Source: a virus
Lineage: Duplodnaviria > Caudoviricetes
Virus record (IMG/VR): IMGVR_UViG_3300006467_000454
Coordinates: 1-64,000 of that record
Strand: one strand, 5' to 3'
Length of the DNA stretch: 64,000 nucleotides
Each line of letters opens with the position of its first letter. Positions within the stretch are counted from its first letter, which is position 1. Position numbers and translations under genes: made by a program. Of this stretch, positions 1 to 64,000 are shown in pieces. The notes below the pieces were generated by a model, which did no database searches, had not been told where the DNA came from, and worked only from the letters and a program-made list of their open reading frames with translations.

Positions 1-106
1 CGTGAAGAAATTGAAAAAGGGCTTCAAGAATTAAAGCAAAAGGGCTTTGGGGATATCCCAAGGAAATTTAGGGTTGAAAGAGAATAGCATAGTGTTTGTT
101 CAACGG

Positions 107-145
107 GAAAGGGGATTCGGCTTAGAAGCAGCCACCCCTTTCTTT
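107..145 (+). terminator. GC-rich hairpin/terminator whose loop matches 23S rRNA helix 43
   Basis: GAAAGGGG (107-114) pairs with CCCCTTTC (135-142), followed by TTT. It lies after a partial ORF ending at TAG 87. Confidence 0.55.
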
Positions 146-165
146 ATCTAAAACAATTTTAAATA
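145..165. promoter_or_regulatory. 8-5-8 palindromic operator-like site
   Basis: TATCTAAA-acaat-TTTAAATA. The motif recurs at 783, 4332, 8261, 9015, 48956 and 60865. Confidence 0.65.
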
Positions 166-176
166 AGTGATAAAAC

Positions 177-207
177 TTTGTAGATTAATTTATCTACATT
201 ATATTTG
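177..207 (+). promoter_or_regulatory. Bacteroidota sigmaA-type promoter
   Basis: TTTG-N19-TATATTTG matches the -33/-7 consensus TTTG...TAnnTTTG. Confidence 0.8.
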
Positions 208-229
208 AATCAAAATAAATCGTAAAGAA

Positions 230-778
230 ATGAAAAGGATAATCGGAGTGGACTATCTACATGAACTTAAATTAGTCCAAGAAGCACATGAAATCCCAGA
301 GGATTACGTCGTTGTAGACCGTAAGGATTGGGAAGAAGTAGTTCAAAGAATCAAGGACGAAGAAGAATTGGAAGCCAAAATTAAAATGGCAGAAGAGTTT
401 TTCAATGATTGTATTACTGATGGCAACGTGGATATGGATAAAGTCAAGGACTTTACCCCTTCAGATGAGAAGATGAAATCTCTTTTTGAAGAATTCTTAG
501 GGGTTGGTAGATCAGTAGATGAGGCAATCAAAACCTCCATCCCACCTAATCCGGATAAAAACGTTCCGGAAAATCCAGAAGTTACAAAATCAAAGGCTTT
601 AGGGTTGATGAGACAAGGAATTAAGATGACTCACCACCTTTTTACCCCTGAAGAGTGGATTACTATTGAAGGTGACAAAATAAAGACTGAGGAAGGATAT
701 TTGATGCCTCAGCGTGAATTTTGGGGTTATCGTAAGGAAGGTGTCTGGGATACAGGTTGGAAAGTCTGGATAGAATAA
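230..778 (+). CDS. hypothetical phage protein; C-terminus loosely DUF2829/Tad2-like
   Basis: 182-aa ORF directly after a promoter. C-terminus is TKSKALGLMRQGIKMTH...W...GW. Confidence 0.6.
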   Translation: MKRIIGVDYLHELKLVQEAHEIPEDYVVVDRKDWEEVVQRIKDEEELEAKIKMAEEFFNDCITDGNVDMDKVKDFTPSDEKMKSLFEEFLGVGRSVDEAIKTSIPPNPDKNVPENPEVTKSKALGLMRQGIKMTHHLFTPEEWITIEGDKIKTEEGYLMPQREFWGYRKEGVWDTGWKVWIE

Positions 779-814
779 GGGTTATTTAAACCCATTTTAA
801 ATAGGCTAAAAAGT

Positions 815-845
815 TTTGCTGGTAAGCAAATCGGCATTACTTTTG
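815..845 (+). promoter_or_regulatory. Bacteroidota sigmaA-type promoter preceded by palindrome 783-803
   Basis: TTTG-N19-TACTTTTG. Confidence 0.8.
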
Positions 846-902
846 AATCGGAATAAATTCGTGTTAAATAAATCAATTTTTAAAAATTAAAATTAGAAAA
901 TC

Positions 903-2264
903 ATGATTGGATTAGGAATCTTGTTTTTGCTAGTAGCACTAGCACTAGTCGTAATGAAAATGTTTGTTCGAAAAGAAGATGAAACCGTTGGTGACGGGTA
1001 TCATGCAAGAACATTGAAAAAATCTCCGGAATGGATGATTAATTGGAAAAGTAAGGCAACATCTGCTATCGCTATTATTGGTGTGTTATTAATTATTGCA
1101 CCGTTTGCATTCTTTTGGGCAGAGCCAGGATATCAATATTTCTTAGTGTACCCTAATGGTAAGAAAGACGCTGTTATGACGGAAGGGATTAAATGGCGTG
1201 GATTCGCTAAGATTACTCCGTGGCAAAAGTATATTGATGTAAAGGTAGTTGCAAAAGGTGAAGATACTAAAGATGTTGAAGGTGTTATGGCGCCAATTCC
1301 AATTCGCTTTATTGATCAGGTAACCGCATCCGGAAAATTATCAACTCGTTTCCAGTTGCCTACTGTTAAAGAATCGTTTATAGAAATGGCGATTGAATTT
1401 AGATCATTGCAAAATCTTACTCAGAATACATTAATACCAACGGTCCGAGAGGTTGTATCAAATACAGGTTATATGTTTGCCGCTCAGGATTATATTTCAG
1501 GTTCCGCATCAGATTTCCGTGTAGCTATTGAAGATCAGTTAAAAGATGGTGCGTATAGCGTGGAGAAAAAAGAATATCGTGATACTATTGTAACAGCTAT
1601 TGAAGAAAAAACCAAACGCCAAATAAAAGAGATTAAGACTCGATACGAGGTTATAAAGCGTAAGGATAAAAATGGCAAGTTTATACGTATTCCACATGAT
1701 ATTAATGAAAATAATATTTTGGTATCTCAGGTGATTGTAGATGATGTTCAACTGGAGGAAGTGTTTAAGAAACGATTGGAAGCTCAACGAGATGAATCTG
1801 CCAAGCGTCAGTTAGAACAGCAAAAAATCAAGACAGCGAAAGATGCCCAAGCCCGTATTATAGCAGAGGGGGAACGTGATAAGGCTGCCGAGCGTGTTGC
1901 TCAGGAAAAAGAACAAGTAAAAGCCTTGATTTCTATTGAAACTAAATTAAAGCAAGAAAATACCAATAAAGATTTAGCAAAGATTGCCTTAGAAACGGAG
2001 AAGCTTAAAGCTCAGGCGAAGAAAGTAGCAGCGGATGCGGAATCATATCAGAATGCTAAGTTAGTTTCTGCTGGTTTGACTCCTCAGGAACGAGCTCAAA
2101 TCGAAAAGGAGATTGCAATTGGTGTTGCTAAGGAGATTGCCAAGATTAAATTCCCAGATGTGATGATTACAGGCGCAAGCGGTAAAAATGGAGGAATGCC
2201 TTTAGAATCTTTGATTGGTGCAGCAATGTCCAAACAATTAATGGATACCAAGCTTAAAAAATAA
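903..2264 (+). CDS. SPFH/Band 7 (prohibitin/flotillin-like) membrane protein
   Basis: Two N-terminal TM segments, a Band7-like core (EPGY...GIKW..F; DQLKDG; VSQVIVDDV) and a C-terminal coiled coil. Confidence 0.8.
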   Translation: MIGLGILFLLVALALVVMKMFVRKEDETVGDGYHARTLKKSPEWMINWKSKATSAIAIIGVLLIIAPFAFFWAEPGYQYFLVYPNGKKDAVMTEGIKWRGFAKITPWQKYIDVKVVAKGEDTKDVEGVMAPIPIRFIDQVTASGKLSTRFQLPTVKESFIEMAIEFRSLQNLTQNTLIPTVREVVSNTGYMFAAQDYISGSASDFRVAIEDQLKDGAYSVEKKEYRDTIVTAIEEKTKRQIKEIKTRYEVIKRKDKNGKFIRIPHDINENNILVSQVIVDDVQLEEVFKKRLEAQRDESAKRQLEQQKIKTAKDAQARIIAEGERDKAAERVAQEKEQVKALISIETKLKQENTNKDLAKIALETEKLKAQAKKVAADAESYQNAKLVSAGLTPQERAQIEKEIAIGVAKEIAKIKFPDVMITGASGKNGGMPLESLIGAAMSKQLMDTKLKK

Positions 2265-2274
2265 TAAGGATATA

Positions 2275-2299
2275 AAAGGGGGTGTTTCCCCCTTTTTTT
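2275..2299 (+). terminator. rho-independent terminator
   Basis: AAAAGGGGG-tgttt-CCCCCTTTTTTT. Confidence 0.8.
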
Positions 2300-2350
2300 A
2301 TAACTTTATATTCCTTTTTAAAATAGATTAATAAATAAAAAGATTGTAAA

Positions 2351-2629
2351 ATGGAAGAATTGAAAGGCAAAATTCTTGCTGGAAAGGTATTATTAGAACC
2401 TTTTAAAGCAGAAGAAAAAACTGAAAGAGGAATTATCATTCCGGAATCTGCAAAGACTAACCCATTTAAAGGGAAAGTTGTTTTAACTGGAGTTGCCAAA
2501 GGTGACACTGTTATGGAAGTGAAAGCTGGTGACGTTGTTCGTTACAGTGATTATGCTGGAACTGAAATTACGATTAATGAGAAGACTTATCTTCTTATGG
2601 ATCAGGAATCAATTTTGTATATCTACTAA
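2351..2629 (+). CDS. groES: co-chaperonin GroES
   Basis: EEKTERGIIIPESAK mobile loop; VKAGDVV.YS.YAGTEI. Confidence 0.95.
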   Translation: MEELKGKILAGKVLLEPFKAEEKTERGIIIPESAKTNPFKGKVVLTGVAKGDTVMEVKAGDVVRYSDYAGTEITINEKTYLLMDQESILYIY

Positions 2630-2640
2630 TTAAAAAATAG

Positions 2641-4278
<1,638 letters not shown>

Positions 4279-4300
4279 AAATAAGATAAGATAAATATTG

Positions 4301-4332
4301 AAAGGTTGTTGTGAAATATCAACAGCCTTTTT
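4301..4332 (+). terminator. rho-independent terminator
   Basis: AAAGGTTGTTG...CAACAGCCTTTTT after groEL. Confidence 0.75.
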
Positions 4333-4456
4333 ATTTATAATGATTTTAAATAGTGACATTTTATCTGCTTTTACTTTGTAGATCATAAAAATTAGATTAG
4401 TTTTAAAACTCAATTAGTAAAAACAATTTTTGTTGAACAATTTAAATCGGAAAACG

Positions 4457-4807
4457 ATGGAAAAAAATGAAAACTTAGAATTGAACGGTGCATTTGCAAG
4501 TTCATTGAAGAGGAACAACAAGCAGATCAGAGATGACCGTGCTACAAGTATCGTTGAGGATACTCAGCTTGTTTACAAACGCCAAATTGAGGATCTTGAA
4601 ATGAAGATCAAGAAGATGAAGCGTGAGCAAGAAGGTATGCTTGATCTTTCACCTTCAAATGCTCAATCTTTAGTATTGGCAAGTGATTTTGATTCGCAAA
4701 AATATGCGGATAAAGATCTTGATCTTGGTGTGAAAATCCATAACACTGAAAAGAAATTGGAGATTGCCAAAGAGCGTTATAAGTACTTATTCGGGGAGGA
4801 ACTGTAA
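4457..4807 (+). CDS. hypothetical coiled-coil protein, coupled to the vWA gene
   Basis: ATG 4457; TAATG overlap with the next gene. Confidence 0.7.
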   Translation: MEKNENLELNGAFASSLKRNNKQIRDDRATSIVEDTQLVYKRQIEDLEMKIKKMKREQEGMLDLSPSNAQSLVLASDFDSQKYADKDLDLGVKIHNTEKKLEIAKERYKYLFGEEL

Positions 4808-5703
4808 TGGGTGGAGGAAGTTATTCATTCGAAGATCGTAAAGTACGATCAAAGGCTATGGGGTATGATACCAAATCAACCCATGAGATTTTCCAGCAGA
4901 GATCTATTAATAATGCAATGGATCCTCACGGAGTAACCGTTAGAGAATCACGTGATTCTCAAGAACATCCAAATTCGGTGCCAATTATTATTGCGTTGGA
5001 CGTAACTGGATCAATGGGTAGTATCCCCCATTTCTTAGTGAAAGAAGGGCTCCCAAATATTATGCAGGATATTATCTCCGCAGGTATTGCTGATCCACAA
5101 TTATTGTTCCTTGCCGTTGGTGATCATGTTTATGATTCGGCTCCACTTCAAGTTGGGCAATTCGAATCAAGTGATGAATTACTTGATAAATGGTTAACGG
5201 ATGTTTATCTAGAAAGCGGTGGTGGTGCAAATGAAGGTGAAAGTTATCATTTAGCTTGGTATTTTGCTGGATTCCATACTTCAATTGATTCTCTTGAAAA
5301 AAGAGGGCAAAAGGGTATTCTATTCACCATAGGTGATGAGCCTACTCTTGCGGGTATCCGTAACAGTGAATTGAAGAAAATTATGGGTGAAGGGCAATAT
5401 GCTGATTTATCCGCTTCAGATTTACTTGAAAAGGCAAGTGAAAAATATCATTGTTTCCATTTACATATTAAACAGACTCGTGCTGGGAGTATGCAATCAA
5501 CAATGAATGGTTGGAAGCAATTAATGGGCGAAGGCTTAATAATTGTTGATAACAAAAATGACGTTTCCAGAATTATTTCTGAAAAGGTTGTTGAAGTTCA
5601 AAAACAGTATCAGGGGGTGACATCTTCACCATCTACTCCTGAGGCTAAAATCGAAAAAGGTGAAGAAGATAATCAAAGTAATAACGAAGAAGAAATTTTG
5701 TAA
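4807..5703 (+). CDS. von Willebrand factor A domain protein
   Basis: MIDAS motif IIIALDVTGSM; GGGANEGESY; FTIGDE. Confidence 0.85.
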   Translation: MGGGSYSFEDRKVRSKAMGYDTKSTHEIFQQRSINNAMDPHGVTVRESRDSQEHPNSVPIIIALDVTGSMGSIPHFLVKEGLPNIMQDIISAGIADPQLLFLAVGDHVYDSAPLQVGQFESSDELLDKWLTDVYLESGGGANEGESYHLAWYFAGFHTSIDSLEKRGQKGILFTIGDEPTLAGIRNSELKKIMGEGQYADLSASDLLEKASEKYHCFHLHIKQTRAGSMQSTMNGWKQLMGEGLIIVDNKNDVSRIISEKVVEVQKQYQGVTSSPSTPEAKIEKGEEDNQSNNEEEIL

Positions 5704-5705
5704 TC

Positions 5706-5852
5706 ATGGGATTAATTAATGAGAATTACTCGGAGAAGGTATCTTTAGAAGAAACCGCTCAAAACGAAGAAAACGTAGCAAAAGAAGGTGGATCAACTGA
5801 AGGTTGTGAATGCCAGGATTGTGATTGTAAAGAAGAAAAGTCTGAAGAATAG
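5706..5852 (+). CDS. small acidic Cys-rich protein
   Basis: 48-aa ORF fills the gap between vWA and the PurA-like gene and contains CECQDCDC. Confidence 0.5.
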   Translation: MGLINENYSEKVSLEETAQNEENVAKEGGSTEGCECQDCDCKEEKSEE

Positions 5853-5857
5853 CCACT

Positions 5858-6976
5858 ATGTATAGTGCTGTTATCGGCTTAGGTTTTGGAGACGAGGGGA
5901 AAGGTCTTACGACTGATTACCTTTGCTCCAAAGCTAAAAATCCACTTGTTGTAAGATTCTCAGGTGGACAGCAAGCAGGGCATACGGTTCATCTAGATGG
6001 TGTCCGTCATGTGTTTTCAAATTTTGGTTCCGGAACAATGCGAGGAATTCCTACTTATTGGTCAGAATTTTGCATTGTTGACCCTATTGGTATCGTAAAT
6101 GAATTACAAATTTTGGAAGAGAAAGGGTTCAGCCCCGTATTATTAATTGATTCCAAGTGTCCAGTGACAACTCCTTATGATGCGTATAAGAATCAAAAAG
6201 AGGAAGAAGTTAATCAACACGGAAGTTGTGGGGTTGGGATAGGTACTACTATGGCTCGTGAAGAAGCCTTCTATTCGTTAACCGCTTTAGATTTAATGTT
6301 CCCTTATATCTTAAAAATAAAATTGGAGAATATCCGTAAATTTTATAATTTTAAGGAGAATGTTAAATTAGATAGGTTCTTTGAATGTGTTGGGATAATC
6401 CATAAGAAATTCAATATCAAGATTGAAAACGAATTCCCAAGCCATAGGGGATTTAGTGATTTTATTTTTGAAGGTTCTCAGGGATTATTGTTAGATCAGC
6501 ATAACGGGTTCTTCCCTAATGTTACAAGGGCTAATATTGGGAGCAAGAATTTGCTTAAATTAGACTCTGGGAGGGTAAACTATCCAGAATTATATTTGAT
6601 CACGAGAGCTTACCAAACTCGTCATGGCAACGGGGCTATGACTAACGAAAACATTGGGCATAATATTCGTGAAAATGAAAATGAAACGAATGTAACAAAT
6701 AAGTACCAAGGGGAATTTCGTAGAACTCTATTAGATGTAGATTTGCTTGCTTATGCGATATTACGAGATGATTTCATCCGTGATAGCCAAAGTAAAAATT
6801 TAGTGATAACTTGCCTTGATCATATTGTTGATGAATGGAGGTTCACTTATAACGGGCAAATTATAACTGCTTTGAATGAAAATGATTTCATTGAAAGGAT
6901 CTCTACAATACTTTGCATTGATAGTGTTTATATAAGTAGGGGGGATTCGGCTAAAGATATCGTAAAATGGAAGTGA
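5858..6976 (+). CDS. purA: divergent adenylosuccinate synthetase-like protein
   Basis: GLGFGDEGKG, RFSGGQQAGHT, HGSCGVGIG, FEGSQGLLLD..GFFP.VT, RAYQTRHGNG. Confidence 0.8.
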   Translation: MYSAVIGLGFGDEGKGLTTDYLCSKAKNPLVVRFSGGQQAGHTVHLDGVRHVFSNFGSGTMRGIPTYWSEFCIVDPIGIVNELQILEEKGFSPVLLIDSKCPVTTPYDAYKNQKEEEVNQHGSCGVGIGTTMAREEAFYSLTALDLMFPYILKIKLENIRKFYNFKENVKLDRFFECVGIIHKKFNIKIENEFPSHRGFSDFIFEGSQGLLLDQHNGFFPNVTRANIGSKNLLKLDSGRVNYPELYLITRAYQTRHGNGAMTNENIGHNIRENENETNVTNKYQGEFRRTLLDVDLLAYAILRDDFIRDSQSKNLVITCLDHIVDEWRFTYNGQIITALNENDFIERISTILCIDSVYISRGDSAKDIVKWK

Positions 6977-7194
6977 CCAAAGCCTTAATGATATTTGGGA
7001 TATTCATTATCGGATTCGTAGTTAATGAAGTGGTGAATATTAAAAAGAGATTCCGGAGGGATGCCAAAGGAATGTTAGTACGTTATAAAGGTAAAAGGTA
7101 CATGTGCCTGTATGATAAAGGTCATGTAATTTCCTTATCCGATGGTCTCGGATTCGTGAATAAGAAAAAATGTAAGCCAGTAATCCTATTTTAA
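6967..7194 (+). CDS. hypothetical membrane protein
   Basis: N-terminal TM segment; overlaps the end of the PurA-like gene. Confidence 0.55.
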   Translation: MEVTKALMIFGIFIIGFVVNEVVNIKKRFRRDAKGMLVRYKGKRYMCLYDKGHVISLSDGLGFVNKKKCKPVILF

Positions 7195-7211
7195 TCGTAA
7201 ACCAAAATAAA

Positions 7212-7364
7212 ATGGAAAAGCAAATTAAAGAAATAAAGGCAGATTTGGTTTTAGAGGATATTGCACATTTAGATTTTATCCGTGAAGCCAATAGCCACCC
7301 AAATGTGGTGTATAGCTATAATACAAAAGAAAGAAAAGGAATTATTAAAATTTTAAAATCGTAA
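7212..7364 (+). CDS. hypothetical protein
   Basis: 50-aa ORF with an A-rich leader, filling the operon gap. Confidence 0.5.
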   Translation: MEKQIKEIKADLVLEDIAHLDFIREANSHPNVVYSYNTKERKGIIKILKS

Positions 7365-7368
7365 CAAA

Positions 7369-7632
7369 ATGGAAAATATTTATTTAAACCATTCGAAATT
7401 TGACCAAAAGGGTCGCAGAGTAACTATCGCAGTTCAGGTAAAAGCTGATGAACTTAGGTTCGGGTTGAGTACTTGTTCCACCAAGGATCAATTCTCAAAG
7501 AAAAAAGGTAGGCAAATTGCTATTGGGAGAGCCCAAAAGAAACCTGATTACATTTATAAAACTGCGGAACCAATGAAAGCCCTAAAATCGGAGTATCATT
7601 CGTTAATTAAACAGTTTTATGGAATTGAGTAA
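7369..7632 (+). CDS. small phage protein, Phage_gp49_66-like motif
   Basis: VTIAV...GLSTCSTKDQFSKKKGRQIAIGRA. Confidence 0.55.
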   Translation: MENIYLNHSKFDQKGRRVTIAVQVKADELRFGLSTCSTKDQFSKKKGRQIAIGRAQKKPDYIYKTAEPMKALKSEYHSLIKQFYGIE

Positions 7633-8257
7633 AATCATACAACATCCGTTTCCGGATCATCAGTATTACCGTGAGGCGACTGATAAGAATCAAATCACCA
7701 TCCACCATACAGTGAGCAATCCAAAATGGGTAGATGGTGATATCACTACTTGGGTTGGCACCGCAGCTAGGGTTGCAACTCATGTGATAATTGATTTTTA
7801 TGGGAATATCCATCAATTATTTTCAAGTGAATTCTGGGCACACCATTTGGGTACTCATGAAAAAAATAATACGGCTTTAAATAAGGCTGCATTATCTATT
7901 GAATTAGATTGTTGGGGACCTTTAACAGCAACAGAGGAGAAAGGTATCTTTAAAACGGTATATAATACCAAATTTAAAAGTGATAACGATACAATCCTTT
8001 ATTTGGACAAGTATAGGGGCTATCATTATTACCAGAGGTATTCCCAAGCTCAGATTGAAGCCCTTAAAGGGTTATTAATCTATTGGGGGGAGAGGCATAA
8101 TATTGATTTATCTTACAATGAAGATATGTGGGATGTTTCCCCAAGAGCTTTAGCTGGGGAAAACGGGATTTGGAGCCATAGTTCTTACCGTAAGGATAAA
8201 TCTGATTGCCATCCACAACCCGAATTAATTGAAATGTTGAAAGGTTTGACAACCTAA
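7619..8257 (+). CDS. N-acetylmuramoyl-L-alanine amidase (Amidase_2), probable endolysin
   Basis: ITIHHT, ATHVIID..G.I.QL, WAHH, SIEL, HS.Y..DKSDC (His/His/Cys zinc ligands). Confidence 0.85.
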   Translation: MELSKIIQHPFPDHQYYREATDKNQITIHHTVSNPKWVDGDITTWVGTAARVATHVIIDFYGNIHQLFSSEFWAHHLGTHEKNNTALNKAALSIELDCWGPLTATEEKGIFKTVYNTKFKSDNDTILYLDKYRGYHYYQRYSQAQIEALKGLLIYWGERHNIDLSYNEDMWDVSPRALAGENGIWSHSSYRKDKSDCHPQPELIEMLKGLTT

Positions 8258-8280
8258 TATTATCTAAACCAATTATAAAT

Positions 8281-8344
8281 AAGGAGATTTATCAAAAATA
8301 AATCTCCTTTTATTTTGCTAATAATTTTTTCCACATTACCTTTG
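8281..8344 (+). promoter_or_regulatory. terminator hairpin followed by a sigmaA-type promoter
   Basis: AAGGAGATTT/AAATCTCCTT hairpin at 8281-8310, then TTTG(8314)-N19-TACCTTTG(8337). The palindrome at 8261-8281 lies upstream. Confidence 0.75.
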
Positions 8345-8369
8345 TAAAGCAAAATAAAATTATATAGTC

Positions 8370-8546
8370 ATGGAAGAATTCTTAATAGGTGAACAAGTTC
8401 AATGGAAAGTTGGAAACATGGAATGTAAGGGTATTGTGTACGAAGATACTGGGGAAGATGAACTGGAAGTTATGTGTAGGGAGGTAAACTTCAAACCTGC
8501 CAAAACTAAAATAAAAGTGAAAAGGAACCTTTTGTCTAAAATATAA
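8370..8546 (+). CDS. hypothetical protein
   Basis: 58-aa ORF MEEFLIGEQVQWK..., directly after the promoter. Confidence 0.55.
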   Translation: MEEFLIGEQVQWKVGNMECKGIVYEDTGEDELEVMCREVNFKPAKTKIKVKRNLLSKI

Positions 8547-8556
8547 AATCCAAACT

Positions 8557-8901
8557 ATGTGCACAATCATCAAAGGAAAAGAGAAAGTTGCTGAAATTAG
8601 GGCTGCTGGAAAAGTTTGTGGATACCCTAAATGCTGTATTGAAGAGTTTACTAGATTACTAGGTAGGGGGATTTATCCTGCTACATTAATGTTCAAAGAT
8701 GATTATTTTAAAGGCAACAACACGGGGTTTGTACCTTGTGCAAAATGCCGAGAAATGTTATCGGAGTTTAATCTTGATCTAGAAGACTTGATAACCAAAA
8801 GGAAAATAAAAGCTGAATTCCCTGCAACGGATAGGGAAGTTTTTGAATCCAAAGTATATAAAAAACGTTATAAGAAAGAAATGAAGAAATTAGGAGGATG
8901 A
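8557..8901 (+). CDS. hypothetical Cys-containing protein
   Basis: GYPKCCI..F and GFVPCAKC motifs. Confidence 0.6.
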   Translation: MCTIIKGKEKVAEIRAAGKVCGYPKCCIEEFTRLLGRGIYPATLMFKDDYFKGNNTGFVPCAKCREMLSEFNLDLEDLITKRKIKAEFPATDREVFESKVYKKRYKKEMKKLGG

Positions 8902-8905
8902 TAAA

Positions 8906-9049
8906 ATGAATGATTTAATTAGTCAAATAGTAGGTTGGTCAGTTGTAACAATTACAACTTCCATATTTTTAGTAGTAACCGCAATGGAGATTAAGGATGT
9001 GGTGAAAGGGTTGTTATCTAAAACTGTTTTAAATAACGAGAAAAAGTAA
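8906..9049 (+). CDS. small membrane protein
   Basis: 47-aa ORF with one hydrophobic segment. Confidence 0.4.
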   Translation: MNDLISQIVGWSVVTITTSIFLVVTAMEIKDVVKGLLSKTVLNNEKK

Positions 9050-9057
9050 CAAAAGTC

Positions 9058-9088
9058 TTTGTATAGAACAAAATTTGAGATACTTTTG
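9058..9088 (+). promoter_or_regulatory. sigmaA-type promoter of the RNA operon
   Basis: TTTG-N19-TACTTTTG, with the palindrome at 9015-9035 upstream. Confidence 0.8.
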
Positions 9089-9113
9089 ACGTGTCACTTT
9101 TAAGTAAGTGGGA

Positions 9114-9190
9114 TGGGGTATAGCTCAGTTGGGTAGAGCATTACATGCTGTTACATGTAAAGGTCAATGGTTCGATTCCATTTATCCCTA
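9114..9190 (+). tRNA. tRNA-Asn(GTT)-like RNA with enlarged anticodon arm
   Basis: Normal D arm (GCTC/GAGC) and T arm (AATGG-TTCGATT-CCATT). The anticodon arm TTACATG-CTGTTA-CATGTAA is 3 nt longer than canonical. Confidence 0.7.
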
Positions 9191-9191
9191 C

Positions 9192-9609
9192 GAAGTTCAT
9201 TGAAATTAATTGGAGACTATTTTGGACGAGGGTTCGATACCCTCCAGCTCCACAAACGAAAACGGATGGAAGTACAACTAAAGTTTTCGGGTGTACTATG
9301 ACATGTAATCGCTCAGCGTTGCAGGTATCAGGTTAGGCACTAAACTTATTAGTGGGGGAGGATTGATTAGTGATCGCCTCTCCTGCAAGCCAAATAGCCT
9401 AGTTTTGACCGTGGGTACTAGGAATTAAATATTAAAAACTGATGGTGACCCAGCGAGAGTGCTGGCTAGGGGTTGAATGGCTTTGACAGAATAGAATAGT
9501 AGGTTAATGGAGGCTTCAAAACCGCTTTAAACGGCAAAACAATTAAACTTTTCGATAACGAGCCTAAGATGGCTGCGTAATTGAACGTTCTCCCTGACGT
9601 AACAGGGAA
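9192..9609 (+). ncRNA. ssrA: circularly permuted (two-piece) tmRNA
   Basis: The acceptor piece (9192-9252, GGACGAGGGTTCGATACCCTCCAGCTCCA) precedes the coding piece (from 9469, GGGGTTGAATGGCTTTGACAG). G3-U70 pair is present. Tag frame 9533-9580 encodes GKTIKLFDNEPKMAA*. Confidence 0.9.
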
Positions 9610-9611
9610 TT

Positions 9612-9694
9612 GGAAGATTGGCAGAGTGGTTAATGCAGCGGTTTGCTAAATCGTGGTCAGAAATGATCCGGAGGTTCGATCCCTTCATCTTCCG
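9612..9694 (+). tRNA. tRNA-Ser(GCT)
   Basis: GGAAGAT/ATCTTCC acceptor, GCGGT-TTGCTAA-ATCGT anticodon arm, long variable arm. Confidence 0.92.
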
Positions 9695-9817
9695 CAACTT
9701 ATTTGATGTTTTGTTATTTAAGTTTTATTAGATGTTTGGGTTTTGCAAGGTGGGTACTTTGGGTGGTGCCCACCTTATCTATCAGCCCTTTATTTTTAAT
9801 AGTTAATCTTTAAAATT

Positions 9818-11407
9818 ATGTCGAAGTATAATCGAAAAAAAGAAATTGAAAAGGTGCCAACTCTACAAGGTGGAGTAGGGGTACAAATGTCGGACGAGCA
9901 CGCATTGGTTGGGTTGCTTTCTACAGGTTTGGAAGGTAAGTTCTATGAAATGGAAAAAACTCGTGAGGATCGCTTAAAAGACCTTATTCGTAAGGTGGCA
10001 AAGAAAGATAAATATCTTGTTGCGCAAATGATCGTTTATACCCGTACTGTATTCGGGCAACGTTCAATCACTCACCGTGCTGCTGTTGAATTAGCGAAAT
10101 ACCTCCCAGGAGAAGATTGGGGTAAATGGTTTTTCTCTAAGTGGAATAAGAAAGAAAATAAAGGTGGGGTAATCTTCCGTCTTGATGATATTTTAGAAAT
10201 TGCAGCCTGTTATAAGCATTTCAATAAGGATGCGAACCTTTCTAACGCAATCAAAAAAGGATTTGCAATGGCTATTGAGTCTGCTGACCCATACGAGATA
10301 GCTAAGTACCAAGGGAAAGGTAAGGATGTATCTTTGGTGGATATTGTTAATCTTGTTCACCCAAATCCATCTTCGAAGAACGCTGAAGCATTGAAACAGC
10401 TTATTGCAGGTAATTTGAAGCAGTTTAATACTGCCGAAGATAAGAACACCAAATCCGGACAAGAAGTTGCTAAGAAAGTTAAAGCAGGTAAAATCACCAA
10501 AGAGGAAGCGAAAGTTGAATTGAAGGAGAAAAAGTCTGAAAACTGGAAGGCACTTATCGGTGAAGGTACTATCGGATATTTATCATTGTTGCGTAATATC
10601 AAGAATATTATTAACACTGATGCAAGTTTGGTAGAATCAATGTGTGAATTGCTTGTTGATAAAAGGAAGGTTAAAGAGTCTTTAGTTTTCCCTCACCAAA
10701 TTGATTTGGCTTTATGTGAATTAGAAAGCCAAGGGTTTGATCAACAAACTATCAATAGGATCCAAAGCACGTTATCAACTGCTTATGAAATTTCAGTTGA
10801 AAACGTAAAAGAACTTGGTATGGATGCCCATACTGCGGTTGTGTATGATACTTCCGGATCAATGCAAGGTAAAGAAGGTGGCTATTGGGGATTCCCTAAT
10901 GCATCTATCAACGGGAAAGAATCTAATTATTCCCCATTGAATAAAGCTTCTTTAATTGCTGCCACTTTAGCAAAAGGGCTTGGGTGTGATGTTTATCAAT
11001 TTGCAACAACTTGTGAGAAGGTAATGTATCGTGCAATGGATTCAGTATTTTCTATAAAAGATAAGTTCAGGCAAATGCAAGGGAGAGTTGGCCATGGGAC
11101 AACATTTGGCTCAATTTTTGGTAAATTGGATAAACCTTACAACAGGATATTCATTATAACCGATGGGCAAGGTAACGATTCCATATTGAAGAACTCAACA
11201 TTCCAAAGCTATAAGCGTCAATTTGGTGTGAATCCATATATCTACTATGTTAATTTATGTGGATATGATAAATTAATGTTCAAGGAAAATGAAAGATTTT
11301 TCCATATTCCAGGATATTCAGCGAGTATTTATGAGCTTGCTTCTAAGTATGAGGTGGATCCTAAAGCATTGATAAAAGAAATTAGAAAAATTAGGATAAA
11401 GTACTAG
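9818..11407 (+). CDS. Ro60/Rsr-like TROVE domain RNA-binding protein
   Basis: TROVE-like features (FYE...RL..LI; R.DDILEI.A; KKG.A....A..Y..AKY; SLVD.VNLVHP; W..LI..G..GY..LLRN; FPHQI) and a C-terminal vWA (VYDTSGSM, IITDGQ). Confidence 0.9.
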   Translation: MSKYNRKKEIEKVPTLQGGVGVQMSDEHALVGLLSTGLEGKFYEMEKTREDRLKDLIRKVAKKDKYLVAQMIVYTRTVFGQRSITHRAAVELAKYLPGEDWGKWFFSKWNKKENKGGVIFRLDDILEIAACYKHFNKDANLSNAIKKGFAMAIESADPYEIAKYQGKGKDVSLVDIVNLVHPNPSSKNAEALKQLIAGNLKQFNTAEDKNTKSGQEVAKKVKAGKITKEEAKVELKEKKSENWKALIGEGTIGYLSLLRNIKNIINTDASLVESMCELLVDKRKVKESLVFPHQIDLALCELESQGFDQQTINRIQSTLSTAYEISVENVKELGMDAHTAVVYDTSGSMQGKEGGYWGFPNASINGKESNYSPLNKASLIAATLAKGLGCDVYQFATTCEKVMYRAMDSVFSIKDKFRQMQGRVGHGTTFGSIFGKLDKPYNRIFIITDGQGNDSILKNSTFQSYKRQFGVNPYIYYVNLCGYDKLMFKENERFFHIPGYSASIYELASKYEVDPKALIKEIRKIRIKY

Positions 11408-11440
11408 GTTTTTAAATAATATTTATTACCTTTACTGTAT

Positions 11441-11603
11441 GATTAGGTACTGAGGAATGCGGTTACTTCGTTTTATCTAGGTTCGAGTCCTAGTCTCCCC
11501 GCAAAAAGTTCAAGTAAAATTGGGGAGATGGTGAAATTGGTAGACACGCAAAAATTAGGGTTTTGTATTACAACAATAACACCGCTTCCAACTTCGTCCT
11601 ATC
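11441..11603 (+). ncRNA. Y-RNA-like RNA 1 containing a circularly permuted tRNA-Leu(TAG)-like module
   Basis: Closing stem GGAATGCGGT/ACCGCTTCC with GGTTACTTCG. Inside, in order: T arm, 3' acceptor strand, loop, 5' acceptor strand, D arm, anticodon arm. Begins about 34 nt after the Ro60 stop. Confidence 0.8.
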
Positions 11604-11680
11604 TTTGTTCTAAGATAGTTTTCATTTCTATAAGTTAATAATTATATTTGGAGGATCTCGGGGGCGGGAGACTCCTACTT

Positions 11681-11753
11681 GGTCCGTTCGACAAGCGGTT
11701 TAAGTCACCAGACTTTCGATCTGGAGTCATGGGTTCGAATCCCATACGGACTA
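11681..11753 (+). tRNA. tRNA-Glu(TTC)
   Basis: GGTCCGT/ACGGACT acceptor; CCAGA-CTTTCGA-TCTGG anticodon arm. Confidence 0.9.
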
Positions 11754-11755
11754 CT

Positions 11756-11872
11756 AAAAGGATGGTAAGGAAACAGGCTTACTTCGTAGCTCAAGTGGTA
11801 GAGCAATTTACTGTTAATAAATGTGTTAGGGTTCAAGTCCCTCTGTAGCCTATCCAATTTCCCTCCTTTTTT
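11756..11872 (+). ncRNA. Y-RNA-like RNA 2 containing D, anticodon (GTT) and T arms without an acceptor stem
   Basis: AAAAGGA..GG/CCCTCCTTTT and AGGCT/AGCCT stems; GGCTTACTTCG motif; ATTTA-CTGTTAA-TAAAT anticodon arm. Confidence 0.72.
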
Positions 11873-11944
11873 GAAAAGAAGCTTTTTGTTTTTTGATTAT
11901 ATTTTGGTTCATTCATCGGGGAGATAAAGTTCTCCTCGGTTTTT

Positions 11945-12021
11945 AGTCTCAGGGGCTGCTGGGTGTGGCCACCTCCCTGTCACGGAGGAAGATCAGATGG
12001 GTTCGAATCCCATTGGGACTG
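11945..12021 (+). tRNA. tRNA-Asp(GTC)
   Basis: AGTCTCA/TGGGACT acceptor; CCTCC-CTGTCAC-GGAGG anticodon arm. Confidence 0.88.
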
Positions 12022-12023
12022 CT

Positions 12024-12154
12024 AGGGGTAGTAACAGGAAAGGGTTACTTCGTATAATTAGCTCAATTGGTCGAGCATTTGTTTTAGGCACAAAGGGTTG
12101 CGGGTTCGATCCCCGTGTTATAAATAAAGATCACCCTCCTATTTTCCTCCCCTT
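12024..12154 (+). ncRNA. Y-RNA-like RNA 3 enclosing an in-order tRNA-like cloverleaf (anticodon TAG, short variable loop)
   Basis: AGGGG/CCCCT and AGGA.AGGGT/ACCCTCCT stems; GGGTTACTTCG motif; TTTGT-TTTAGGC-ACAAA anticodon arm; GCGGG-TTCGATC-CCCGT T arm. Confidence 0.72.
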
Positions 12155-12157
12155 TAT

Positions 12158-12230
12158 ATGGATGTGGCGTAGTTGGTAGCGCACCTGCTTTGGGAGCAGG
12201 GGGTCGTAGGTTCGAGTCCTACTATCCATA
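12158..12230 (+). tRNA. tRNA-Pro(TGG)
   Basis: ATGGATG/TATCCAT acceptor; CCTGC-TTTGGGA-GCAGG anticodon arm. Confidence 0.9.
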
Positions 12231-12236
12231 CAAATA

Positions 12237-12472
12237 AGTCCAATGGCAGAATTGGACAATTGCGCCTATCGGGTAGCAGTTGGGGTTGAGCCCATTGTTA
12301 GGGGTAGGTGGTAACAGGCGTAACATGGATGTGATGAAGCTTTGGGGTCGCTCCCTGATTCATTCGGAATTGAAAACCAGATTCATTGAAGTGGAAAGTA
12401 CTGTAATTAGGAAGCAGGGAGTACGTATTACCTGTGGAATATCCGTTGGGGGTTCGAGTCCCCCTTGGGCTT
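12237..12472 (+). ncRNA. about 235-nt tRNA-framed structured RNA of unknown family
   Basis: Acceptor AGTCCAA/TTGGGCT, D arm and perfect T arm, with about 180 nt of paired insert in place of the anticodon and variable arms. Confidence 0.7.
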
Positions 12473-12480
12473 ATTTACTT

Positions 12481-12555
12481 AGTCGTATGGTATAGCTGGT
12501 TTAATACACAAGAATTTGGCTCTTGAGATCCTAGGTTCGAATCCTAGTACGACTT
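12481..12555 (+). tRNA. tRNA-Gln(TTG)
   Basis: AGTCGTA/TACGACT acceptor; CAAGA-ATTTGGC-TCTTG anticodon arm. Confidence 0.88.
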
Positions 12556-12565
12556 CTAAATTTAT

Positions 12566-12680
12566 AGAGATATGGCAGCCTAAATACTAGTCGGGGTGGG
12601 TCAGGGTGCAACTTCATGATAGTAAGAGCTCTGGTGGTGTTTCTTGATTGATGCTGGGGGTTCGAGTCCCTCTTTCTCTA
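12566..12680 (+). ncRNA. tRNA-like RNA: acceptor stem + T arm + one long hairpin
   Basis: AGAGATA/TTTCTCT acceptor; GGGGG-TTCGAGT-CCCTC T arm; TAGTCGGGG/TTCTTGATTG and CAGGGT/GCTCTG stems; no D stem. Confidence 0.6.
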
Positions 12681-12682
12681 CT

Positions 12683-12756
12683 GTGTTGTTAGCTTATGTG
12701 GTAAAAGCGTCAGATTGTGGTTCTGAAGATTAGGGTTCGAGTCCCTGCAGCACCCA
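12683..12756 (+). tRNA. tRNA-His(GTG)
   Basis: GTGTTGT/GCAGCAC acceptor; TCAGA-TTGTGGT-TCTGA anticodon arm. Confidence 0.85.
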
Positions 12757-12773
12757 GTTTAAAATATATTTTT

Positions 12774-12847
12774 GGGTAGGTAGCTCAGATGGCTAGAGCA
12801 GTTGACTGTTAATCATCAGGTCGGGAGTTCGAATCTCCCCCTTCCCT
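12774..12847 (+). tRNA. tRNA-Asn(GTT)
   Basis: GGGTAGG/CCTTCCC acceptor; GTTGA-CTGTTAA-TCATC anticodon arm. Confidence 0.85.
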
Positions 12848-12909
12848 CAGTTAAAATTAGGGTGACTATGTTTTAGCCACCCTATACATGTTTAACCAAA
12901 TTAAAATGT

Positions 12910-14061
12910 ATGAAAACTTATGCAAAGATTATTTTGTTTATTGCAGCGTATTTTGTGTTTCTATTAAATCCAATGGATCTATTTGCCCCTCCTTCTAATT
13001 ATATTATCAGGGCGAATGGGGAATTCCTTTGGGAGAAAATGAAAATTGACAAATTAGAAAAAGAAAACGAGAAAGCAATTCATGCTTTAGGGATGTACGA
13101 ATCCCGAATGAACGCCAAAGCATATAATAGCATCGGGGCTATGGGCTGTTGGCAATTTATGCCGAATACAATTAAATATTTTGGATATAAAGGCATAACT
13201 CTCCAAAAATTCAAAAGGGATCCTGAAATCTTCCCTAAATCCCTCCAAGAGAAATTAATCAATTTAAAAATAAATGATGATATAAAACAACTGAAGAATC
13301 AATGGTGGAGACCTGATTCTAGAGATGTTGATTATATCGAAAAATATGTAGGAAAAGAATTCAAAGGTGTGAAAGTCACCCTATTTGGGATATTGGCTGC
13401 ATGCCATATTTCCGGATACGGTAACGTTGTCAAATTGTTTGATAACGGGTATAACCCAAAAGATATCAATGGACAAAGCCCTTTAAAGTATTTGAAGCGG
13501 TTTTCCAAGTATAAATTTACTGATCCAAAGGTTATAAACGCATCACTTGAAAAATTGGAATATGAAAGATCTATGAAATTAGCCAAACTTTTTGTTTTGC
13601 CAAAAAAAAATGATAATTTTATAGAAAATTGGTATTATTTGAAATTTCAAACAATGATTAGACAAGCCAAAAAGGATTTTGATATCCTAGTAGAAAAGAA
13701 TAATTTGGAAGTTTACACAAAAGAAGAAGCTGCCGAATTGTTGACGAAAAAATTCAAGGCGTTCCAAGACCTTGAGAAAAGTGAGGATGCTAAATCAGTT
13801 GATGCATTAAATGAATTCCGTGCGGAAGCATCTTGTTTCACGCATGTGCAAGTTATTTCTGAAAGGGATGACGCATTTGATAAATCTTTAGATTACAAGA
13901 ATGTTTACGTTCGCCCTCAAGTTTTTGTTAAAAAAGAAGAAGAAATAATCGAAAAATCAGAAAATGGGGAGGAAACCCCTAAAACTGTTGAGGTTGGGGT
14001 CTACACAGAATGCCCATTGAATGAAGCTTTGGGGAGAGTTGGACAAAAATTTGATCTGTAA
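12910..14061 (+). CDS. lysozyme-like/lytic transglycosylase domain in frame with a putative virion protein (likely internal start at 13654)
   Basis: Signal/TM N-terminus; ESRMNAKAYNSIGAMGCWQFM motif. The C-terminal 135 aa are acidic and rich in EKS motifs. Confidence 0.65.
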   Translation: MKTYAKIILFIAAYFVFLLNPMDLFAPPSNYIIRANGEFLWEKMKIDKLEKENEKAIHALGMYESRMNAKAYNSIGAMGCWQFMPNTIKYFGYKGITLQKFKRDPEIFPKSLQEKLINLKINDDIKQLKNQWWRPDSRDVDYIEKYVGKEFKGVKVTLFGILAACHISGYGNVVKLFDNGYNPKDINGQSPLKYLKRFSKYKFTDPKVINASLEKLEYERSMKLAKLFVLPKKNDNFIENWYYLKFQTMIRQAKKDFDILVEKNNLEVYTKEEAAELLTKKFKAFQDLEKSEDAKSVDALNEFRAEASCFTHVQVISERDDAFDKSLDYKNVYVRPQVFVKKEEEIIEKSENGEETPKTVEVGVYTECPLNEALGRVGQKFDL

Positions 14062-14066
14062 AAGAT

Positions 14067-15755
14067 ATGCCAGATTTCAAAGAAATTGATGATAAAATAC
14101 AAGAATTGTCAGTTCAGAAATTTTTAGAAATTGAAAAAGCATTAAAATCTGATAACCCAAAGGATATTATAACCGCAAGAAGATATCTTGAGAAATTGGA
14201 GAATAAACAGCCATCTCAAGGCATGAAGGCGTTTATGTTTGAGCCTTACGAGGCTTTCACAACAGGTACTGGGTTTAAGGATACCAAAAAACGAATGGGG
14301 TTTTCTGTACAAAAAAAGGTTGCAGAAGTCCCATATGTTTGGTTAATACATAAAACTCGTATTTTCCAAGTGCAAAATTTTCTAAAATTTACTACGGATG
14401 ATCAGTCTGAGGGGTACACGATACGTCGTAAACTCAGTAGATTTGAAGAGAGGGATAAGGAAGTTTCTGATGAGGATAAGGTGATAATTGAATATATCGC
14501 TGATTTCTTGGATAACAGCCGTAAGCCATCTAAGAATGATTCTAAGTTTGACCATGCTAAATGGGATGATTTTGATGATTTTGATGATTTTGTTAGGCTT
14601 ATCCTAAAAGACAGTTTAACTTATGATTTTCTTGGTTTTGAAAACCAAAGGTCAAATTCATTTGATTTATTGTCATACAAGGCAGTTGACGCATCCACAA
14701 TCAGATACTTAAATACTATTGACCCGAATTTCAGTTTGGGTGGGGAAAAGGATATCTTTGGTAGCCATGATAAACAATTTGGGTACTTTCCTAGATATTG
14801 CCAAGTCTGGAGTGGGCAAATCCAAAACAACCCTATCACCGAGGAACCGATTGTTTGGTATCCTTGGGAATTGAGCACGGCTATCCGGAATAAAACAACA
14901 GATATTGGGAAGAACTTCTATGGAGTTTCAGAAATTGAAATTGCTAGTCAATTGATAAGTTGGATTCTTTTTGGTATGGATTACAACGGTAACTTCTTTA
15001 AACAGGGTAGTAATGCAAAAGGTATCCTGAATTTTAAAGGGGACAATGTTGATCAAAATTCAATCAATCAATTCCGTAATTTCTGGAGAACAACAATTGC
15101 TGGTGTTGATAATTCCCATAAGATTCCTGTCATTGAAGGTTTAGATGTCGAATGGATTGACTTGCAAAAGTCGAATAAAGATATGGAATTTCAACCTTGG
15201 TTAGAATTCCTATTAATGATCTTCTGTTCAGTGTATTCTATTGACCCAAGTGAGCTTGGATTGAATTTCAAGAACTCAAACCAAATGTTTGGTGAAAGGG
15301 GTCAAAAAGAAAGGTTGGAACATTCAAGGGAAAAGGGGCTGAAACCTATTTTACTCTTTATCCAGAAGGTTATAAATAAATTCATCGTTAGTGAAATTCA
15401 TAGGGATTTTGAATTTGTATTTACAGGAATTGATCTTGAGGATGAAGAAGCTAAGATTAAAACGGATAAGCTAAAATTGGAAGCAGGGGTTGTTTCCCTA
15501 CAGGATATGTTCAAGAAATATTCACATCGTGAGTTAAATGAGGATGATGATATTATCGTGAATCAAATATTCTACCAATATAAGCAAATGATGCTAGGGG
15601 GAAGTCCGGAAAGTAACGCTGCTGTAGATGAAATGAATAAAGAAGCTGGCACGGATGAGCCTGAGAATGTTTTTGATGAATATGAAAAGGCTTCTGAACA
15701 AGATCCTATCATCAAAGAGACTTTATCTTATATTGATAATGCTTTTAAAGATTAA
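14067..15755 (+). CDS. portal protein
   Basis: YGVSEIE, NGNFFKQGSNAKGILN, KIPVI.G..VEWIDL..SNKDMEFQ.W, YSIDPSELG, GLKPIL.FI. Confidence 0.9.
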   Translation: MPDFKEIDDKIQELSVQKFLEIEKALKSDNPKDIITARRYLEKLENKQPSQGMKAFMFEPYEAFTTGTGFKDTKKRMGFSVQKKVAEVPYVWLIHKTRIFQVQNFLKFTTDDQSEGYTIRRKLSRFEERDKEVSDEDKVIIEYIADFLDNSRKPSKNDSKFDHAKWDDFDDFDDFVRLILKDSLTYDFLGFENQRSNSFDLLSYKAVDASTIRYLNTIDPNFSLGGEKDIFGSHDKQFGYFPRYCQVWSGQIQNNPITEEPIVWYPWELSTAIRNKTTDIGKNFYGVSEIEIASQLISWILFGMDYNGNFFKQGSNAKGILNFKGDNVDQNSINQFRNFWRTTIAGVDNSHKIPVIEGLDVEWIDLQKSNKDMEFQPWLEFLLMIFCSVYSIDPSELGLNFKNSNQMFGERGQKERLEHSREKGLKPILLFIQKVINKFIVSEIHRDFEFVFTGIDLEDEEAKIKTDKLKLEAGVVSLQDMFKKYSHRELNEDDDIIVNQIFYQYKQMMLGGSPESNAAVDEMNKEAGTDEPENVFDEYEKASEQDPIIKETLSYIDNAFKD

Positions 15756-15757
15756 AT

Positions 15758-15961
15758 ATGGCTGATTTTGTAAAAGTTGGGGGAGTCAAAATAAACAAGA
15801 GGGATTTAACCCCTTATAGAAGGGAAAGGAAAGTAAAGGATCCCCCACGTAATCCGAATGTCGTACTAGGGTACGAAAAGGAAATGAACAATATGTTTAA
15901 TCTCCAAATGAACAAGATGATTGTTGATTTGGCGAAGAAAATGGTAACATTGAAGAAATGA
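15758..15961 (+). CDS. hypothetical protein
   Basis: Tightly packed ORF between the portal and minor head genes. Confidence 0.55.
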   Translation: MADFVKVGGVKINKRDLTPYRRERKVKDPPRNPNVVLGYEKEMNNMFNLQMNKMIVDLAKKMVTLKK

Positions 15962-16887
15962 TTTTTACACCAGTCCAAATAGAAGAGATCTTAAAGATTA
16001 TTGAATACAATAATTCTTTCTTGATTGCCACAACTTTGGGTGTTGATGCTTTAACAAACGAGGATAGGGTTCTATTAGAATCTTTTGGTGTAGATCCGGA
16101 TTCTTTATATAATAAATTCCCACCAGCGGTGAGATCATTTTTTTGGGGGAGATTATCCGCTCAATTAACTGATTTACAAGCTGGCAAGATTACTTATAGT
16201 GACTTCACAAAATATTTGCAACAAGGGCAGTATATCCCTTTATCTCGTAATGAAAAGAATGAACTCCGTATTGCTAAGCAAAAAACTTATGGGCATATAA
16301 AAAATATAGGTCTGAAAACAAAAGAAACAGCACGGGGGATCATTGTAGAAGAAGACGAAAAAAGGAGACTTGAGTATGAAAAAGTCATCCGTGGGGAGAT
16401 AAAACGTGGTGTTGTAGATCGTAAATCCATACAGGGGATTATTAGCGGAATTGCAACTAAGCTTGAGGATTGGAAGAAAGACTGGGGAAGGCTAGTTGAA
16501 ACAGAAATGCAGGATATTTATAATCGGGGTAGGCTGAGAACGTTCTTAGAAGATTTTGGGGAAGATGCTTTGGTTTATAAAGAAACCTATGAAGGTGCTT
16601 GCAGACATTGTATAAAACTGCATTTAACAGCAGGAATTGGCAGCCAACCGATATTGTATAAGATTTCAGAGCTTATTGCTAATGGGACTAACATTGGTAG
16701 GAAGGTCAAGGAATGGAAAGCCACAGTCGGACCAGTTCATCCTTGGTGCCGTTGTGATTTAAAGCATGTACCGAAAGGCACAAAATGGAATCCTGAAACA
16801 GGGAGATTTGAATACCCTAAAGATGTGAAGCCTAAACGAAAAGCAAAAGTGAAGATTTTTGTTGGAGATAAGGAATTTGCAGCATAA
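15958..16887 (+). CDS. minor head protein (Phage_Mu_F/SPP1 gp7-like)
   Basis: RLVETEM, ACRHC, PVHPWCRC; follows the portal. Confidence 0.8.
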   Translation: MIFTPVQIEEILKIIEYNNSFLIATTLGVDALTNEDRVLLESFGVDPDSLYNKFPPAVRSFFWGRLSAQLTDLQAGKITYSDFTKYLQQGQYIPLSRNEKNELRIAKQKTYGHIKNIGLKTKETARGIIVEEDEKRRLEYEKVIRGEIKRGVVDRKSIQGIISGIATKLEDWKKDWGRLVETEMQDIYNRGRLRTFLEDFGEDALVYKETYEGACRHCIKLHLTAGIGSQPILYKISELIANGTNIGRKVKEWKATVGPVHPWCRCDLKHVPKGTKWNPETGRFEYPKDVKPKRKAKVKIFVGDKEFAA

Positions 16888-16926
16888 CCGTAATGTTAGA
16901 ATCGGATTGATTTAATACATTAACAA

Positions 16927-19212
16927 ATGAGAATATTCAGAAGTACATCTGGTGTTTCTATGAGGGATAATAAATCACTCCCTGCAGGTGCGTATTCTTT
17001 AAGCGGAGACCCTGTAAATGGGACTTTAACCTTGGGGAGAGTGAATACCGATAGGAACGAATTCACCAATGTCCATTTTTCTATGATTTTTAGACAAGAT
17101 GGGACAGGGTTCACAACTTATCAAGATTGTTACGATTATGTACAGGAACAAATAAATTTTAGTGGGGGTGGTGGTTCAGTATTCAGTATAAGGGAAGATC
17201 GGTTCTTTGATACTGAAGCAGAAAGAGATGCAGCTATTCCATCACCTACCGAGGGAGAATATTGCGCATTATTAGTTACAGGTGAAACTTTCTACAGGAT
17301 CCAACGTTATGAAACTAATGCTTGGGTAGATAGGATTGAAATCGCTAGGGGACCGAAAGGGGATAAAGGTGATCAGGGGGATCCTGGGATAACACAGGCG
17401 CAAGCGGATACATTAACCTCATTAGAAACAGTCCAAGAAGGGAGGCTCCCTGTAAAAATATCGACAGGATACGGGAGTTCTTCATTAGAAGAAACTGATG
17501 ACTTAATGATCTTCCTTAAAACGGTTATGTTCCCTCCTGGATCATTTATGTTAGGGGATAGTATTGTATCTTCTGCTGCTAGGGGGATCGTGGCGACTTC
17601 ATTAACCACAGGAAGAAAAGGGATTTTTAATATTCAATTATTTGATGATTCTAGTTTCTCTAAGGCTACAGTTTTTGATGATACCCAAACAGTTACCACA
17701 GGGGATATCCAGATAACAGCCGATTCTGTGGCTTCTGGAAATGTTGAATTAAACTTCAGCACCCAAGTCCAAAATGATGTTCTATTTTTACTTGTGAGAT
17801 TTAAACCTGACGGTGGAGCCTTAACAGGGACTTTGAATTTCCAGATAAGGTTATCTGAGACTGGTAATACTGTATATGATGAGGATATCACATCTGCAGA
17901 TTTGACAGATATGGGGGGTGGTGTATTCCAATTTGCTATAGAAAATAACGGGATATTTGACGCAAATACAAGGATTTATATTAGGACTTCAGGTGCTTCT
18001 CTATTAGGGGGTGCGTTTGATGGTACAGATGGTATCAGATTTGGGGATACTTCTAATGGTAATTTCTTCCCTTATATTCAATCTGTGGTTTTACCTGTTG
18101 TAAGGCAAAATATTGCTACTGAAAATTTTGTAAATGATGGGTTATCTGGGAAAGAAGATGGTTTGGGAAATCCTACAAGTGATGGCCAGATACTAAGCTC
18201 AACTGCAGCAGGTGTTAGGTCATGGGTGAATCCATCTCCTGGGAGTGGAGCAGATAATGATGCTATCCATGATAACATCGCAGGAGAAATTGAAGCTATT
18301 TCAGAAAAAACTGATCCAGTAGGGGCGGATATAATCTTAATTGAAGATTCAGAAGATTCTAATAATAAGAAGAAAGTACAGATTGGGAATCTAGATACTG
18401 ATGATTCTGATGCGATTCATAATAATGTCGCAGGAGAAATTGATGCCATTACGGAAAAAACTACCATTCACAATGACGATATTGTTTTGATAGAAGATTC
18501 TGAGGATAGTAACAATAAGAAGAAAGTTTCTGTATCTACATTAACTGGTGGGCAAGCATACCATGCCCCTACTTTACAAAATTTCAATATTGATATTCCT
18601 AGCAGGGTAAATCTGGGGACAGATTTAAATGTGCAAAAACAAATAACTTTTGATGCCCATAATTCAGCAAACCTTACATCCTTACAACTTTTAGTTGTTA
18701 CTGGGGATAACAAAGTTATTTCTTTACCTATTTCAGATGGTGCAAATTCTGTCAATGTAACTCTTTCTGGAATTGTTACAAGTTCAAATGCAACCCTAAC
18801 ATTCCAATTATCAGGAACTGATTTACGATCAAACACTATAACGTCGAACACAGTGACTATAAACATAGCAGATGTTGCAGCCCATGAATACATTTATGAT
18901 GGGCTCAATTCAAGTAATGATTTCAGCACTGTGGATATATCTGGGTTTGACCAGCAAGAAGTTGGTTCTGCTACAGGGCAGACTTTATCAATATCCACTG
19001 GGGCAGTAACGTCGGGGCAGTATTTTGGCATTTTAACTAGGAATATCCATACCCTTACAATATTTGACACTGTTTTACAGCAGGATGTGACTAGTATTTT
19101 TACTAGAACTCAAGATGTCAGAACCATAGGGGGACAATCATTTGATTCCTATGTAATCGGACCATTGAATGCAGATTCAACAGGGCAAACTTATAATGTA
19201 ACTATAAATTAA
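16927..19212 (+). CDS. large structural fibre-like protein with a short collagen stretch and a 50-aa internal duplication
   Basis: GPKGDKGDQGDPG; DAIH.N.AGEI.AI.EKT...LIEDSEDSNNKKKV occurs twice (18259, 18409); T/S/G/N-rich. Confidence 0.65.
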   Translation: MRIFRSTSGVSMRDNKSLPAGAYSLSGDPVNGTLTLGRVNTDRNEFTNVHFSMIFRQDGTGFTTYQDCYDYVQEQINFSGGGGSVFSIREDRFFDTEAERDAAIPSPTEGEYCALLVTGETFYRIQRYETNAWVDRIEIARGPKGDKGDQGDPGITQAQADTLTSLETVQEGRLPVKISTGYGSSSLEETDDLMIFLKTVMFPPGSFMLGDSIVSSAARGIVATSLTTGRKGIFNIQLFDDSSFSKATVFDDTQTVTTGDIQITADSVASGNVELNFSTQVQNDVLFLLVRFKPDGGALTGTLNFQIRLSETGNTVYDEDITSADLTDMGGGVFQFAIENNGIFDANTRIYIRTSGASLLGGAFDGTDGIRFGDTSNGNFFPYIQSVVLPVVRQNIATENFVNDGLSGKEDGLGNPTSDGQILSSTAAGVRSWVNPSPGSGADNDAIHDNIAGEIEAISEKTDPVGADIILIEDSEDSNNKKKVQIGNLDTDDSDAIHNNVAGEIDAITEKTTIHNDDIVLIEDSEDSNNKKKVSVSTLTGGQAYHAPTLQNFNIDIPSRVNLGTDLNVQKQITFDAHNSANLTSLQLLVVTGDNKVISLPISDGANSVNVTLSGIVTSSNATLTFQLSGTDLRSNTITSNTVTINIADVAAHEYIYDGLNSSNDFSTVDISGFDQQEVGSATGQTLSISTGAVTSGQYFGILTRNIHTLTIFDTVLQQDVTSIFTRTQDVRTIGGQSFDSYVIGPLNADSTGQTYNVTIN

Positions 19213-19217
19213 AGGTT

Positions 19218-21638
19218 ATGGCAGATAGACAAATATTATATAGATTAAGGGCAGCCCTGCAAGGAGGTAAGGTTGCCGTGGCGAATGAAGTAGAACTTAT
19301 TGGAGCATATGCTGGGTTATTGAATGGGGTCAGTGATATTGGGACTGGATTTTCAAGAATAGATGGCACTGGGATTGGTTCAGCGATATTTACATTCTCA
19401 GGTAATTATTCAGCCCAAAGTTCTAATATCTCTGAATGGTTCGGGAGTAGGCAGCAAACTAGGCTTAGGTGTATATCAAATGCAGGGTTTGTCCCTGTAA
19501 CATTTACATTACCAGGAACTTCGGATTTGAATACCGCTTTTGATACTCTAGTTACCAACGGATTACCTGAGGTGATTAGATTTGTTATTGAATATACTGG
19601 GGGAAGCTCTACATTCTTGAGGATAGTCCCTAGGGCTGCACCATCACCCCAAATTGGAGGGGCTACATCTATTGTTGTTAGGAGTGGGATAGCTGCTACG
19701 GTTGAAGTAACAAGGACAAGTGGCACTATTTCTGACTATGTGTTCCAGTCTATTGGCGGGATCAGTGATGTTAGTGGGAGTACTTTAGAGGCTATTAAGC
19801 TCATAAACCCAACTCGGGATAATTGGGATGCTTCCCCGACAGGGGTATTACCAACCCAAGTTGTAAAAGGCAATGCGTATAAAGTTGTTAATGCCCCCGC
19901 AGATGGATCTGGGAGATTTGGGGAAGTTATGCAGAATGGAGATTGGGTAGTTTGGGAAGGAGAGACATTTACGAGTTGGTCTGCTACTCCCCATCAATGG
20001 TTTGTTTTACCAGCCCATGAAGTGAGGAGGATTTCAGCTTTAGAGCAAGATTTTTTAACTGATATCCAGATAACCCCACAAGGCACAAGGAATTCAGTTA
20101 CAAGGGGGGCTGATTATGCTGATAATGCTGGAGAAATTAGGCTTAAAATCTATATGCCACCTGAGACTTATGATGCGGCAGATTTAAATATTAATGGCGA
20201 TATTGACGAGTATGTGAATGCTAGTAATATCCATGGTAAACTTGCTATAAGGCTAGCAGGGACGCAATCTTCATTATCTGCTGTCCTTCCAACTTTGTAT
20301 GTTTATAGTGAGGATTCTAATGGTAATTTCACAAGGCTTGGGAATTTAGCCACTGACTTTGTTCATCAAGGTGATTTTGGTACTGAAAGTGATTATTTAT
20401 CCGTAGAAGACGTCCTTTATACAGCTGGGGATACTATTAGAATATATCTAGGATCTGTGATTGATAGGTATAATAATCCAAATTTGGATATTTTTGAAAT
20501 TAATCTTTCTGATGCATTGCAGTCTAAGGTTAACCAACGTGAAGCATGGGCAAGTATAGCTGAGGTGTTATTCTCAGGTGCTACTGTTCGTGATATTCAT
20601 TTGGCTGATAGAATTGCGTATGATACTGGATACTCAAGGGGTATTGACTGGCGTGATATGGCAAATTCAACAACCATAAATGCCAATAGATACATTGATG
20701 ATGCTTTGACTATTTCAGCAAATAATGCTGCATTTACTATTAATGGCTTTGGAGTACTTGATAAGAGACTATGCTTAGTTCAATTGCAGCGTAATGATGC
20801 CCAGACTGGTGATGGTGCTTTAGTTGAGCTTGGCTTAGGAACACCTTTCGTTCGTGTGAATACATCCAATGAGATTCAAGTAAATACAACTCCTGGGTCT
20901 GGTTCTGAGAATTGGGAATCCTTTAATGCAGGATCACTTACTAATCCAACTATAGGTACAGGCATCAATTATTTAGTGTTTGAATTATTGCCGTTATCGG
21001 CAGCAAACAGTTTTGAAGTGGTTGCTGCTTTATATGATGGTACTACTTATACTCAGTTAAACAACATAGACTTTACGATATCAGGTAGTGTAACAGGCGA
21101 TGATATGGGATTTTCAAGAAGTTCAATTCAACGTGGGCAGTTACTTAGATTCAGTGCAATTAATAGTCCAGGATATTTAAGACACTCGCAATTGCAAGCC
21201 TTATTACAGCAACATGTTAATGACAAATGGAATTTTGGTTTTGCAAGATTGATTGAAGGTTCAGATGTAAAAGAGGTTGTCTTCTCTACAGAATTGGGGC
21301 TACCATTGGGGTCAATGATAGGTAATGGGCTTATCCCTAAAGCCGAATCTGTGGTCTATGAAGCCACTGGAACGGGAACAACAAGTGGGGAATTGGTTAG
21401 CTCGGTAGCTTTACCAGAAAATTACCTTGATTTCAAATATATCCACGTAACAGAATATGATGTTTCGAGTTTACAATGGAGGCATTCTGAATTCCCTACT
21501 TCAATATTGGCTCATGTGGATGCTAATGATAATATAAGGTTACAGGGCAATACTGTCATGTCCTGGGCATCAGGGACGAGAACTTTAGCTATGAACCCAT
21601 CAGCCCAAGAGATATTCAGGGTTAGTTTGAAAGATTAA
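19218..21638 (+). CDS. large beta-rich putative structural protein
   Basis: 806 aa, G/S/T-rich; KGNAYKV...GDWVVWEG..W module typical of phage fibre proteins. Confidence 0.6.
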   Translation: MADRQILYRLRAALQGGKVAVANEVELIGAYAGLLNGVSDIGTGFSRIDGTGIGSAIFTFSGNYSAQSSNISEWFGSRQQTRLRCISNAGFVPVTFTLPGTSDLNTAFDTLVTNGLPEVIRFVIEYTGGSSTFLRIVPRAAPSPQIGGATSIVVRSGIAATVEVTRTSGTISDYVFQSIGGISDVSGSTLEAIKLINPTRDNWDASPTGVLPTQVVKGNAYKVVNAPADGSGRFGEVMQNGDWVVWEGETFTSWSATPHQWFVLPAHEVRRISALEQDFLTDIQITPQGTRNSVTRGADYADNAGEIRLKIYMPPETYDAADLNINGDIDEYVNASNIHGKLAIRLAGTQSSLSAVLPTLYVYSEDSNGNFTRLGNLATDFVHQGDFGTESDYLSVEDVLYTAGDTIRIYLGSVIDRYNNPNLDIFEINLSDALQSKVNQREAWASIAEVLFSGATVRDIHLADRIAYDTGYSRGIDWRDMANSTTINANRYIDDALTISANNAAFTINGFGVLDKRLCLVQLQRNDAQTGDGALVELGLGTPFVRVNTSNEIQVNTTPGSGSENWESFNAGSLTNPTIGTGINYLVFELLPLSAANSFEVVAALYDGTTYTQLNNIDFTISGSVTGDDMGFSRSSIQRGQLLRFSAINSPGYLRHSQLQALLQQHVNDKWNFGFARLIEGSDVKEVVFSTELGLPLGSMIGNGLIPKAESVVYEATGTGTTSGELVSSVALPENYLDFKYIHVTEYDVSSLQWRHSEFPTSILAHVDANDNIRLQGNTVMSWASGTRTLAMNPSAQEIFRVSLKD

Positions 21639-21718
21639 TATTTAAAATGTGAATAATTTTTTATATATTTAAACTTTAATAGAATGACTTTAACCGTGGA
21701 TAACAAAAATTTATAATT

Positions 21719-21820
21719 ATGCCTATATTTGGGGAAAGACCTAAGAAGCCTAAAGATAAAGAAGGGGAAACTCCTTCTACTGGTGAAAGTGAAGAAACAG
21801 AAGAGAAAAAAGATGAATAA
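21719..21820 (+). CDS. small charged protein
   Basis: MPIFGERPKKPKDKEGE..., 33 aa; overlaps the next ATG. Confidence 0.4.
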   Translation: MPIFGERPKKPKDKEGETPSTGESEETEEKKDE

Positions 21821-22199
21821 ATTCATAAAAAATAATATTGATATTTTTATCATCTTCTTGTTATTAGTCCTAGGGAGTAATGCTCATGTATTACTCCAAG
21901 GGCTTTTACCAAAAGCTGACCCAATGGACATTTATCTTGCTGCTCAGCAATTTAGTGGGGGGTCTGTATTGATGTTATTTGTTTATTTCTTAAAGGTTGA
22001 GAAAAAGAATGTTTTCAAAAAGGCTTTAGCATTAACCCTTTTTATTTTGTCTGTGTTGGCTTTTATTGGGGAAGTATGTAATATTTTTCAAATCCCATTC
22101 CTTGACCAAACAAATAAGGGGGTATTTTTGATAGGTGAATTTGCCTTTTTCTTCATTGTATTAATCATTGGTGTTGTACGGTACAAAAGAGACTCCTGA
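21813..22199 (+). CDS. multi-TM membrane protein
   Basis: Four hydrophobic segments; ATG 21813 is more plausible than TTG 21729. Confidence 0.6.
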   Translation: MNKFIKNNIDIFIIFLLLVLGSNAHVLLQGLLPKADPMDIYLAAQQFSGGSVLMLFVYFLKVEKKNVFKKALALTLFILSVLAFIGEVCNIFQIPFLDQTNKGVFLIGEFAFFFIVLIIGVVRYKRDS

Positions 22200-22344
22200 T
22201 GTGGATTTATTTTTAGCATTGTTAAGCCCAATTATTTGTGGGTTTATTGTTTATTTTTATGTACGTTTCGTAATATGCGTTAAAAGTAAGGAGATTCATT
22301 CCCTAAACGTAAAATTGAGGAAATTATCAAATCTTGTTAATAAG

Positions 22345-22551
22345 ATGGGAAAAGATTCAAAAGCAGATGAATTAATATTGCAGTTTTTAGGCACGATGCA
22401 GACTGATATTAAGGAAATCAAAGCAGATGTCACCGCTTTAAAAGTGGAAGTGGGTAAATTAAAAGTGAAGTCCGGATTCTACGGATTCCTTGGTGGGGCG
22501 ATCGCCCTAGTGCCGTCAATAATTATTTATTTTATAAAAGTCGCAGCATGA
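22345..22551 (+). CDS. small coiled-coil + C-terminal TM protein (XhlA/holin-like)
   Basis: DIKEIKADVTALKVEV followed by a TM segment. The ORF track extends it to 22168. Confidence 0.5.
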   Translation: MGKDSKADELILQFLGTMQTDIKEIKADVTALKVEVGKLKVKSGFYGFLGGAIALVPSIIIYFIKVAA

Positions 22552-23117
22552 TGGATTATTCAGAAAAATTAGACCAGAAGTTAGAAACAATGAGGAGTGT
22601 ATTTTTTCAATTATCTCCTGAGGCTGAAGAAATCCAAAAAGGGATCGTTGATGATTTGAGTCATGGGGTAAGGGAAGGGCAAATGAATATTTCCAAAAAA
22701 GGCTCTGAGATTAAGGAAAAATTGACTGGGATGTTAGCCATCTATAAATTGAAAAAGATGGAAATTATGGCATCAATGAAAATGTGTGTTAAGGAAATCG
22801 GTGTGCAACCTGATGAAGTGAATAGTTCTTATCAATTAAAGAAGTACAAACATTTAATTGATAAAGTTCCTTATTTGTACAGTTATTCTCAAATATACCC
22901 ACAGGCTGAAAGCCCATCCCCAGCACAAATTGACGTTGCAAAGTCGCAGCAAATTTCTCAAGAAATGCGTGGGAAAATGCAAAGATACAATAATTTTGCA
23001 CGTGATTATATTGAAAAATGTATTGAAGTGTTAAAAATTCAAACTGTTGTCAATAATATTGGTGACAAAAAGAGTTATAATTTGACAATAAATACAGCAA
23101 CAAGACTTGGATTTTAA
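22548..23117 (+). CDS. hypothetical, probable internal head protein
   Basis: Head-module position; IQKG and VAKS motifs. Confidence 0.55.
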   Translation: MMDYSEKLDQKLETMRSVFFQLSPEAEEIQKGIVDDLSHGVREGQMNISKKGSEIKEKLTGMLAIYKLKKMEIMASMKMCVKEIGVQPDEVNSSYQLKKYKHLIDKVPYLYSYSQIYPQAESPSPAQIDVAKSQQISQEMRGKMQRYNNFARDYIEKCIEVLKIQTVVNNIGDKKSYNLTINTATRLGF

Positions 23118-23121
23118 GATT

Positions 23122-25530
23122 ATGGATTTTAAGATAATATCAAATATTTTAGGGCTTAACCGTTTAGAAAGTAAACTGGAAAGGCTTGACCAGATAAAGA
23201 AGAGCCTTTCTTCCTTGAAAGTTAGGATTGATGACCTTAGTAATGATTACCAAAAGAATTTACACCAACATAAGGTTAGAAAAAGTGGGGAAGATAACGA
23301 AGAAATACTAAAAAGTATTGATTCTCGTTGGGATTCTTTTATGTCACATTATTCAAAAGAATTATCAGGGGTGTACACTGAAAAGAAAACCCTTGAAAAA
23401 GAGATGGAATCGATCCTTTCGAATCCTAAAGTTTCTCAGGTAATAGAAAAGGCTGAAAAAGAACTTAAAGAGTTTAATCTCCTTAAAAAGACCTTTAAAT
23501 TTGGCTTTATGTCTTTAGAGGAATTTTCTAAAGCGAGAAAAGCCAAAATTAAATATTCTGATATTATAGTCCTTAATGAAAAAGGGCAGCTCCTTTTATT
23601 AAAGAGGAGTATGTTTGAGGATACGCATAAGGGTGCTTGGGTAATTCCTGGGGGTCATGTTGATCCTGGAGAAGATTTTGAAACTGCTGCTAAAAGGGAA
23701 TTGGTTGAAGAATCAGGACTTTCAGTTACAAAAATGAAGGAAGTTGGCATCCATAAGGATTCTTTTGTGGAGATACATTATTTCCAAACAGAGGTTAATT
23801 CTCTTGAAAAACCTGTCGTTTTAGAATTCCTAGAAACTAGGGATTACCGTTGGGTTGATTTAGATCAAGTTGATGAATATGAAATGGTGTTTAACATGAA
23901 AAAGAATGTTATGGAAATATTAGGCATTAAGCCTAATAAAGCCAAGATCATTAAATCAATGGAGACAATTTGTAAGGCTTATTTAGATGGTCATGTCAGT
24001 ATTGATGTTATCAAGAAAGCCCAAACAAAAGCCCAAACAGATAAGATATCTACTGTCATGAGTGAATTTAAGGCAGGGGATTTGGTAACAAGTTCTGGTG
24101 CTAAAGTAACGGATAAGAAACAGGCGATTGCTATTGCTTTATCAGAAGCTGGGTTGAAGAAAGCTGAAGAATCAAAAGTACCTGCCAAAGAAGAGAAATC
24201 CAAAGGGGGTTGGAAAGAACATCTTGCGGATATGATTGTTGAACATGAGAGATTGGTTAAAGTATTTTCTGATATCAAGAACCCTAGTGATACGGTCAAA
24301 AAAGAACTGGAAACCCAGAAAAAAGAACTGGAAAAGTACAGGAAAGAATTAAAAGAATTAGAAAAATCAGAATTGGCCACTTTAGAAAAGGCATTTGATT
24401 CAGGTTTGATTAGTGAAGATATTATTCAGAAAGCACGGACTGGGGTTTATGCGGATAATTCTGTAAATAGGAAATTGAAAAGGGTTGGCCAAAAATACGG
24501 CTCTGATAAAAAAGAAGAAGCCCCCTCAAGTGGTTCCGATAAAAAAAAAGAGGAGCCTGAAAAATCTACTTCTAAAACTCCTTTGGCGGATCAGGCAAAA
24601 GAAGCAAGTGGCAGTGCTTTAGAAGTAGCTGCAAAAGAAGCAAAAGACTCTGAGGTTCGTTCTGCTGCCCATCAGGAGCTTGATAGGCGAGAAAAAGAAG
24701 AAAAGGTTCAAGAAGAATCAACTGAAGCCCCTAAAGGGGAAAAGAAAGCCGAAGAATCCAAAGAAGGGGCTACGGATGATACCACAGCGGAAGGCTTGAA
24801 AGAAAAGTTAAGGGAATTGAGAAATGCGGACATTGATTATTCAGATACGAAGGCAATGGACGAAAATATACAGCAGATAAATAGCATCATGAAAGAATTG
24901 AAAGCCCTTGAACAAAAGGCTCAAAGTTCTAGAAGGGAGTCTACAGAAGGGCTCCGGAAAGGGTTCAAAAATTTCAATGAAGGCGGTAAATTTAATCTTG
25001 GTAAGGCAAGGAATTTTTATGACAAAGGTTCAGCGGATTCTGAAACTAATTTATCCCAGAATTTTATGCAGAAAAAAGCATTGGATATGTATATTGAAGA
25101 TGGTTATGAAGCTGTAAGGGAATACCTCACTAATGGGGAGGTAAAAGAAGATACATTAGATTTGCAAGAAGGGTTCCAGTTCAATGTCAACAACGACACT
25201 ATGAAAACAGCGACTGATGCAATATCTGCTTTCATAAAAGGCAATAAGATTACAGAGAATATATCCCTTAACAGGAGGGTATGGGGCGATGCTGAAGAAT
25301 TTTTCTCAAGCTTAAATGTTGGGGATGAATATGAGGATAAATCATTTAGCTCAACTTCTTTAAAGGAAATTACTCATTTTGGGAAATTCAATATAGAAAT
25401 TTTGGCAAAGTCGGGTAGCAACGTGGCTAATGTTGGTAATCCTGGAGAATTAGAATATTTGATTGATAAAGGTGCAAAATTTAAAGTACTCGAAAAACAG
25501 GAAAAGGGCATAATAGTTGAATTATTATAA
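23122..25530 (+). CDS. multidomain Nudix hydrolase + DUF6496-like + ADP-ribosyltransferase protein
   Basis: Nudix box GGHVDPGEDFETAAKRELVEESGL; KISTVMSEFKAG.L..SSG.KVTDKKQAIAIALSEA; R-STS-ExE ART motifs LNRRV, FSSTS, GELEYL. Confidence 0.85.
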   Translation: MDFKIISNILGLNRLESKLERLDQIKKSLSSLKVRIDDLSNDYQKNLHQHKVRKSGEDNEEILKSIDSRWDSFMSHYSKELSGVYTEKKTLEKEMESILSNPKVSQVIEKAEKELKEFNLLKKTFKFGFMSLEEFSKARKAKIKYSDIIVLNEKGQLLLLKRSMFEDTHKGAWVIPGGHVDPGEDFETAAKRELVEESGLSVTKMKEVGIHKDSFVEIHYFQTEVNSLEKPVVLEFLETRDYRWVDLDQVDEYEMVFNMKKNVMEILGIKPNKAKIIKSMETICKAYLDGHVSIDVIKKAQTKAQTDKISTVMSEFKAGDLVTSSGAKVTDKKQAIAIALSEAGLKKAEESKVPAKEEKSKGGWKEHLADMIVEHERLVKVFSDIKNPSDTVKKELETQKKELEKYRKELKELEKSELATLEKAFDSGLISEDIIQKARTGVYADNSVNRKLKRVGQKYGSDKKEEAPSSGSDKKKEEPEKSTSKTPLADQAKEASGSALEVAAKEAKDSEVRSAAHQELDRREKEEKVQEESTEAPKGEKKAEESKEGATDDTTAEGLKEKLRELRNADIDYSDTKAMDENIQQINSIMKELKALEQKAQSSRRESTEGLRKGFKNFNEGGKFNLGKARNFYDKGSADSETNLSQNFMQKKALDMYIEDGYEAVREYLTNGEVKEDTLDLQEGFQFNVNNDTMKTATDAISAFIKGNKITENISLNRRVWGDAEEFFSSLNVGDEYEDKSFSSTSLKEITHFGKFNIEILAKSGSNVANVGNPGELEYLIDKGAKFKVLEKQEKGIIVELL

Positions 25531-25532
25531 TT

Positions 25533-25652
25533 ATGGCAAAAGAGAATAAAAAAAGCAGATTTGCTTATGATGCCGAATCTGTTAAAAGCTTGAAAAAAGT
25601 GAAAGAATCCGGAGAAAACAAGAAAGAGAAAACGGATGACTCAGAGAAGTGA
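25533..25652 (+). CDS. small basic protein
   Basis: 39-aa ORF between the ART-domain and protease genes. Confidence 0.4.
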   Translation: MAKENKKSRFAYDAESVKSLKKVKESGENKKEKTDDSEK

Positions 25653-26442
25653 CGAATTTAATTTCTTTATCCCTTGTGATATAGAGAAATCTAAAAACAA
25701 GAAAGGTGAAGATGTTATGCGTGTTAAGGGCATAGCCTCTACTCCGGATGAAGATAGTCAAGGGGAATATCTAGACCCCAAAGGCTTTGACCTAAGTAGA
25801 TTTGTTGATAGTGGATACATCAACTATAACCATTTTGGCAAGACAGATCCTGGGATGATTATTGGGGAACCAGATAAAGCCGAGGTTACAAATAAGGGGC
25901 TTTATATCGAAGGATTCCTTTACAACGGCTCAGCTCAAGCAAAAAGAGTTTGGGAGCTTGGCAATATCTTGAACAAATCTTCAAAAAATCGCAAATTAGG
26001 TTGGTCAATTGAGGGTAGGGCTATACAGCGAGACCCAATCAACCCTAAGAAAATCACTAAGGCGTTGATAACAGGTGTTGCGATAACACCATCCCCAGTG
26101 AACAAGAACACATTTGTTGATATTGTGAAGGGTGAACAGAAAGAAGATTTCATTGAATACCAATATGATGTCAAGAAAAATGAAAATGGGGATTTCCTTT
26201 TAGAAATTGAAAAAGGGGGGAAAACTTATGTTTTAAGGAAAGATTTCACCCTTGAAGAAGTAACCAAAGCGATGACAACTTCTAATACAGCCCCTCTTAT
26301 TCCAGAGAGTTTGGATAAAGAAGTGAAGGATGTTGCTGTATTTAAAGGTATGGCAGATTCAATCAGTAAGGCTATAGAATTGGACATCTTAACTGATGAC
26401 CAAAAATATAAAGCAAAAAATTATCTCATGAATCTTTTGTAA
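25636..26442 (+). CDS. prohead protease
   Basis: GIASTPDEDSQGE, INYNH, IGEP, LGWSIEG, VAITPSPVN. Confidence 0.9.
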   Translation: MTQRSDEFNFFIPCDIEKSKNKKGEDVMRVKGIASTPDEDSQGEYLDPKGFDLSRFVDSGYINYNHFGKTDPGMIIGEPDKAEVTNKGLYIEGFLYNGSAQAKRVWELGNILNKSSKNRKLGWSIEGRAIQRDPINPKKITKALITGVAITPSPVNKNTFVDIVKGEQKEDFIEYQYDVKKNENGDFLLEIEKGGKTYVLRKDFTLEEVTKAMTTSNTAPLIPESLDKEVKDVAVFKGMADSISKAIELDILTDDQKYKAKNYLMNLL

Positions 26443-26552
26443 AGTTAATTCCATTTATTAACTTTATCTCGTTATCTACAAGAGATAATTCAATTCGTAA
26501 AATTTTAACTCCGTAACATTAATTTCGATTCTTATTCTCAAAAGAATAATTA

Positions 26553-27473
26553 ATGGAAGAAAATAAAGAAAAACTTAATCAGGAAGAACTTGATGAGTTA
26601 AGAAAGTCTCTCTCTAATATATTTCCAGAAGATGAAGTTAATTCTATCATTGAAAAAGCTGAGAAAGAAAATATGGGGAAGAAAAAGCCTATGTACGATG
26701 ATGATATGATGAAAGCCTATAACACCATGAAAGGTAAAATGGACATGATGAAAAAGGCGATGGATCAGTATAACATCATGAAAGGTGACATGGATGAGAT
26801 GTCTAAGGCTATGGACAAAGGTGAGTACATGAAGGATATGAAAGACCGCATGGGGAAAATGGAAAAAGCCATGACGGAATTTCAAGACATGTACGGGAAT
26901 TTAACTGGTACTGGTGCCCATGGTGATGACCTTAAAAAATCCGAAAAAGATGATCTGAATAAATCCGAAAAAGAGGATAAGGAAGATTTAGAAAAATCTG
27001 AAAAAGACGATCTGAACAAAACCGAAAAAGAAACTACTGCTGATGAGCTTTTAAAATCTTTTGATTTTGGTAAGATTGCCAGTGATGCGATTGAGAAATC
27101 TCTAGAAGGGCTTAACCTTGATTCCAAATTTAGTGAGATATCCAACCAGCTTCAAGCCACAAACGAAAAATACGAAAAAATTGAGAAATCCATTACTGAT
27201 ATGGCTAATGCTCCATTTGGTAAAATGAAAGCGATGAATTCGCTTAATTTCATCCAAAATGGGGAAGAAAAGACCGAAGATGGAAAGAGAATTATTCGTA
27301 AATCTGAAAAGACAAAAGTTATTGATGAATTAGAAAAGGCATTTGAAAGTGATCTTGGAGATCATGACAAAGATGTTATCTCTAAGGCTATCAGCAATTT
27401 TGTTGTTAGTGGCAACTTATCTAAAGAAGCAATCGGAATACTCGGAGAGAAAAACGGAGTTGAAATAGCTTAA
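26553..27473 (+). CDS. scaffolding-like protein
   Basis: Lies between protease and MCP; coiled coil, Met-rich segment, tandem DDL.KSEK repeats. Confidence 0.7.
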   Translation: MEENKEKLNQEELDELRKSLSNIFPEDEVNSIIEKAEKENMGKKKPMYDDDMMKAYNTMKGKMDMMKKAMDQYNIMKGDMDEMSKAMDKGEYMKDMKDRMGKMEKAMTEFQDMYGNLTGTGAHGDDLKKSEKDDLNKSEKEDKEDLEKSEKDDLNKTEKETTADELLKSFDFGKIASDAIEKSLEGLNLDSKFSEISNQLQATNEKYEKIEKSITDMANAPFGKMKAMNSLNFIQNGEEKTEDGKRIIRKSEKTKVIDELEKAFESDLGDHDKDVISKAISNFVVSGNLSKEAIGILGEKNGVEIA

Positions 27474-27484
27474 TTTAAATAAAA

Positions 27485-28963
27485 ATGGATAACGATTTAT
27501 TACAAGCTCTATATGGGCAAAATGATAGTGGTGCTGGCCAGGATATTTTGAAGGCAATTATTGCTGGTAATCAAACTGGTACACAATTGTTAGATCAATT
27601 GAGCTCTGGTCCTTCATTGAAGCCAGAATCACTTGATCCTTTGGTGAAAGTTCTACAAAATAGACTTTCCGATCTTGTAACTTGGAATATGATTCCAAAG
27701 CATACGATTTACGAAACTGTTCACCAGTACAACCAATTGGTTAGTTATGGTGATAACGTGGGTATCTTTATGCAAGAAGGTGCAAGCCCTCAGTCAAATG
27801 ATACTTCTTACAGACGTAAGTCTGCGTTGATCAGATACTCAGGTATCATTGGGGAATTGACTCACCAAGCTATGCTTGTGAAGAATGCTGATGGGATTGA
27901 CCCTTACACCCGTGAGGTTGAATCAAAAGTGATTTGGTTGTTAACTGAGATTAACAAGGCGATTTCTACTTCTAATAATGATACTGATAGTTTGGCGTTT
28001 AATGGTGTGTTTAAACAGCATTATGATGGTGTTTTAGAAGCCAACGGTGGTTCTACACTTGATGATTACGCTAACGATTCAGTTGTTATTGATGCACGTG
28101 GTAAAGCTTTAAGCGATGATTTAATTGAAGATGCAACTCACGCAGTTGTTAATGATCGTTTTGGTAGAGTTTCTACTATTCTTTCAAATCCTCAAGTATT
28201 CAGTAATTATGTGAAAAGATTCCACGAATCTAAGAGAATTTTCGTAGGGCAGCCAGGAGCCGTTTCCGGAGCTACTATGGGTCAAAGTGTAAATACTACA
28301 CAAACTCAGTATGGGGCTGTTAATTTGAAGCACGATATCTTCTTCGATAGACGTGGTACAAAACGTTCAAATTCTGCTGTTGAGGGGCAAAATGCACCAG
28401 CAAGTCCTACTATTGACGGAACTACCCCTATCGCAGTTGTGACGGATACAAGCACTAAGTTTGGTGATGGTGCTGGTTCTTACTTCTACGGTGTTGTAGC
28501 TAAGAATTCAACTGGGCAATCAGCGTTTGTTTCTTTCAATACTACTGCCCAAGCTGTTACAGCAACTCAAGCAGTTGATTTGAAATTTACTATCACTGAT
28601 AACTCTAACCCAGCGACTGGATTTATTATCTACAGAACTGAGGCGGATGTTACTGATAGGACTTCTGCAACTTTCTATCCTATTATGGAAGTTTCCATTG
28701 CGGAACGTACTGCTGGTTATGACGGTGCTGCTGCTGGTGCGGTTAGAGATCGTAACAGAACTTTGCCAAATACTCATTCAGCATTTGTGTTTGAACCTGA
28801 AAATCAAATTTGGGAATACATCCAATTATCAAATGCTTCTAAGGTTGAATTCGCTATTACAACTCTTTCTAAGAGATTTGCGATTATCAATTATGGTACT
28901 CCATTATTGTATCAACCAGGAAAAATTGCGAGAATAATTAACCTTGGGGAGAGTTTAACTTAA
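27485..28963 (+). CDS. major capsid protein (Herelleviridae-like)
   Basis: ILKA, LKPESLD, VHQYN, AFNG..K, VIDARGK.LS, Y.Y.VVA.N..GQS insertion, YGTPLLYQP.K. Confidence 0.88.
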   Translation: MDNDLLQALYGQNDSGAGQDILKAIIAGNQTGTQLLDQLSSGPSLKPESLDPLVKVLQNRLSDLVTWNMIPKHTIYETVHQYNQLVSYGDNVGIFMQEGASPQSNDTSYRRKSALIRYSGIIGELTHQAMLVKNADGIDPYTREVESKVIWLLTEINKAISTSNNDTDSLAFNGVFKQHYDGVLEANGGSTLDDYANDSVVIDARGKALSDDLIEDATHAVVNDRFGRVSTILSNPQVFSNYVKRFHESKRIFVGQPGAVSGATMGQSVNTTQTQYGAVNLKHDIFFDRRGTKRSNSAVEGQNAPASPTIDGTTPIAVVTDTSTKFGDGAGSYFYGVVAKNSTGQSAFVSFNTTAQAVTATQAVDLKFTITDNSNPATGFIIYRTEADVTDRTSATFYPIMEVSIAERTAGYDGAAAGAVRDRNRTLPNTHSAFVFEPENQIWEYIQLSNASKVEFAITTLSKRFAIINYGTPLLYQPGKIARIINLGESLT

Positions 28964-28986
28964 ACCAAGATTGTTTAAATAACCTA

Positions 28987-29016
28987 AAAAGGGGGAGGTC
29001 AATCCTCCCCCTTTTT
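28987..29016 (+). terminator. rho-independent terminator after MCP
   Basis: AAAAGGGGGAGG-tcaat-CCTCCCCCTTTTTT. Confidence 0.85.
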
Positions 29017-29034
29017 TATAAATAGTAATTTATT

Positions 29035-29676
29035 ATGGTAACTTTGCAAACAGTAAATAAAAAATGGTTCGGAAAATCTATCACTTTTGTGGATGGGATT
29101 ACCTTAGATTTCAATGGCTTAGGATTAGCAGAAGTTGAAGATGAATCTGTAGATAAATTATTGGAAGTCTACGAAGGGATGCTTTTCAATGAAGGGGAAG
29201 TTCCGGAAGTGGGGGTCACTGAAGAAGAAAAACATAAAGTTGATGGGAAAAATATTTCTCAGCTGAAAGATGTGATCGAAGACCTAAAGGGGGATAACGA
29301 AGACCTCCAGAAGCAATTGAATTCTAAGGATTCAATCATTAAGGATTACAAAGCTGACCTTGCTACATCCAAAGAGGAATCCGCAAATTGGAAAGCTGAG
29401 TTCGAAAAGGCTAACGACAATACAAAATTGGTTGCTGCCCTTGAGGAGAATACAAAGTTAAAAGCGAAGAACTCTGAATTGGAGCAATCTAATAAAGAAT
29501 TGACTGATAAGTACGAATCTGCTAAATACGAAAGTGAATTACTCCGTTTATCTAAAAACGATGTGAAGAAACTTTGCGTTGAATTAGGGTGTACAGAAGA
29601 GGAGATGAAGGGTGATGATGATAAATACCTGACTGCTGATAAACTTGTTGATTTAATTATTGAAAAAAGTAAGTAA
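29035..29676 (+). CDS. hypothetical coiled-coil protein
   Basis: ORF following the MCP. Confidence 0.65.
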   Translation: MVTLQTVNKKWFGKSITFVDGITLDFNGLGLAEVEDESVDKLLEVYEGMLFNEGEVPEVGVTEEEKHKVDGKNISQLKDVIEDLKGDNEDLQKQLNSKDSIIKDYKADLATSKEESANWKAEFEKANDNTKLVAALEENTKLKAKNSELEQSNKELTDKYESAKYESELLRLSKNDVKKLCVELGCTEEEMKGDDDKYLTADKLVDLIIEKSK

Positions 29677-30467
29677 TGCCAACAATCCAATATAGTGTGA
29701 AAATAAGGAAGAATGAAGGGTTAATTATTTCTCCGGAAGAATTACTCTCCATTTATTTGCATGGAGTTAGAATCCAAAGTAATGATGGCACAGAATTAAG
29801 TGATGAAGATATAAGGTTCTATATTCAATCTGCCCAAACCGAAGTTGAAAATTATTTTGATATTAGGTTTGAACAGAAATTCATCAACGAAACTGTGACT
29901 TTCTTCCATGATGATTATTACAATCGTTTCCCTATTTTGAGATTGAAATTACCTATCCGGAAAGGTTTATCACTTTTCGCATTTTTGAATGGTGTCGAAC
30001 AAATAAAATATCCTATCACTTGGTTGAATACACATAAGGATTCAGAAGAATTCTTCTACAAGACTTTGAGTATTGTTCCCACTGGGAGTGTAGCTTCTAG
30101 AACAAGTGCGGATATTTTGTTAACTGGTATTACAGCCTTTTTAGGGTTGACATCTTATAGAGAAATCCCCGAGTATTTTGATATCCAATATTTGACTGGG
30201 TTTGAGAATGTCCCTTTGGATTTATTAAACGTTGTCGGGAAGCTTGCTTCAATTGGATTATTAAATATTGCTGGGGATTTAATATTAGGTGCTGGAATCG
30301 CTGCTACTGGGTTAAGCATTGATGGGTTAAGTCAGAATATTAGCACTACAAGTTCAGCAACAAATTCAGGGTACGGTGCTAGAATAGTGCAGTACAATAA
30401 AGAGATTGTTGAATCTGTGAAGAGATTAAAGAGGGTTTACAAAGGGATTAATTTAGCGTCTTTATAA
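29676..30467 (+). CDS. head-tail adaptor/head completion protein
   Basis: YI.SAQ.EVE, Y.TGF..VP.DL, GAGIA...LSIDGLSQ...TT.SA..SGYGARI; synteny. Confidence 0.75.
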   Translation: MPTIQYSVKIRKNEGLIISPEELLSIYLHGVRIQSNDGTELSDEDIRFYIQSAQTEVENYFDIRFEQKFINETVTFFHDDYYNRFPILRLKLPIRKGLSLFAFLNGVEQIKYPITWLNTHKDSEEFFYKTLSIVPTGSVASRTSADILLTGITAFLGLTSYREIPEYFDIQYLTGFENVPLDLLNVVGKLASIGLLNIAGDLILGAGIAATGLSIDGLSQNISTTSSATNSGYGARIVQYNKEIVESVKRLKRVYKGINLASL

Positions 30468-30468
30468 A

Positions 30469-31245
30469 ATGCCAGATAGAAAGAATATTGTACAGAATGC
30501 GTCTCCGAGCTTAATACATAAGCCAAATGTCCAGTTCATAAAAAGTGATTTTGATGCTTTTATCGAACAACATGGATATGATGTGATTTGGGAAAAATCA
30601 GTTCGGTGTCCTTGTAAAACAAAAACAGGGAGCCATCGTGCAGGATGCCAAAATTGCTTGGGGTACGGGTGGTTGTACATAAACGCTGTCCAGACTAAAA
30701 TGTTGATTCAGAATATGAATACTGAAACGAAATATAAGTCTTGGTCAGAGGAAAAAATGGGGATGTGTAGTATTTCCGCTTTCAGTGAAAATCAGCTGTC
30801 AATTTATGACCGAATTACCTTAATGAATGATACTTCAATATTATCAGAATTGAGGGATATTAGGGAATCTTCTGGGGGAATTTTATTTGTTTTCCCTAGT
30901 TATCGCCCTGTATCAATCTTTGAGATATATCGTTTTGTGGATGTTAACCAACAACTTGTTAGGATTCCAGAAGCTGAATACACTTTATCTAATTTTACTA
31001 TTAGATTTACTGCTAATTCGGGGGTAACAAAAGGGAGTATTGTATCAATTAGGTACAGGTACCAAACCCAATACCATATAACAGATATCCCTAAAGAAGT
31101 CAGGGGTGGTAATATGGTGAACACAAAAGGTCAAACCGAAAGGGAGAAATACCCTGTACATGCTACTGCGACTAGAGCCCATGAGTCTTTAGATTACCCT
31201 GATTTTTCGGAGGTGAATGTTTTTGATAATAGTTACATAGAATGA
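30469..31245 (+). CDS. head closure/neck protein
   Basis: FI..HG..V.WEKS..CPC...C.NC.G.GW.Y; synteny. Confidence 0.7.
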   Translation: MPDRKNIVQNASPSLIHKPNVQFIKSDFDAFIEQHGYDVIWEKSVRCPCKTKTGSHRAGCQNCLGYGWLYINAVQTKMLIQNMNTETKYKSWSEEKMGMCSISAFSENQLSIYDRITLMNDTSILSELRDIRESSGGILFVFPSYRPVSIFEIYRFVDVNQQLVRIPEAEYTLSNFTIRFTANSGVTKGSIVSIRYRYQTQYHITDIPKEVRGGNMVNTKGQTEREKYPVHATATRAHESLDYPDFSEVNVFDNSYIE

Positions 31246-32012
31246 TCCCACCTATCAATATAGATGTTTCTGAAATTATCGATTCTTTTAGTTTAGATAA
31301 GGAACAAACAGAAGCTTTAATGAAATCTACTTTGAACGCCATAGTAGATGAGTTTATGAGCATCTGGGAATCTAATATCGGTAGGGAGTTGAAAGGTACT
31401 AGGGGGGAATACAAAAGGGCGATATTTGTAGATAGGATTGATGATTTCAATGTTATAGTGGGTTTATCCCCAAGGGCGAGCAAATTAGCTTTGATGCTGG
31501 AAGAAGGGGCTTCCCCTTTTGATATCAAAGAGGGTTTTGCAAAAAGTTCAAAAAGGAAATTCAATAAGGATGGTAAGTGGTTTTTAACTGTGCCGTTCAG
31601 ATTTGCTACTCCTGGGGCATTAGGGGAGAGCTCAGCATTCTCTGGGAGATTACCTAGTGAAGTGCATAAATTGGCAAAAGAAAAGGCTTCTGTAGATCCA
31701 GGAAAAGGATTGACGGGTAAAGAATTGCCAAGGCATTTAAGGGAAAGGAAAAAGAGAAGCCCTATCATTACAGGAACGAAAACTTTCGCAGAATACGAGC
31801 ATAAGAATTCTATTTATGAGGGGGTTGCTAAAAGGACATTTGGTACGGATTCTTCCTATACTTCATTTAGGAGGGTAAGCGAAAATTCAGACGCTGATTC
31901 TTGGATCCATAAAGGCTTCGTCGCTAGGAAATTGATGGAGAAATCTTTGTCACAAATGAGAATACAGGATGTGGTGACAGTTACCACTGATAACTTTTTA
32001 GATAATATTTAA
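31242..32012 (+). CDS. neck/tail completion protein
   Basis: EEGASPFDIK, LTVPFR..TP, Y.SFRRVS.NSD..SWIH.G. Confidence 0.7.
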   Translation: MIPPINIDVSEIIDSFSLDKEQTEALMKSTLNAIVDEFMSIWESNIGRELKGTRGEYKRAIFVDRIDDFNVIVGLSPRASKLALMLEEGASPFDIKEGFAKSSKRKFNKDGKWFLTVPFRFATPGALGESSAFSGRLPSEVHKLAKEKASVDPGKGLTGKELPRHLRERKKRSPIITGTKTFAEYEHKNSIYEGVAKRTFGTDSSYTSFRRVSENSDADSWIHKGFVARKLMEKSLSQMRIQDVVTVTTDNFLDNI

Positions 32013-32013
32013 T

Positions 32014-32679
32014 ATGGCTATTTTAATTCCGGAAATAAGGCTTCAAGCTTTGATAGAAGAATTGTTAGAAAAAATTAGGGTAGATGATCGAACTGCCATT
32101 GATGGTGGAAATGAAAGTGATTCTTTCCTTTTTAGAATTTTAGATGGCAATGAAATTGATGGGATTAGTTTATTGACCCAAGCTAGGGAGATTTTGAATA
32201 AGGGTGATGAGAATAGGCAGAAATTAGAAACCCGTTTAATGTTTGACAGAGATAGGGCTCAATTGCCAACTATCCATATCACGTTACCGTCAGAAGGGAA
32301 AGGGAAAGAAAATGCTATTGGTTTTGGTGCTGATGGTAGAAATTTAATCACAAATTCAGATGGTTCTATTTCCCACCAATATTCTAGATCATTCGGCACA
32401 ACTTATGAATTGGCGATAACATCAAATGACCCTATCCAAGTTGTGATAATTTATAATATAATTAAATCTGGTTTTATTGCCATTGCGGATAGTTTAGAAT
32501 TATCAGGCATGAAAATACCAGATTTCTCTGGGGGGGATGTCTCTATTAATCAGGATTTAGTTCCAAATGTGTATCTTCGGGCGATGAGGATAACTTTGGA
32601 TTATAATTATGATGTCCCAACATTTAGGAAGATTCCTAATATTGATAAAATTAATTTTGATCAAGCAACTACATTATAA
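32014..32679 (+). CDS. putative tail terminator
   Basis: LPTIHITLPSE motif; position before the sheath gene. Confidence 0.55.
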   Translation: MAILIPEIRLQALIEELLEKIRVDDRTAIDGGNESDSFLFRILDGNEIDGISLLTQAREILNKGDENRQKLETRLMFDRDRAQLPTIHITLPSEGKGKENAIGFGADGRNLITNSDGSISHQYSRSFGTTYELAITSNDPIQVVIIYNIIKSGFIAIADSLELSGMKIPDFSGGDVSINQDLVPNVYLRAMRITLDYNYDVPTFRKIPNIDKINFDQATTL

Positions 32680-32680
32680 C

Positions 32681-32845
32681 ATGGCAAGCAACAAGAAGAA
32701 AGAAAAGGTTTTTAACACCAATGAAATCATTGTTAAGATGGGGTTTAACCTTTATTCCAAAGACTTTGTAAATAAGAAATACAAAGACAAATCCCATACA
32801 TTGAAGGAATGGGAAAAAATATTCGTAAAAGAAAGGCTAATTTAG
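32681..32845 (+). CDS. hypothetical protein
   Basis: ATG 32681; small basic ORF. Confidence 0.5.
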   Translation: MASNKKKEKVFNTNEIIVKMGFNLYSKDFVNKKYKDKSHTLKEWEKIFVKERLI

Positions 32846-32897
32846 ATTTTAAATTAATATCTTTATAGCAATTCGGGTTAAAGAATAAAACAATGAA

Positions 32898-34544
32898 ATG
32901 GCACAAGAAATTATTTTTAATGGTCGAAGGATTATTCTTCCTGGATCATACTCCACGATAAAATCAGGTGTTAACAACCCTCCCCAATCTTTAGATTATG
33001 GTAGGATCCTTGTTATCGACACAGGGGTCGGGGCTGGATTTGGAGGCGGTTCTGGTATAAATGGGGCTGTGAATTCAGGGGTTGATGCAGTTTATCAATT
33101 TGAAAATGTATTAGATTATCAAGCTTTCTTGAAAGGTGGTATCCTTTATCAATTGGCAAGACCTTTGTTTAAGCCTAATGGTCAAGACATAGGTGCTAGT
33201 ACTGTTTTCCATGTACGTGCTGCAACGACAACCGCTGCGACTGTTTCATTCGCACCTACTGGGGGTGGTACCAATGGTGGGAATTTCTCAATTAGGGTTA
33301 AAGTGGATGAAGGGGTTATCGCAAATGGTGTTGAAACCAATAGTAAATTAGTTAAGGGTTATGCCTATACTTTTGAAGCAGGTGTTGTAGATCCTACTGC
33401 ATTCAGGCTTAGATTCTGGAGAGGCACATGGACTGGGAACCATACCGATGGTTTGGCGTTTAATGAAGTCCCCCAAGCTGATACAGAACCTGAAGAATTA
33501 TTGATATCAGATGAGTTCACAAATGTAACTGAATTAAATGCATGGATGGATTCTGATCCTTTCTTCAATACTTATTTTGAAAAGGTAACATTTACTCTTA
33601 ATGGGACTGGGGCTATTGATTCTGCTGATTTAACTGCCATTAGTGGCAACCAATTATTTGCTGGTGGGACTGAAACCTATGGAGCAAATGACTTGACTAG
33701 TGTATTCGATGTGATTAGGGAATTAGATTTCTCTTTTATCTTGACAACTGATTCAGGTGCTAATGCCCAAAATTCAAGGAATTCGGCTATATTATCACAT
33801 ATCCAAGATCCTGATACAAAGTTTGAAAAATTCATGGTTGTAGCTGGGGGTGCGGATTCTACAGAATTTGCGGAAGGTGTTACAAATAGCTCGATTGAGA
33901 CAGCTAAATTTTTTAATTCCGATAAAGTTATCGTTGTACATGGGGCACCGTTGACAACTTCTGATAATTCCCCAAGTGGGTTTAGGAATTTTGGGACTAT
34001 CTATAAAGCAGCAGCTGTATTAGGTAGGATCGCAGGTTTGGCTCCTCAAGTTCCTGTAACTTATAAGGCAATTGACATCGGTGGGGAAGCCCATAACCTT
34101 ACTTTAACAGAAAGAAGACAAGCTATCAGGGCAGGTGTTTTAATAACGTATTTTGATAGAGATTTCAGGGAGTTTATCGTAGAACAGGGGATTAATTCTT
34201 TACAGAATAACAATAACCTTATCAATGCGAATGGGACTTCTTATTCTATCCAATTACGAAGAATCACGTCCCAGATAAATAAAGAATTGATACAGAATTC
34301 TAAACTCCAATTGCTTAACCAAGAAAATGGGGTTAATCGTAACACACTTTCAGCGAGAAACGTTGAAGATTGGGTTAAGGGTTATTTACAAAGGATAACT
34401 GCCACAGCTACTGTGGATAACTTGATCTTAAGTTTCCAAGATATAACCGTAACAACTGAAGGCGATGCATATCGTGTTCGCTATGGTATCATTGTCAACC
34501 GTGAGGTTAACAAGTTACTATTTACTGGATTCATCTTAGGATAA
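32898..34544 (+). CDS. tail sheath protein
   Basis: FNGR.I.LPG.YS N-terminus, AA.LG..AGL.P..P.TYK, IVEQGINSL. Confidence 0.88.
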   Translation: MAQEIIFNGRRIILPGSYSTIKSGVNNPPQSLDYGRILVIDTGVGAGFGGGSGINGAVNSGVDAVYQFENVLDYQAFLKGGILYQLARPLFKPNGQDIGASTVFHVRAATTTAATVSFAPTGGGTNGGNFSIRVKVDEGVIANGVETNSKLVKGYAYTFEAGVVDPTAFRLRFWRGTWTGNHTDGLAFNEVPQADTEPEELLISDEFTNVTELNAWMDSDPFFNTYFEKVTFTLNGTGAIDSADLTAISGNQLFAGGTETYGANDLTSVFDVIRELDFSFILTTDSGANAQNSRNSAILSHIQDPDTKFEKFMVVAGGADSTEFAEGVTNSSIETAKFFNSDKVIVVHGAPLTTSDNSPSGFRNFGTIYKAAAVLGRIAGLAPQVPVTYKAIDIGGEAHNLTLTERRQAIRAGVLITYFDRDFREFIVEQGINSLQNNNNLINANGTSYSIQLRRITSQINKELIQNSKLQLLNQENGVNRNTLSARNVEDWVKGYLQRITATATVDNLILSFQDITVTTEGDAYRVRYGIIVNREVNKLLFTGFILG

Positions 34545-34550
34545 TAGAAA

Positions 34551-35030
34551 ATGAATGAAAGTGTAATGACTGCCGTAAGGGCAATTATCAAAGTGAATGG
34601 GGTTGCAATAGGGATATTCAGATCTATTCGTACGACTGAAAATATACAGCGTGGCGATGTTAGGGGAGTCGGGAATTTTACTTCTCAAGAACTTCCAGCA
34701 TTAGGTGTTACTTGTACTTTCAATGCGGATATGTATATGATTGACCTTCGTAATTCTACAATCCCAGGACTTGATCCTAGAAATGTAAGTTCTATTGAGA
34801 CTTATGCTAATTCCCTTTTGTTTGGTGGGCGTCCTGTAGATTTATATATCTACAAGAAAGAAGCTGTTGTTCAACAGGGACAGGCAATTGTTGATGAAGT
34901 GACAGAAGGTGAATTTGCTGTCATTAGAGATTTACATTTGGAATCAAGTGGGTTTGACATCACAGAAGGACAAATAACAGGTAGAAATATGTCAGGGCGT
35001 TATTTAACTCCGATTATTTTACCAGCTTAA
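34551..35030 (+). CDS. tail tube protein
   Basis: 159 aa, follows the sheath gene; AIIKVNG..IG, V.GVG....QE.P, G.YL.P. Confidence 0.8.
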   Translation: MNESVMTAVRAIIKVNGVAIGIFRSIRTTENIQRGDVRGVGNFTSQELPALGVTCTFNADMYMIDLRNSTIPGLDPRNVSSIETYANSLLFGGRPVDLYIYKKEAVVQQGQAIVDEVTEGEFAVIRDLHLESSGFDITEGQITGRNMSGRYLTPIILPA

Positions 35031-35043
35031 TAAAAATTGAAAA

Positions 35044-35388
35044 ATGGAAAATCTACAAGAGAAGATTGATTTAGTAATCAAGGGGAAGAAGTATGAAGTT
35101 ACTTTCCCTAATGTTGGACAGCTTAGAAAAATAGCTTCGAACAAAGCCCTTTTATCCAATGGTATGTATCGTTCAATCTATACAATGGCAACGGAGGAAG
35201 GCGACCAAGCTTTAAAAGTAATTGATGTTGAAGCTATTTTTTCAGTATTAATCCCTGACCTTATCACGGAATTAAAGCCAGGATCAATAGGTGATTTGGG
35301 GTTGAAAGATTTTAAAGAAATTGAAAAGGTGTATGATGAACAATTCACACCTTGGTTTGACGCATGGATGAAAGTTCTTAAATCTTAA
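35044..35388 (+). CDS. tail assembly chaperone
   Basis: Small acidic ORF between the tube and tape measure genes. Confidence 0.6.
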   Translation: MENLQEKIDLVIKGKKYEVTFPNVGQLRKIASNKALLSNGMYRSIYTMATEEGDQALKVIDVEAIFSVLIPDLITELKPGSIGDLGLKDFKEIEKVYDEQFTPWFDAWMKVLKS

Positions 35389-35389
35389 T

Positions 35390-35797
35390 ATGCTTTTAAA
35401 TTCTTTGAAGAAGGTGATCTCCTCCATTTTTAAAAAAAGGGTTGCGGAGGTTGCCTTCTCCCATAAAGTGGAGGTATCTGTTGAAGATATCAAAACCGCA
35501 ATTGAGGAATGGAATTTAAATTTCCCAATTGATAGGTGGTGGAGGAGAAAACACAGTATCCCATTTGGGTCGAAATTACATAATGAGGCTTCTTTGATTG
35601 ATATGTGGTTTGAATTCCAAGAAGATCTCCTTTATATTGAAGTTGAAAGTTCAAAGGGATATACACCGAATAAGGGGGAATTTTTAAAAGAATCATCTAA
35701 ATCAAGGGAAATAACAGAAGAAGAAAAATATCAAAACTTCTTGAAAGAAGCTAAAGAAATCGATTTATCACAATTTGATGATATAAAAAATGGCTGA
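35390..35797 (+). CDS. second tail assembly chaperone-like protein
   Basis: Position; WWRRKHSIP motif. Confidence 0.55.
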   Translation: MLLNSLKKVISSIFKKRVAEVAFSHKVEVSVEDIKTAIEEWNLNFPIDRWWRRKHSIPFGSKLHNEASLIDMWFEFQEDLLYIEVESSKGYTPNKGEFLKESSKSREITEEEKYQNFLKEAKEIDLSQFDDIKNG

Positions 35798-37598
35798 CGA
35801 AAAAAGGTTAAAATTTAGTGTTGAAGGTGGGAATGAAGTCGACAGTTTCATGTCTAGGCTTAAAGGTTCCGCAGATTCTTTAGCAAGAGATTTGATTGCA
35901 TCTTCTAGGAGGTATTCCACAAGTGGGAAAGAAGTCCTTAAAGATATAGAAGATCAAATAAAGGCTATTGAGAGGAGGAACAAATTAGACGCTGATTTTG
36001 AAAGGAAGCATGTAAGGGTTGGGGTAGCAGCTGGGCTTATAGATCCGGAGGAAGGCAAAAGGAGATTAGAAGGGATTTCTATTGGGGCGAGTGAGGATAA
36101 ATTGCAAACCCAACTTTTACGAGAGTTAATTGAAGTAACCAAGCAGACTGCCCGTGAAGAAATTAGGGAAGACAGGAAAGATGTTGAGAAACAAATATTA
36201 GCGGATAAAAGTTTAGATGATTTAGGTATTTCAGGGGATGAATTTGAAGCTTTAAAGAAAACCATCCAACGCCAAGAGATAGGTGATGTAACCGAAGAAG
36301 AAGCTGCCGAGAGAAGTAGGTTCGCAAGAGTAGGGCGTAGCGCACAGGGTGCCATTAATGCTGTTAGTGGGGCACAGAACGAATTTGCTGCCATTGCTGC
36401 TTTATTTGCTACAATTCCATTTATTGGGCAAGCCTTATCAGGAATTGCCTCTAAAGGATTAAATCTGGGGTCTAAATATGATACTGCTATTGGGACAAAT
36501 ATTGGATTAGTCGGGGGTGCATTTGGTGACTTCCGTGGATTTGGCTCAGATTTAGGTGGTTCAATAGGATATAATGTTGTAGATGTTGAGAATGCTAGGG
36601 CTGCAGCTATCAGGTCTAGATTAAGTGCAGCAGGATCAGGTGAAGCCACGAGGGATATTTTATCTTTACAACGGGGGTTATCTTTAGATCAAGGATTATT
36701 ATTACAAACAGAAAGGCTTCAGAGAAGTGAAACAGGGGGTGGCACAACAAAACAAATAGTACAAGGATTGATTGGTTCCCTACGTTCAACAGGGGTGAGC
36801 ACAGGGGATGATTTATCTGCTGTTTCTGAATACCTTCAAATCCTTACTGAATTGGGGCAGGAACAAGTCATGAGGCTTGGTAGGGTGGATTCTGGAATTA
36901 ATACTAAGATGATTGCTGCCATTGCAAATTTAGATGAAACCTTTCAGAATCCAGATGTATTAAAAGGTGTACTTTCATCAGTCCAAGCAGGTCTGATGCA
37001 AGCTAGGACACCACAGGTTGAAGCTTTACAATTTGCGGCTTTATCTAGATTACGACCAAATGCTAATTTATTTGATTTGGAATTAATTAGGGAAGCACCA
37101 TTTGCGGAGGGGAACACTGAATATTTGAGTGAATTCTTAAAAACACTTAGGGGCACTTCTGGGACGGATGAGAACTTCTTTAGGAATATTCGTTCAACTT
37201 TGAATTTACCTAGCTTAAATCTCGCCCAAACGTTTGGTAGAGCCTTTATTGAAGGAGGTGGGGCACTTACTGATGAGCAATTGGCTCAATTTAGGTCAGG
37301 GCAAGGAGTAGATATCCAAGGGAGGGCTGCTTCTGCGACTTCACAATTACAAAGATCTACAGCTAGGCTTGATAATATTTTTGCAGAATCAACAAGCAAA
37401 ATGGTTGAAGAAATGGCAAAATTAATTGATAAGGTTGATGAATGGATTACAGGCTCTGCGGAAAATACTGGAGCTTTACAAGATACAACAGTGGCTAATA
37501 ATAGAGTTGCGGATGCTTTGGAAAAACAAAATCCTTATTTATTCTCTGGACCGATTTCTGCGTTAAGAGGCGGTGTTGCTGGATTCCCTTCTAAATAA
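35790..37598 (+). CDS. tape measure protein
   Basis: A/G/L-rich helical 602-aa ORF after the chaperones. Confidence 0.7.
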   Translation: MADEKRLKFSVEGGNEVDSFMSRLKGSADSLARDLIASSRRYSTSGKEVLKDIEDQIKAIERRNKLDADFERKHVRVGVAAGLIDPEEGKRRLEGISIGASEDKLQTQLLRELIEVTKQTAREEIREDRKDVEKQILADKSLDDLGISGDEFEALKKTIQRQEIGDVTEEEAAERSRFARVGRSAQGAINAVSGAQNEFAAIAALFATIPFIGQALSGIASKGLNLGSKYDTAIGTNIGLVGGAFGDFRGFGSDLGGSIGYNVVDVENARAAAIRSRLSAAGSGEATRDILSLQRGLSLDQGLLLQTERLQRSETGGGTTKQIVQGLIGSLRSTGVSTGDDLSAVSEYLQILTELGQEQVMRLGRVDSGINTKMIAAIANLDETFQNPDVLKGVLSSVQAGLMQARTPQVEALQFAALSRLRPNANLFDLELIREAPFAEGNTEYLSEFLKTLRGTSGTDENFFRNIRSTLNLPSLNLAQTFGRAFIEGGGALTDEQLAQFRSGQGVDIQGRAASATSQLQRSTARLDNIFAESTSKMVEEMAKLIDKVDEWITGSAENTGALQDTTVANNRVADALEKQNPYLFSGPISALRGGVAGFPSK

Positions 37599-37606
37599 AC
37601 TGAATT

Positions 37607-39823
37607 ATGGCTAAAAATTATATTGAATTCGTTTTTAATGATACTTTGATCACTTCATTACAGAATTGGATCAATCAACCAGATTCTTTGATAAAGGATT
37701 ATCAGAATTCTTCTGCTAGGGATTTCCTACAAGAAGTTGGGGAAAATGGGAAAACAAATTTACAGAGGATTTGGGAATCCTATACATTTGAAGAACAAGA
37801 AGCCCAGCAGACTAATTATAACGGTGGGCAAGGGCAATTGGATTTGATAAAGCCAGGAATTAAATTTGTTATTCCTAAGAGCAGGGTTAATAGTGAAACA
37901 ATATCTATTATAGGCAAAAATCAATTCCTTACCCAAGCTACGTTTGAAGCTTTTTGGTCTGCTAGATTAGAAGAACTGAGGAATGATATAAATTATTCCC
38001 CAATAGAGATTCCTGAAATTAATAGTGGTGTAAAATCCCAGACCACAAATTGCCGTGTATGGATTTGGATTAGGGCTTTAGACCGCATAATTGATGTGAG
38101 TTCTTTTGTGACTAGGTTGAGCACTTTTGTAGATGGGCAGAGTAATAATTTCAATCTCCAATTGCTACCATTCACAAGTTTTGGGGATATAGATTTCATA
38201 GGGCAAGAATCTTTTGTTAATTTTAATTTAAGGGGTCAGGATGGGAAAGAAAATATCCCATTTTTTGCTAAATTCTTACAACAAAATGATCTTGTGTTTA
38301 TCAGGTTTGAAACTTTGAAATTAGAACAAAGCAATGATATTGAAAATAGGAACCCTTTAGAAATAGGGGCGAGTGATGTTCCGAACAAAGTTTATGATAT
38401 GATTGGGCTTATAGATATCCCAAGGGAGACTACAACCCAGCAGAATAATTCTTCAATAGTTTCTGTTTCCGGAAGGGATTTCTTGAAGCTATTACAAGAA
38501 GATGGGAATTGGTTTTTCCCATTACGTTGGATGGAAAATTCTGAAACATTTTTTGCTGCAACACAAGATGAAGAAAATGGCTGGTTCCGTAGAAATATGG
38601 TGACTGGGGAATACAATTATTTGTTCTTTTACAATTATAGGAATATTCAAGATACATTAGGATTCATTTTAAACCAATTAGTCAATTTGGGTGTGATAGG
38701 GGACAGGAGAGGTCCGTTTTCTAATTACCCTGATGATAGAGTGACAAAAAGGTATGAGATAAGTCAGGATGATTCTAATTATCTAGAAGAAGTTGAAGCC
38801 AAAGGGGTTTGGAGGATTATAGAATTTGCAGTGGATAATTCTTCTTTAAATAGGGTTGTTTCTGATTCTTCATTTTCACAGCCTGATGGGACGATTTTAC
38901 AACAATTCAATAAAATATGTCAACCCCCATTTGTTGAATTTTTTGGGGATACTTATGGGGATAAATATGAGTTTATAGTTAGGCAGCCACCTTTCACGCA
39001 GAAAGATATTTTACAGTATTTAGAAAGTGAAAACGGGGTAATCACAATAGATGATTATTTTGATAAAGATCTTAATTATGATGAAAGATTCTTTTCTTGG
39101 TACCAATTAGAAGCCCAGCAATCAATAATCGGGACAACGGGGCAGGTTGCTTTGGCTTACCTTCCCATTGTGTATTTCCCTCAATATGCGGAAGTATTCG
39201 GGAATCATAGATTGAGCGTCGTGAGTAATTATATCCCAAGAAGTTCTATATTAGGGGATAAACAGACTATAAATCAAGATTTGTTTAGGGAAGCAATAGT
39301 AGAAGATTTTAGTTATTTAATTGAATCTAATTGTTACCTCCCATTTACAAGAACAGGGACTATCACTCTGTATGGGGATAGGCGAATTAAAAAGGGGACT
39401 TTCATAAGGTTTTCCCCAACTGGAGAAATATTTTATGTATCTTCTGTCAGGAATGATTTAGTCGCTGGTAGAGGCTCCGTAAGTAGGACTACAACAATTG
39501 AAGTATCTAGGGGGATGGTGGAAAAATTTATTCGTATTGCTTCTGTAAGTGATCAGCCTTCTGATGTGTCAATTAGTAATTTAGGGGGGACAACAATGAC
39601 AGGTGGGACGTTCAATATAAATGTGAATGCCACAACGCCAAAATTTAGTTATTTTAATATCATTGATACTAATTTAATTAGGTCGACGTTAATTAATAGA
39701 TTTGAATCTTCTAATGCGAATAGTAATCAACAAACTGTTAGAGAAAGGAGAGCCACAAAAACAAATTTCGGGGTTAACGAAGAAGTTTTCAATTTCTTTT
39801 TACAAAGGAGGCAATTTGTATGA
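37607..39823 (+). CDS. baseplate hub-like protein
   Basis: IGLID...VSGRDFLKLL, PPFVEFF, GTITL.GDRRIK.G. Confidence 0.65.
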   Translation: MAKNYIEFVFNDTLITSLQNWINQPDSLIKDYQNSSARDFLQEVGENGKTNLQRIWESYTFEEQEAQQTNYNGGQGQLDLIKPGIKFVIPKSRVNSETISIIGKNQFLTQATFEAFWSARLEELRNDINYSPIEIPEINSGVKSQTTNCRVWIWIRALDRIIDVSSFVTRLSTFVDGQSNNFNLQLLPFTSFGDIDFIGQESFVNFNLRGQDGKENIPFFAKFLQQNDLVFIRFETLKLEQSNDIENRNPLEIGASDVPNKVYDMIGLIDIPRETTTQQNNSSIVSVSGRDFLKLLQEDGNWFFPLRWMENSETFFAATQDEENGWFRRNMVTGEYNYLFFYNYRNIQDTLGFILNQLVNLGVIGDRRGPFSNYPDDRVTKRYEISQDDSNYLEEVEAKGVWRIIEFAVDNSSLNRVVSDSSFSQPDGTILQQFNKICQPPFVEFFGDTYGDKYEFIVRQPPFTQKDILQYLESENGVITIDDYFDKDLNYDERFFSWYQLEAQQSIIGTTGQVALAYLPIVYFPQYAEVFGNHRLSVVSNYIPRSSILGDKQTINQDLFREAIVEDFSYLIESNCYLPFTRTGTITLYGDRRIKKGTFIRFSPTGEIFYVSSVRNDLVAGRGSVSRTTTIEVSRGMVEKFIRIASVSDQPSDVSISNLGGTTMTGGTFNINVNATTPKFSYFNIIDTNLIRSTLINRFESSNANSNQQTVRERRATKTNFGVNEEVFNFFLQRRQFV

Positions 39824-40746
39824 ATAAAGGTTACGATATGAGTGGGGTGAGCCGCATGGGTGTTCACGGGCATGATTACCTTGTTGGTCGTGGTTATGTG
39901 ATTATCCCCCCGAATGTAGATAGGGGGCAGTATATCGCTTCGGCTTTACGGAGTGAGAAATTAGCTATTTCTCTAGAAAATGGTGGGAGTATTGCTTTGA
40001 ATACTTATATCACTAGAGAAGCCATTCAGGATATTGTTTTCCCAGAAACATCAGAAGAATTGGGGAGTTGCGTTTCTTACATTACAGTCCCCCCGTATAA
40101 TGTTAGGATTATAGTTGGTATTGTTGGGGACGAAGATGACTCCCAATTGTTACAGGAAGACGAATTTAGGAGAGAAAAGAAAACAAGTAGTGGTATTATA
40201 AGCATTTCTGGATTAGGGAGGCGAGGTGAGCTCCATTTAGATTTAGATGGTTTGAAAACTGAAAATGGTGGATTATTCATCAAGATAAAAAATGGGAGTC
40301 GGTCTGCCAAAATGAGGGTGGAAGTTTTGGGGGAATCTGAAATTTACACCGAAGGGAAATCTACAATATCTTCAGCGGATGAGATTGAGTTGAAAATAGT
40401 CGGCACAGAAAACCCTATCTCCATAAGGTACAAAAAGGGGGAAGGGCTTACATATACGGATGAATTTGAAAATTCAATAACAGTAAATGAAGATGTCGTA
40501 CAAATCCAACCAAATAGTGAATTCAAACTTTTTGAAGGTGAAGAAGCCATGATAAAAGGTGATGCCCTTGTAACCGAGTTAGAAAAGGCAAAAAATAGGA
40601 TTGATTCTATAATTAGTGCCTTACAAAATTCTGCAGTTGCATCTGGAGATGGAGGGGCGACTTATAAAACAAATATAACAACTGCTTTGGCTTCTTTAGA
40701 AGAAGAGGATTATTCTGAAGTAAAATCTACCAATTCATTTTTATAA
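39820..40746 (+). CDS. baseplate spike (gpV/gp5-like)
   Basis: N-terminal OB-like region, then beta-repeat-like sequence; synteny. Confidence 0.55.
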   Translation: MNKGYDMSGVSRMGVHGHDYLVGRGYVIIPPNVDRGQYIASALRSEKLAISLENGGSIALNTYITREAIQDIVFPETSEELGSCVSYITVPPYNVRIIVGIVGDEDDSQLLQEDEFRREKKTSSGIISISGLGRRGELHLDLDGLKTENGGLFIKIKNGSRSAKMRVEVLGESEIYTEGKSTISSADEIELKIVGTENPISIRYKKGEGLTYTDEFENSITVNEDVVQIQPNSEFKLFEGEEAMIKGDALVTELEKAKNRIDSIISALQNSAVASGDGGATYKTNITTALASLEEEDYSEVKSTNSFL

Positions 40747-40784
40747 GATGTATTTAATTTTTACCTTTATTAAAAAATAAGCAA

Positions 40785-41561
40785 ATGGGAATTTTATCAG
40801 CCAGTGAACAAATATTTAGGCGATATGATGATTTATTTCAATCAATAGGGAGGGCAGGACTTAATGCTTTGTTCCCTAATGAATTTGAAGTTTACATGGT
40901 TGCCCTAGAACTCGTAACATTTGACGGGCAGCTTATAGATTATTTATCTTTCCCGATCCTGCCTAAGACAATGTCCCAAAGGGAAATGAAGAGGGTTGAT
41001 GTTAAACAATCTCTACAGGGGATAGTGACAACAACATCTAATACTTTTACTCCCAAAGAATTAACAATGCAGGGTAATTTCGGGAGGGCTTTTAAAATAT
41101 TCTTAACACCTGAGATCCCCGCAACTGGGGCAGGATTTAGATTTAGTACTAGGAATGGGGTTTACACAGGACACCAAACAAATAATAACATCCCAAGAAT
41201 TTCCGTAGCTTCTTTTGATTCTACGGTTAAGACAGGTTATGGGTTGATCAAAATACTTCAGAGTATAATTGATAAGTCAACATCAATAGATGGTCGTGGG
41301 AGACCATTCAAATTATATTTCCATAACCCTACGATGGGGGAAAGTTGGTTGGCTATACCGACCCCAAACCCCTTAGTTATTAATCAAAGTGTTGATAATA
41401 ACATGATTCATTCATATGTTGTTAATTTAACTTTGTTAGCTCCGTTGGAAGCTTTAAGGGCAGAAGGGAGTTCTTCAAAATCACTAACAACGTTGGCTTC
41501 AACTAGCTTGATACAACAAGGGGTGAACACATTATCGAGAGATTTATCAAGATTATTATAA
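40785..41561 (+). CDS. baseplate/tube initiator protein
   Basis: FPILP..M, LTMQGNFG; synteny. Confidence 0.5.
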   Translation: MGILSASEQIFRRYDDLFQSIGRAGLNALFPNEFEVYMVALELVTFDGQLIDYLSFPILPKTMSQREMKRVDVKQSLQGIVTTTSNTFTPKELTMQGNFGRAFKIFLTPEIPATGAGFRFSTRNGVYTGHQTNNNIPRISVASFDSTVKTGYGLIKILQSIIDKSTSIDGRGRPFKLYFHNPTMGESWLAIPTPNPLVINQSVDNNMIHSYVVNLTLLAPLEALRAEGSSSKSLTTLASTSLIQQGVNTLSRDLSRLL

Positions 41562-42487
41562 TGGATGATTTGTTAAATGAATTTTTGAGAATAACGAAAT
41601 ACGATCTTCGGGTCTTCTTTGAAGGCTACGTTGATTTTGTGGGGAATAATTACCAAAATTTTATAGAATATTATTCTGGAGAGGCAGAAATTGACAGGGA
41701 GTCAATAGACAAATTAGCTTCATTACGGGCGGAAGCAATTAGAATTGATGAATTATTCAATATTCATTCAAGAAATCTCACTGCCACCACTGAGTTTTGG
41801 GATTTATTGGAAAGGTTTGAAGATGTAAGTATTAAACTTGATACGATTTTCAACACTCCTAAATGGTTAAGGAGTAATCTTACTGCTGGAGTTTATGAAC
41901 CTAATGTCAATTTTACTAGGGTTTTAAAACAGAATGAAACTTTTGAAGATGTAGCGGATTCTTTAGGGTTTGAAGATCCGGATAATGATTGGGTATCTTT
42001 AGCATTAAAGAATGATATCAACGAAGAAAAATATACTGCTTCCGGAGGAAGAATTCTCAGTGTTTCTTTGCAGAATAATTCCACAGTGAATGTGAGGTCG
42101 GTTGTAGATAGTATCGTTGGGAAAAGAATTTATGGGGCGGATATCCAGAAGAAGATAGAATTTACCCGAGGAGATGATGGGGATTTAGTTTTTTTGAATA
42201 ATGATGAAACGATTAACCAAGCTTTTTCAATTTTACTTGGTATAAACAGGGGTGGTGTGCCTGAGTTCCCACAAGATGGGATTGATAAAAGGGCTTTTGT
42301 AGGTGTGAATTTCAATTCTATTTCATTCCCTTCAATTTTCAGGCAATTGGTTCAACTATTCAATAAGGATGATACATTTAATTCTTTAAATATCGTAAAC
42401 GTAACACAGCAGTTAGATTCTACTATCATAGAGGTTAGTGCTGAGACAAAATTGGGGGAAACTATCACAGGAGAATTAATAGTATGA
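41561..42487 (+). CDS. baseplate wedge protein (LysM-like + gp25-like)
   Basis: ETFEDVA...W...ALKN; YGADI, DL......TINQ, G.VPEFP.DG. Confidence 0.6.
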   Translation: MDDLLNEFLRITKYDLRVFFEGYVDFVGNNYQNFIEYYSGEAEIDRESIDKLASLRAEAIRIDELFNIHSRNLTATTEFWDLLERFEDVSIKLDTIFNTPKWLRSNLTAGVYEPNVNFTRVLKQNETFEDVADSLGFEDPDNDWVSLALKNDINEEKYTASGGRILSVSLQNNSTVNVRSVVDSIVGKRIYGADIQKKIEFTRGDDGDLVFLNNDETINQAFSILLGINRGGVPEFPQDGIDKRAFVGVNFNSISFPSIFRQLVQLFNKDDTFNSLNIVNVTQQLDSTIIEVSAETKLGETITGELIV

Positions 42488-43641
42488 TCACAAGACCGTC
42501 AACGACTACTGAATTAAAAGAACTATTGATTGAAATATTCGTTAATAGGCAGAATAAGGTCACGAAAGTTTCGGATGAGAGCGTATTGAATGCGATCTTT
42601 TATGGTATCGCAAAAGTCGCCCAAAAGGCTGAGAAGGATATTGCAATAACTGAATCAAGGTTGTTCCCAGATAATGCAAGTGGGGAGATATTAGATCAGG
42701 TTGCTTCTACTTTTGGGATATCCCCAAGGTTTGGTGCTTCCGGATCATCGACATATGTACGTGTTTTTGCAGATCCTGGGACACAATATACAATTGCGGG
42801 ACATACCTTTTCCAGTACCAGTGGGATACAATTCCAAGTTGAAGAAGACACAACAGTCGATACAACAGGTTTTGCATATATTAAAGTCCGTAGTGTAGAT
42901 ACTGGGGCGAAAACTAATGTCAACGCAATTTCTATCAACACAGTTAGCCCAGAACCAACAGGACATCGATCAGTAACAAATGAGTATGCTGCTTTTGGTG
43001 GCAGGGATGCTGAACAGGATGATGTTTTTAGGCAAAGGATTAAGGATAATCCAAATGTTGTAGCCCAAAGAACAGTTGCTAATTTAGTAGAAGTTTTTAG
43101 GGGAATAAATAATGATGTTTTGGACGTTATCCGTGAAGGGATCAGCACTGATGGAAAATTAATTTTATCGGTTGTTAGCCAAAATGGTGTTGATTTTACT
43201 TCAACCGAATTGGATGGGCTCTTAGAAGGGGTGGTAAATTTCTTATCACTCACAGAATTAAGGCAAACTGGGGATAATTTTAGTGTCCAAATAAAAAATG
43301 TTGAATGGTTCCCTATCGATGTTGATTTTAGGTTAGATATTTTTAATAACTTTAACCCAGATGATGTCCGTAAGGATATCCAAACTCAGTTCAGTAAACA
43401 ATTGGATTTTAGATTTTGGAAATCTACCGATAGGGTAGAATGGGATGATTTATTGGGTATCGTGAAAAATGTGAATGGTGTGAGATTTGTCCCAGATCAA
43501 TTTTTCAGCCCAAGAGTAGATATCTCAGTACCAAATACAATGTTACCTAGATTTAGATCTTTTATCATGAGGGATTTACAAGGGAATATAATTTCGGATT
43601 CACAAGGGATTTTAAGCCCTGTTTTTTACCCAGTACAATAA
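42484..43641 (+). CDS. baseplate J-like wedge protein
   Basis: ASGE.LD.VA..FGI, V.S..TG..TNV, AFGG.D.E.D..FRQRI. Confidence 0.85.
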   Translation: MITRPSTTTELKELLIEIFVNRQNKVTKVSDESVLNAIFYGIAKVAQKAEKDIAITESRLFPDNASGEILDQVASTFGISPRFGASGSSTYVRVFADPGTQYTIAGHTFSSTSGIQFQVEEDTTVDTTGFAYIKVRSVDTGAKTNVNAISINTVSPEPTGHRSVTNEYAAFGGRDAEQDDVFRQRIKDNPNVVAQRTVANLVEVFRGINNDVLDVIREGISTDGKLILSVVSQNGVDFTSTELDGLLEGVVNFLSLTELRQTGDNFSVQIKNVEWFPIDVDFRLDIFNNFNPDDVRKDIQTQFSKQLDFRFWKSTDRVEWDDLLGIVKNVNGVRFVPDQFFSPRVDISVPNTMLPRFRSFIMRDLQGNIISDSQGILSPVFYPVQ

Positions 43642-43642
43642 A

Positions 43643-43942
43643 ATGGCAGCGGAAACAAGAGTATTACCTACAATTACACAGATTAATGTCTCTGGTAATC
43701 AAATAAGTATTTTGACTTATTATAGCCAGAGCCAAGAGGTTATCACTGCTTTTATTTCTGAATTGCAGCAATCTATTGGGGGTGTCAATTTCATTGAAGG
43801 GGAAGGTGGTATCACAGTACAAGGTGTGGAACTGAATTTCTTTGTTAACAGTGATGATGATGGGGACTTAATTGTAATCGGCGAAAATGCAGGCCAGTTT
43901 TCTTTAGATGAAGATACTGGCCAATTAGTACAAAATACTTAA
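43643..43942 (+). CDS. small structural protein
   Basis: Coupled ORF before the tail fibre gene. Confidence 0.55.
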   Translation: MAAETRVLPTITQINVSGNQISILTYYSQSQEVITAFISELQQSIGGVNFIEGEGGITVQGVELNFFVNSDDDGDLIVIGENAGQFSLDEDTGQLVQNT

Positions 43943-46900
43943 TGGCAACGATAAATTTAGGATGGATAAAATCTATTAAAAGAGGATCTACACCACCGAC
44001 CAACTTAGAGATGCTCTGGTATGATACTAACTTGACAGGGAGTGGTATCAAAATAAAATATTACGATGAAGTTTTGGGGCTTTGGTTGTTAACAGCTATT
44101 GATATTGATAACGAATCATTGCAGTTTGACTCTAGCAGTAAGGTTGAGGTTAATAGATCTGATGATGTTAATTCTAATAGTTCTAACATTTTAGCATCTA
44201 CTGCTTTGACTAATCAATTACAGCAGCTGATCACACCGAATACAACTTATCGAAATATTGGGCATATTCCGTTATCCCAAAAAGGGGCAACAGATGGTGT
44301 AGCAACATTGGGTTCAGACACAAGAATTCCAGCAGCCCAAATGCCTTTGACCCCTACTTTTGACCAAATTACTTTAAATAACGCTGCCACTATGCCAAGT
44401 GGTGCTGTAAGGTTGGATCAATTGAATAGTGCAATCTTAGGGCAGCATTGGCAAACACCAGCGGATGATATTTTATCAACTCCACCAACTTCACCCGTTT
44501 TGGATTCAAGGTATATTATTAATCCAACTGGGACTGGTGCTTGGGCTGGGCATGATAATGAAATCGCCCAATGGAATGGGGCAGATTGGGATTTTACAAC
44601 ACCACAAGAAGGTTGGACTCTTTGGGTTAGGGATGTTGATACTAACTACAATTACAATGGTACAGCTTGGGTTGAGTTTGGGACGACTGTAACTCACAAT
44701 AATTTAACGGGGCTACAAGGGGGTCAAGCAGGTGAATATTATCACTTGACAGCAGCTCAGCACGCAGCAGCTATCACTACCCCTACCCTTCAAACTGTTA
44801 CAGTTGCAGGGGCTACATCAGATCAAGATTTAATACTTACAGGGGGGATATCTTCAACAGCAAGTGGAAGTAATTCTGAGAGATTTGGAGATGGAGCTTT
44901 GGCTAATGTTGTTGCTTTAGATGGTAATGGGTTTTACAATACTGCTTTTGGTAAAAATGCTCTGAATTCCCTTAACAATGGATTCAGGAATACAGCATTT
45001 GGGGAAGCAGCGTTGCAAAGTGCTACGACAGCTTCGAGTTGTTCTGCTTTTGGTAGATTTGCGCTTGGTGGGGGTGTCCTCACAGGTTCGAATAATTCAG
45101 CATTCGGAATTTCTGCTTTAGCGAGTGCAACATCAGGTGCAAATAATGACGCATTTGGGAATTCTGCTTTAGGTGCTACTACAACAGGAGAAAGTAATTG
45201 TGCTTTTGGTGGGACAACGATGAGTTCTAATACAACTGGATCTTTTAATTCTGCCTTTGGTAGATCAGCCCTCAGCCAAAATAGAGAGGGAACAAATAAC
45301 ACTGCAATTGGATTTGAAGCGTTAAGGAATTCAAGACCTACAAGTGGCACTATGGATAATTCTACAGCAGTAGGGTATCAAGCAGGGATAAATCAGCAAG
45401 GTGATAATAACTTATTCTTAGGTTATAGGGCAGGATATCACGCTTCAAATATCACAAGTTTCACTAATTCAGTTGCAATTGGTGCTAATTCAAATATAGA
45501 TGCGAGTAACCAAATTGTATTTGGGGATGCAAATGTTACTGAGATAAAAACTGCAGCCTCATTCAATAGTTCAAATGCTTCCCCAATAGGGTCGGCTCCT
45601 GGGGGAACAAATGTCCCTTCTGGATCTGTATTAAGGGCTGATGGGTCCGGAGGGTCTTCTTGGCAACAATCTTCTGGGTATGAAACTTTTGTAGTAGGCA
45701 CTTATAACGAACTTACTTCTGCTCTTACTTCTGCACAGACAGCAGGGGCAGGGTTGATATTATTTTCTGCAGATATTGCGGTCCCTGCAACCACAGTTAT
45801 GAATTACGATTATTCAGGTGTTACAATTGACCTTGGTGGGTTTGCATTAGATTTAGGTTCGAATGCTAGAATTTCTCACCAATCAAGTAATGATAGGAGT
45901 ATGGTTCTATTCACTAATGGTGCCATACGGGGGGATGTAACATCAACAAGCAAGTTATTCTTCGAAACTGTAACAACTGGGTATTGTAGGGTTGTATTTG
46001 ATGATATAAGTTTCGATAACATTGTTCAAAATGATGATGCATCTAGAACCAATAACCATATCCAATTAAGTTCTACAACAGGAAGGAGTACAAGAATTGA
46101 ATTCTTAAGAAATATAATTTTCACTAATAATGAAGATATTTCCGCAGGGCAACTTGAAATTAGGAATGTTGCATCATTTGAGCTTCACGTTGTTACATTA
46201 TTCAACAAATATGTAACTGATACAGAAAGAACGAATAGGATTGCAATTGTAGGTTCTTCACCTGCACAATTAGCTGATTCTGACATATTAAATGATGGTA
46301 GTTGGGATGTAGTTTCTATAACTGGGAGTTTGGCGATTTCAGAATTTAATCTCTATGATTTCACGTCAGGAACACCAACCTTACAGCAGGTTACAACTGC
46401 TGGTGCTTCTACAACAGATGGGATAACAATTGGGGATACATTGAATTTAGGGGCTGGAACTAATACTGTGAATAAAACTATATTCGCAAATAATGGGGAT
46501 GCCAGTAAACCTGCGATTAGATATAATGAAACTACCAATGCTTGGCAGTTTTCTGACGATGGATCAATATTCACAAATTTTGGTGGGGGTGCCGTTGCAT
46601 CATTATCTCCTGAAGTTACTGATACTTATAGGGATTATACAGATCATTTGACTGTAACAGGAATAATCGGATCAGATGTGATGCAAGGCTTAACCTATTT
46701 CAATGGATTTTGGTATTGGGGTCAAAACTTAGGTGCTGGGGTTAATGGTAGGATTTATAAGATTAACGCAACAACTGGGGCTGTTGATTCTAACTTTGCA
46801 GGACCCCCTCACGCTGCTACAGGTGATGTCAGGGAAGACCATAATACTATGATCTGGGGATCTGGTGGTGATGATGTACCTGCTGCTTGGGAAATAGATG

Positions 46901-47808
46901 GGAATGGGACTCTTATCAGGCAATGGACATTTACTGGGACTACTTACAACAGGGGTGGTGCGGTTGTTTATGTTAGTGAAAATAAAATTTTATTATATTC
47001 TTCATCGAATTGGAATTTTGATTTACGAGAAGTTACAATTAATGATGATGGCACTTGGGTTTACGGATCAGTTGTCGCAACTGGAACTCGTAGTATGGGT
47101 AGACCTCAAGGATTTGATTATAAAGATGGATTCCTTTACTACCTTTGTGATGAGTATAATATAGCTGCCGATTCCGCAGATGAAACTGTAAAAGTCATTT
47201 ACAAGTTAAGGATGCCAGATGCAAGTGGTCCTGTTGAAGTTGTGAATGCTTGGAAATATCAGACTGGTACAACATTTGATGAAGCGGAAGGATTAACTTT
47301 CGTTGGGGATGAACTATATTTTGGGGCACATGATTCTAAGAAAATTAGGCAAGCCCATTTCCCTACAACAAGCCGAAGTGTAACAACTAATTATTTACAC
47401 ATTGGGGAAGAGAGGTTAGCAGGGATTAGTTTAGCTGCATTGATTGAAGGTGATGTTACATCCACTGGGGTATTCAGGGGAGATAACATTTGGCCAGTAA
47501 ATTACCGAACTTTGTCAGGGACTTCAGTAAGTATGAATGCAAGCACTTCACTCAATGCGATAATTACCCTATCCGCTGCCACAACCACAATAAATATGAG
47601 TGGTTTAGTTAGTGGGATGAGTGGTAATATAATCGTGAATCAGGATGCTACTGGGGGGAGATTATTAGCTATAACCCCGACCCCTAAAGTAATCAATGGT
47701 GGAGGTGGAAATATTCCATTAACAAGCGCAGCTAATGCTAGGGATATTGTATCTTGGACTTATGATGGCACTAATTTGAATGTGAATGTAGGACCTAATT
47801 ATACTTAA
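43942..47808 (+). CDS. long modular tail fibre/receptor-binding protein
   Basis: DUF2793-like TGAWAGHDNEIAQW...PQEGW; 14-aa N.AFG..AL beta-roll repeats; propeller-like region; C-terminal QDATGGR. Confidence 0.8.
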   Translation: MATINLGWIKSIKRGSTPPTNLEMLWYDTNLTGSGIKIKYYDEVLGLWLLTAIDIDNESLQFDSSSKVEVNRSDDVNSNSSNILASTALTNQLQQLITPNTTYRNIGHIPLSQKGATDGVATLGSDTRIPAAQMPLTPTFDQITLNNAATMPSGAVRLDQLNSAILGQHWQTPADDILSTPPTSPVLDSRYIINPTGTGAWAGHDNEIAQWNGADWDFTTPQEGWTLWVRDVDTNYNYNGTAWVEFGTTVTHNNLTGLQGGQAGEYYHLTAAQHAAAITTPTLQTVTVAGATSDQDLILTGGISSTASGSNSERFGDGALANVVALDGNGFYNTAFGKNALNSLNNGFRNTAFGEAALQSATTASSCSAFGRFALGGGVLTGSNNSAFGISALASATSGANNDAFGNSALGATTTGESNCAFGGTTMSSNTTGSFNSAFGRSALSQNREGTNNTAIGFEALRNSRPTSGTMDNSTAVGYQAGINQQGDNNLFLGYRAGYHASNITSFTNSVAIGANSNIDASNQIVFGDANVTEIKTAASFNSSNASPIGSAPGGTNVPSGSVLRADGSGGSSWQQSSGYETFVVGTYNELTSALTSAQTAGAGLILFSADIAVPATTVMNYDYSGVTIDLGGFALDLGSNARISHQSSNDRSMVLFTNGAIRGDVTSTSKLFFETVTTGYCRVVFDDISFDNIVQNDDASRTNNHIQLSSTTGRSTRIEFLRNIIFTNNEDISAGQLEIRNVASFELHVVTLFNKYVTDTERTNRIAIVGSSPAQLADSDILNDGSWDVVSITGSLAISEFNLYDFTSGTPTLQQVTTAGASTTDGITIGDTLNLGAGTNTVNKTIFANNGDASKPAIRYNETTNAWQFSDDGSIFTNFGGGAVASLSPEVTDTYRDYTDHLTVTGIIGSDVMQGLTYFNGFWYWGQNLGAGVNGRIYKINATTGAVDSNFAGPPHAATGDVREDHNTMIWGSGGDDVPAAWEIDGNGTLIRQWTFTGTTYNRGGAVVYVSENKILLYSSSNWNFDLREVTINDDGTWVYGSVVATGTRSMGRPQGFDYKDGFLYYLCDEYNIAADSADETVKVIYKLRMPDASGPVEVVNAWKYQTGTTFDEAEGLTFVGDELYFGAHDSKKIRQAHFPTTSRSVTTNYLHIGEERLAGISLAALIEGDVTSTGVFRGDNIWPVNYRTLSGTSVSMNASTSLNAIITLSAATTTINMSGLVSGMSGNIIVNQDATGGRLLAITPTPKVINGGGGNIPLTSAANARDIVSWTYDGTNLNVNVGPNYT

Positions 47809-47809
47809 A

Positions 47810-48946
47810 ATGGGGAATAATGTAATGTTTTTCGGGCACAACAGGGTGTTCGGTACAGGACCTGCCGAGAACCAAGCGAGGGTAACTATTCGTGCTGCTA
47901 GGAGAATTACTTCTACTAGCGTACGATTTAGTGTCCTCCTTACGATAGATCAACCATTATCTGTTGTTTCGGATATTAGGGTTAGCCTATCAAGACCAGG
48001 AGGGGGTATATTCACCCTGTTTTATAATATCCCAATTGGGGCGTATTCTGATACAGTAGATATATTGATGACGGATGCACCTACGGATAACACTTTTGTT
48101 GCAACTGCGGAAATAACAACAATTAACACCGCTGGTGTTACAGGTTTAGGGAACACTGATACTATTTCTCCATCTGATATCCCTGATATTGCTTCCCCTA
48201 CATTTGTTGTAGCAAGTAGTTCAGTTGGGGATTCATCCCCAAGGGGCATGGCTTTCAGTTTAGATGGGTCTAAGATGTTCGTGATGGGGGGAACAGCAGA
48301 TAGCGTAAGGGAATTTAACTTGCCTACTCCATATTCTGTTTCAACGATATCGTTTACTAATGTCACCGTAAATGTTAATCCTCAAGACCAATTCCCAAGG
48401 GGCGTCAGATTTAACAATGACGGTAGAAGAATGTATATTACAGGTAGTGACCTTGATACCGTGGCGCAATATAATTTATCAACCCCTTGGGTTTTGAATA
48501 CTGCGGTTTTTAATAATCAAATAGCTGTAACTGCCCAAGATGGAACTCCAAGATCTTTATTTTTCCGGAATGATGGGGAGAAAATGTGGGTTGTAGGCAC
48601 TGATAATGATACTATTTTCGAATATGATTTATCAACCGCTTGGGAAATATCAACAGCAACTTATAACAATGTATCAATGGCTCTTAACACTGCTAACACA
48701 AATCCGGAAGGTGTGTCTATTGATCCTTCGGGGTTAAGAATTTGGGCTACTGATGATACTAATGACAGGATATATCAATATGACCTAACTACGGCATTCG
48801 ATATAACAACAATGGTTTATAATAATGTTTCATTTTCCACAGCATCCCAAGCCAGCCAGCCAAGAGATGTTGTCTTCAGCTTAGATGGGTCTAAGATGTT
48901 TATAATGGATGGAAATTTAGACAGGGTAAACGAGTATAATGTATAA
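47810..48946 (+). CDS. beta-propeller protein associated with the tail fibre
   Basis: About 50-aa repeats PR...F..DG.KM.V.G...D.V..Y.L.T.W. Confidence 0.75.
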   Translation: MGNNVMFFGHNRVFGTGPAENQARVTIRAARRITSTSVRFSVLLTIDQPLSVVSDIRVSLSRPGGGIFTLFYNIPIGAYSDTVDILMTDAPTDNTFVATAEITTINTAGVTGLGNTDTISPSDIPDIASPTFVVASSSVGDSSPRGMAFSLDGSKMFVMGGTADSVREFNLPTPYSVSTISFTNVTVNVNPQDQFPRGVRFNNDGRRMYITGSDLDTVAQYNLSTPWVLNTAVFNNQIAVTAQDGTPRSLFFRNDGEKMWVVGTDNDTIFEYDLSTAWEISTATYNNVSMALNTANTNPEGVSIDPSGLRIWATDDTNDRIYQYDLTTAFDITTMVYNNVSFSTASQASQPRDVVFSLDGSKMFIMDGNLDRVNEYNV

Positions 48947-48984
48947 TTATTAGTATATTTAAATAAATTTTAAATAATTGTAAA

Positions 48985-49455
48985 ATGAAGAATAAAGAAT
49001 TGTATGAATTAGTTACCGTAATTGGTAGGCTGAATAATTTTGAAAACCTTGACCTTGGGTGGAAATTTGCAGAAATGAATATGCAAATTGAAGAGAAGAT
49101 TGAAAAGATTGATTTCTTGAAAAAATCCTTCAAGTACAATGACGAAGAAAATGAACTTGTACAGAAAATCCAAAAATTGGAAGGTAAGAAAGCTATGAGT
49201 ACATCTAATATGGAACTCTATAAGAAGCTTGATGAAGAGCTTGAGGCTTTATTGGAATCGGAAAAAGATCTTTTAGATTCAATGAAAAATAAAAGAGAAA
49301 AGGTTGCCGAGATTGATGAGTTAAGTGTTGACGAAGGTGAGGAATCAGGATTCAAACTTGTCCCTATCAAACTTTCCCAAGTGAAGAAAGAAGAAAAATT
49401 GATCAAGGCATTATCTACTTCGGATAAAAAATGGTTGCTAAAGGTCTGTAAATAA
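48985..49455 (+). CDS. hypothetical protein, possible fibre chaperone
   Basis: Charged helical ORF after the fibre genes. Confidence 0.55.
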   Translation: MKNKELYELVTVIGRLNNFENLDLGWKFAEMNMQIEEKIEKIDFLKKSFKYNDEENELVQKIQKLEGKKAMSTSNMELYKKLDEELEALLESEKDLLDSMKNKREKVAEIDELSVDEGEESGFKLVPIKLSQVKKEEKLIKALSTSDKKWLLKVCK

Positions 49456-49958
49456 TGGGTGATTATAAAGAAGAAAAAGGTACAACTAGAGTTGGGGATT
49501 TCTTAAGGAGTCTTGGTAACGTCGGGAAACCTATTTTAAAGGCAGCTGCTGGCTTAACAGGGCAAGAGTGGTTGAGTAACGTCGTTGATGGTATTAAAAC
49601 CTCTAAGGAACTCTCTGAGGAGCAAAAAAATTACGCCCTTGAACTCCATACATTGGATGCTAAAGATAGGGCAAGTGCTCGTGAAATGAACATTGAAATT
49701 CAAAAGTCCGAACATTCTTCTTGGTTAGCAAAAAATACTGGTTATATTTTAGATATGGCCAGTATCTTGATAGTTGCTGGAATACTGGTTGCGATTTTCA
49801 CCACAACCGTTCCGGAAGCGAACTCCGAGATTGCTTATTTGATTTTGGGGTATGTTATCAATGAATGTTTAAGCACTTGGAAATACCATAGGGGAAGCTC
49901 TGAAGGGAGTAAGTCTAAAACTTTGGAAATGTTCAGGTCTTTAAGGGGGAAGAGGTAA
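49455..49958 (+). CDS. holin-like membrane protein (GTA 3TM holin-like)
   Basis: DRASAREM......SSWLAKN, then two TM segments and GSS.GS..K. Confidence 0.6.
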   Translation: MGDYKEEKGTTRVGDFLRSLGNVGKPILKAAAGLTGQEWLSNVVDGIKTSKELSEEQKNYALELHTLDAKDRASAREMNIEIQKSEHSSWLAKNTGYILDMASILIVAGILVAIFTTTVPEANSEIAYLILGYVINECLSTWKYHRGSSEGSKSKTLEMFRSLRGKR

Positions 49959-51518
49959 ATGGCGATTATAGAGAATAGATCTACTACAGAAGGGGATGTG
50001 TTAATTATACGGACTGAAGAGCCGATAGTTGGGCTTGTCTCCCTTCTTGGGTTTACTGACCAAACGGTTGGTGAAACCCCACAGGATTATTTTCGTAAAG
50101 AATTTAGATATTCTGTTAATGGGGGGCTAACTTATACCCCATGGGTAGAATTGACTTCCGCTAATATTATGTCAGCTAATGTTAGCAAAAAAGATAATTT
50201 CATCATTGAATATAGGTATATCCGAGTTGGTAATGTTGGAGAACTTGCATTTGAAAATATTTTATTGAATGGGCAATTTGAAGAATTAAATTACCCTATT
50301 TATGATAGGTTGCCATTTAGTGATTTCTTCCCAATAAAAGACCCAAATGTATTTGGGTGGGCTTTAAATGTTTTGGAGAAGCTTTACCAAAAAGGAATTC
50401 TTCCGGATTATGTTGAAAGGTTAGAAACAGGGGCTGTTGACGAAGATGAAGATTTTATCGCTTTCTGGAATTCAATTACAGAATTCTTTGCAATCCTTGT
50501 CTATTTTTCGAGACAATTCCAAAATTTGCATACTAATACAACCTTGTTAAGATTATTTGTAGAAACAAGAGGGTTGTTTACTTGTGATACTCAAGATTTA
50601 GAACAATTGAATTTCTTAGCTTCTAACCTTTACGATGAATATCGTAAGCGTGGGACTAGACAAATAAATTTACCAAAGTCTGGGGATGTTCCTGTTGATG
50701 GTGAATTATTGAGATTACTTTGTTGGGAAGCTAAAGATGAATTTATTTTTGCCCTTACTAAAAGGGGCGAGATGGGCTGGTGCCTTGGTAATTCATCCCC
50801 AATGTACACAGGGGCGGATGAGATTGTCAATATTAACAAATCTTATGAATTTACCCGTGAAGTTTTAGATCTCACCAAATATCCCCTAATAAACAGCAAT
50901 GATATCACATTAGAACAGAAGAACGGAATTTCTATGATGAAATTAACTACTTCCGGAGCTGATGCTGGTATTGGGAATTCTACAGAAACGGATAAGTTAA
51001 TCCCAATTGATAGTGGATTAGATTATATGTTGATGTTTAGGGTTATCGCTGAAGATTTAACGGCTGATTTAGATTTTGGTGTAGTAGTTTTCAATAAGGA
51101 TAGGCAGATTATTGGCATACAATCAATTGTGGATGGTTCCATTTCCAATATGTTCTTTGAAAATCAAGGGGTGAACCAAGCTGATGTAGAATATTGGGTT
51201 CGGGGTATTATTTTTAATTCGGGGAAAGCATTGAATTCTTCGGATTCCTTACCAATTGGATTTGGTAACAATCTAAGGTTCGTTGAAGGTGCAGAGTATA
51301 TCCTACCCGTAATCAAATGTAGTAATTCTACAAAATTTATCAATAGTATTGATGTGAGACCTTTAGCATTACCAATTTCTAGGGGGGTGCTCACCCCAAA
51401 GAATTTTACCTTTGGATATTTTGAAAATAATGGCAGCTTGAATGACGATGATGCTAAACTCGAGATAAATTCCAAACTGATTTCTTATAATCAGTTTATA
51501 AAAATAAAATGGTTGTAA
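49959..51518 (+). CDS. baseplate structural protein
   Basis: ILPDYV, RKRGT motifs; tail-module context. Confidence 0.55.
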   Translation: MAIIENRSTTEGDVLIIRTEEPIVGLVSLLGFTDQTVGETPQDYFRKEFRYSVNGGLTYTPWVELTSANIMSANVSKKDNFIIEYRYIRVGNVGELAFENILLNGQFEELNYPIYDRLPFSDFFPIKDPNVFGWALNVLEKLYQKGILPDYVERLETGAVDEDEDFIAFWNSITEFFAILVYFSRQFQNLHTNTTLLRLFVETRGLFTCDTQDLEQLNFLASNLYDEYRKRGTRQINLPKSGDVPVDGELLRLLCWEAKDEFIFALTKRGEMGWCLGNSSPMYTGADEIVNINKSYEFTREVLDLTKYPLINSNDITLEQKNGISMMKLTTSGADAGIGNSTETDKLIPIDSGLDYMLMFRVIAEDLTADLDFGVVVFNKDRQIIGIQSIVDGSISNMFFENQGVNQADVEYWVRGIIFNSGKALNSSDSLPIGFGNNLRFVEGAEYILPVIKCSNSTKFINSIDVRPLALPISRGVLTPKNFTFGYFENNGSLNDDDAKLEINSKLISYNQFIKIKWL

Positions 51519-53011
51519 TGGATAAAAGTGGAAATTTAAATATATATAGAAATCTGTTTTTAGATGTAGAAGAATTGAATAGATTTTTTGATTTCAATGA
51601 AAACTCTGTTTCAAACCTACTATTCACGATAAATGCTCAGAATTTTGGTGTGATAAATACAGCTCCGAATTTATCTGCGAATCAAAGTTTTTTGCTTTCA
51701 TCTGGTAGTGTTCCTGGGACTATTAGGTTGACGGATACTTCTTACGGTTTGGATAGTGGGGGACAATTCATTTTCCAAGAGCCTTTTGATAATTTACCTA
51801 TTCAGGACACTAATGGCAATGCTATACAGGATCAATGGGCTTGGGTTGTTATCCAACATAAGGAGGTGAAATATGAAGAGGGGATTGTTTCAATAGACGT
51901 TGATGGTAATCTCCGTGGAGTAAACACAGAATTCACAAGAGTTTTGAGGGGGCAAGGTAGTGGATTTTCTACATTTGTGAGGCTTTACACCCAAGGTGAT
52001 GACCGTGAAATTACACTTTCTACGTTGAATAGCCAATTATATGAGGTTACAGATTTGGTAGATGATACCTCTGTTATTTTAAGTGGGGATTTCCAAGCTG
52101 AGAGTAATCTAAGGTATGTTGTTTTTGGGACATTTGCTTTGGGGCAAGATTCTTCAGCGATAGCAGCAGGTGGTATCTACAATTACAATGGGACTAGAAT
52201 TACATTTATTCCGGAAGTCTTAACTGATTTCCCTCCTGTTGATTCAATAACCGCTGGGGAACAATTTTTTGTGGCAAGAGTATTTTGGAATACAACTACA
52301 AACATTGTTGAGGTTCAGGATAAAAGGAGTTTTACAGCGGTGAACCCTTTGACTTCAGAATCTACCACATTCAATAATTATTACCAATTGAATTTTGGGG
52401 ATATTATTGTGAACAATAAAGCTAATATTGATGCTTCAAATATCCCTACAGAATTTGCGGATGAATGGAGGGCAGCACTTTCTTTATTCTCTCAAGATGA
52501 AATAAATAATGCTTTAGGTAATAAAGCCAATCGTGGGGGGGATAATCTCCAAAACGTAGCAACATGGAGGCAGAATTTGGAAGTCCCTTCTAATACTGAA
52601 TTTGCGAATAAAGCGAATAAGGATGCCACGGGAATGAATACAGCCCAAATTAATGCTTGGAAGGCATTATTGGAGGTTCAAGCAGCACCAAGTGATACAG
52701 GCTGGATAGCTTGTGAGAATCCAAGTGGGCTTTCAAGTTTCAGTATTAGGGCAAGGCAAATAGGAAAACATATTATCATTGCAGGGAGTGTTTCATTTAC
52801 TGGTGGGAGTGATACAACCGTGTTTAGATTGCCAAGTGCAATACCAAACCCACCGTATGCAATGGGGTATTGTGCCCATACAGGAACTGGCGGAGAAAAT
52901 AACAGGGCAGTCAACATAAGGATGCTAGCAAATGCGAACACTTGTGTTGCATACGATGCTGATGAAGACCTTGCTATCTACATCAATTTTTCTTACTTTA
53001 CAAGTAATTAA
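51518..53011 (+). CDS. baseplate/short tail fibre protein
   Basis: NKAN repeats; C-terminal DTGW...RQIGK.....G...VFRLP domain. Confidence 0.65.
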   Translation: MDKSGNLNIYRNLFLDVEELNRFFDFNENSVSNLLFTINAQNFGVINTAPNLSANQSFLLSSGSVPGTIRLTDTSYGLDSGGQFIFQEPFDNLPIQDTNGNAIQDQWAWVVIQHKEVKYEEGIVSIDVDGNLRGVNTEFTRVLRGQGSGFSTFVRLYTQGDDREITLSTLNSQLYEVTDLVDDTSVILSGDFQAESNLRYVVFGTFALGQDSSAIAAGGIYNYNGTRITFIPEVLTDFPPVDSITAGEQFFVARVFWNTTTNIVEVQDKRSFTAVNPLTSESTTFNNYYQLNFGDIIVNNKANIDASNIPTEFADEWRAALSLFSQDEINNALGNKANRGGDNLQNVATWRQNLEVPSNTEFANKANKDATGMNTAQINAWKALLEVQAAPSDTGWIACENPSGLSSFSIRARQIGKHIIIAGSVSFTGGSDTTVFRLPSAIPNPPYAMGYCAHTGTGGENNRAVNIRMLANANTCVAYDADEDLAIYINFSYFTSN

Positions 53012-53013
53012 TT

Positions 53014-53568
53014 ATGAGATTATTCTATACAATAACAAGTGGGGTTGATCAAATTCAACCAAAGCCGAGTAATTCACTGGGGGGGTTCAGGTCTTCTTCA
53101 CCTGTCCCAAATGGCACATTTAGTAATCTATTTGGGGAAATCAGTAAGTTAACTGTACAGCGTGGGGATAGACCTCAGTACATTGGGTTGATTTTAAGGA
53201 ATGAAACAGGGGCAGCCGTAACAAATGTTGAGATTTGGTTTGATTATCCTGAGGGGGCTTATTCTACATTTAGAATCGCTGCTGTTGCTTTGACAGCAAA
53301 TGGGCAAATGGAAGATGTTCCGAATTCATATTCTAAACCCCTTAACGCAACATTCTTTGAAGCTAACGGATCAGCTAATCTAGTTGGGGTTGGTGATATT
53401 GCACAAGATGGGCAATTGGGGATATGGATTGAACGTACTTTGGACATTGATTTAATCAGGCAAACTCAAGCTAATATTTATGAGCCAACCGCCGAAGACC
53501 CTAGGAGATTCCAACCTATTGAATTAGATAAAGTGGAAGATATAAAAATTAATATTAAATGGGATTAA
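53014..53568 (+). CDS. baseplate-associated structural protein
   Basis: SLGGF.SS, NLFGEIS, GIWIER. Confidence 0.55.
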   Translation: MRLFYTITSGVDQIQPKPSNSLGGFRSSSPVPNGTFSNLFGEISKLTVQRGDRPQYIGLILRNETGAAVTNVEIWFDYPEGAYSTFRIAAVALTANGQMEDVPNSYSKPLNATFFEANGSANLVGVGDIAQDGQLGIWIERTLDIDLIRQTQANIYEPTAEDPRRFQPIELDKVEDIKINIKWD

Positions 53569-53601
53569 TTCCCGTTTAATATTTTTATTAACTTTACTTT
53601 T

Positions 53602-54123
53602 ATGAAGCAAAAAATCGTAACATTGTACCAGATATTTGTTCGGTACACATCCGGAAACTTTCTCTATTATTTCTCCCCATCCAAAAGGGAAGAAACGATG
53701 ATATTGAATTTCGTCACAACCTTTGCAAAGGATTATGACGATGATTCATTATTTGATTATTTCACATTCCAATTTTTTAGGTATAATGATATTGAAACTA
53801 AGTTCGACAGGGTAATGTTGAATTGGGTTATTGGGAAGGCAGCAATTGAAAAATGGAATAAGAAAAGTGATAGCCATTTATTTAAGGCGAAAGAATTTGC
53901 TTATAAAAATGGGATTCAAAACCCATTTAGGGATACTAAGATAAAAAAGAGTAAATCTGAGGGATTTACCTTAGGAGATACCCCCTTTTATAATCGTGAA
54001 CGGAAAAGGTTCTACGGGAAGAAAAGGGGTTTGATACATTGTATAGAAATGGGGCTTTTTAATTCAGAATTGGATATTTGTAAAAAGTGCCCTAATTTTA
54101 AAGTTTGCGATGGTCAAGTATGA
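53602..54123 (+). CDS. hypothetical protein with C-terminal Cys cluster
   Basis: C...CKKC....C. Confidence 0.6.
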   Translation: MKQKIVTLYQIFVRYTSGNFLYYFSPSKREETMILNFVTTFAKDYDDDSLFDYFTFQFFRYNDIETKFDRVMLNWVIGKAAIEKWNKKSDSHLFKAKEFAYKNGIQNPFRDTKIKKSKSEGFTLGDTPFYNRERKRFYGKKRGLIHCIEMGLFNSELDICKKCPNFKVCDGQV

Positions 54124-54604
54124 AGAAGAACCGTGTGCCTGTGGAAACCATTATATCCAAAACAGGACAAAGTGGCTTTGCTCAGATTGTGTTTATAAAA
54201 GGAACCATGGGGGGAAGGCCAGAAGAGAGGTAGCTCTAGAAAAGGAAAAAGAAAAACAGATTAATTTTAAAAATAAAAAGCGAAAGAAAAATAAGAAGAA
54301 ATCATCAAAGAAAAAGAAGGAGCCTACGGGGGAATATGATTTGTTTTTGGTGATTTGGGGAGAGCGAGAGCATATTTGCCATAATTGTAAGATGAACCTA
54401 GATAGGTTTGTTGATACGGAGACTGGTAATCCCTCTGCTATGTTATTCATGCATATGGTTAGTAAAGGGGCAAATGGGAGATTGAGGTTGAAAAAGAAAA
54501 ATATAAAATTGGGTTGCCCAGAATGCCATTATGCTCATGATCACCAAGGGAAGAAGGCATTTAAGAAACGCAAAAATCTGTATAAAAATGAACAAATATT
54601 TTAG
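54110..54604 (+). CDS. HNH/NinG-like zinc-binding nuclease
   Basis: CHNC...H..SKGA...LRL...NI.LGCPECH...D. Confidence 0.65.
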   Translation: MVKYEEEPCACGNHYIQNRTKWLCSDCVYKRNHGGKARREVALEKEKEKQINFKNKKRKKNKKKSSKKKKEPTGEYDLFLVIWGEREHICHNCKMNLDRFVDTETGNPSAMLFMHMVSKGANGRLRLKKKNIKLGCPECHYAHDHQGKKAFKKRKNLYKNEQIF

Positions 54605-55133
54605 GAGCGCAGTAGATAGGTTTAATAAAAAGTTTAAGAAAGAATCTTTCATTAGCCCTATTTCTGAGAAGGATGTCAAAATTATTGAGTATATTAAAGT
54701 TGCATTGGAAGAATCTCCTGCATACGGGGGGTTGATTGCCATTTTAGATGAATGGAAAGGGATTGCAGATGAAGAAATACTTGGGAATGTTGAGAATTGG
54801 CTTGTAGAAACTTCTGGGGATGATGAAGAAGAGGGAGAGGAAAAGGAAGAAAGTAAACTTGAAAAGATGCTCAAACGACCCCCAATTGTTGTTTTAAATG
54901 GGGAGCGTATCCAACTACAACTTATCTACAGTTATGCTAAGTATGAACTTTATGATGATAATGGGGATTTTGATAGCTATTGTATAAAGCTAAATGAAAC
55001 CCCAGAGGAAGTGAAAAGAATTCCTCTCTTTGCCAACTATCTAGTTAAATTCTACGATGAAGATTTAAGGGATGAAACAATTGAAAAATTAGATAAATGG
55101 TTCAAAGAGTTTAATACTAATATTTTAAAATAA
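54588..55133 (+). CDS. hypothetical protein
   Basis: ATG 54588 is the probable start. Confidence 0.6.
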   Translation: MNKYFRSAVDRFNKKFKKESFISPISEKDVKIIEYIKVALEESPAYGGLIAILDEWKGIADEEILGNVENWLVETSGDDEEEGEEKEESKLEKMLKRPPIVVLNGERIQLQLIYSYAKYELYDDNGDFDSYCIKLNETPEEVKRIPLFANYLVKFYDEDLRDETIEKLDKWFKEFNTNILK

Positions 55134-55137
55134 TTTT

Positions 55138-55797
55138 ATGTATTCACCGTATCAAAATTTTGCTGTGGTCGATGTCGAAACGGGAGGGCTCCTGACTAAG
55201 GAGAAGAAAGCCGTGTATGATATCGCTCTCACAGAGATCGCAATAGTTATTGTTGATAGCAATTTGGAAATAGTCCATAAGGATAGTTGGTTGATAAAGC
55301 CTTATAATGATGCTGAGTATCAGCCAGGAGCGGAAAAGGTGTCCGGAATATCTAAAAAGATGTGTGAGGAAGATGGTGTCGATATTGAATTTGCTTGTAA
55401 AGAATTCATAAAGGTAGCCAAGAAATATAAGGTTCATTCCAAGCCACCTACTTTAGTTGGGCATAATTATATCAAGTTTGATAAGTTTTTTGTTGAGAAT
55501 TTCTTAGCTTATTGTGGGGAAGATATCAACAAGTATTTCAATAAAGAACCTGAGGATACCATTAAATTTGCTAGGATGAAAAAGCCTGAGGCAAGTGGGT
55601 ATAGCTTAGGGGAAAGTTGTGTTGGTGCAGAAATTAATTTGGTACAAGCCCACAGGGCATTGCCAGATACGATAGCAACAGCAGAGCTTTGGATTTCCTA
55701 CCTAAAGGGATTAAGGGGGCTGAATTCTCCTAAAAAGTCCAAAAAAGGTAAAAAGGAAAAACCAGAAAAACGGTTTAGACAAAAATTTGAAATTTAA
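55138..55797 (+). CDS. DEDDh 3'-5' exonuclease (DnaQ-like)
   Basis: VVDVETGG, VGHN...FD, AHRALPD. Confidence 0.9.
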   Translation: MYSPYQNFAVVDVETGGLLTKEKKAVYDIALTEIAIVIVDSNLEIVHKDSWLIKPYNDAEYQPGAEKVSGISKKMCEEDGVDIEFACKEFIKVAKKYKVHSKPPTLVGHNYIKFDKFFVENFLAYCGEDINKYFNKEPEDTIKFARMKKPEASGYSLGESCVGAEINLVQAHRALPDTIATAELWISYLKGLRGLNSPKKSKKGKKEKPEKRFRQKFEI

Positions 55798-57464
55798 TGC
55801 TAATTCCCCCAACACTGTCTACAGTTCAGTTACATAATTCTTTCAATTATGCGGAAGATATTGTAAAGAATTTGTCCGACAAAGCAATTACAGAATTGCT
55901 AGAGGGGTACGGCAATGACATAGATAAACTATTAGATTCTATATTGGTTGAAACAAATAATATTATTAATTTTAACCACGAAAAAATAGAATCAAGCAAT
56001 CTTCACTACCTATCACATTTAGAGCAATCTATGCATAGTGAGTTGAAGAGGGTTTGCTACAATTATTTTAAAACAACTTGCCTCCCAGAATTTGATCAAA
56101 ACTGGAGAAATTTAGAATGGGGGAATATGGCTCAGCTTTATTCCCATTTAGGTTTATTGGCAAGCCGTTCTTCCGGAAAAAGTTATGAATTTAGTTTAGC
56201 TTATCCGATATGGAAAATGTATAGGTATCGTCGCCCAAATATGGGTCGTGATACTTATGACAATAAAATGTCAAAGGAAGGGGTAATTGTAACAAATGCT
56301 TTGAATTTAGGTAGAAAGCTCTTATCTAAGATTAATGAGGAAATCATGGTAAATGATATTCTTCGTGAAGAATTAGTTGGGGTAAAAAGGTCAGAATCAC
56401 AATTAGGTGCTGATAAAATTATCACAAAGAAAGGCTCAATGGTTGAACTTAGGTCTTTCGGGAACTCTATTCGTGGTTTGCACCCAGGATGGATAGTCGT
56501 AGATGATTTCCTTGATAAATCAGCTATCTATTCCCAGGAGCAAAGGGAAAAATTTAAAGAGGTTTTCACAGCGGAAATTATGCCCGCATTGGAACCTAAA
56601 GGGAATATAATCGTAGTAGGTACACCATTTCACCCAGAGGACTTGTATGGTCTTGTATTAAGGAAAGATGGTCGCTTCATGCTGTTTGAATATCCTTCAA
56701 TTTTCCCTGATGGAAGATTATTAGCACCTGACCGTTATGACTACGATAAGTTGATGCAAGAAAAGAATACTCTTGGGTCAATGGTTTTTGCTCGTGAGTA
56801 TTTGATTACACCGATTTCAGATACTTCTTCTATTTTCCCTTGGGAATTTCTTAAGAAGTCATTTATCGGGATGGAGAATATCAACTTTGCTGATAATATT
56901 TCATCATATCCAATAAAGCTGAAACGTGTTATCACGGCGTGTGACCTTGCAATTACTGGTAATGTAGGTGGTGACTATTGTGCTTTTATTACTTTAGGGG
57001 TTGATAATGATAATAATATCTATATCATTAACGTTTGGCATAAACACGGTGCTTCTTACGATGAGCAAATTAATCAAATTGCAAGCATCAATCAAAGGTT
57101 TAAGCCTAATAAAATTGTAATAGAAAATAATGGCTTCCAAAGAGTAATCGCTGATTTAGCAAGGAATATGGGGTTAAAGAATATCTCAGAATTCCATCAA
57201 GGTACTTTGAAGAAAGATTTAAGAGAAGGATTTCCAGCATTGAGTGCAACGTTTGAGAGGGGTGCTATAAAAATCCCATATAAGGATGGGGCAACTCGCA
57301 ACATGGCAAGTGTACTATGTAGGGAATTAAATTCGATAACTTTCCATGAGGATAGTGGTAAGCTAGAAGCAGCGTCAGGGCATGATGATTTAGCCCATGC
57401 ACTTTATATTGGATTCCATGAATTAATTTTCAATAAACGGAATATTAATTTCCATTTAATTTAA
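55797..57464 (+). CDS. terminase large subunit
   Basis: ASRSSGKS, IRGLHP..IVVDD, VVGTP, FAREY, ACDLA, IENNGFQ, GHDD. Confidence 0.92.
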   Translation: MLIPPTLSTVQLHNSFNYAEDIVKNLSDKAITELLEGYGNDIDKLLDSILVETNNIINFNHEKIESSNLHYLSHLEQSMHSELKRVCYNYFKTTCLPEFDQNWRNLEWGNMAQLYSHLGLLASRSSGKSYEFSLAYPIWKMYRYRRPNMGRDTYDNKMSKEGVIVTNALNLGRKLLSKINEEIMVNDILREELVGVKRSESQLGADKIITKKGSMVELRSFGNSIRGLHPGWIVVDDFLDKSAIYSQEQREKFKEVFTAEIMPALEPKGNIIVVGTPFHPEDLYGLVLRKDGRFMLFEYPSIFPDGRLLAPDRYDYDKLMQEKNTLGSMVFAREYLITPISDTSSIFPWEFLKKSFIGMENINFADNISSYPIKLKRVITACDLAITGNVGGDYCAFITLGVDNDNNIYIINVWHKHGASYDEQINQIASINQRFKPNKIVIENNGFQRVIADLARNMGLKNISEFHQGTLKKDLREGFPALSATFERGAIKIPYKDGATRNMASVLCRELNSITFHEDSGKLEAASGHDDLAHALYIGFHELIFNKRNINFHLI

Positions 57465-57473
57465 AATCGTAAT

Positions 57474-58853
57474 ATGAATTTAACGGATTCGTTTTTGGAT
57501 GAGATTTTCAAATTGTGCTTTATAAAGAAGCCTATTATGGAAATTGTAAATTCTCAACTAGAATATGAGTACATCCCAGTAGAGCTAAAGGAATATAAAT
57601 TCATTCTTAAATCCATTAAGAATTTTTATAGCCTGAATAATGCCCTACCTTCAATTGGGGTGGTTAGCCAACAATTCAGCACTAAGCCTGAAATCCAGAA
57701 TGCCTTGAAAAAGATTCAAGATGCCAAGGTTGCTGATGATTTTGCAATCCTTACACAATTGCAAAAATTTATCCAAGATAGCAAATTACAGTTATTGATA
57801 GAAGATGTTGTTGAAACATATAATAATGATCAAACAGATTTAGCTTTTAGGAAATTATCGGATGGTGTTGAAAGTGTAAACAAAGTTGCAATAGGTGTCA
57901 TGAAAGATCAGTTCATGAAAGTGTTTGCTGATTTTGACCATGATATGAAAGAAAATAGGGAGGAATCCGAAGAAGGTAATTATTATGAAGATAAAGTGCC
58001 TTTTGGGATTACTCCCTTAGATATGCTTACAGATGGAGGGTTAGATAAAGAAGATATCGCCCTTTGGATTATGCGTTCTGGGGTTGGTAAATCAACGGCT
58101 TTAAAACATTCTGGAATGTACGCTTGTAGATTAGGATATAATGTTTTACATATACAAGCAGAGGGCACTAAAAAAGAATGCAAAGTGAAATATAACCAAG
58201 TATGGTCTGGGCTTACATTTAGGCAAATTCAAACTGGTGATATTCCTGTTAAAAAATATAAGAAAATTCAGAAGGCTCTACAAAAATTAAAGGCTAAGAA
58301 AAGGGAATTATCCGTTTATGCCTTTGAGCAATTTGGGGAGCCGTCAATGCTTGATATCCGAGAAATTGTGTTTGATTATTTTAAGGTGAACGGCTTCTTT
58401 CCGGATTTATTAATTATCGATTCCCTTGACCTTATCCATCCTGGAGATGGGTTGAAGTATGGTGTAGATACTCAGTCAATAAAAATGAAGCTTCAAAATA
58501 CGGCTAAGAAAATGAAGAACTTGGCTGTTGAGGTTGGGACTAGGGTGTTAACAGCCACACAAACAAGTGATATCGCTGAGCAAGTATGGAATGATAAGAA
58601 TAAAGTGATTACCCGTTCAAATACAATGGGGGACCGAAATCTTGTAAATCCATTTAGTTATGTATTCACAGGCAATCAGACTAGGGAAGAGAGGAAGAAG
58701 AAACAGATGAGGATCTACGTTGATAAGTTAAGGAATTATGATACTAAAGGTGCTATCTATCCTATTGTGACTAATTATGGCCAAGGTAGGTTCTTTAACG
58801 TCAAGAAATCTTTTGAATTATTCCAAGAAGAGTATGAAGAAATTGCGGCTTGA
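57474..58853 (+). CDS. DnaB-like replicative helicase
   Basis: RSGVGKS Walker A, HIQAEG, LIIDSLDL, TATQ, VDKLRN. Confidence 0.88.
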   Translation: MNLTDSFLDEIFKLCFIKKPIMEIVNSQLEYEYIPVELKEYKFILKSIKNFYSLNNALPSIGVVSQQFSTKPEIQNALKKIQDAKVADDFAILTQLQKFIQDSKLQLLIEDVVETYNNDQTDLAFRKLSDGVESVNKVAIGVMKDQFMKVFADFDHDMKENREESEEGNYYEDKVPFGITPLDMLTDGGLDKEDIALWIMRSGVGKSTALKHSGMYACRLGYNVLHIQAEGTKKECKVKYNQVWSGLTFRQIQTGDIPVKKYKKIQKALQKLKAKKRELSVYAFEQFGEPSMLDIREIVFDYFKVNGFFPDLLIIDSLDLIHPGDGLKYGVDTQSIKMKLQNTAKKMKNLAVEVGTRVLTATQTSDIAEQVWNDKNKVITRSNTMGDRNLVNPFSYVFTGNQTREERKKKQMRIYVDKLRNYDTKGAIYPIVTNYGQGRFFNVKKSFELFQEEYEEIAA

Positions 58854-59838
58854 GAAAATTAGGGAATTTTATGGCTTGAGGCTATTCGGCCAGAAGGGGT
58901 GGTTATATAATCCACACTTCAATTGTGTTAGCTGCGGTAAGCATGGTAAATTTGGATTCAAGATCAGTAAAAAGGGCGGTGTTGTGCATTGCTTTAAATG
59001 TGAATTCAAAACTTCTATATTCAAGTTCTTAAAAGAACAGGGGAAAGAAGATTTTATCATTTATGATAGGGAAAGGTCATTAAAAGAAAAGCTACCTAAC
59101 ATAAATACGGAAACTCAGGTTGAAAGAAAAGAATTAAAAGAGGTTGATTTACCATTAGGGTTTAAACGGTTGAAACAAGATGATTACCTTGATAGTCGTG
59201 GATTTCAACCTTGGCAATATAAGCAATTCAAAGTTGGGGAAACAGACTCTATTCTAGAAGAAAAATTGAATGATGGGTTGATATTCCAAATATTTCAAAA
59301 GGGGAAAAGGGTTGCTTGGCTATTCCGGAGTAGGAAAGATAAAGATTGGCATGAAGAAAATATTCAACGGGCTAAACTCGGGAATGAAAAATTGGTCCTA
59401 AGATATCGGAATAGTGATGATACTGATTTTGATGGTATTTTAGGTGGTGTGGATGAAATCAAAAAGAAAACAAAAAGATTAATATTAGTTGAAGGGCTAT
59501 TTGATAAAGCAAATGTGGATAAACTCTTGAAGTTGAATGAGCGGAAAGATATGAAATGTTGTTTTACATTTGGGAACAAAGTATCAGATGAACAGATAAG
59601 ATTAATAGAAGAAACCAACGTTGAGGAGATAATTTTGATGTATGATCCTGGGACAATAAAACAGATTAAAACTTATTCCTCAAGGCTTTCAAAAAAATTT
59701 AAGGTGTGGGTGGCTGAGATTAAGGGAGATGACATAGATCCTGGAAATATTAGTTTAAAATACTTAGAAGAAATTATGAACAATCTAGTTGATTTTTTAT
59801 ATTTTTATAAAAATCGGATAGACTTAAAATTTAAGTGA
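58834..59838 (+). CDS. DNA primase
   Basis: CVSC...HCFKC zinc finger, YL.SRG, TOPRIM LVEGLFD, MYD, DPG. Confidence 0.88.
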   Translation: MKKLRLEKIREFYGLRLFGQKGWLYNPHFNCVSCGKHGKFGFKISKKGGVVHCFKCEFKTSIFKFLKEQGKEDFIIYDRERSLKEKLPNINTETQVERKELKEVDLPLGFKRLKQDDYLDSRGFQPWQYKQFKVGETDSILEEKLNDGLIFQIFQKGKRVAWLFRSRKDKDWHEENIQRAKLGNEKLVLRYRNSDDTDFDGILGGVDEIKKKTKRLILVEGLFDKANVDKLLKLNERKDMKCCFTFGNKVSDEQIRLIEETNVEEIILMYDPGTIKQIKTYSSRLSKKFKVWVAEIKGDDIDPGNISLKYLEEIMNNLVDFLYFYKNRIDLKFK

Positions 59839-59840
59839 AT

Positions 59841-60335
59841 ATGGCAAACAAAAGTAGGCACATTCCTATTTCGGAATATTATTCTATTTTGCAATTAGAA
59901 TATATATCGTTTAGGCTTCGTGAAGCTATTTATCAAAAGAAGTACTCAGAGAAGTACAAACCTTATTGTGAAGGTAAAAAAGAAAAGATTGAAAGTATTG
60001 CATTGCAAAATTGTTTACCTTCAATTTTTAATTCGGAAACCTCAAGAGAAAAATATTTGGGGAAGTTTTTCAATGAATTTGGATTGCCCAATTTTACCTA
60101 TAAGAATGAAGATTCTAAGGAGAAAATGGGTAAGTGGGATAAGTATTATTATTTTTCTCCTGGGACTTCCGTTAAATTTAAGGTAGAAGATAGCAAGGAT
60201 ATCCAAATCGGGACTATCGTTTCTAATTTGATTGAGGAAGAATCAGTTGTTGTAAAAACAATTGAAAAAGAAGAATTCACGTTGGCATATAGCAAAGTTG
60301 CCCGTATGCTCGTGGAAAGTTTGTTTAATTTTTAA
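59841..60335 (+). CDS. hypothetical protein
   Basis: ORF after the primase. Confidence 0.6.
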   Translation: MANKSRHIPISEYYSILQLEYISFRLREAIYQKKYSEKYKPYCEGKKEKIESIALQNCLPSIFNSETSREKYLGKFFNEFGLPNFTYKNEDSKEKMGKWDKYYYFSPGTSVKFKVEDSKDIQIGTIVSNLIEEESVVVKTIEKEEFTLAYSKVARMLVESLFNF

Positions 60336-60345
60336 TTTTTGGAAA

Positions 60346-60861
60346 ATGTTAAATGTAAAAATCAAGCCTGAAAGAATCAATTTTCAGAAACCAGTAAAAG
60401 GAAGTAAAGATGCAGCGTGTTGGGATGTTTATGCTTCCAAAATTGAAGAAAAGCCAGATGGGTTGGTGATTGTTTATTTAGGGTTCAGTACTGAAATCCC
60501 TGTTGGCTATAAGGGTGTTATCGTAGCCCGTTCCAATATCACTAAATATGGCTGGTGTATTCCTAATGCTCCTGGACAAATTGATCCAGATTTCCGCAAT
60601 GAGTGGCAAGTTAGATTCCGCAGATTGCCTATGTTCCGTGAAAAAGAATTAGTGGGGAATCCACGTTGTAAAAACGGGGAAGGGGAATTGTATTCCAAAA
60701 CTCAAGATTTCTTAGAGATGCATTCGTTCCCTTATAAGCAAGGTGAAAGGGTTGCCCAAATCTACTTTGAAAAAGAAGAAGAAGTTGTTTGGCAAGAAGT
60801 TAAAGAAACCAATGATACCGAGCGTGGCTTGGGTGGCTTTGAAAGCACTGGGAGATCATAA
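60346..60861 (+). CDS. dut: trimeric dUTPase with an insertion
   Basis: ACWDV, RSN, GQIDPDFRNE, GERVAQ, RGLGGFESTG. Confidence 0.88.
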   Translation: MLNVKIKPERINFQKPVKGSKDAACWDVYASKIEEKPDGLVIVYLGFSTEIPVGYKGVIVARSNITKYGWCIPNAPGQIDPDFRNEWQVRFRRLPMFREKELVGNPRCKNGEGELYSKTQDFLEMHSFPYKQGERVAQIYFEKEEEVVWQEVKETNDTERGLGGFESTGRS

Positions 60862-60864
60862 TCT

Positions 60865-60948
60865 TATTTAAATTCATTATAAATAGGTGTTCTAGAGGGG
60901 GAAATCTCCCCTTTTATTTTGTAGATAAAAATCTAAAGATTAATTTTG
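60865..60948 (+). promoter_or_regulatory. palindrome + terminator hairpin + sigmaA-type promoter
   Basis: TATTTAAA-ttcat-TATAAATA; AGGGGG/CTCCCCTTTT hairpin; TTTG(60918)-N19-TAATTTTG(60941). Confidence 0.75.
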
Positions 60949-60989
60949 AATCATCAAGAAGTCAAATTTTAATCTAAAAAATAGAAAAA

Positions 60990-61964
60990 ATGGGCGTAAG
61001 CGTAAAAGATGTATTGAAAAGAAAATACAAGAAACTGAAAGATGATGAGATCATCGATATGTTATCAACTGAGTTGAAAGAAGAAGAACGTGAAGTTCTT
61101 TTGGAACTTGCTAAGAAAAGGAAAATCATTAATGATATTCCGGAATCTACTGAGGAAGTTGAAGAAATTCCTTATGAAAAACCTGACGCTAAATTGGTGA
61201 AAAAGGCTGTGAAAATTTTTGATGATTTTGCCGAAAATCAGGAAACTGATCTTTACGGTAAGGCAGCGGAGATCATTAAAGATCGTGAAATTTCTGAACT
61301 TTCTAAGCATGAAGTTGAAGCGATTATTGCTTTGAAACCTGCTACAAAACGTAAAAAGGCTCCAGCAAAGGCAAAAACTGAAAAACCTGAAAAAGCGGAG
61401 AAAAGTGAAAAGGCTGCTAAATCCGGAAAGGGAAAAGGCAAGGAGAAAGAAAAGGTTGAAGAGCCTAAAGCTGAAGAAAAAGTAGAAAAGCCTGAAAAAA
61501 CGGAAAAGAAAGAAAAAGCTGTTTCGTTTAAAGCCTTTAAGGATCTTGCCATGAAAGCGGAAAACGTGAACGATTTTTATGAAGCCGTTAAGGAAATGAA
61601 AGATGTTCCTAAGAAAACTGTCGATAAGTTTTATAAGAAGTACGGTCAGGATGGTAAATTGGCGGAGTTTGAAGCCCTTAAAGTTTTCTATGATGAAACT
61701 ATGGAAAAGAAAGAAAAGGCTAAAACAAGCAGCAAGCGTAAGCCATTTGTGGAGCTTGATGAATCTGCTGAGGTTAAAGGTTTGAAACTTGGTTCAAAAG
61801 TTTCTTTCAAAGCTCACCACCTTTCTAAAAAAGCAGGTGAACAAATTAAGGGTAAAGTTACCCGTATCATCATTGCTAATCGTGATAGCAAGGAGTACAT
61901 CAAAATTGAAACCAAAAATGATGGTGAATTCCACAAGAGAGCGAATTCTGTAGAAATATTATAA
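60990..61964 (+). CDS. Lys/Glu-rich hypothetical protein
   Basis: Low-complexity EK/KA repeats; has its own promoter. Confidence 0.7.
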   Translation: MGVSVKDVLKRKYKKLKDDEIIDMLSTELKEEEREVLLELAKKRKIINDIPESTEEVEEIPYEKPDAKLVKKAVKIFDDFAENQETDLYGKAAEIIKDREISELSKHEVEAIIALKPATKRKKAPAKAKTEKPEKAEKSEKAAKSGKGKGKEKEKVEEPKAEEKVEKPEKTEKKEKAVSFKAFKDLAMKAENVNDFYEAVKEMKDVPKKTVDKFYKKYGQDGKLAEFEALKVFYDETMEKKEKAKTSSKRKPFVELDESAEVKGLKLGSKVSFKAHHLSKKAGEQIKGKVTRIIIANRDSKEYIKIETKNDGEFHKRANSVEIL

Positions 61965-61973
61965 AAAGTTTCT

Positions 61974-63035
61974 ATGTATAATAATCGTATTGTCATTGAT
62001 TTAGATGACACAATATCCGTTACATTTGATAGGGACTGGGAAAATTCAACCCCAGTCCTTCCTGTCATTGGAAAAATTAATCAACTGTATGATTTAGGTT
62101 GGGAGATTTGCATTGTTACTGCAAGGGGTCAATTAAGTTGTAAAGGAGATTCAAAAAAAGCCGATGATAAATACCGTACTCAAATTGAAACTTGGCTCAA
62201 GAAACACGGAGTCAAATACACTTCTTTATCATTTGAGAAAGTATTAGCCACATATTATGTTGATGATAAATCATTGTCACCTGAGGATTTCACAAAATTG
62301 AATGTTGTGGGATTACAGGGGGGATTGTCTGGCGCCAAAATTGAAAAGGTGGGGGATAAGGTTTACAAGACACATAAAAACTCTCTTCAGGCTGTTAAAT
62401 GGTATTCCATAATTGAAAACTATGATATTCGTATTCCTAAAATACATAGTATTATTGGGGATACTATTTGCATGGAATATATAGAGGATTGCCCAATAAA
62501 GCAACCCCATTTCCCTAGCCTTACAAAAGCCATTGATATTTTTTCTGGGATTAAGGTGAAAGGGGTTCCGTTTGATAATTATATTGAGCGTATCCATAAG
62601 CATGCGGAATATCATGGTGAGTTTTCTGAGATAGTTGACGAATTGGTTTTACATTCAAAATTTTATGAGGAGTTTTCTTCATTTTGTCATGGGGATTTTT
62701 CTATTGATAACATTTTAATCGATAGGAAAGGTTCCCATTATTTGATTGACCCAATTTATGAAGAAGATTCATGGAGTTCATGGCTTTTGGATGTTTCTAA
62801 ATTGGCTCATTCTTATAGAAGGTATGATAAAGTTGATACCCTTTGGAATATTTATGAGCATTATAGGCATAAGGTAGACTGGAATCATCTTAAACTATTA
62901 GAAATAACTCAATGGATCAGGGTGCTAAAATACCTTAAAGACCAGAGGGAGATAAACAGATTTAGAAACACAATAGACGTTATGATGTATGAATATTTTG
63001 GTAGAAATAGAAAACCTAAAACTAAATGGTTCTAA
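61974..63035 (+). CDS. HAD phosphatase fused to an APH/choline kinase-like domain
   Basis: IDLDDTI, VTARG, K...YYVDD (HAD); GGLSGA, HGDFSIDNIL, LIDP (kinase). Confidence 0.82.
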   Translation: MYNNRIVIDLDDTISVTFDRDWENSTPVLPVIGKINQLYDLGWEICIVTARGQLSCKGDSKKADDKYRTQIETWLKKHGVKYTSLSFEKVLATYYVDDKSLSPEDFTKLNVVGLQGGLSGAKIEKVGDKVYKTHKNSLQAVKWYSIIENYDIRIPKIHSIIGDTICMEYIEDCPIKQPHFPSLTKAIDIFSGIKVKGVPFDNYIERIHKHAEYHGEFSEIVDELVLHSKFYEEFSSFCHGDFSIDNILIDRKGSHYLIDPIYEEDSWSSWLLDVSKLAHSYRRYDKVDTLWNIYEHYRHKVDWNHLKLLEITQWIRVLKYLKDQREINRFRNTIDVMMYEYFGRNRKPKTKWF

Positions 63036-63426
63036 AATAGGCTTCACTGCAAGCTCTTTTGATTTGATGCATCCTGGACATATCGCAATGTTATCAGAAG
63101 CAAAATCAAAATGTGATTACTTGATAGTGGGGTTGTTGACAGACCCAACAATTTCTAGGTACGGTTCAAAAAATAAGCCTGTCCAAACTACTTTTGAAAG
63201 GTTCATTCAGGCTCAAGCTTTAGGCTGTGTTGATTTCATAATCCCATTTGATACCGAAGAAGATTTGGAGCAAATGTTGAAATTGATAATGCCTGACATT
63301 CGGTTCGTTGGTGAGGAGTATAAAGATAAAGATCACACGGGTAAAAATATCGATGGGATTGAAATCTTTTACAATAAGCGAAAGCATAATTATAGTTCTT
63401 CAGAATTAAGGGGGAGGTTAAAATGA
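62989..63426 (+). CDS. cytidylyltransferase (TagD-like)
   Basis: SFDLMHPGH, LIVGL, KNKPVQ...ER, YSSS.LR. Confidence 0.88.
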   Translation: MNILVEIENLKLNGSKIGFTASSFDLMHPGHIAMLSEAKSKCDYLIVGLLTDPTISRYGSKNKPVQTTFERFIQAQALGCVDFIIPFDTEEDLEQMLKLIMPDIRFVGEEYKDKDHTGKNIDGIEIFYNKRKHNYSSSELRGRLK

Positions 63427-64000
63427 AAAGATATAAAATAGCATATATGGTGCATCGTGGGGATACCAATGGAGGATTCCCACAGCACACGGAAACTATT
63501 ATCCATGCCTTAAAGGAATTAGGGCATCAGGTTAAATTCTTCTATCTGGATTATTGCGTTGGGGATAAAGCTTCTTTTATGGCTAAGAAAGTAGAACTTT
63601 TCCAGAATGGAGAGCTGATGCGTCAGGGTCATGAATTGCAAATCACCAAAGGGATAGGGACAGGGGAGTTTTACGATTCTGAAAAGGGTTGGTTTTGTCC
63701 AGTAACTCCATATAAAAATATGGATGATAAAAAGAAGCTGAAAGCAGAGTTGGAAGAATACGACGCTGTATTTTGGCATACTCCATTTTGGTTCAAACAA
63801 AAGCCTACATTAATGGATACGGATTGGCCAATGTTATTGGATTTGGAAAACCCAGTAAATATTGGAATGGTTCACGATGCTAATTTAAGGGCAAATGGGG
63901 CGTGGCAGTATTTTATAAGCAAATACTTTGACAAAATAATTACAGTCCATTTTGCTTCCTACAATTCAGCCTCAGTGCTACCTGTAAAACGTACCTTGAT
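63423..64000 (+). CDS. partial glycosyltransferase-like protein (runs off the window)
   Basis: ATGA overlap with the cytidylyltransferase stop. Open frame MKRYKIAYMVH...GG......IHALKELGHQV...YDAVFWH...MVHD resembles a GT-B N-terminus. It is absent from the ORF track because it has no stop in the window. Confidence 0.6.
   Translation, partial: MKRYKIAYMVHRGDTNGGFPQHTETIIHALKELGHQVKFFYLDYCVGDKASFMAKKVELFQNGELMRQGHELQITKGIGTGEFYDSEKGWFCPVTPYKNMDDKKKLKAELEEYDAVFWHTPFWFKQKPTLMDTDWPMLLDLENPVNIGMVHDANLRANGAWQYFISKYFDKIITVHFASYNSASVLPVKRTL

What the first reader, a model, noticed from the sequence alone, without database searches (positions are those of the whole stretch)
9058..12847. Phage RNA locus combining Ro60, three Y-RNA-like RNAs, a split tmRNA and tRNA-framed RNAs
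Seen: one promoter precedes a pseudo-tRNA, a permuted tmRNA, tRNA-Ser and Ro60/TROVE. About 1.4 kb of back-to-back RNAs follows. Three share a closing stem 5'-AGG..GGA.(1-4)GG(T/C)TACTTCG...CC.TCC(A/T)A(C/T)TT..TCC-3' (11441, 11756, 12024), each enclosing a different tRNA-like module. Established: bacterial Rsr binds neighbouring Y RNAs, YrlA RNAs mimic tRNA, and Rsr loci are linked to RNA damage and repair. Inference: this is a phage toolkit against translation-targeting defence, supplying replacement tRNAs, Ro-tethered tRNA decoys and ribosome rescue. No RtcB or SmpB gene is visible in this window.
Basis: partly seen in the sequence, partly recalled or inferred. Interest (0 to 1): 0.9.

Follow-up and report, generated by a model that had tools for sequence, protein, structure and literature searches.

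The report
Phage Ro60 with three partner RNAs
A complete 108-kb phage, probably of Bacteroidota, encodes the ring-shaped RNA-binding protein Ro60 and, among its tRNA and tmRNA genes, three small RNAs that share a conserved docking stem but carry three differently wired tRNA look-alikes; the stem defines a widespread phage Y-RNA family that is not in Rfam, while its proposed anti-defence role is untested.

Summary
Window 9114-12847 contains:
- an aberrant tRNA
- a circularly permuted tmRNA
- tRNA-Ser
- a full-length Ro60 gene (TROVE plus vWA/MIDAS)
- a 1.4-kb ORF-poor run of six good tRNAs, one aberrant tRNA, three stem-closed RNAs and two unexplained tRNA-framed RNAs

The three stem-closed RNAs are real members of a conserved family. 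Covariance models built only from other phages recover all three (E 1e-13, 2e-4 and 2e-4). Nothing else in the 108-kb genome matches.

The family "handle" is a basal stem, a bulged U, two pairs, a UAA/AUU loop, an upper helix and an invariant UUACUUCG. It shows compensatory changes at all 16 modelled pairs.
- It occurs in 45 of 51 Ro60 loci.
- All 115 matches lie on the Ro60 strand.
- In five whole phage records it occurs only within about 7 kb of Ro60.

Rfam's YrlA model does not detect it. I class it as a new variant of the Ro60/Y-RNA kind.

The cargo is modular: none, YrlA-like, a permuted whole tRNA, or an in-order tRNA. The phage has no RtcB, SmpB, CCA enzyme or Rnl2-type RNA ligase gene.

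The anti-defence "toolkit" reading is untested. Earlier notes of this scan describe the same UACUUCG handle in other genomes.

The parts
9059..9088 (+). Promoter-like match of Bacteroidota type (TTTG, about 21 nt, TACTTTTG), 26 nt upstream of the first RNA gene
   Evidence: This is a consensus match only; the motif occurs about 0.94 times per kb on this strand genome-wide, so the evidence is weak.
9114..9190 (+). Aberrant tRNA-like gene with a normal acceptor, D and T arms but a 7-bp anticodon stem and a 6-nt loop
   Evidence: ARAGORN tRNA-???; Rfam tRNA 53.6 bits with an enlarged anticodon region.
9192..9580 (+). Circularly permuted (two-piece) tmRNA: acceptor piece with T arm and CAGCUCC-A, a spacer of about 190-215 nt, then a coding piece starting GGGGUUG; tag frame 9533-9580
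   Evidence: RF04321 60.5 bits (gathering score 47), model positions 1-213. ARAGORN gives a permuted tmRNA with tag GKTIKLFDNEPKMAA*. The G3-U70 pair is read from the alignment.
9612..9694 (+). tRNA-Ser(GCU) with a long variable arm
   Evidence: 52 bits.
9745..9785 (+). Strong hairpin between tRNA-Ser and the Ro60 start; either a terminator or attenuator, or a 5' UTR structure
   Evidence: Fold of 9696-9817 gives z = -4.09, with 0 of 200 shuffles folding as well. Listed as terminator-like.
9818..11407 (+). Ro60/Rsr homolog, 529 aa: TROVE domain plus a vWA domain with MIDAS motif DTSGS, GHGTT and ITDGQG
   Evidence: Pfam TROVE 1.4e-9. 744 homologs were found, the best at 50-58% identity. The family profile matches phage phiLo Ro60 9KOP/9L5Y at E 1.8e-28 over residues 14-511, and also Rsr 2NVO and Ro60 1YVP. 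Translation.
11443..11602 (+). Handle RNA 1. The handle encloses a permuted whole tRNA: T arm, an acceptor-like stem closed by a 19-nt loop, a 3-bp D arm, and an anticodon arm with a 7-nt loop reading UAG
   Evidence: R2 71.8 bits, E 1.1e-13. Alignment with 15 relatives; sub-hairpin folds. It carries a rare compensatory C:G at the normally G:C handle pair.
11681..11753 (+). tRNA-Glu(UUC), preceded by a GC-rich hairpin at 11650-11676
   Evidence: (62.7 bits).
11758..11868 (+). Handle RNA 2. The handle is directly continuous with D, anticodon (GUU, Asn-type) and T arms in normal order, with no proper acceptor stem
   Evidence: R1 32.9 bits, E 8.6e-6 with filters off and E 2.1e-4 for the whole genome. 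Rfam tRNA matches only model positions 3-68. Fold.
11915..11944 (+). Terminator-like hairpin followed by a T run
   Evidence: fold z = -2.7.
11945..12022 (+). Aberrant tRNA-Asp(GUC)-like gene
   Evidence: ARAGORN. Rfam gives only tRNA-Sec at 20 bits, E 1.7. It is 79% similar over 61 nt to a tRNA region in L049.
12024..12153 (+). Handle RNA 3. The handle frames a complete in-order cloverleaf (anticodon UAG, short variable loop, A/U-rich acceptor stem). The last G of UACUUCG is tRNA position +1
   Evidence: R1 32.5 bits, E 1.6e-4. R2 37.6 bits. ARAGORN and Rfam tRNA at 12052-12124, 48.7 bits. Same layout as L011:1739-1869.
12158..12230 (+). tRNA-Pro(UGG)
   Evidence: 67.4 bits.
12237..12472 (+). 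RNA of about 235 nt with paired ends and a perfect T arm; no family found and not a handle RNA
   Evidence: Fold (z = -1.2; only the centroid pairs the two ends). No R1 match, no Rfam match and no BLAST relative in the fetched loci. Unverified.
12481..12555 (+). tRNA-Gln(UUG)
   Evidence: 61.5 bits.
12566..12680 (+). tRNA-like RNA of about 115 nt: acceptor-like stem, T arm and one long hairpin
   Evidence: Fold (z = +0.36, so no thermodynamic support). No relatives found. Unverified.
12683..12754 (+). tRNA-His(GUG)
   Evidence: 48.1 bits.
12774..12847 (+). tRNA-Asn(GUU)
   Evidence: 63.3 bits.
12858..12884 (.). 11-bp hairpin that closes the RNA island, before the SLT-domain gene at 12910

Best explanation
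The locus is the RNA-gene island of a complete 108-kb phage, probably of Bacteroidota. It encodes a phage Ro60 ribonucleoprotein.

**Proposed mechanism**
- The 529-aa Ro60 ring is predicted to bind the shared 'handle' of three small RNAs made from the same island.
- The handle reads, from the ends inward: a 4-6 bp variable basal stem, a bulged U, an R:Y pair plus a G:C pair, an internal loop (5' UAA against 3' AUU), a 7-9 bp variable upper helix, and an invariant UUACUUCG facing an A-rich 3' strand.
- Each RNA displays a different tRNA-shaped cargo beyond the handle:
  - RNA 1: a permuted whole tRNA with a capped acceptor stem.
  - RNA 2: an acceptor-less tRNA body.
  - RNA 3: a complete cloverleaf.
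- By analogy with characterised Y RNAs, the handle docks the RNA on Ro60. The cargo would then recruit or occupy tRNA-binding factors or an exoribonuclease such as host PNPase, redirecting or damping host RNA turnover during infection.
- The RNAs are probably cut out of polycistronic tRNA transcripts by host tRNA-processing enzymes.
- The neighbouring tRNAs and the two-piece tmRNA are ordinary residents of the same island, not proven parts of one machine.

**Shown here**: gene identities, family membership, covariation, strand and distance linkage to Ro60, and cargo topologies.

**Inferred**: Ro60 binding, processing, effector recruitment and biological role.
For: **Protein**
- TROVE hit, full-length profile matches to solved Ro60 structures, and an intact MIDAS motif.

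**RNA family**
- Independent models recover all three RNAs. They find nothing else in the 108-kb genome.
- All 115 R1 matches in 51 Ro60 loci lie on the Ro60 strand, in 45 of 51 loci, at 1-6 per locus.
- 91.9% of cells are paired, against 61.9% in shuffles. All 16 pairs show double changes. The covariation score is 0.743, against 0.20 for shuffles and 0.10-0.17 for slid partners.
- All 13 matches in about 977 kb of five whole phage records lie within about 7 kb of Ro60, on its strand.
- The handle also sits beside more distant Ro60 genes: a 635-kb phage at 38% identity and gut phage csAssE-Sib at 27% identity.
- Loci with Ro60 plus one handle RNA and no tRNA show that this pair is the core.

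**Literature**
- Ro60 binds the closing stem of Y RNAs. YrlA mimics tRNA and lies within 4 kb of Ro60 on the same strand (PMC4201824).
- Phage phiLo Ro60 binds two adjacent Y-like RNAs and, with them, host PNPase, whose activity is attenuated (PMC12135203).
Against: - No binding, expression or processing data exist; the phage is uncultured.
- The handle lacks the GNCGAAN0-1G motif thought to mediate Rsr recognition in YrlA. Rfam YrlA scores at most 19.7 bits here, against a gathering score of 69. Docking on Ro60 is therefore inferred from linkage and architecture only.
- Seeds for R1 were chosen by a script that required pairing, and alignment A5 is fitted to the model. The pairing statistics lean towards the structure for both reasons.
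- Thermodynamic z-scores of the three RNAs are unremarkable, from -0.3 to -0.9.
- In-order cargos such as RNA 3 could simply be tRNA precursors. Their maturation would split the handle.
Confidence: 0.72

Rival explanations
1. One reading: an integrated counter-defence toolkit. Free tRNAs would replace tRNAs cut by host anticodon nucleases. Handle RNAs would be Ro60-tethered decoys that soak up such nucleases. The tmRNA would rescue ribosomes stalled by the damage.
For: - Phage tRNAs can evade tRNA-targeting defences (PMC10264068).
- All three cargos keep a 7-nt anticodon loop: UAG, GUU and UAG.
- The free tRNA set includes His, Asn and an Asp-like tRNA, all with GUN anticodons.
- Ro60, tRNA arrays and tmRNA co-occur repeatedly.
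Against: - There is no direct evidence.
- Cargo anticodons across the family are diverse, and about half of the members carry no tRNA-like cargo.
- Several loci have Ro60 plus a handle RNA without any tRNA or tmRNA.
- The phage has no RtcB, Rnl2-type ligase, SmpB or CCA enzyme.
- Co-location is equally explained by shared transcription and processing.
Confidence: 0.18
2. Handle-framed in-order tRNAs, such as RNA 3, are true tRNA precursors. In this reading Ro60 is a chaperone, quality-control factor or gate for the maturation of particular phage tRNAs, and the handle is a leader-trailer duplex that is removed.
For: - In the in-order class the final G of UACUUCG is tRNA position +1.
- Some framed tRNAs score as excellent tRNAs, for example L011 1767-1839 at 72.8 bits.
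- Database annotation already calls one of them tRNA-Tyr (L055).
- M. smegmatis YrlA is cut by RNase P and receives CCA (PMC4201824).
Against: - RNA 2 has no acceptor stem, and RNA 1 has a capped acceptor stem, so neither can be charged.
- RNA 3 pairs a Leu anticodon with a short variable loop and has a G1-A72 mismatch.
- 43 of 87 members carry no tRNA-like part.
Confidence: 0.15
3. The shared stem is a processing or transcription signal of phage tRNA operons, such as an RNase III/E site or a terminator/antiterminator. It would have no specific relation to Ro60.
For: - Most members lie inside co-oriented tRNA arrays.
- An AAATATT-like motif often precedes members in other loci.
Against: - Members occur next to Ro60 in loci with no tRNA.
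- Whole phage records show the handle only near Ro60, although tRNA arrays extend further.
- Invariant loop nucleotides together with freely covarying helices are typical of a protein-binding RNA.
Confidence: 0.06

Closest known systems
YrlA-type bacterial and phage Y RNAs with Rsr/Ro60 (Rfam RF02553; Chen et al. 2014, PMC4201824)
   Same: - Small RNAs encoded within a few kb of Ro60 on the same strand.
- The 5' and 3' ends pair into a bulged, two-helix stem.
- A YUAY element (here UUAC) sits at the top of the stem.
- A tRNA-like module has T and D arms.
- RNA 1 keeps the YrlA order of T arm, closed acceptor-like stem, then D arm.
   Different: - The handle signature is G-U-R-G-U-A-A ... UUACUUCG / UUC-Y-C rather than GNCGAAN0-1G.
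- The Rfam YrlA model scores at most 19.7 bits here, against a gathering score of 69. It detects CcrColossus at 42 bits, where my model R1 finds nothing.
- RNA 1 also keeps an anticodon arm, so the handle leaves from the variable-loop position rather than replacing the anticodon arm.
- RNAs 2 and 3 carry in-order tRNA bodies, with the handle replacing or extending the acceptor stem.
- About half of the family has no tRNA-like part.
Thermus phage phiLo Ro60 with Yrl1 and Yrl2 (PDB 9KOP, 9L5Y; PMC12135203)
   Same: - A phage-encoded Ro60 with several adjacent Y-like RNAs.
- It is the best solved-structure match of this protein family (E 1.8e-28).
- It is the only phage system with binding data: Ro60-RNA, plus host PNPase.
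   Different: - Protein identity is about 24%.
- The phiLo RNAs were chosen by a CGAA motif, and R1 does not match that locus.
- The phiLo RNAs lie upstream of Ro60 and are not embedded in a tRNA/tmRNA array.
Metazoan and Deinococcus Y RNAs (Ro60 binding to a conserved bulged helix formed by the RNA ends)
   Same: - The overall plan is a terminal helix with a bulged pyrimidine flanked by G:C pairs, then an internal loop, then a variable effector module.
   Different: - The conserved letters differ.
- The resemblance of the bulged helix is recalled from the literature and was not tested here.
Two-piece (circularly permuted) tmRNA, Rfam RF04321
   Same: - Acceptor piece upstream of the coding piece.
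- G3-U70 pair and a tag frame ending AA-stop.
- Score above the gathering threshold.
   Different: - An unusually long spacer, about 190-215 nt, separates the two pieces.
- It is encoded by a phage that has no smpB.
Phage tRNA arrays proposed to evade tRNA-targeting host defences (van den Berg et al. 2023, PMC10264068)
   Same: - Clustered, co-oriented phage tRNA genes, including isoacceptors that are typical nuclease targets.
   Different: - No evidence here ties the array or the Ro60 RNAs to a defence system.

Membership tests
Ro60/Rsr protein (TROVE PF05731 + vWA) | TROVE (HEAT-repeat ring) domain | tested here: met
   Pfam TROVE E 1.4e-9, 38.1 bits against a cut-off of 23. The family profile aligns to residues 21-487 of phiLo Ro60, and also to Rsr 2NVO and Ro60 1YVP.
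Ro60/Rsr protein (TROVE PF05731 + vWA) | C-terminal vWA domain with a MIDAS motif (DxSxS, T, D) | tested here: met
   DTSGS at 344-348, GHGTT around 428 and ITDGQG around 449. [quoted passage not shown]
Ro60/Rsr protein (TROVE PF05731 + vWA) | Closed ring fold with a central cavity | not tested
   No structure prediction was run; this is inferred from full-length sequence homology.
Y RNA (general class) | Encoded close to Ro60, on the same strand | tested here: met
   The three RNAs lie 36 to about 750 nt downstream of Ro60. For the family: 115 of 115 matches are co-oriented, in 45 of 51 loci, and 13 of 13 matches in whole records lie within about 7 kb.
Y RNA (general class) | 5' and 3' ends pair into a conserved bulged stem supported by covariation | tested here: met
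   91.9% paired, 16 of 16 pairs with compensatory changes, far above the shuffled and slid controls. Caveat: the alignment is fitted to the model.
Y RNA (general class) | Bound by Ro60 | not testable with these tools
   Needs EMSA, RIP or a structure.
YrlA (Rfam RF02553) | Scores above the Rfam gathering threshold (69 bits) | tested here: not met
   Best scores are 19.7 and 17.0 bits, covering only model positions 28-81, at tRNA junctions. There is no match on RNA 1 alone.
YrlA (Rfam RF02553) | GNCGAAN0-1G motif near the 5' end | tested here: not met
   The family consensus at that place is G-U-R-G-U-A-A. The window RNAs read GUACUGA, AUGGUAA and GUAGUAA.
YrlA (Rfam RF02553) | tRNA-like domain in the order T arm, closed acceptor-like stem, D arm, with the Ro stem in place of the anticodon arm | tested here: inconclusive
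   RNA 1 has the T, closed-acceptor, D order but keeps an anticodon arm. RNAs 2 and 3 have in-order tRNA bodies.
YrlA (Rfam RF02553) | Conserved YUAY at the top of the stem | tested here: met
   UUAC is 98-100% conserved. The YUAY feature is described in PMC4201824.
Permuted tmRNA (RF04321) | Model score above gathering; acceptor piece upstream of coding piece; G3-U70; tag frame ending in a stop | tested here: met
   60.5 bits against 47. The alignment shows both pieces and the UAA stop. ARAGORN gives the tag peptide.
Permuted tmRNA (RF04321) | SmpB partner encoded by the same genome | tested here: not met
   No SmpB in the complete 108-kb genome. The host protein would be needed.

The most novel reading that the evidence does not exclude
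The UACUUCG handle may be a portable Ro60-docking tag that large phages graft onto whole tRNAs at three different attachment points: the variable loop, in place of the acceptor stem, or outside the acceptor stem. A phage Ro60 ring would then carry a changing panel of tRNA look-alikes. These could work in either of two ways:
- As Ro60-held decoys or sponges for host tRNA-directed enzymes, including immune anticodon nucleases.
- As Ro60-gated tRNA precursors released on demand.

Either way, Ro60 would be linked directly to tRNA biology in phage-host conflict.
Probability: 0.15. Interest if true: 0.85.

Novelty: new variant of a known kind. Interest (0 to 1): 0.62.

Why it matters
- Ro60/Y-RNA particles are conserved from bacteria to humans, where Ro60 is a lupus and Sjögren autoantigen. 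What the tRNA-like module of bacterial Y RNAs does is still unknown.
- This phage family offers a natural experiment. One conserved docking stem is combined with no cargo, YrlA-like cargo, permuted whole tRNAs or in-order tRNAs, often several per genome.
- Comparing what each cargo binds could show what the tRNA mimicry is for.
- The family is absent from Rfam, so these genes are left unannotated or are called tRNAs. The annotated tRNA-Tyr of phage csAssE-Sib lies inside such a frame.
- The work also defines a recurrent RNA island of large uncultured phages: tRNA array, Ro60, handle RNAs, often a tmRNA and sometimes GOLLD.

Tried and rejected
1. **Rfam.** All families were run on the window and the region, at gathering and at E up to 10. 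No YrlA, Y_RNA or other family covers the three RNAs or the 235-nt and 115-nt RNAs.
2. **Close relatives of the locus.** Similarity to GenBank phages is confined to tRNA-sized pieces. A single-protein scan of IMG/VR found nothing. The alignment-based scan was needed.
3. **Thermodynamic support.** The z-scores of the three RNAs are not significant. The case rests on comparative data.
4. **My first automated stem finder.** It mis-assigned many 3' arms and was replaced by a stricter script and by Infernal models.
5. **R1 on RNA 1.** It does not detect RNA 1 (7 bits), which has a long cargo and a swapped pair. RNA 1 needed the class-specific model R2.
6. **Extra R2 matches.** The matches at 11691-11846 and 12405-12537 are rejected as junctions of neighbouring tRNA or tRNA-like genes: a T arm, then the next gene's D arm.
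7. **The 235-nt RNA as a fourth handle RNA.** It contains GGUGGUAAC, but there is no R1 match and the 3' partner does not fit.
8. **RNA repair partners.** RtcB, Rnl2-type ligase, SmpB and the CCA enzyme are absent. The Rnl1 search was uninformative because its control did not ring.
9. **Reviews.** PMC10870794 and PMC6047535 are not held.
10. **BLAST of the odd RNAs** against the fetched loci gave only tRNA-like matches.

Full report
**What is in the sequence**

The window is the first 64 kb of a complete 108,320-bp virus record with direct terminal repeats and 36% G+C. All of the genome's tRNA-type genes lie in 9114-12848. The flanking genes are an amidase, an SLT-domain protein and a portal. 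The portal's nearest cultured relatives, at about 30% identity, are Chryseobacterium and Bacteroides phages. A Bacteroidota host is therefore probable but not shown.

ARAGORN and Rfam agree on the following genes:
- An aberrant tRNA at 9114-9190, with an extended anticodon stem and a 6-nt loop.
- A circularly permuted tmRNA at 9192-9580, scoring 60.5 bits on RF04321 against a gathering score of 47.
- tRNA-Ser at 9612-9694.

The tmRNA alignment shows the T arm and CAGCUCC-A upstream, a spacer of roughly 190-215 nt, and then GGGGUUG. This pairs to give the alanine G3-U70 wobble. The tag frame ends ...PKMAA-stop.

ORF 9818-11407 is a full-length Ro60 homolog:
- Pfam TROVE at E 1.4e-9.
- 744 homologs, the best at 50-58% identity.
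- A family profile that matches phage phiLo Ro60 (9KOP/9L5Y, E 1.8e-28, nearly end to end), Deinococcus Rsr and vertebrate Ro60.
- An intact MIDAS motif.

Downstream, 11441-12847 has no ORF above 71 aa. It holds tRNA-Glu, Pro, Gln, His and Asn, a weak Asp-like tRNA, the three stem-closed RNAs and two odd tRNA-framed RNAs.

**Are the three stem-closed RNAs real?**

The heptamer TACTTCG occurs at 11464, 11780 and 12046, and only once elsewhere on the plus strand of the genome. In 45 IMG/VR contigs and 6 MAG contigs that encode relatives of this Ro60, the same heptamer is strongly over-represented on the Ro60 strand. It is always preceded by G-U-R-G-U-A-A and a variable helix.

I built model R1 from 20 short members of other contigs (A4).
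- In the 64-kb window, on both strands, R1 finds only 12024-12153 (32.5 bits, E 1.6e-4) and 11759-11867.
- With filters off, the second match scores 32.9 bits.
- In the whole genome these are the only two matches.

RNA 1 has a 125-nt cargo and a swapped pair, and R1 misses it. Model R2, built from 15 permuted-class members of other contigs (A7), finds it at 11443-11602 with 71.8 bits, E 1.1e-13.

**Family evidence**

- Across 51 Ro60 loci plus the window (569 kb, both strands), R1 gives 115 matches at E up to 0.1. Every one is on the Ro60 strand, in 45 of 51 loci, at 1-6 per locus.
- On the 85 distinct sequences, 91.9% of cells pair, against 61.9% after shuffling.
- All 16 modelled pairs show changes on both sides.
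- The covariation score is 0.743. It is 0.20 for shuffles and 0.10-0.17 when partners are slid.
- The pair next to the bulged U is A:U in 54 sequences and G:C in 31, with no mispairs.

There are two caveats. My seed script required pairing, and A5 is fitted to the model. The strand bias and the location evidence do not depend on either.

In five whole phage records (about 977 kb), all 13 matches lie within about 7 kb of Ro60, on its strand.

The conserved letters are G(87%) U(100) R G(98) U(99) A A(99), then UUACUUCG (85-100%), and on the 3' side U(100) U(99) C(98) Y C(87).

**Relation to known Y RNAs**

Chen et al. (PMC4201824) defined YrlA by four features:
- a 5' GNCGAAN0-1G motif
- a YUAY element
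- a tRNA-like domain in the order T arm, closed acceptor-like stem, D arm
- a position within 4 kb of Ro60 on the same strand

They reported YrlA in 254 bacteria and 22 phages.

Here the genomic linkage, the two-helix bulged stem and the YUAY element (UUAC) are shared. The GNCGAA motif is replaced. Rfam YrlA gives at most 19.7 bits, against a gathering score of 69.

The converse also holds. YrlA detects the Caulobacter phage CcrColossus locus (42 bits), where R1 finds nothing. R1 finds nothing at phiLo either. R1 does match beside more distant Ro60 genes: a 635-kb uncultured phage and gut phage csAssE-Sib. In csAssE-Sib one match encloses an annotated tRNA-Tyr.

I found no paper describing this handle. 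I therefore class it as a new variant of the Y-RNA kind, not a member of Rfam YrlA.

**Cargo**

Among 87 distinct members:
- 43 are short (62-107 nt), with only an A-rich loop.
- About 20 carry a permuted module with the T arm first.
- About 20 carry an in-order tRNA body, with varied anticodons.

The window has one RNA of each tRNA-bearing kind.
- **RNA 1** reads: handle, T arm, an 8-bp acceptor-like stem capped by a 19-nt loop, a 3-bp D arm, an anticodon arm with a 7-nt loop reading UAG, then the handle again. The handle leaves from the variable-loop position rather than replacing the anticodon arm as in YrlA.
- **RNA 2** runs from the handle straight into D, anticodon (GUU) and T arms, with no acceptor stem. 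Rfam tRNA matches only model positions 3-68.
- **RNA 3** frames a complete cloverleaf. The last G of UACUUCG is tRNA +1, as in L011:1739-1869.

**Context**

In related loci, Ro60 sits in co-oriented tRNA arrays of up to 24 tRNAs per 11 kb, with none on the opposite strand. A tmRNA is present in at least 8 of 51 loci, some of them near-identical contigs. GOLLD RNA is present in 4 of the 13 loci scanned.

Several loci have only Ro60 plus one short handle RNA and no tRNA. The pair is therefore the core, and the tRNA/tmRNA neighbourhood is a frequent setting.

The complete genome lacks RtcB, SmpB, a CCA-adding enzyme and Rnl2-type ligase.

**How it most likely works**

- *Shown here:* the identities, family membership, covariation, linkage and topologies above.
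- *Established elsewhere:* Ro60 binds the closing stem of Y RNAs. The second module tethers effectors such as PNPase. The phage phiLo Ro60-RNA complex binds host PNPase and attenuates it (PMC4201824, PMC12135203).
- *Inferred:* this phage's Ro60 docks on the handle, and the tRNA-shaped cargos engage tRNA-binding factors or exoribonucleases to reshape RNA turnover during infection. The RNAs would be released from tRNA-operon transcripts by host processing enzymes.

The counter-defence reading (decoys, replacement tRNAs and ribosome rescue acting together) is compatible with this but untested. The diversity of cargo anticodons and the many cargo-less members do not favour a single-nuclease decoy.

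**Transcription signals and unexplained parts**

- The promoter claim rests on a consensus match at 9059-9088 of a motif that occurs about once per kb.
- Hairpins at 9745-9785 (z = -4.1), 11915-11944 and 12858-12884 suggest more than one transcription unit.
- The 235-nt and 115-nt tRNA-framed RNAs have no relatives in the fetched loci and no Rfam match. They remain unexplained.

**Earlier notes of this scan**

Earlier notes describe the same UACUUCG handle beside Ro60 in other genomes. One called it ordinary YrlA. My tests do not support filing it under Rfam YrlA.

Noticed in passing
L003:3489-3905, L004:3519-3933, L008:4491-4917, L011:2913-3328: GOLLD RNA (RF02032, 239-288 bits) lies 0.1-2 kb upstream of the Ro60 gene, on the same strand, in 4 of the 13 related phage loci scanned. 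No held paper mentions both GOLLD and Ro60.
   Followed up: partly
window 9254-9468: The spacer between the two pieces of the permuted tmRNA is unusually long, about 190-215 nt. In the Rfam alignment it appears as one large insertion. The permuted tmRNA in L020 spans only 159 nt in total.
   Followed up: no
L055:3642-3740 (phage csAssE-Sib, OR575929.1): The annotated tRNA-Tyr (3666-3738) lies inside a handle frame matched by R1, just upstream of the 'Ro sixty-related protein'. Public annotation may therefore count such chimeras as plain tRNAs.
   Followed up: partly
many loci, e.g. L016:700-713, L008:1232-1245, L046:3215-3228: A motif like TTGAAAATATT or AAATATT sits 4-8 nt upstream of many handle RNAs in other contigs. 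It could be a dedicated promoter or a processing signal. It is absent before window RNAs 2 and 3, which directly follow tRNA or tRNA-like genes.
   Followed up: no
window 11691-11846 and 12405-12537: The permuted-class model R2 gives weak matches where the T arm of one tRNA or tRNA-like gene is followed by the D arm of the next. This suggests that permuted tRNA-like cargos could have arisen from junctions of tandem tRNA genes.
   Followed up: no
window 9114-9190: This tRNA has good acceptor, D and T arms but a 7-bp anticodon stem and a 6-nt loop. It lies immediately 5' of the tmRNA acceptor piece. ARAGORN even tries to use its T arm as part of the tmRNA.
   Followed up: partly
L008:3387-3586: A group I intron (RF00028, 60.7 bits) lies inside the tRNA array next to Ro60 in a related phage.
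   Followed up: no
window 12237-12472 and 12566-12680: Two RNAs with tRNA-like ends and T arms but large non-tRNA interiors. They have no Rfam match and no relatives in the 55 fetched loci.
   Followed up: partly

Follow-up and report, generated by a model that had tools for sequence, protein, structure and literature searches.

A minimal circularly permuted two-piece tmRNA gene in a phage of Bacteroidota type

The locus and its RNA genes

We analysed a 64,000-nt stretch of DNA (hereafter the window) from a virus record of 108,320 bp that has direct terminal repeats. The closest match to the portal protein of the phage comes from an uncultured human faecal phage (45% identity), followed by the portals of Chryseobacterium phage MA9V-3 (31% identity) and Bacteroides phages (about 30%). 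A promoter pattern of Bacteroidota type occurs 8 times in the window, versus 2.7 matches expected, and 0 of 100 shuffles reached 8. These observations, together with a tRNA-like domain near-identical to that of Bacteroidota one-piece tmRNA, bear out the first-pass annotation, which had taken the phage for a Bacteroidota type; a Bacteroidota host is well supported, and it probably belongs to the Flavobacteriales. Elsewhere in the window we noted an adenylosuccinate-synthetase-like gene (5858-6976) that matches phrog_1211, annotated '2-aminooxy adenylosuccinate synthetase' (PurZ-like), which could mean modified adenine in the phage DNA, and a phage GroEL-type chaperonin gene (2647-4278, 543 amino acids, E = 1e-178 to phrog_5725).

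tmRNA is an RNA that frees stalled ribosomes. The tmRNA gene of the window and the elements around it are as follows:

9058-9088, plus strand: Bacteroidota-type promoter-like site (TTTG, 19 nt, TAnnTTTG); a pattern match with putative function
9114-9190, plus strand: tRNA-like gene with a 7-bp anticodon stem and a 6-nt loop, its 3′ end adjoining the acceptor piece (Rfam tRNA model, 53.6 bits; fold)
9191-9252, plus strand: acceptor piece of the tmRNA, with the helix 2 3′ strand, T arm, acceptor stem 3′ strand and discriminator A (RF04321 alignment, sequence, co-fold, 3′-trailer check)
9228-9232 / 9233-9239 / 9240-9244, plus strand: T arm (sequence)
9245-9251, plus strand: acceptor stem 3′ strand, followed by discriminator A at 9252 (sequence)
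9253-9468, plus strand: spacer of 216 nt between the pieces, which must be removed to free both acceptor-stem ends
9469-9611, plus strand: coding piece, with the acceptor 5′ strand, helix 2 5′ strand, 15-nt linker, tag frame and terminal hairpin (sequence, ARAGORN, RF04321 alignment, co-fold)
9469-9475, plus strand: acceptor stem 5′ strand, with G1 at 9469 (sequence)
9487-9494 with 9217-9224, 9504-9509 with 9198-9203, and 9512-9517 with 9192-9197: the three segments of helix 2 (sequence)
9533-9580, plus strand: tag frame, with resume codon GGC at 9533, 15 codons, a Met-Ala-Ala end and stop TAA at 9578-9580 (ARAGORN)
9591-9608, plus strand: 6-bp hairpin after the stop, with no T run (fold z = -2.5)
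9612-9694, plus strand: tRNA-Ser(GCT), its 5′ end adjoining the coding piece (ARAGORN; Rfam tRNA model, 52 bits)

This phage gene is a genuine circularly permuted (two-piece) tmRNA of unusually small size. Two detectors that are independent of each other agree on it. ARAGORN, in the permuted mode that the first-pass annotation had proposed as a check, called a permuted tmRNA with a tag identical to the one first read from the sequence. The Rfam model RF04321 (tmRNA_permuted) matched 9192-9580 with 60.5 bits (gathering score 47; E = 3e-9 over the whole window), well past chance level, and the acceptor 3′ half lies upstream of the 5′ half, the order that defines membership of RF04321. The T arm, acceptor strands, discriminator, helix 2 and G1 can all be read off the sequence where they had initially been placed. 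The acceptor strands pair over 7 positions, including a U5-G wobble and the G3-U70 pair recognized as an alanine determinant at the outset (G9471-U9249), and the T arm with its TTCGA-type loop completes the tRNA-like domain. CCA is not encoded after 9252; CAA comes next.

When the acceptor piece was co-folded without constraints with the 5′-most 67 nt of the coding piece, an acceptor stem and a T arm formed together with a helix 2 in three parts, the latter with the same pairings as in the first reading, so that a helix 2 joining the tRNA-like domain to the tag region is present. When the full-length pieces were co-folded, the minimum-energy fold had the tag region, and not the pre-tag region, pairing with the 5′ terminus of the acceptor piece, so that relatives had to be compared before the structure could be decided; the choice between the two predicted folds is made on comparative data only. 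Taken together, sequence, co-fold and covariation show that the two pieces, of ~62 and ~143 nt, are held together by the 7-bp acceptor stem and a helix 2 of ~20 bp.

The predicted mature pieces (62 nt for the acceptor piece, 143 nt for the coding piece) total ~205 nt, compared with 213 + 83 nt for the chains of Caulobacter two-piece tmRNA and 363 nt for E. coli tmRNA (PMC1168896). The small size reflects a minimal build, as had been proposed, in which there is no space for the usual pseudoknots. Only 15 nt (9518-9532) separate helix 2 from the resume codon, which lies 64 nt after G1, leaving no room for pseudoknot 1. The 31 nt from the tag stop to tRNA-Ser hold one 6-bp hairpin and a few flanking bases, and thus pseudoknots 2-4 are absent as well. 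Pseudoknot 1 occurs in nearly all natural tmRNAs (PMC1168896), and a form without it might accordingly work poorly or differently. E. coli tmRNA, however, still tags well when its pseudoknot 1 is replaced by a hairpin or single strand (PMC4236655), which makes a natural form without pseudoknot 1 credible.

A family of minimal two-piece genes

Relatives were fetched with exact and degenerate DNA patterns from the tRNA-like domain, which gave 117 viral loci; searches of viral contigs with the TROVE protein encoded near the tmRNA and with the portal protein found no relatives. ARAGORN made 93 tmRNA calls on all collected loci, 77 permuted and 16 standard, so that uncultured phages, among the loci collected, very often carry a two-piece tmRNA gene. 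The permuted genes fall into two builds. Most of the 77 (from IMG/VR contigs, L016-L131) are of the RF01850 (beta) type, with spacers of 31-251 nt, and score 117-165 bits against that model. The other build, minimal and including the window, was defined by a GGN resume codon 55-64 nt after G1, no encoded CCA, a short, Bacteroidia-type D-loop region and a helix 2 in three parts, all of which the window gene has; these genes match RF01850 in the tRNA-like core only. The minimal family comprises 22 distinct genes, the window and 21 more: a marine subgroup of ~15 genes, four further contig genes (L004, L047, L081 and L131), and those of the crAss-like phage cr50_1 and of Chryseobacterium phage MA9V-3.

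The last two already carry a 'tmRNA' feature in GenBank. Both MA9V-3 (PV245944.1, 22766-23124) and cr50_1 (MT774375.1 / NC_055868.1, 39374-39869) have the permuted order and minimal build of the window, with a Gly resume codon 59-62 nt after G1, no encoded CCA and a Bacteroidia-like tRNA-like domain. They differ from the window in their tags, and their spacers (60 nt in MA9V-3, 214 nt in cr50_1) are unrelated in sequence to the 216 nt of the window. The MA9V-3 gene, unlike that of the window, has a terminator at its end and no flanking tRNAs, while cr50_1 has a tRNA-like gene on the 3′ side only and the window has tRNA-type genes on both sides. The distribution is patchy, as no tmRNA was found in the related Bacteroides phage DAC19 or in the partial record MT835500. 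The first-pass annotation had suggested an independent permutation event; as a singular event in this phage this does not hold, since the family has at least 22 distinct genes on many phage contigs, two of them annotated in GenBank. We found no description in the literature of a pseudoknot-free, Bacteroidia-like two-piece tmRNA family. The minimal two-piece build is an undescribed variant, although public records label copies of it as tmRNA and standard tools find them.

The structure was assessed on a MAFFT alignment, made with no structural information, of the 5′ coding parts and acceptor pieces of the 22 genes. RNAalifold recovered all three segments of helix 2 along with the T arm and acceptor stem. 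Over all pairs, 91.9% of the pair cells were standard pairs, versus a maximum of 81.8% in 500 column shuffles; for helix 2 the figures were 86.5% and 72.6%, and pairs with changes on both sides numbered 19 against at most 17, figures that support the structure and fall short of proof, the column-shuffle control ignoring relatedness. Compensating changes between distant members are plain in the co-folds. The tRNA-like domain is kept in all 22 genes, and G3-U70 is invariant (22/22).

The reading frame is conserved as well. All 22 members have a UAA-type context followed by a Gly resume codon 55-64 nt after G1; a preference for upstream elements of the UAA/UAG type before the resume codon is known (PMC4236655). 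Nearly all tags end in Ala-Ala (that of cr50_1 ends in Gly-Ala), and in the marine subgroup the changes in alanine codons of the tag are synonymous. The preservation of frame, context and Ala-Ala end, with synonymous changes, speaks for selection on the peptide. The tags nearest to that of the window are those of L081 and L131, both of which likewise begin with Gly-Lys.

Origin of the permuted order

Three permuted lineages are recognized in bacteria, in Alphaproteobacteria, some Betaproteobacteria and Cyanobacteria (RF01849, RF01850 and RF01851, merged as RF04321; PMC11915505). This is the range that the first-pass annotation had given for two-piece tmRNAs; it stands for bacteria and is incomplete as written, since phage cases had already been published (PMC9004378). 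Of 53 two-piece structures detected in an ARAGORN survey, 50 belonged to aquatic phages (PMC9004378), and in the 2025 tmRNA database Bacteroidota have 24,380 standard genes versus 48 permuted calls (PMC11915505). The window gene shares with the bacterial two-piece lineages the permuted order, a tRNA-like domain made of two RNAs, G3-U70 and a tag frame, yet it fails their individual models: it scores 18.6 bits with the beta model (gathering score 84; tRNA-like core only) and 10.8 with the alpha model (gathering score 50), and the cyanobacterial model gave no match in the window at E <= 1. It also differs from these lineages in having no pseudoknot 1 and no encoded CCA, and its total (~205 nt) is lower than that of Caulobacter tmRNA.

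Like the window gene, the two-piece tmRNAs known from aquatic phages (Melnitz, pelagimyophages; PMC9004378) and the genes of RF01850 type in IMG/VR contigs are phage-borne and permuted with a variable spacer. They differ in having a gap of the size of pseudoknot 1, a resume codon 82-109 nt after G1 (64 in the window), an encoded CCA, tags that begin with Ala-Asn-Asp and one more base in the D-loop region. We had at one point taken the phage genes with Ala-Asn-Asp tags for alpha-type, which was wrong, as they match the beta model RF01850. A 16-nt T-arm motif considered as a Bacteroidota marker was also ruled out, being common to the beta-type phage genes.

One-piece tmRNAs of Bacteroidia (e.g. 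L134/L009, L067, L133 and L135) are, unlike the window gene, ~395 nt long, in standard order, with all pseudoknots and a resume codon at about position 96. They nevertheless share with it the U5-G wobble, a Gly resume codon after a UAA-type context and the lack of an encoded CCA. The tRNA-like domain of the window matches the one-piece tmRNA of a Bacteroidetes metagenome-assembled genome at 51/53 positions and a Bacteroides-type gene at 50/53, and both values exceed its match to any other permuted gene. Among 185,579 species genomes, the 25-nt 3′ end of the window gene occurs exactly in only 3, all Bacteroidota. One-piece genes of Flavobacteriales have a short D-loop region, a Gly resume codon and no CCA, as the minimal genes do. 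A tree built on 79 columns places the minimal genes beside one-piece genes of Bacteroidia (SH-aLRT 85) and separates them from the main beta-type cluster, with no resolution inside the group that they form with the one-piece genes. One of the collected loci (L003:102-540) holds a one-piece phage tmRNA with exactly the 29-nt 3′ end of the window gene; ARAGORN places its tag start only at position 163, giving an unusually long pre-tag region.

These likenesses would be explained if the order of a Bacteroidia-type gene had been permuted separately from the known lineages. By sequence comparison we rate a separate permutation for the minimal family at roughly an even chance; if real, it would date from an ancestor of the family rather than from this phage. 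The same observations have to be read with some care, since a phage tmRNA must fit the SmpB, synthetase and RNase P of its host, and its tRNA-like domain could therefore converge on, or recombine with, the host gene. The minimal family may alternatively be a shrunken offshoot of the beta-type (RF01850) phage tmRNAs whose tRNA-like domain was later adapted to, or recombined with, that of a Bacteroidota host, an origin that we think possible and rather less probable. Genes of the marine subgroup do resemble beta-type phage genes in helix 2a, in the stretch that precedes the linker and in the run-up to the T arm. In addition, two genes that are beta-type by homology of the pre-tag region (L090 and L106; 74% identity, 89.8 bits) agree with the marine subgroup in having Gly as resume codon, a spacer of 19 nt and no encoded CCA; we had considered these two as intermediates from Bacteroidia and rejected this, their pre-tag region being 74% identical to beta-type genes. 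The tree leaves the question unsettled, even though its placement of the minimal genes speaks against a beta-type source, as do the closer match of the window domain to one-piece genes than to any permuted gene, the confinement of its exact 3′ end to Bacteroidota and the failure of the window gene with the beta and alpha models.

Processing, function and significance

The two pieces abut tRNA units, as first noted, and both units are real. For the tRNA-like gene at 9114-9190 ARAGORN returned 'tRNA-???' with a two-base anticodon, and decoding is probably not its role. A 6-nt 'anticodon' loop, again with a two-base anticodon in ARAGORN, is also present in the tRNA-like gene of cr50_1 (L002:2890-2961). 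These tRNA-like genes beside tmRNA, in the window and in cr50_1, may be cutting signals instead of decoders. tRNA-type genes adjoining both ends are found only in the window among the 77 permuted genes, cr50_1 having only the one on the 3′ side. Most minimal-family genes begin immediately behind a TAnnTTTG box and are closed by a hairpin that carries a T run, and L004 and L012 have a hairpin and T run where the window has the 9591-9608 hairpin. As the window hairpin is without a T run, transcription can read on, and it is reasonable to suppose that tRNA processing generates the outer ends of the window tmRNA: position 9191, where the acceptor piece begins, would be set by the cut behind the upstream tRNA-like gene, and the 3′ end of the coding piece at 9611 by the RNase P cut at tRNA-Ser.

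The spacer (9253-9468) appears to carry no information of its own. It folds no better than shuffles (z = -0.57), has no open frame of more than 30 codons and no plausible gene, and gave neither a match in 50,697 phage records nor similarity to the spacers of six relatives. Spacer length ranges from 16 to 216 nt across the minimal family, and a length of about 200 nt common to three genes, which we had considered, was thus due to chance.

Downstream of tRNA-Ser (region 9695-11407) lies a strongly structured stretch of 106 nt (z = -3.8, with a 12-bp hairpin), followed by a gene for a TROVE/Ro60-like protein of 529 amino acids (9818-11407). After it comes a tRNA gene cluster (11681-12848), and all of these together with the tmRNA make up an RNA-centred island. 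The cluster includes a further atypical tRNA-like element at 11782-11848 (39.6 bits with the Rfam tRNA model, no ARAGORN call). We found no genes for SmpB, a CCA-adding enzyme or RtcB in the phage, and none of its own tRNA genes encodes CCA, so the phage has to depend on enzymes of its host.

From these features and from general tmRNA biology we propose the following course of events. The promoter-like site at 9058-9088, which sits 26 nt ahead of the first tRNA-like gene and heads the RNA unit, would give a single transcript with the tRNA-like gene, acceptor piece, spacer, coding piece and tRNA-Ser. Host RNase P would cut ahead of G1 (9469) and of tRNA-Ser (9612), a 3′ tRNA-processing enzyme such as RNase Z would cut after the discriminators at 9190 and 9252, and the host CCA-adding enzyme would complete the 3′ end at 9252. 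The molecule would be charged by the host alanyl-tRNA synthetase via G3-U70 and brought by host SmpB to ribosomes stalled on broken mRNAs. Translation would then resume at GGC 9533, adding Ala and the 15-residue tag with its Ala-Ala end. The likely benefit to the phage is that ribosomes are kept free while host and phage mRNAs are degraded.

We grade the permuted tmRNA of the window as probably functional, from comparison of its sequence with its relatives, and consider with good confidence that it is a working phage two-piece tmRNA gene of a minimal, pseudoknot-free type of Bacteroidota phages. The loss of all pseudoknots, and the lack of an SmpB of the phage's own, would also suit a decoy that does not tag, an RNA binding SmpB and perhaps the synthetase so as to block or divert host trans-translation. 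Such a role has been proposed for the molecule of mycobacteriophage DS6A that consists of a tRNA-like domain only, and a DS6A-like molecule is reported to inhibit tmRNA in E. coli (PMC4131195, PMC11915505). A decoy, however, needs no tag frame, whereas the frame, resume context and Ala-Ala end are conserved in the 22 genes with synonymous changes, and helix 2, which positions the frame, covaries; we therefore regard a decoy as improbable. The small size without pseudoknots and the patchy occurrence among related phages might instead mark a decaying relic with no function. This we think very improbable, given pairing kept by compensating changes, an intact tag frame and an invariant G3-U70 in 22 genes from unrelated samples. 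That the reversed order of the pieces is an artefact of assembly is extremely improbable: we found no point in its support, and 77 viral contigs, independent of one another, have the same order, as do two phage genomes in GenBank, of which one is from a cultured phage.

In the course of the searches we also noted a 69-nt RNA (L010:1617-1685, plus strand; L008:6469-6538, minus strand; also in L136 and L137), which consists solely of an acceptor stem of tmRNA style with G3-U70, a small hairpin and a T arm, with a T run behind it. The copies in Winogradskyella thalassocola and an uncultured Maribacter are 100% identical, and each of the two has a normal tmRNA elsewhere in its genome. The RNA was not found in 59 other sampled genomes of the family, and is thus probably on a mobile element. 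This RNA recalls the DS6A molecule.

A tagging tmRNA remains the preferred reading of the window gene. The fuller account, in which an independent permutation derived from Bacteroidia gave the smallest natural tag-encoding tmRNA (~180-205 nt, no pseudoknot), working with host SmpB, and in the window the ends are cut by tRNA punctuation and not set by a promoter and terminator, is put forward tentatively, at somewhat below an even chance for all its parts together.

What is new in the window copy is its double tRNA framing, and with it the family extends past the crAss-like phages to a large phage related to a Chryseobacterium phage. The location of the window gene in an RNA island, near tRNAs and a Ro60-like protein, is a hint of some connection with RNA damage in the course of infection. 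A conserved family without any pseudoknot shows what a tagging tmRNA can dispense with, offers a small natural substrate for structural and biochemical work, and bears on how often the tmRNA gene was permuted. Ribosome rescue thereby joins the translation toolkit of abundant Bacteroidota phages, including the crAss-like phages of the gut.

Follow-up and report, generated by a model that had tools for sequence, protein, structure and literature searches.

Positions 12237-12472 of the window, by which we mean the whole 64,000-nt stretch of viral DNA analysed here, are a real tRNA-framed RNA gene that lacks an anticodon. We consider it reasonably likely that this gene specifies a non-decoding small RNA built on the design of RNA1 of phage T5. 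The acceptor, D and T arms of a tRNA are intact in the 236-nt element, and about 185 nt of other RNA replace the decoding arm. The element is probably functional. It adds one member to a design that is annotated in T5 and abundant among uncultured phages, with essentially no description in the literature.

The window covers the initial 64 kb of an IMG/VR virus record of 108,320 bp that has direct terminal repeats. The tRNA-type genes all fall at 9.1-12.85 kb on the + strand, where a permuted (two-piece) tmRNA, a tRNA-Ser gene and a Ro60/TROVE gene are followed by a 1.4-kb run of RNA genes (Table 1), in which tRNA-Glu and tRNA-Asp interleave with three Y-RNA-like units. The element occupies exactly one slot of this array. 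Its flanks, AAATA (5 nt) and ATTTACTT (8 nt), consist of A+T only, and the other array spacers are likewise pure A+T or nearly so. An ORF at 12280-12495 (71 aa, TTG start) overlaps the T arm of the element and tRNA-Gln. Between Y-like unit 2 and tRNA-Asp there is a terminator-like hairpin with a T run (11915-11940), which suggests that the RNA cluster may not be a single transcription unit. A second odd tRNA-like RNA of 114 nt (12567-12680) lies between tRNA-Gln and tRNA-His, 95 nt past the element. Its T arm is nearly that of the element (GGGGGTTCGAGTCCCTC), one position of its acceptor stem is mismatched, its D region is unpaired and it forms a single long hairpin; it is called by none of Aragorn, Rfam and our frame model R1 (see below).

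Table 1. Parts of the element and neighbouring genes in the window
Feature	Position	Strand	Evidence or remark
Acceptor 5' strand AGTCCAA	12237-12243	+	7/7 pairs with 12465-12471, two of them G-U; aligns to the acceptor columns of R1
U8 G9 and class-II type D arm, GCA / GAATTGGACAAT / TGC	12244-12263	+	Sequence; R1 alignment
Long irregular hairpin at the anticodon-arm position, apical loop GUUGAG	12264-12309	+	Constrained and free folds concur; G+C 56%
138-nt domain at the variable-arm position	12310-12447	+	Folds; no homologs found
T arm GGGGG-UUCGAGU-CCCCC	12448-12464	+	Sequence; R1 alignment
Acceptor 3' strand TTGGGCT (12465-12471) and discriminator U; CCA not encoded	12465-12472	+	Sequence
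tRNA-Pro(UGG)	12158-12231	+	Ends 5 nt upstream of the element
tRNA-Gln(UUG)	12481-12556	+	Starts 8 nt downstream of the element
Ro60/TROVE gene, 529 aa	9818-11407	+	Pfam PF05731, E 1.4e-9; phrog_850; ends 830 nt upstream of the element
Three Y-RNA-like units with module GTRGTRA..TACTTCG	11441-12154 (~11441-11603, 11756-11872, 12024-12154)	+	HMM

The acceptor, D-arm, T-arm and hairpin stems that an earlier note had read from this DNA were each recovered at the same positions. All of the nucleotides that build the tRNA elbow are present, namely U8, A14, G18G19, the G53-C61 pair and the U54-U55-C56-R57-A58 T loop, and of the features typical of RF00005 the element has the 7-bp acceptor stem, the D arm with G18G19 and the UUCRA T loop. 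The D arm itself (12246-12263) carries A14 and G18G19 and reads, as RNA, UG-GCA-GAAUUGGACAAU-UGC, the class-II type of phage tRNA-Leu and tRNA-Ser genes; its TGGC.GAATTGG motif is common to the D arms of these phage tRNAs and to the AGTCAGG family described below. The 46-nt hairpin at the anticodon position is formed by (G)CCTATC/GGTAGG(T) and an inner hairpin, TAGCAGT..GGG/CCC..ATTGTTA, with a 6-nt loop. The variable position, previously put at about 135 nt with ACAGG/CCTGT and a second stem, measures 138 nt and holds both ACAGG/CCTGT and GCTCCCTG/CAGGGAGT. In predicted folds this domain contains the 8-bp stem GCUCCCUG/CAGGGAGU, and ACAGG/CCTGT and the 8-bp AUGGAUGU/AUAUCCGU helix are mutually exclusive in a nested fold. 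The domain opens with GUGGUAA-CAGG, which resembles the start of Y-like unit 3.

The tRNA frame of the element is thus well supported, and the large structured cargo proposed for it is no more than plausible. Thermodynamics lends no support to the word 'structured', as the element in full has a fold z-score against shuffled sequences of -1.2 and the insert alone one of -0.57. In the unconstrained minimum free energy (MFE) structure (-75.4 kcal/mol), GUCCAAU pairs with the D-loop segment AUUGGAC and the acceptor stem does not form; the fold constrained to the tRNA shape reaches -69.6 kcal/mol and is 5.8 kcal/mol worse. In composition, by contrast, the insert is gene-like: its G+C content of 46.7% falls in the 99th percentile of 184-nt windows, where the genome stands at 36.4% and the array spacers at 0-15%.

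The element was called neither by Aragorn in its default mode nor by the Rfam tRNA model RF00005. A 5-bp anticodon stem with a 7-nt loop (U33, anticodon, R37) was not found in it; instead, in agreement with the claim that there is no canonical anticodon loop, the D arm runs straight into the 46-nt hairpin with its 6-nt loop. Because the 7-nt anticodon loop is missing, the element is not a decoding tRNA. A search of positions 11400-13400 with all Rfam families, at the gathering threshold and at E<=10, matched just T-arm fragments inside the element, so that it corresponds to no known family and to no intron-containing tRNA in that database. No intron or ribozyme family, including RF00028, was hit at E<=10, which bears out the earlier statement that a group I/II intron core is absent. 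The same holds for the missing tmRNA tag: the tag frame and the G3-U70 pair are both absent, and a tmRNA-like identity of the element was rejected on these two grounds.

RNAs of the same architecture are widespread in phage sequences. A structural scan of the Ro60 loci yielded elements of 123-124 nt starting AGTCAGG-TG-GCG.AATTGG, and the 14-base pattern AGTCNNNTGGCNNAATTGG was found at no fewer than 118 loci (at least) in IMG/VR. Among the matches listed there are 88 distinct tRNA-frame sequences of 69-246 nt in which the T arm and the acceptor 3' strand match as well. A canonical anticodon arm is lacking in 84 of these 88 and present in four, so the proposed design of a tRNA frame with a foreign insert does recur in phages. 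In most of them the frame is near-invariant, AGTCAGG-TG-GCGGAATTGGTAGACGC ... ACAGGTTCGAATCCTGT-CCTGACT-A, and of class II (Leu-type). Again among the matches listed, the sequence between the two halves of the frame is unrelated from contig to contig, 58 inserts share no motif and give no significant match to the Y-module HMM, and inserts fold slightly better than shuffled sequences (mean z -0.74). About half of the listed loci have tRNA genes within 1.5 kb, and no neighbouring protein is common to them (the largest cluster covers 5 of 58 loci). One subfamily of six members preserves a stem at the anticodon position through three compensatory pairs. The 3' half of the frame occurs in 14 of 185,579 species genomes, all 14 being MAG contigs, several of them labelled Bacteroidota, which indicates that the frame is not a host tRNA. 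The Rfam tRNA model matches some members with large insertions; there is no Rfam family dedicated to the frame, and a literature search for its sequences found no paper. Several contigs carry more than one such RNA (L087, with 5 copies, and L084, L143, L111, L115, L137, L150 and L176), with identical acceptor and T arms and differing D arms and inserts. Many copies come immediately after the stop codon that ends a small ORF, in the manner of punctuation marks between genes.

To describe the frame alone, a covariance model (R1) was built from an alignment (A2) of 54 unrelated phage tRNA-frame RNAs. R1 aligns to the element from end to end (12237-12472) with 29.5 bits, the best score in the 64-kb window, and an E-value of 2.4e-5, such E-values being rough by the tool's own account. 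The true tRNA-Gln scores 27.6 bits, which means that R1 recognises a class-II-like tRNA frame generally and not the AGTCAGG family specifically. The near-invariant AGTCAGG...ACAGGTTCGAATCCTGTCCTGACT-A is not found in the element, which shares with the family just AGTC, UG and GC.GAATTGG. We therefore class the element as a diverged or parallel member of the AGTCAGG / T5 RNA1 design.

Homologs of the element itself were sought in several collections. No homolog was recovered by nhmmer and blastn from 66 Ro60 loci, or by three exact or degenerate patterns from IMG/VR, the last of which matched just coding sequence or tRNA-Ser D arms. A gapped pattern applied to metagenome contigs hit three chance pairs of neighbouring tRNAs and no homolog, and the collection of cultured phages returned tRNA pieces only. 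The phage's own 108-kb genome contains neither a paralog of the element nor an antisense target above chance. The arrays that accompany the best homologs of the phage Ro60 protein (57% identical) are without the element, and an exact look-up of this protein found no entry. The collection of homologs that had been proposed therefore succeeded for the frame, for which relatives were found, and failed for the insert, which has a homolog in no collection searched. The possibility raised earlier that the insert is unconserved random sequence agrees with this result and with its shuffle-like folding; its G+C content, the intact frame and the position in the array argue against it indirectly.

Since a Ro60 gene and Y-RNA-like units share the array with the element, the RNAs of Ro60 loci were compared. 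Metagenome contigs of phage size commonly carry Ro60 homologs at 50-57% identity, and the 66 loci mentioned above were gathered for this comparison. The Ro60 strand at these loci repeats a module, GT[AG]GT[AGT]A - ~10 nt - TAC[T/A]TCG (also TTCATCG). The heptamer TACTTCG occurs 178 times on the + strand against 39 times on the - strand; of the distinct first boxes, 73 are followed at the proper distance by an exact second box and 11 by one with a single mismatch, compared with no correctly spaced second box in the minus-strand controls. The module is predicted to fold as a two-helix stem with an internal loop, and the sequence that it encloses is a short loop, a tRNA-like body in permuted order or an entire tRNA. 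Rfam YrlA matches one Y-like unit weakly but at full length (30 bits). An HMM of 102 modules recovers the three units of the window at ~11441, 11756 and 12024 and finds nothing inside the element even at E<100; Rfam YrlA (RF02553) has no match in the element either. The layout of YrlA and its link to Ro60 were described by Chen et al. 2014 (PMC4201824). The module of the Ro60 phages differs from the published YrlA motif GNCGAA, is nearly invisible to RF02553 and was seen in at least four topologies (window 11441-12154; L002-L067). Its second box falls at the position of the acceptor 5' strand of the enclosed tRNA-like body and is followed by TA and the D arm. In the window, Y-like unit 1 retains a complete anticodon arm showing UAG (Leu) at 11526-11600, with the Y stem at the variable-arm position, and its orthologs in L003 and L005 carry other loop sequences.

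One segment of the element does recall the Y-like units. Positions 12296-12318 (TGTTAGGGGTAGGTGGTAACAGG) match the opening 19 nt of unit 3 (12020-12038) except for one mismatch and an insertion of 4 nt, so that the element has the first box, GTGGTAA (12308-12314), and is without the second box, TAC[T/A]TCG. A Y RNA in the strict sense was rejected as an identity for the element, the Ro-binding module being missing and the tRNA order not permuted.

Three explanations other than a functional RNA of the T5 RNA1 design need to be weighed. The element could be an intron-containing tRNA gene that is spliced to a working tRNA, and Aragorn in its intron mode does offer a tRNA-Thr(GGU) with a 144-nt intron. 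A genuine intron of this kind is present in a related Ro60 phage: on a Ro60-encoding viral contig (L030 / L031, 6459-6741) a tRNA-Leu(UAA) gene has a 195-nt group I intron in its anticodon loop. This intron, taken from L030, served as a positive control and scores 75 bits on RF00028, against the empty result for the element. The Aragorn model requires a mismatch in the anticodon stem, G33 in place of U33, a long extra arm and insertion at a non-canonical point, and was rejected as weak; no pairing of the exon ends into a 5-bp stem and a 7-nt loop is possible. The insert, at 144-185 nt, is also shorter than the control intron and than any known self-splicing group I intron of a tRNA. An intron is thus highly improbable. 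An RNA linked to Ro60 deserves more consideration, either as a fourth, normal-topology member of the Y set that docks on the phage Ro60 through a degenerate Y box, or as a client of the Ro60/Y-RNA particle. The Ro60 gene lies upstream on the same strand with the three Y-like units in between, the segment at 12296-12318 echoes the start of unit 3, and in other Ro60 phages tRNA frames of normal topology enclose a full Y module (L006 3297-3418, L017 624-752 and L002 6947-7072). Against this stand the silence of the 102-module HMM and of Rfam YrlA and the lack of the second box. In addition, among the matches listed, a TROVE protein is encoded in just 3 of 50 viral records with tRNA-frame RNAs and in 0 of the 6 that are at least 90% complete, so that the tRNA-frame class as a whole does not depend on Ro60. 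We regard a Ro60 connection of the element as possible but unsupported, and a Ro60-linked RNA as an improbable account of it. A more specific form, in which the element would be a full-topology tRNA mimic within the phage Ro60 RNP, with its half Y box (GUGGUAA-CAGG) docking on Ro60, and would be the counterpart of YrlA without the permutation, a surviving step between tRNA genes and Y RNAs, seems to us slightly less probable still.

The element might instead be a non-functional by-product of recombination in the array, that is, a class-II tRNA gene whose middle was swapped for duplicated or foreign sequence and which is tolerated as the frame permits clean processing of the polycistronic tRNA transcript. 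This would fit the orphan insert with its ordinary fold stability, the partial origin of that insert as a local duplicate of an array junction, and the U73 found where the family has A73. It would not lead one to expect that the universally conserved nucleotides of the frame are all intact, or that the G+C content of the insert is so high beside nearly pure A+T spacers. Nor would it account for a two-arm design that is maintained in T5 RNA1 and many phages, with covariation in one subfamily, or for the second odd tRNA-like RNA with the same T arm 95 nt downstream. We consider such a by-product unlikely. The functional, T5 RNA1-like reading that we prefer draws on the intact elbow, the array slot, the R1 score, the match to T5 RNA1, the recurrence of the design in IMG/VR, the compensatory changes in one subfamily, the G+C content of the insert and the example of T4 RNAC and RNAD, which are real RNAs from a tRNA cluster. 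It has to be set against an insert that lacks a homolog and has a z-score of -0.57, an MFE that favours the alternative hairpin at the 5' end by 5.8 kcal/mol, acceptor and T stems that depart from the family consensus, the discriminator U73 in place of A73, and an R1 model that also scores tRNA-Gln. The proposal of the earlier note that this is a natural tRNA-scaffold RNA therefore holds in part: the tRNA frame, the missing anticodon loop, the recurrence of the design and the precedent of T5 RNA1 speak for it, and the insert, which folds like shuffled sequence and has no homolog, does not.

From the anatomy of the gene and its place in the array we infer how a T5 RNA1-like RNA of this kind would be expressed, processed and stabilised, and what its insert might do. 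The element would be co-transcribed with the neighbouring tRNAs. The helix of acceptor and T arm, with the elbow formed by the D and T loops, would make the transcript a substrate of RNase P, cut at 12236/12237, and the 3' end would be produced by RNase Z or exonucleases, followed by addition of CCA. The expected product is a stable, compact, L-shaped RNA of ~236 nt, in which the two long arms that stand in place of the anticodon and variable arms would be the working part. As these arms replace the decoding end, the RNA could not read codons or act on the ribosome as a tRNA does; their most likely job would be to bind a protein or an RNA, as a decoy or an adaptor. By the rule known from E. 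coli, the element, with its U73, is probably not charged by LeuRS.

Stable RNAs of unknown function have long been known from phage tRNA clusters, such as RNAC and RNAD of T4 and RNA1 of T5. The element and the frames retrieved here suggest that these RNAs are not oddities, and they may exemplify a widespread phage design in which a constant, host-processed tRNA body carries interchangeable RNA inserts. If the inserts are active, this would be a general route by which phages obtain stable small RNAs, and such RNAs could act as decoys that divert defence or processing proteins binding tRNA, or could serve as adaptors or regulators. At present tRNA-frame RNAs are captured by no RNA database or genome annotation. 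For the element, the RNA-centred module in which it resides (Ro60, three Y-like RNAs and a two-piece tmRNA) supplies a concrete candidate for a protein partner.

Several known systems resemble the element to varying degrees. A tRNA with a group I intron, e.g., tRNA-Leu(UAA), likewise presents two tRNA halves that lie 150-250 nt apart; the element differs from it in having neither an intron core nor an anticodon arm that can be reconstructed, and in that its insert covers the anticodon and variable positions together. In the engineered tRNA scaffold of Ponchon and Dardel, a foreign RNA placed in the anticodon arm is reportedly processed and protected by the tRNA machinery of the cell. That scaffold is a laboratory construct, and its resemblance to the element is one of design, not of family. 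YrlA RNAs (RF02553) share with the element a tRNA-like D arm, T arm and acceptor-like helix, are non-decoding, and are also encoded less than 4 kb from a Ro60 gene on the same strand. Their parts are permuted, with the order V, T arm, loop-closed acceptor hairpin and D arm, and the RNA ends in the Ro-binding stem (PMC4201824; RF02553 alignment), whereas the element has the normal tRNA order and open acceptor ends. YrlA also bears the Ro60-binding motif (GNCGAA, or GTRGTRA-N10-TACWTCG in the phage group), of which the element lacks the full module.

Members of the AGTCAGG family share with the element a class-II frame starting AGTC..TGGC.GAATTGG; they have inserts of any sequence and length, often lie in tRNA arrays and in some cases adjoin Ro60 genes. 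The near-invariant parts of their frame, AGTCAGG / ACAGGTTCGAATCCTGT / CCTGACT-A, correspond in the element to AGTCCAA / GGGGG..CCCCC / TTGGGCT-U, and at 236 nt the element is near the top of the length range among the matches listed. In phage T4, RNAC (species 1, 139 nt) and RNAD (species 2, 119 nt) are, like the element, encoded among phage tRNA genes; they are expressed RNAs of the tRNA cluster whose role is unknown (PMC3014915) and have been detected by Northern blot (PMC9697503). Of the frame, RNAC retains just the T arm together with an acceptor stem that pairs imperfectly (a partial R1 match of 19.7 bits), and RNAD has no tRNA frame. The same design is seen in RNA1 of T5, which lies in the tRNA cluster at 30501-30644 of record AY543070 and is annotated there as a 'tRNA-like stable RNA with unknown functions'; its stability is taken from this annotation, and a literature search found no paper on it. 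The host of T5 is E. coli, the 2-kb stretch of T5 examined contains no Ro60 gene, and the insert of RNA1 is unrelated to that of the element and shorter (~85 nt compared with ~185 nt). RNA1 nevertheless scores 39.4 bits with R1 and has, like the element, an acceptor stem (6/7 pairs in RNA1), UG at positions 8-9, a class-II D arm (CCGGAATTGGTAGACGG in RNA1) and a T arm; between its D and T arms it likewise has no anticodon loop but a long arm followed by another hairpin.
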